This document shows positions 1 through 17,496 of a stretch of DNA of 17,496 nucleotides, piece by piece. The DNA is from Nanobdellati archaeon (GTDB lineage: Archaea > Nanobdellota > Nanobdellia > UBA10117), in NCBI GenBank assembly GCA_016182015.1, contig JACOYC010000023.1, forward strand, positions 1-17,496, read 5' to 3'. Position 1 is the stretch's first letter. Every line of letters begins with the position of its first letter. A program made the translations under genes and the position numbers. The notes beneath the pieces are model-generated. The model made no database searches. It was given only the letters and a program-made list of their open reading frames with translations, and was not told where the DNA came from.

Positions 1-1
1 G

Positions 2-1876
2 AACGCGACAATGCCGATGGGAACAAGGGCAGTGCCAACAGGTGGTCCGCAAGTCATGACCTCGCTTACAAGCCAGGATGATGACTATAAGGACGGCGTG
101 TTTATTGAGACAGACAAGAAAGCCTTGGGCTACTTCTACCAGTTTGACTCAGCAATAAACATATCCAAAGCGTCAACTTCAGAACCGCTGGCAATAAAGT
201 TCTTGGGCAAGAACCTCAAGATAACAGCAGTTGCAGTTGGTGCCGCGACAAATGCAGAGACACAATTCACAGCCCGGGTTGGAGAGGAAGTTTTCCTGAA
301 TGTCGGCGACACTGTAACAATTGAAGGCAAGAAGGTTACCTTGAAGAACGTCGGTTCAGCCTCAACGAATCCGGTAATAGTGGACGTTGATGGTGTTGTT
401 GAAACTGTAACAGGCACAGAGACTGTAAACGGCTTAGAGCTTAGTGTGTCAGACACGTTCTTTTCAGACGCGACAGGCGACAAGTTCGTTGTTCCTTGCG
501 GAGCAGCATGGCACCGTGTCGGCTGCAAGAAAGAAGACCCTGACTGGGTATGGGACACAGCTAACCTGACAGCAAATGCGGCGACGGTCCTGACATCCGG
601 AAGCGGGCCAGTATTGGGCATCTTGAGCAACTACATCATAAACGACAACTCAGACAACCCGATAACAGTCGGCGGAAAATACGACTTCCCATCCGGCGGA
701 TTTGCAGTCCAGTTCGACAAGCTGACAATACCTGATGACAGGTATGTAACAGTGACAGTAAGGTTTGACGGATCAGCAGATTTCAGCCAGGCAGGCGCGA
801 GCTTCGCAGGCCAAACTTCAGAGCCATCGATTGCAATAGAAGCAGACAAGTCTGAAAGTTTGAAAGTTACAGCTGGCGGAACAAACAAGAAAGTTTCGCA
901 AATCTGGCTAAGCCTGAACGACTCCACTGGTGGCGTAGCCGCTAGCAATAACATGACCGATGTGTTTTACAAAGACCCGGCAGACAACAAGGTAAAGCTG
1001 GCAGCAACATACAATGCATCTGCAGCAGGCAACAACGCAACCGGCGCATTCGCGCAGATTGAGTATGAGGACACGAAGTCCACAAATGTTGAACTGCGAC
1101 TCTATGCGGCCGGAACAAACCAGTTTGCAACAGGTGTTGACCCATGGAACCTGTCGTTTAGTGTTGTGGACGACAACGCATATATAACTGCAGGAACAGA
1201 CGACATATTTGTCTGGCTTGGAAACGACGCGACCGGCGAATTCGACACACTAGGTAGAACTGCAAACACCGAAGAAGCTGAAGAAGTCAGATGGAACGGC
1301 TCTGCAAGATTCGGTTCTACAAATGTGCTCATTGGAACAAAGGATGAAAACCACAGGACGCAATACGGAAATATCATCGTGGACCCAAAGAGCAACGGCG
1401 CATCAAACCGAGCTAAGTTCCGCATACCAGCAGATGTTGTAAGGGCAAAGGTATCACTGGTCGGCCCGGAGACAACTGTAACAACAAGCGGCGGAGCGGT
1501 GCAGGTCAGTTCAGTAGCTGGCGTCCCAGTAGCAAAGCTGGACACAGAAGTGACTGACAAGACAGCCTTCCACAGTATATTGGTCGGCGGTCCGGCAGTC
1601 AACAGACTGACAGCATCAGCGATGGGCAAGGCCTACCCAAGCACAGGCAGCGACTCTGGCGTGCCAGAGAATGCAGCTATGCTAAGGCTTGTCGAGAACG
1701 CGTTCGGTGGAACAAAGACAGCATTGATTGTTGCAGGGTGGAGCGCAAGCAACACAAGAGATGCATCAACAGTGCTGAAGGACTACATGTCCTACGCGGA
1801 CAAGCTGAAGGGCAAAGACGTCACTGTTACCAGCTCGGCTGGAGTAATAACAGTGTCTGCTCCAAGCGTTGCGTAA
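2..1876 (+). CDS. Archaeal S-layer (surface-layer) protein, 5'-partial; the frame is open to the window start
   Basis: Long ORF with no upstream stop and no signal peptide after the first in-window Met, so the N-terminus lies outside the window. T/S/V/G/N-rich composition with many N-x-S/T sequons. The C-terminal block ILVGGPAVNRLTA...ALIVAGWSASNTRDA resembles the C-terminal domain of archaeal S-layer proteins. A hairpin plus T-tract follows the gene. Confidence 0.7.
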   Translation, partial: NATMPMGTRAVPTGGPQVMTSLTSQDDDYKDGVFIETDKKALGYFYQFDSAINISKASTSEPLAIKFLGKNLKITAVAVGAATNAETQFTARVGEEVFLNVGDTVTIEGKKVTLKNVGSASTNPVIVDVDGVVETVTGTETVNGLELSVSDTFFSDATGDKFVVPCGAAWHRVGCKKEDPDWVWDTANLTANAATVLTSGSGPVLGILSNYIINDNSDNPITVGGKYDFPSGGFAVQFDKLTIPDDRYVTVTVRFDGSADFSQAGASFAGQTSEPSIAIEADKSESLKVTAGGTNKKVSQIWLSLNDSTGGVAASNNMTDVFYKDPADNKVKLAATYNASAAGNNATGAFAQIEYEDTKSTNVELRLYAAGTNQFATGVDPWNLSFSVVDDNAYITAGTDDIFVWLGNDATGEFDTLGRTANTEEAEEVRWNGSARFGSTNVLIGTKDENHRTQYGNIIVDPKSNGASNRAKFRIPADVVRAKVSLVGPETTVTTSGGAVQVSSVAGVPVAKLDTEVTDKTAFHSILVGGPAVNRLTASAMGKAYPSTGSDSGVPENAAMLRLVENAFGGTKTALIVAGWSASNTRDASTVLKDYMSYADKLKGKDVTVTSSAGVITVSAPSVA

Positions 1877-1886
1877 GCCAAAAGCC

Positions 1887-1918
1887 GGGGAGAAATCTCC
1901 CCTTTCTTTTTTATTTTT
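1887..1918 (+). terminator. Hairpin (GGGGAGA/TCTCCCC) followed by a T-rich tract, downstream of the S-layer gene
   Basis: GGGGAGA at 1887-1893 pairs with TCTCCCC at 1896-1902, followed by TTTCTTTTTTATTTTT. It starts 11 nt after the stop codon. Confidence 0.5.
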
Positions 1919-1933
1919 AAAATTTATTTTAAA

Positions 1934-1995
1934 CCAGAGAAAAGTTTAGTGAAACTTTTCTTGGCCAAGAAAATTTTTAAAGAAATTTTCTTTGG
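1934..1995 (+). repeat. Two tandem A/T-rich hairpins of similar sequence (about 31 nt each)
   Basis: AGAAAAGTTT (1938-1947) pairs with AAACTTTTCT (1952-1961). CCAAGAAAATTT (1965-1976) pairs with AAATTTTCT(T)TGG (1983-1995) with one bulged T. Both units have CCA...TGG ends. Confidence 0.5.
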
Positions 1996-2108
1996 ATTCG
2001 AAAAACCAACAACCAACAACAGAATAATCAATTACTAACGCAACCAATTACTAACAACTAATAACATAAGCATATATCAGTTACGTATTACATTGTGTAT
2101 TACAGAAA

Positions 2109-2118
2109 CCTTTAAATT
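2109..2118 (+). promoter_or_regulatory. TATA-like box for the 2137 gene
   Basis: CCTTTAAATT lies about 20-28 nt upstream of ATG 2137. It is preceded by the direct repeat GTATTACA at 2085-2092 and 2097-2104. Confidence 0.45.
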
Positions 2119-2136
2119 TCTTTCTAATTCAAAAGA

Positions 2137-2832
2137 ATGCGTGTTGGAATGGCAGACGAACAGCTAAGAGAGCAACCAAAGGATTTCATAAAACCGCTTG
2201 AACTGCAGAAGAAGCCATCAATCTGGCCGAAAATAATTGTTATCTGCATTGTTTTTTTCATGGTCGCGTGGGTTGTGGCAGGCTTCTCGACTGACATTTT
2301 CAGTGGCAAGGCGAAATTGCCAAAGAACGCCTTCCAGATAGGAGGCTATACATTTTACACCTTAGAAGATGGGACATTTGGCACTTACACTGCGATTGGC
2401 CAGCAGAAAATACCAATTGCATTCAGGCTTGACCCGCGGAAAGCCGGCGACATACCGTTTTTTGAAAGCGTGCTTGGCACCATTTTAAATTCCGAAAAGG
2501 TGTACATTACGTTTGACCCGGACAATCCAAAAGAGCGCGGCAAGCTGGCAGTCGCGGCTGCAGAAATTTCCAGAATTACCAGCTTATACCAGATAGAAAC
2601 AACGGCAGCATTCACCCACGATACTAATCCGATAGAACCTAAAATCCCCATAAGAAGCTGCGGCAATGCAAAGGCAGGCGTTTCAATAATAGAGCTTAGG
2701 TTTTCTGATAGGATATACATTGGCGTTGATCAGTCAGACAATCGCTGCATCGTGGTAGAAGCGCCGACCGGCGATGATTTGATATTGGCTGCGGATAAGC
2801 TGGGTATGAATCTTGTCGGGATACGTGTTTAA
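2137..2832 (+). CDS. Hypothetical membrane-anchored protein (one N-terminal TM helix, extracytoplasmic body)
   Basis: 231-aa ORF with hydrophobic helix IIVICIVFFMVAWVVAGF near the N-terminus. TATA-like box upstream. The next ORF begins 3 nt after its stop, which looks like an operon. No recognisable family motif. Confidence 0.55.
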   Translation: MRVGMADEQLREQPKDFIKPLELQKKPSIWPKIIVICIVFFMVAWVVAGFSTDIFSGKAKLPKNAFQIGGYTFYTLEDGTFGTYTAIGQQKIPIAFRLDPRKAGDIPFFESVLGTILNSEKVYITFDPDNPKERGKLAVAAAEISRITSLYQIETTAAFTHDTNPIEPKIPIRSCGNAKAGVSIIELRFSDRIYIGVDQSDNRCIVVEAPTGDDLILAADKLGMNLVGIRV

Positions 2833-2835
2833 ACT

Positions 2836-3471
2836 ATGGTTGGAAAAATAGCAAAGCGTATGTTTGTTGCCATGATTTTTACAGCGTTTATCTTTCTGCT
2901 GGGTTTTTATGCAAGCTCCGTGCTGGTTGAATCGAAGTTCGAGTCACTGCAGCGCGCGCAGGATGAGATTCAGATAGATACGGTCAGCCTTGAAATTGAG
3001 TCAAGCCTGCTGGCCGAAAATCCGTGTAATCTTGCGGGTCTTGAGGAGCTGGGCGCAAGACTTGGCGATCTTGGCCCGAAGCTTGACTACATGGAAAAAC
3101 AGTCAAGAGCAAAAGATTTTGAAAATCTAAAGAAATACTATGCGCTGCTGGAGATTAAGCACTGGCTGGCAATCCAGAAAAGCAACCGCGAGTGCAATTC
3201 AAACTACACGCCGATACTCTATTTCTACTCAAATTCTGAATGCGATGGCTGCAGGCTGCAGGGCCCGCTGATACTTGAGCTAAAGGCGAAAAACCCGAAG
3301 ACAATGGTATATTCATTTGATGTGAACTCGGGCTTGCCGGCCATAAAAATCCTAAAAGGAAATTATAAAATAACAATCGTGCCGACAATAATTATTGGAA
3401 ATAAGAAGTACGAAGGCTACATGGGCAGCGCAGAGCTTGAAAATGCTACTGCCTATGCAAAATCTGGTTAA
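2836..3471 (+). CDS. Membrane-anchored thioredoxin-fold protein with a CxxC active site
   Basis: N-terminal TM helix (FVAMIFTAFIFLLGFYASSVLV). ILYFYSNSECDGCRLQGP has the strand-CxxC-helix layout of thioredoxin-like proteins. A downstream IVPTIII segment fits the cis-Pro loop. Confidence 0.6.
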   Translation: MVGKIAKRMFVAMIFTAFIFLLGFYASSVLVESKFESLQRAQDEIQIDTVSLEIESSLLAENPCNLAGLEELGARLGDLGPKLDYMEKQSRAKDFENLKKYYALLEIKHWLAIQKSNRECNSNYTPILYFYSNSECDGCRLQGPLILELKAKNPKTMVYSFDVNSGLPAIKILKGNYKITIVPTIIIGNKKYEGYMGSAELENATAYAKSG

Positions 3472-4720
3472 TTATACTGTTCTTCCAGACTACGCCGCCG
3501 AATTTGAGTTCGCGCGCAAATAACTTTGCATAAATTGCAGCAAGCCACCAGAGTGCGAACAGCCATGTGTAAAAAAACACATAAAGAAAATATGGCAGGT
3601 AGAGTTTTTCTTCCCTGCCAGACCTGCTCCAGCCGAAATAAAGCATTATCGCGCCGAAGATGAGAAAACAGATTGCCAGCGCAGAAACTACACCCGGAGA
3701 ATAAAACGGCAGAAGTGACAAGCTTGATTTTATGCCGGCCAAAAAATCGAAGTTGCTGGCATGAAAATTCAAAACGTTACGTATTACATCTGCCAGTATC
3801 CGCTTCGCTGAGTATGCAAACATCGCTATCGAAAAACCTATCGAGTAAAGCGCAAGCGGCAGTATAAACACGCCAAGCAGGCCATGCTCTGACGCCATAA
3901 GCCTGCGGTATTTTATTATGTTCTCGAAAAAGCCAAGATACCATCGCAGCCGCTGCCGCATTAATTGGGAAAAACCCTGCGGGGATGATGTGTAAACAAC
4001 GCCATCCGGCGCGTTTTCTATTTTCAGGTGCTGGCTTTGTATGCGCAGCGCAACTTCCATATCTTCTGTTATGTTGTCTTCGTCAAAACCGCCGGTTTTT
4101 CGGAAATAATCCAGCCTATAAATTGTCATCGGGCCAGGCGCGACATGTATGCTGCCAAGAAACGCAAAAACCTTGCGCAGGAATATGCCATAAATATATT
4201 CTAGGCTCTGTACATGCTCCCAGATGTTTTTTGGTTTGTATACCTTAAGGGCAGGCGTTACAGCGACAACTTCGGAATCAGAAAAATAGGGCAGCATATT
4301 TAGCAGCACGTTGGGTGTAGCATAAGAATCGGAATCTATCGCCCCGAAAATATCGCCAGTCGCTTTTTTAAGCGCGAAATTTACCGCCCTTCCCTTGCCG
4401 CCTTCCTTAATGCTGTAAACTATAACACCATCCTTTTCAAACGCCCTTGCGATTTTTAGTGTGCCATCGTTTGAGTTGTTGTTTTCAACAACAATTATTT
4501 CAAGCCTGCCTTTTGGGTAGTTTATGTTGAGCAGCGATTTGATTGTGTTTGCAATTGTGTCAGCGGCGTTCCAGGCCGGCACAACAATCGTGACTCTTGG
4601 GAATTTTGCCATTTTTACAGGCCTGCTGGCAGGCTCTTCTTCAAGGAAGGTCAGAACGAAAAATACAGCCGCAAACATGCCAATAAACATACCAACATAT
4701 ACGCCCAACTCGATTAACAT
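3446..4720 (-). CDS. Family-2 glycosyltransferase of the membrane-embedded processive synthase type (NodC/IcaA/chitin- or cellulose-synthase-like)
   Basis: N-terminal TM helix, then VTIVVPAWNAADTI (GT-A start), DSDS (DxD-like), ITEDMEV (TED) and QRLRWYLG (Q-x-x-R-W), followed by about four C-terminal TM helices. TATA-like ATTTAAAA at 4741-4748 lies upstream on the minus strand. Confidence 0.8.
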   Translation of the reverse strand: MLIELGVYVGMFIGMFAAVFFVLTFLEEEPASRPVKMAKFPRVTIVVPAWNAADTIANTIKSLLNINYPKGRLEIIVVENNNSNDGTLKIARAFEKDGVIVYSIKEGGKGRAVNFALKKATGDIFGAIDSDSYATPNVLLNMLPYFSDSEVVAVTPALKVYKPKNIWEHVQSLEYIYGIFLRKVFAFLGSIHVAPGPMTIYRLDYFRKTGGFDEDNITEDMEVALRIQSQHLKIENAPDGVVYTSSPQGFSQLMRQRLRWYLGFFENIIKYRRLMASEHGLLGVFILPLALYSIGFSIAMFAYSAKRILADVIRNVLNFHASNFDFLAGIKSSLSLLPFYSPGVVSALAICFLIFGAIMLYFGWSRSGREEKLYLPYFLYVFFYTWLFALWWLAAIYAKLFARELKFGGVVWKNSIINQILHRQ

Positions 4721-4789
4721 GACATGAAAGTATGGGATAAATTTAAAACTCTATCGCTCAGCAAAGCCAATAAAAAATTTACTTTAATT

Positions 4790-5737
4790 CTAACTAAATG
4801 TAAATACAACTCTATGCAGTACGCCAAGCGCTAGGACTACAATTATTGTAGCTATGAATGCTTGTTCAGTCATGTGTTTGAATTTTGAATTCAGCACATA
4901 TTTTTCAAGCTCGTAAAACGCAAAGCCTGCCAGGCATACAAAAGCTGTTGCTAAATACGGCAGGCCAAGCTGTAGGTTGACAAGCTGCGTTATGAATCCC
5001 AAAAAAATTGCAATCGCCGCGCTGACAAATAACAGAGCCGCTTTTTTGTCTTTTGTTATGCCAGCATACGCACCATAGAGTCCGATGTAAATTGGAAGCG
5101 AGCCCGCAAATGCAAGCACACTCTTGTAAACTTTTGGCGCGGAAGAAATTGTGAAGTAGTTTGTGTACTTGCCAAAAAGAAAAATTGCCGCAGGCGTTAT
5201 CTTGAAAAGCAAAAAAACTCCCAATATGCAGGCCGTGCTGGCCATTATAAATTTAAGCTCATCCTGTCCAACTTCCTTGTGTTTTAGTTTGATTAGTCCG
5301 ATATAAATTAAGTATGCAGGTATTAACAGAAGGCTGTAAAAATGAATGAACGCAAAAACAACTGGTACAATAAGCGCAAGCCTCCAGTCAAAGTCCTTAA
5401 CCCGCGAAAAGAAATAAAGGCTGGCGATGAAGAGCAGCACGCCCATAGTATGTGTAAGCTGCGCAGTTGTTTTCCAGGTGTAAATCTGGATTGGCACCAT
5501 TAGAGCTGCGGAGAACAGGCCGGCTTTCACACTGCCGGTAATGCGCTCTGCGGTGATAAATACAAAAATAATAACTGCGGCGCCAGCAGCTATAGAAAAA
5601 ACACCCTCCCAGAAATTTATTGCCGGCGGCGGAGATGCTATAAGCTCATAGGCGTTTAAGCCTAATGATAACGAAAGGAAGGCCAGCAGATACAGATAAT
5701 CGCGGGCAGTCCGGCTTGTGCCATTGCTTTTTTCCAT
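4790..5737 (-). CDS. Polytopic integral membrane protein of unknown function (about 9-10 TM), directly upstream of the GT2 synthase
   Basis: 315-aa ORF that is almost entirely hydrophobic helices. Palindromic TTTATAAA at 5759-5766 lies 22-29 nt upstream of the ATG. Same strand as the GT2 gene with a 69-nt gap. No diagnostic motif recognised. Confidence 0.55.
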   Translation of the reverse strand: MEKSNGTSRTARDYLYLLAFLSLSLGLNAYELIASPPPAINFWEGVFSIAAGAAVIIFVFITAERITGSVKAGLFSAALMVPIQIYTWKTTAQLTHTMGVLLFIASLYFFSRVKDFDWRLALIVPVVFAFIHFYSLLLIPAYLIYIGLIKLKHKEVGQDELKFIMASTACILGVFLLFKITPAAIFLFGKYTNYFTISSAPKVYKSVLAFAGSLPIYIGLYGAYAGITKDKKAALLFVSAAIAIFLGFITQLVNLQLGLPYLATAFVCLAGFAFYELEKYVLNSKFKHMTEQAFIATIIVVLALGVLHRVVFTFS

Positions 5738-5775
5738 TAGAAAGATGATAATTTTGGTTTTATAAATGTTTAATT

Positions 5776-5848
5776 CTAAGACCCAAGGGGGCTCTGCCCC
5801 CTTCGTTCTTAGTCACTTCCAATCCCCCGATGCCATCTGCGATGGCAT
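5776..5848 (-). terminator. Two-hairpin GC-rich module immediately 3' of truD (copy 1 of a repeated module)
   Basis: ATGCCATC (5830-5837) pairs with GATGGCAT (5841-5848), 3 nt after the truD stop. A longer imperfect hairpin spans 5776-5812 around GGGGGC/GCCCCC (5787-5801). A related module lies at 8109-8184. Confidence 0.45.
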
Positions 5849-5851
5849 AAA

Positions 5852-7099
5852 TTAACCACTCAAAACTTTTACTAATTCTGTTGCATATGCTCCCTTCGGC
5901 AGTTCAAAATTCAGTTTTAGCTTAAATTTCCCTGCGTTTAACTCATCTTTCTCAAGTTTTCCAAGTTTTAATTTCTTTGGCTTTATGATTGCGGCGCGGG
6001 CTGTCCCCTCAGACGCGAGTTCAGGCATCCGCGAACATCTGAATGAATCAAGCGTTAAGTTATCTGCGAATAATAACTTTTTAATTTCCTGCGAGAATTT
6101 ATCTTTTCCTAATTTTGTTTTGAAACCCGGAACAGCGTAGGATTTTTTCAATTTCCGAAGCGGAACTTTAAGTTTCGCGCGGCCCAGCTGAATTTTGTTC
6201 AGCTTGGGTGTTTTTGAATTTGCAACTTTCTCCAAACCAGCATTCCACAAATAACTCTGGTACGCGTGCACATACATCCTCCGCGTTGGCTTTGGAATCT
6301 TTCGCAGCGCGCCCGCGAAGTCAGTTGGGACTTGGACAAGATGTTTTAGCACGGTTGTTTCAATCCCAAGGAATTTCGGGCAAGCTTGTAGCAGTGTATC
6401 CCAACTACTAAATTTCTTCTTGGCCAGCGCCCTAAACTTGCTTGCCTCGCCATTACCAGAGCCGAGCGAAGCTCGGCGAGGCGCAGCGAAGCTTGCTTCG
6501 CTTGCGTCCTTTTCTGAGTACGTCAGAAGATAGTAAACCGCATCCTTGAAATAGCCGCGCACGATCTCCCTGCCGATTAATGCGGAGTTCCCGCCGCCGA
6601 ACCGCTGCTCGCCGAAATAATTGGGAAAGCCATCCTTATTTAATATTAAATACTGTTCTTTAATATTATTTATTTCGTTTCTGCTCAAATCCCGCAGCAC
6701 AATCTCAAACCGGTTCCCAGTCAAATCGCCGAGCGCTAATCTCTCAGTAAACCCAAGAAAATGCAAAGCATTTTCTGGGCCCAGCCGAACTTTGTTCGGC
6801 TTGGGCTTTCCAACGATCTCGATCCCAATATCCTTCAGCCGTAAATTAGACAATCTTTCCGGCGGAATCTGAAACGCAGAAACCAATTGCTTTGTAACAG
6901 CGTTCGCGTCCTTGGTGCCGGCAAAGTGAAACCGCGCAAACGAAACATTCAGCGCCTTCGCAATCGCAAGTATCGCTCGGACGGTTGTGTAGTTTCTTTT
7001 ATTTAGCCAGAAGTAAGTATGCTGGCCAGCAGCATCTGGTTTTGGCAGCTTGATTAATTCTTCAACTCTGAAATCTTCAGGAATTTGTTTTAGTTTCAT
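5852..7099 (-). CDS. truD: tRNA pseudouridine synthase, TruD/Pus7 family
   Basis: N-terminal MKLKQIPEDFRVEE and the catalytic-Asp motif FAGTKDANAVTKQ are typical of TruD. Length of 415 aa fits archaeal members. Confidence 0.88.
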   Translation of the reverse strand: MKLKQIPEDFRVEELIKLPKPDAAGQHTYFWLNKRNYTTVRAILAIAKALNVSFARFHFAGTKDANAVTKQLVSAFQIPPERLSNLRLKDIGIEIVGKPKPNKVRLGPENALHFLGFTERLALGDLTGNRFEIVLRDLSRNEINNIKEQYLILNKDGFPNYFGEQRFGGGNSALIGREIVRGYFKDAVYYLLTYSEKDASEASFAAPRRASLGSGNGEASKFRALAKKKFSSWDTLLQACPKFLGIETTVLKHLVQVPTDFAGALRKIPKPTRRMYVHAYQSYLWNAGLEKVANSKTPKLNKIQLGRAKLKVPLRKLKKSYAVPGFKTKLGKDKFSQEIKKLLFADNLTLDSFRCSRMPELASEGTARAAIIKPKKLKLGKLEKDELNAGKFKLKLNFELPKGAYATELVKVLSG

Positions 7100-7100
7100 C
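7071..7100. repeat. 30-nt direct repeat, copy A (functional truD start codon plus first 9 codons)
   Basis: AAATCTTCAGGAATTTGTTTTAGTTTCATC matches 7517-7546 at 29 of 30 positions (hand count). Confidence 0.9.
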
Positions 7101-7166
7101 TTATTTTATAATTACTACTAATAAACAAGGCGTAATGTTTATAAGCTTTAGAATGCAAATAATTCC

Positions 7167-7517
7167 ATGGAGAAGAAATATTTATTTTTGATTGTTATGG
7201 GTATGATATTATTGTTTGTACTTATGTCTACAGAAAAAGAAACAACATTTAGCGTAAACACAGTGAATAATGGATTACGCATGATTAAAGTTGATGTCAC
7301 ATTGCCGCTAAATGAAGATGAGGCATGCGAGGTAGCAAAAGCAGCAGCAACGGCATTTAGCAGTAGCCGAGAGTTTGAATGTGATGAAATTAGCAGACTG
7401 AGCAATACAGAAATTCAAGTAGCAGATGTTTCCATAGATGAAAATAATTTTGGAACAGCAACTGTGGCCAGCATAAATGAAAAAGATAGAACAATTAATT
7501 TTTACTCATCGCCATAA
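7167..7517 (+). CDS. Small orphan secreted or membrane-anchored protein (116 aa) inside an AT-rich insert
   Basis: N-terminal hydrophobic segment YLFLIVMGMILLFVLM. Own TATA-like TTTATAAG at 7138-7145, 22-29 nt upstream of the ATG. Bracketed by the 30-nt repeats. No family recognised. Confidence 0.5.
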   Translation: MEKKYLFLIVMGMILLFVLMSTEKETTFSVNTVNNGLRMIKVDVTLPLNEDEACEVAKAAATAFSSSREFECDEISRLSNTEIQVADVSIDENNFGTATVASINEKDRTINFYSSP

Positions 7518-7546
7518 AATCTTCAGGGATTTGTTTTAGTTTCATC
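7517..7546. repeat. 30-nt direct repeat, copy B (decoy truD start)
   Basis: AAATCTTCAGGGATTTGTTTTAGTTTCATC. On the minus strand it reads ATG (7545) MKLKQIPEDF and then runs into MAMSKN-stop. Confidence 0.9.
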
Positions 7547-7566
7547 ACGAGTAGTGTAATTCACGA

Positions 7567-7574
7567 ATTAAAAA
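7567..7574 (-). promoter_or_regulatory. Orphan TATA box (TTTTTAAT on the minus strand) upstream of the decoy truD start
   Basis: It lies 22-29 nt upstream of the decoy ATG at 7545. This is the same spacing seen at most genes in the window. Confidence 0.5.
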
Positions 7575-7632
7575 CTTTGCTGGCAGAAAAAACAGCTTAA
7601 CTCCAGATTTCAAAATATTAGTGTGCGTTTTG

Positions 7633-17496: not shown

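Follow-up and report, generated by a model that had tools for sequence, protein, structure and literature searches.

A repeat-flanked gene insertion at the start of truD in an uncultured DPANN archaeon

The stretch of DNA analysed here (17,496 nt, hereafter the window) comes from an uncultured DPANN archaeon and carries, on one strand, truD, a small gene upstream of it and an Sm_multidrug_ex gene. Between truD and its upstream neighbour lies an insert with a single gene, ORF116, on the opposite strand, and the insert is bounded by two copies of the first nucleotides of truD itself. The features are collected in Table 1.

Table 1. Features at and around the truD start, with positions in the window
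Feature	Position	Strand	Description
truD	5852..7099	-	415 aa; tRNA pseudouridine(13) synthase; Pfam TruD E=7.7e-81
Proximal 30-mer	7071..7100	-	AAATCTTCAGGAATTTGTTTTAGTTTCATC; functional truD positions -1 to +29, ATG 7099-7097; contiguous with the full TruD ORF
Insert	7101..7516		416 nt; absent from all five relatives; GC 32.7%; without terminal inverted repeats
truD TATA-like box inside insert	7118..7125	-	TTTATTAG; -26..-19 from functional ATG
ORF116 TATA-like box	7138..7145	+	TTTATAAG; -29..-22 from ORF116 ATG (7167)
ORF116	7167..7517	+	small 116-aa protein; N-terminal transmembrane helix and beta-beta-alpha-beta4 domain, two conserved cysteines
T5 run	7480..7484	-	11 nt past decoy stop codon; candidate archaeal termination signal
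Decoy ORF, 16 codons	7495..7545	-	MKLKQIPEDFMAMSKN-stop; remnant of ancestral truD start, running into insert
Distal 30-mer	7517..7546	-	AAATCTTCAGGGATTTGTTTTAGTTTCATC; stranded truD start, ATG at 7545-7543
Stranded ancestral truD promoter	7567..7578	-	BRE-like AAAG 7575-7578 and TATA box TTTTTAAT 7567-7574, -29..-22 from decoy ATG
Upstream gene, 110 aa	7633..7965	-	counterpart immediately precedes truD in relatives
Stranded Sm_multidrug_ex 3' end	8003..8107	-	L005-like
3'-flank module, two hairpins, 85 nt	8108..8192	-	overlaps Sm_multidrug_ex stop codon 8184-8186
Sm_multidrug_ex gene, functional 3' end	8184..8288	-	contains the gene's stop codon, 8184-8186

The 30-nt repeat had been claimed previously in a sequence-only reading of this DNA, and the claim holds. 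The two copies match at 29 of 30 positions, with 18 nt as the longest exact run in common, and with up to three mismatches allowed the window holds no further match (expected 0.00 from 200 shuffles). On the minus strand, both run from -1 (G) to +29 of truD, i.e., the ATG, codons 2 to 9 and two bases of codon 10, which agrees with the earlier assignment to the codons for MKLKQIPEDF. Residues K4, Q5, P7, E8, D9 and F10 of this N terminus show no variation among relatives. The same reading had allowed that the 30-mer might be a generic dispersed repeat. This identity is ruled out, since every database match (two in GTDB representative genomes and one in JGI metagenomes) is one lone truD start, and the viral contigs of IMG/VR gave 0 matches. 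The folding free energies of the 30-mers, 0 and -1 kcal/mol, are no better than those of shuffles. Two weak repeats nearby, D10 and D19 (7728-7760 versus 7020-7044 and 7494-7512), were judged to be chance matches.

The insert consists of ORF116 and a 66-nt bidirectional promoter region. As had been noticed, it is AT-rich: its GC content is 32.7% versus 44.8% for the window, within the lowest 0.35% of 416-nt windows, and the GC3 of ORF116 (0.27) is below that of every other gene of the window. Compared with the window and related loci, the insert showed no similarity beyond chance 11-13-mers, and neither a paralogue nor a source was found there. Terminal inverted repeats (TIRs) pairing its ends were detected neither by a repeat search nor by direct reading of 7101-7130 against 7487-7516. 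No transposase, integrase or recombinase domain occurs among the genes of the window, the insert holding ORF116 only, and no known RNA family was found within 5700-8300. The sole tRNA of the window, tRNA-Trp at 14699-14771, lies far from the insertion site.

ORF116 is a real protein, judging from motifs conserved across homologues and an AF2 model with a pLDDT of 80.8. The TATA box, the transmembrane anchor and the opposite orientation previously ascribed to it stand, while its status as an orphan does not. Its family comprises six 90%-identity clusters, and ORF116 has five remote homologues that are 30-43% identical (HMMER E-values 2.8e-12 to 1.5e-7 for P0122-P0125, together with an alignment and a profile search). 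After an N-terminal transmembrane or lipobox segment, members carry the motif DV[TS]xPL..[ED]AC..A..AA ... F.[ED]CD ... I.V.D, to which ORF116 conforms. Of the profile and structure searches proposed earlier for this protein, the former yielded relatives, and there was no match in Pfam, NCBIfam or PDB folds. All homologues come from archaeal MAGs or metagenome contigs, the sole named one being annotated as Candidatus Aenigmarchaeota. The family is sporadic, with a different gene context at every well-resolved homologue locus. The homologues' genomes are of 28-40% GC, each gene being close in GC to its own locus; together with the low GC of the insert, this fits an import from a lower-GC donor. 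No gene-terminus repeats surround the homologues at L011, L013, L017 and L018, and the locus L016 has an intergenic motif instead of such repeats. A viral origin of ORF116 was considered and rejected, as IMG/VR contained neither relatives of ORF116 or its family profile nor the 30-mer. Also rejected was a recombinase near homologue P0126 as the integrase of an element; with 254 bits, above the cutoff of 220, this enzyme is identified as XerA, a housekeeping protein.

Since the organism is an archaeon, TATA spacing and T-runs were surveyed directly on the sequence. Among 20 starts, 13 (the decoy start counted) were recorded with a TTTWWAW-type box starting at -30 to -26. The GTG start at 10956 has a box at -15, and the remaining starts have none, some of them abutting the upstream gene. 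The positions previously given for the boxes ahead of the distal and the functional ATG proved correct, and the distal copy reads only into a short peptide and a stop, as had been stated. Within the insert, both ORF116 and truD have a TATA box at canonical spacing, and the truD box, at 7118-7125, is presumably the promoter now in use. On the plus strand, the distal 30-mer gives the final A of the ORF116 TAA stop and, directly after it, a T-rich tract, TTTGTTTTAGTTT. The T5 run at 7480-7484, 11 nt after the decoy ORF, points to early termination of any transcript from the stranded promoter. It makes read-through from that promoter into truD, which the previously suggested antisense/uORF arrangement would involve, unlikely.

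An empty site had been proposed as the check on the insertion, and five relatives, all of other species (L005, L006, L007, L010 and L020), provide it. Each has one truD start, directly after the upstream gene, without ORF116 or the cassette; their TruD proteins are 64-74% identical to that of the window (L010 scored differently). These relatives bear out the earlier claim that the truD start received a cassette, which lies between copies of the 30-mer. An empty-site allele from the same population was not found; a look-up with the 110-aa neighbour gave only three cassette-bearing contigs, which were already known. As for which copy is the older, it is the distal one that represents the ancestral truD promoter and start, as had been suggested. 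Its 40 upstream bases match those of L005 truD at 24/40, with CCAG-AAAG-TTTTA equally far from the ATG. Among the 13 window promoters compared with the L005 truD promoter, the distal one is the best, followed by one at 19/40, and the proximal promoter scores 9/40, a random level. The distal copy also has C at the lone variable position of the 30-mer, as do L005, L007 and L010. The 24/40 match is moderate evidence only, because other orthologous promoter pairs between the window genome and relatives are, by eye, far closer, e.g., 39/40. The reverse polarity, an ancestral cassette that the relatives lost through recombination between the 30-mers, would be mechanically easy, as repeat-mediated deletion would leave just the single-copy state they have. 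Nevertheless, we regard it as very improbable: the cassette is missing in all five relatives, more distant ones included, the insert is a compositional outlier, the contexts of the ORF116 homologues are unrelated, and the origin of the repeat would remain to be explained.

The repeat-flanked structure is not an assembly artefact. Four Logan assemblies from independent SRR runs (L001-L004) span both repeat copies; three of them are 100% identical to the window, and L001 differs at one position, 5949, well away from both copies. The source contig is metagenome-assembled, L005, a co-occurring relative sampled in the same groundwater project, has near-identical segments, and Logan contigs break close by. 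Even so, that a chimera or collapsed strain variation made the structure is scarcely credible. An exact run of 18 nt, the longest that the copies have in common, is too short for merging in a de Bruijn graph. With exact runs of 18 nt and 26 nt, both shorter than typical assembly k-mers, each junction k-mer is read-derived; we assume these k-mers to be 31 for Logan, and 141 as inferred from the L005 contig name.

Two parallel events at other gene ends bear on the origin of the truD insert. At the Sm_multidrug_ex gene, 0.5 kb from the truD insertion, the functional and the stranded gene-end copies form a 96-nt repeat (79% identity), of which the first 26 nt match at 26/26 and the remainder at 50/70 (71%). 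The 26/26 run looks like a crossover core. The 79% identity to the L005-like, stranded end is so low that the functional end was imported and not duplicated. The 85-nt flank attached to it is homologous to a two-hairpin module after the truD stop. The second case, in L010, is a 1.1-kb module of two genes, one of them for a nucleotidyltransferase, bounded by a 31-nt repeat (30/31) that derives from the 3' end of a TP_methylase gene; the native last codons and stop of the latter gene are stranded downstream. Furthermore, the locus as a whole is a mosaic of 58-96% identity blocks relative to L005, which implies frequent recombination between lineages. On sequence grounds, the truD insertion and the two parallel cases favour recombination at gene ends, att-like or through short homology, over a target duplication made by a transposase. 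The preference expressed in the sequence-only reading fits these two cases and the lack of TIRs or a transposase in the window.

In the lineage of this archaeon, a foreign module of 416 nt was inserted right at the beginning of truD. As to the mechanism, we favour, with modest confidence, att-like recombination across about 30 nt of identity. The 30-mers would act as attL and attR. Incoming DNA would have borne its own copy of the truD start joined to a different upstream flank, and the resident truD start would have recombined with that copy over the stretch of identity. The agent could be a tyrosine recombinase acting in trans, or host homologous recombination on a small circular or excised intermediate (Campbell-type integration); a staggered cut of the transposase type would not be the route. 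As a consequence of the event, truD would now be transcribed from the box brought in by the insert. The stranded promoter would probably give a short leaderless transcript, terminated at the T5 run and antisense to the last ~35 nt of ORF116, and the stranded 30-mer would supply ORF116 with its T-rich 3' tract. A crossover between the 30-mers would remove the module without a trace and return the locus to its ancestral state. Att-like integration is favoured by the boundary of the repeat at the gene edge (-1), where truD loci with different neighbours would lose homology, and by the TATA box that the insert brings to a working distance from truD. It is weakened by the lack of a recombinase gene within the 17.5-kb window. 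To our knowledge, no integrative element comes close to being as small as this module (446 nt), and to derive it by decay from something larger would take a remarkably neat deletion, since the native stop of ORF116 lies 1-2 nt from the repeat. A core site is likewise hard to discern. The palindrome candidate in the truD 30-mer is weak (AAATC-CCTGAA-GATTT, 5-6-5), and neither parallel event has anything like it in its repeat (26 nt and 31 nt), so that no common core-site signature emerges; a dif-like palindrome common to the three repeats was looked for, and none is present. This too counts against the att-like model, as do the 24/40 promoter match, well below that of other orthologous pairs (e.g., 39/40), and the failure to find, among the ORF116 homologue loci, a donor with ORF116 beside truD.

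Break repair templated by a related genome, by homology-facilitated illegitimate recombination (HFIR) or by one-ended invasion with end joining, is a less likely competitor. A break would have occurred at truD +29/+30, and the donor would have had ORF116 as the divergent upstream neighbour of truD. Synthesis would have run from truD through the donor promoter region into ORF116, followed by joining to the other broken end, the repeat being the stretch from the break to the point where donor and recipient homology ends. HFIR is documented as a route for foreign DNA (PMC3240628), and PMC5361080 is reported to invoke it where gene ends have been displaced within T6SS effector arrays. Such repair accounts for the repeat boundary exactly at the gene edge, for the correctly spaced truD promoter in the insert, and for the divergent (79%) functional copy of Sm_multidrug_ex with its own 3' flank, and is supported by the frequent inter-lineage recombination that the 58-96% mosaic relative to L005 implies. 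A homologous anchor could lie within truD. However, HFIR makes its illegitimate joint at a microhomology of 3-12 nt, and the inner junctions (7516/7517 and 8107/8108) show no visible microhomology when read, and a join exactly at the native stop of ORF116 would be a coincidence for an illegitimate event. Nor would one expect the 26/26 run that borders the 96-nt repeat if one copy of it was simply taken from a donor 71% identical elsewhere, and the lack of an ORF116-beside-truD arrangement among the homologue loci tells against break repair as well. Taken alone, the single difference in 30 nt at truD would fit an imported copy and a duplication with later mutation equally. A true target-site duplication, in which an unidentified transposase-like or Cas1-like enzyme, or the filling-in of ~30-nt overhangs, duplicated 30 resident nucleotides, would explain copies that are 29/30 identical, and the similar repeat lengths of the three events (26, 30 and 31 nt) might reflect a fixed stagger. 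We nonetheless consider it improbable. Known target-site duplications (TSDs) are of 2-15 bp (PMC6563490), a range that the 30-nt repeat exceeds, and the window has no TIRs, transposase or casposase. Moreover, the Sm_multidrug_ex repeat extends for a further 70 nt at 71%, so it is not a fill-in duplicate, and both the gene-edge boundary and the well-placed truD promoter would be coincidental. Simple tandem duplication was rejected, as the insert is not homologous to adjacent resident DNA beyond chance 11-13-mers.

Returning to att-like integration, a broader form of it would hold that the DPANN archaea of this clade acquire genes through recombinase-less "gene-end cassettes" of 0.2-1.1 kb, each with a 26-31-nt copy of a housekeeping-gene end and a promoter or 3' flank. 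The three events, found in ~30 kb from two genomes (truD 5', Sm_multidrug_ex 3' and the L010 methylase 3'), are compatible with this generalization, which we nevertheless hold to be rather doubtful. If it is true, gene-end cassettes would integrate and excise through short identity, by a recombinase in trans or by host machinery, and would constitute a self-propagating and reversible means of gene shuttling. Cassettes at 5' ends would, in addition, swap the promoter of the host gene, and a live ancestral promoter would face the cargo as a built-in antisense control.

DPANN genomes are very small and rich in lineage-specific small membrane and secreted proteins, and the arrival of such genes is poorly documented. 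The truD locus is a clean, fairly ordinary scar of gene acquisition in an uncultured member of this group. Its value is that it records one gene arrival in full: the site that was hit, the junctions on either side, the promoter and start codon that were displaced, and the promoter that took over. Five relatives supply the empty site, and lower-GC archaeal genomes and metagenome contigs hold remote homologues of the cargo. Judging from the two parallel events, foreign DNA may enter genomes of this clade repeatedly through short identities at gene termini. Furthermore, given transcript data, the replaced promoter of a conserved tRNA-modification gene would offer a natural experiment on archaeal leaderless promoters.

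Among known systems, transposons, MITEs and casposons resemble the truD locus in that a direct repeat of target sequence surrounds the insert; in contrast to them, the repeat is of 30 nt versus TSDs of 2-15 bp, and TIRs, a transposase and Cas1 are lacking. With integron cassettes, the insert shares a compact single-ORF unit and a boundary right at the stop codon, whereas the 30-mer does not fold as an attC site would, the module has its own promoter, and there is no IntI or attI. Cis-mobilizable elements (CIMEs) are integrase-less derivatives of integrated elements, and She, Peng and Garrett reportedly described "gene capture" remnants in archaeal chromosomes in 2001. As in these, att-like repeats at truD flank a recombinase-less cargo, the mobility of which would need a recombinase in trans. 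Unlike in these, no parent element or recombinase was found, and the insert is not like decayed element DNA. According to PMC5361080 and PMC3240628, in HFIR and in the orphan ends of T6SS/Rhs/CDI systems, an imported terminus with a new flank likewise displaces the resident one, which is kept downstream. In the T6SS/Rhs/CDI cases, however, toxic C-terminal domains are swapped along with immunity genes, while here a tRNA-modification gene had its 5' end displaced and a membrane protein gene its 3' end, without junction microhomology.

The closest likeness is to integrative elements at gene ends, such as e14, Rac and the archaeal iMGEs. In E. coli, e14 in icd and Rac at the 5' end of ttcA each supply a surrogate gene end (PMC6379469). 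Integration into the ends of protein-coding genes is also documented in archaea, with att sites of 8-69 bp (PMC6563490), a range that includes the 30-nt truD repeat. As in those elements, direct repeats of a gene terminus flank the insert, truD is intact, the displaced native end is a pseudo-fragment, and relatives show empty sites. In addition, where the window has two 30-mers, L005, L006, L007, L010 and L020 have one apiece, the distribution characteristic of attL and attR. The truD insert differs from such elements in being without an integrase and in its size, 416 nt with one cargo gene. Finally, all 14 gene-targeting thaumarchaeal iMGEs use 3'-distal regions (PMC6563490), whereas the target in truD is the 5' end, so that here the promoter of the host gene was replaced.

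The 17.5-kb contig comes from an uncultured DPANN archaeon, and the site is surrounded by archaeal marker genes, namely EF-1beta, aS21/HVO_2753, the Sm_multidrug_ex membrane protein, FEN-1, Trm5/TYW2, Trp/Tyr-tRNA synthetase, and an S-layer-like protein. The direct repeat that the sequence-only reading had placed at the truD start is present, with one differing position between the 30-mers; a search of the window at ≤3 mismatches gave no third match, and chance alone would give none at all. On the minus strand, each copy spans truD -1 to +29. The proximal copy runs on into the full 415-aa TruD ORF (Pfam E = 7.7e-81), whose N-terminal ten residues hardly vary between relatives; the distal copy reads into the insert and meets a stop after 16 codons. 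The upstream sequence of 20 starts was inspected: a TTTWWAW box begins at -30 to -26 at the 13 starts recorded with a box (the decoy start counted), the GTG start at 10956 has its box at -15, and no box was seen at the remaining starts. Every box named in that reading was found in its place.

Positions of the features in the window and in related loci, with promoter boxes where recorded
Feature	Position	Box	Box begins	BRE-like AAAG	Remark
Proximal 30-mer	7071-7100				
Distal 30-mer	7517-7546				
Functional truD start	7099	TTTATTAG	-26	no	
ORF116 start	7167	TTTATAAG	-29	not noted	
Decoy start	7545	TTTTTAAT	-29	yes	
T5 run	7480-7484				
Sm_multidrug_ex end, functional	8184-8288				core 8263-8288
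Sm_multidrug_ex end, stranded	8003-8107				core 8082-8107
Two-hairpin module	5766-5851 and 8108-8192				minus strand; begins right at stop codon; also L005 5673-5830
L010 31-nt repeat	6560-6590 and 7704-7734				
truD in-frame inserts 1, 2, 3	6756-6809, 6456-6506, 6155-6217				54, 51, 63 nt; insert 2 also L020 ~1680-1730
Variable-spot comparison	7584-7957				L005 4154-4561; L020 752-1093
AT-rich intergenic region	1924-2105				palindrome 1924-2005; L005 ~9547-10447, extra gene 9563-10393
tRNA-Trp (CCA) gene	14699-14771				
Trp/Tyr-tRNA synthetase ORF	13613-14722				
L016 motif copies	565-588, 1033-1052, 1523-1543, 2074-2097, 2446-2470				
L018 77-nt repeat	4517-4593 / 4970-5046				
L018 19-nt repeat	1892-1910 / 2773-2791				

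Four sequencing runs, each with its own independent Logan assembly, cover both copies; three of these assemblies are 100% identical to the window and the fourth has one mismatch, at 5949. Furthermore, the longest exact run common to both copies is 18 nt, too little for a de Bruijn graph to merge them. The structure is thus no assembly artefact.

The closest relative, L005 (GCA_016204275.1), has a 74% identical TruD and ~80% nucleotide identity over 7.4 kb, with synteny from EF-1beta to a GT2 glycosyltransferase. It has no ORF116; its upstream gene stops 31 nt short of the truD ATG. In three other relatives (L006, L007, and L020), the upstream gene abuts a single truD start, and in L010 the truD ATG is overlapped by the Sm_multidrug_ex gene. 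These empty sites, with a single truD start and no ORF116, bear out the proposed cassette insertion, as does the low GC of the insert (32.7% versus 44.8% for the window; lowest 0.35% of 416-nt windows), which had rightly been called AT-rich. ORF116 has the lowest GC3 (0.27) among all genes. Database matches to the 30-mer pattern were confined to these single starts, with two in 185,579 representative genomes, one in JGI metagenomes, and zero in viral contigs. On this sequence comparison, the cassette state is an insertion and not a loss in the relatives.

The distal copy had also been taken as ancestral. When the sequence upstream of truD in L005 was compared with 13 window promoters, the 40-nt stretch preceding the distal ATG matched best (24/40, with CCAG-AAAG-TTTTA in the same register), followed by 19/40, and the proximal region reached 9/40; the reciprocal comparison gave the same answer. 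At the single variable site of the 30-mer, the distal copy carries C, as in L005, L007, and L010, and the functional copy T. These results agree with the distal copy as the probable ancestral truD promoter and start, though with moderate, not strong, support: by eye, the window and L005 resemble each other far more closely at other orthologous promoters (e.g., 39/40).

Gene content between Sm_multidrug_ex and truD varies in the clade, with no gene in L010, one in L005, L006, L007, and L020, and two in the window. The window's 110-aa gene has only 27% identity to the 135-aa gene of L005, and the promoter ahead of it is ~96% identical; by eye, the gene looks much nearer the 113-aa gene of L020, which makes the locus a recombination mosaic. 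Window-L005 identity per 100 nt ranges from 58% to 96%. Besides, L005 has ~900 nt with an extra 276-aa gene where the window has a ~180-nt AT-rich intergenic region with an 82-nt imperfect palindrome. The tRNA-Trp gene lies directly upstream of the class I Trp/Tyr-tRNA synthetase ORF and overlaps its mechanically called TTG start; the true start is probably further downstream.

Compared with the 359-aa TruD of close relatives, truD itself carries three clean in-frame insertions, all forming hairpins (DNA fold z -3.7 to -5.1) and resembling Rickettsia palindromic elements, which insert in-frame into genes. Inserts 1 and 3 have the 26-mer CCCAGCYGAAYTTTGTTCRGCTTGGG in common, with a compensatory T..A / C..G change. 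Other clade members have different in-frame inserts at other TruD positions (47 aa in L010; the clade protein P0011 has its own). The middle insert recurs in L020 but is absent from the nearer relative L005. Over its 3′ part, GCGCCTCGCCGAGCTTCGCTCGGCTCTGGTAAT, the window and L020 agree at 33/33 positions despite only 64% TruD identity, which suggests a mobile or recombining mini-element.

ORF116, annotated as HYT16_03565 of a DPANN group archaeon MAG, had no match in Pfam or NCBIfam, and a word-indexed search returned only itself. Its earlier description as a signal/TM-anchored orphan holds for the anchor, an N-terminal TM or lipobox-like segment shared by the family, but not for the orphan status. 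Of the profile and structure searches that the reading had looked to, the former were productive: exhaustive HMMER searching brought out four homologues (36-43% identity), to which a profile search added a fifth (30%). The family has the motif DV[TS]xPL..EAC..A..AA...F.ECD. The AF2 model on the homologue alignment (pLDDT 80.8) shows a TM helix and, after it, a beta-beta-alpha-beta4 domain, with no match among solved structures. The homologues come from other archaeal genomes and from metagenome contigs; only one has a source name, an Aenigmarchaeota MAG. The contexts of the well-resolved loci all differ (S27e/Kae1; eIF-2beta; GtrA/XerA). Considering the homologues, motif, model, and differing contexts, ORF116 is a real, rare, patchily distributed small envelope protein. 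The homologue loci are 28-40% GC, and the GC of each homologue gene tracks its host locus; the composition of ORF116 fits import from a lower-GC donor.

In L016, the contig of homologue P0124, a 21-nt motif (TAAATCGCAAAACGYTAGCTT) stands in every intergenic gap, its five copies punctuating five small hypothetical genes at ~370-550 nt spacing; these could be cassette-array-like sites or a shared promoter/operator motif. In another homologue locus, L018, a 77-nt repeat (97% identical) is common to two adjacent genes and appears to cover the promoter and first codons, and the xerA gene is flanked by a perfect 19-nt repeat; TTTCAAAAGGCTTAAA recurs in both repeats.

Two parallel events at other gene ends bear on the mechanism. 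The Sm_multidrug_ex gene, 0.5 kb from the truD site, has its last ~100 nt twice. The stranded copy is nearly identical to L005 in its last 33 nt and following promoter. Overall, the functional end shares only 79% identity with its stranded counterpart and is therefore an imported surrogate rather than a duplicate, though the first 26 nt of both are identical (26/26). Between them lies an 85-nt two-hairpin module that has a homologue directly after the truD stop; the two show compensatory changes and share their predicted fold (z about -4.3). The functional end thus came with its own 3′ flank. The module (TGCNATC-GNA-GATNGCATCGGGG, then a G/C-rich hairpin) is conserved in L005, there with a further 53-nt hairpin inserted, and had no match in Rfam; it may be a terminator, a 3′-UTR element, or a mini mobile element. 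In L010, the 3′ end of a TP_methylase (diphthine-synthase-like) gene has given a 31-nt direct repeat (30/31) on both sides of a 1.1-kb module. Its two genes, for a protein of 130 aa and a nucleotidyltransferase of 204 aa, look like a toxin-antitoxin pair. Downstream, beside the next gene's promoter, lie the stranded native last codons (..EEEYLGLN-stop); the functional gene now ends in ..EEEYLKQ-stop. The three events have in common that one repeat boundary is a gene edge, that repeats or identical cores measure 26-31 nt, and that no recombinase lies inside. A direct-repeat scan over 94 kb of these loci (pairs ≥18 nt, 100-2000 nt spacing) gave 14 pairs versus ~0.25 per shuffle.

This pattern fits recombination of a resident gene terminus with an imported copy joined to a different flank, and staggered-cut duplication much less well. 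No terminal inverted repeats bound the insert, neither a transposase nor a recombinase is encoded in the window, and the 30-mer forms no fold. The exchange could be either att-like site-specific recombination or short-homology Campbell-type integration. A serious rival is break-repair/HFIR from a donor with ORF116 next to truD, which explains the gene-edge boundary equally well. However, it leaves unexplained both the 26/26 core of the Sm_multidrug_ex event and the junction exactly at the native ORF116 stop (the family C-terminus ...FYSSP recurs in the homologue P0122).

As the locus stands, truD would depend on the TATA box within the insert. In sequence, the stranded promoter appears fully canonical. 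Since its transcript would meet the T5 run 11 nt past the decoy stop, and further T-runs beyond, a short antisense RNA over the ORF116 3′ end appears more likely than read-through into truD. On the opposite strand, the stranded 30-mer supplies a T-rich tract right after the ORF116 stop.

Thus, the finding is real and its original interpretation essentially right. Its interest, now moderate, would rise if recurrent gene-end cassettes prove a general, reversible mechanism in DPANN archaea. At the truD locus, a gene acquisition has left a well-preserved scar. Its kind, gene-end integration that displaces the resident terminus, is broadly known: e14/icd and Rac/ttcA are classic cases of surrogate gene ends (PMC6379469), and archaeal att sites span 8-69 bp (PMC6563490). 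Protein-coding genes are documented integration targets in archaea at their 3′ ends (PMC6563490), whereas here the 5′ end was targeted and the promoter replaced, by a module of only 0.4 kb with no recombinase, which makes the scar unusual.
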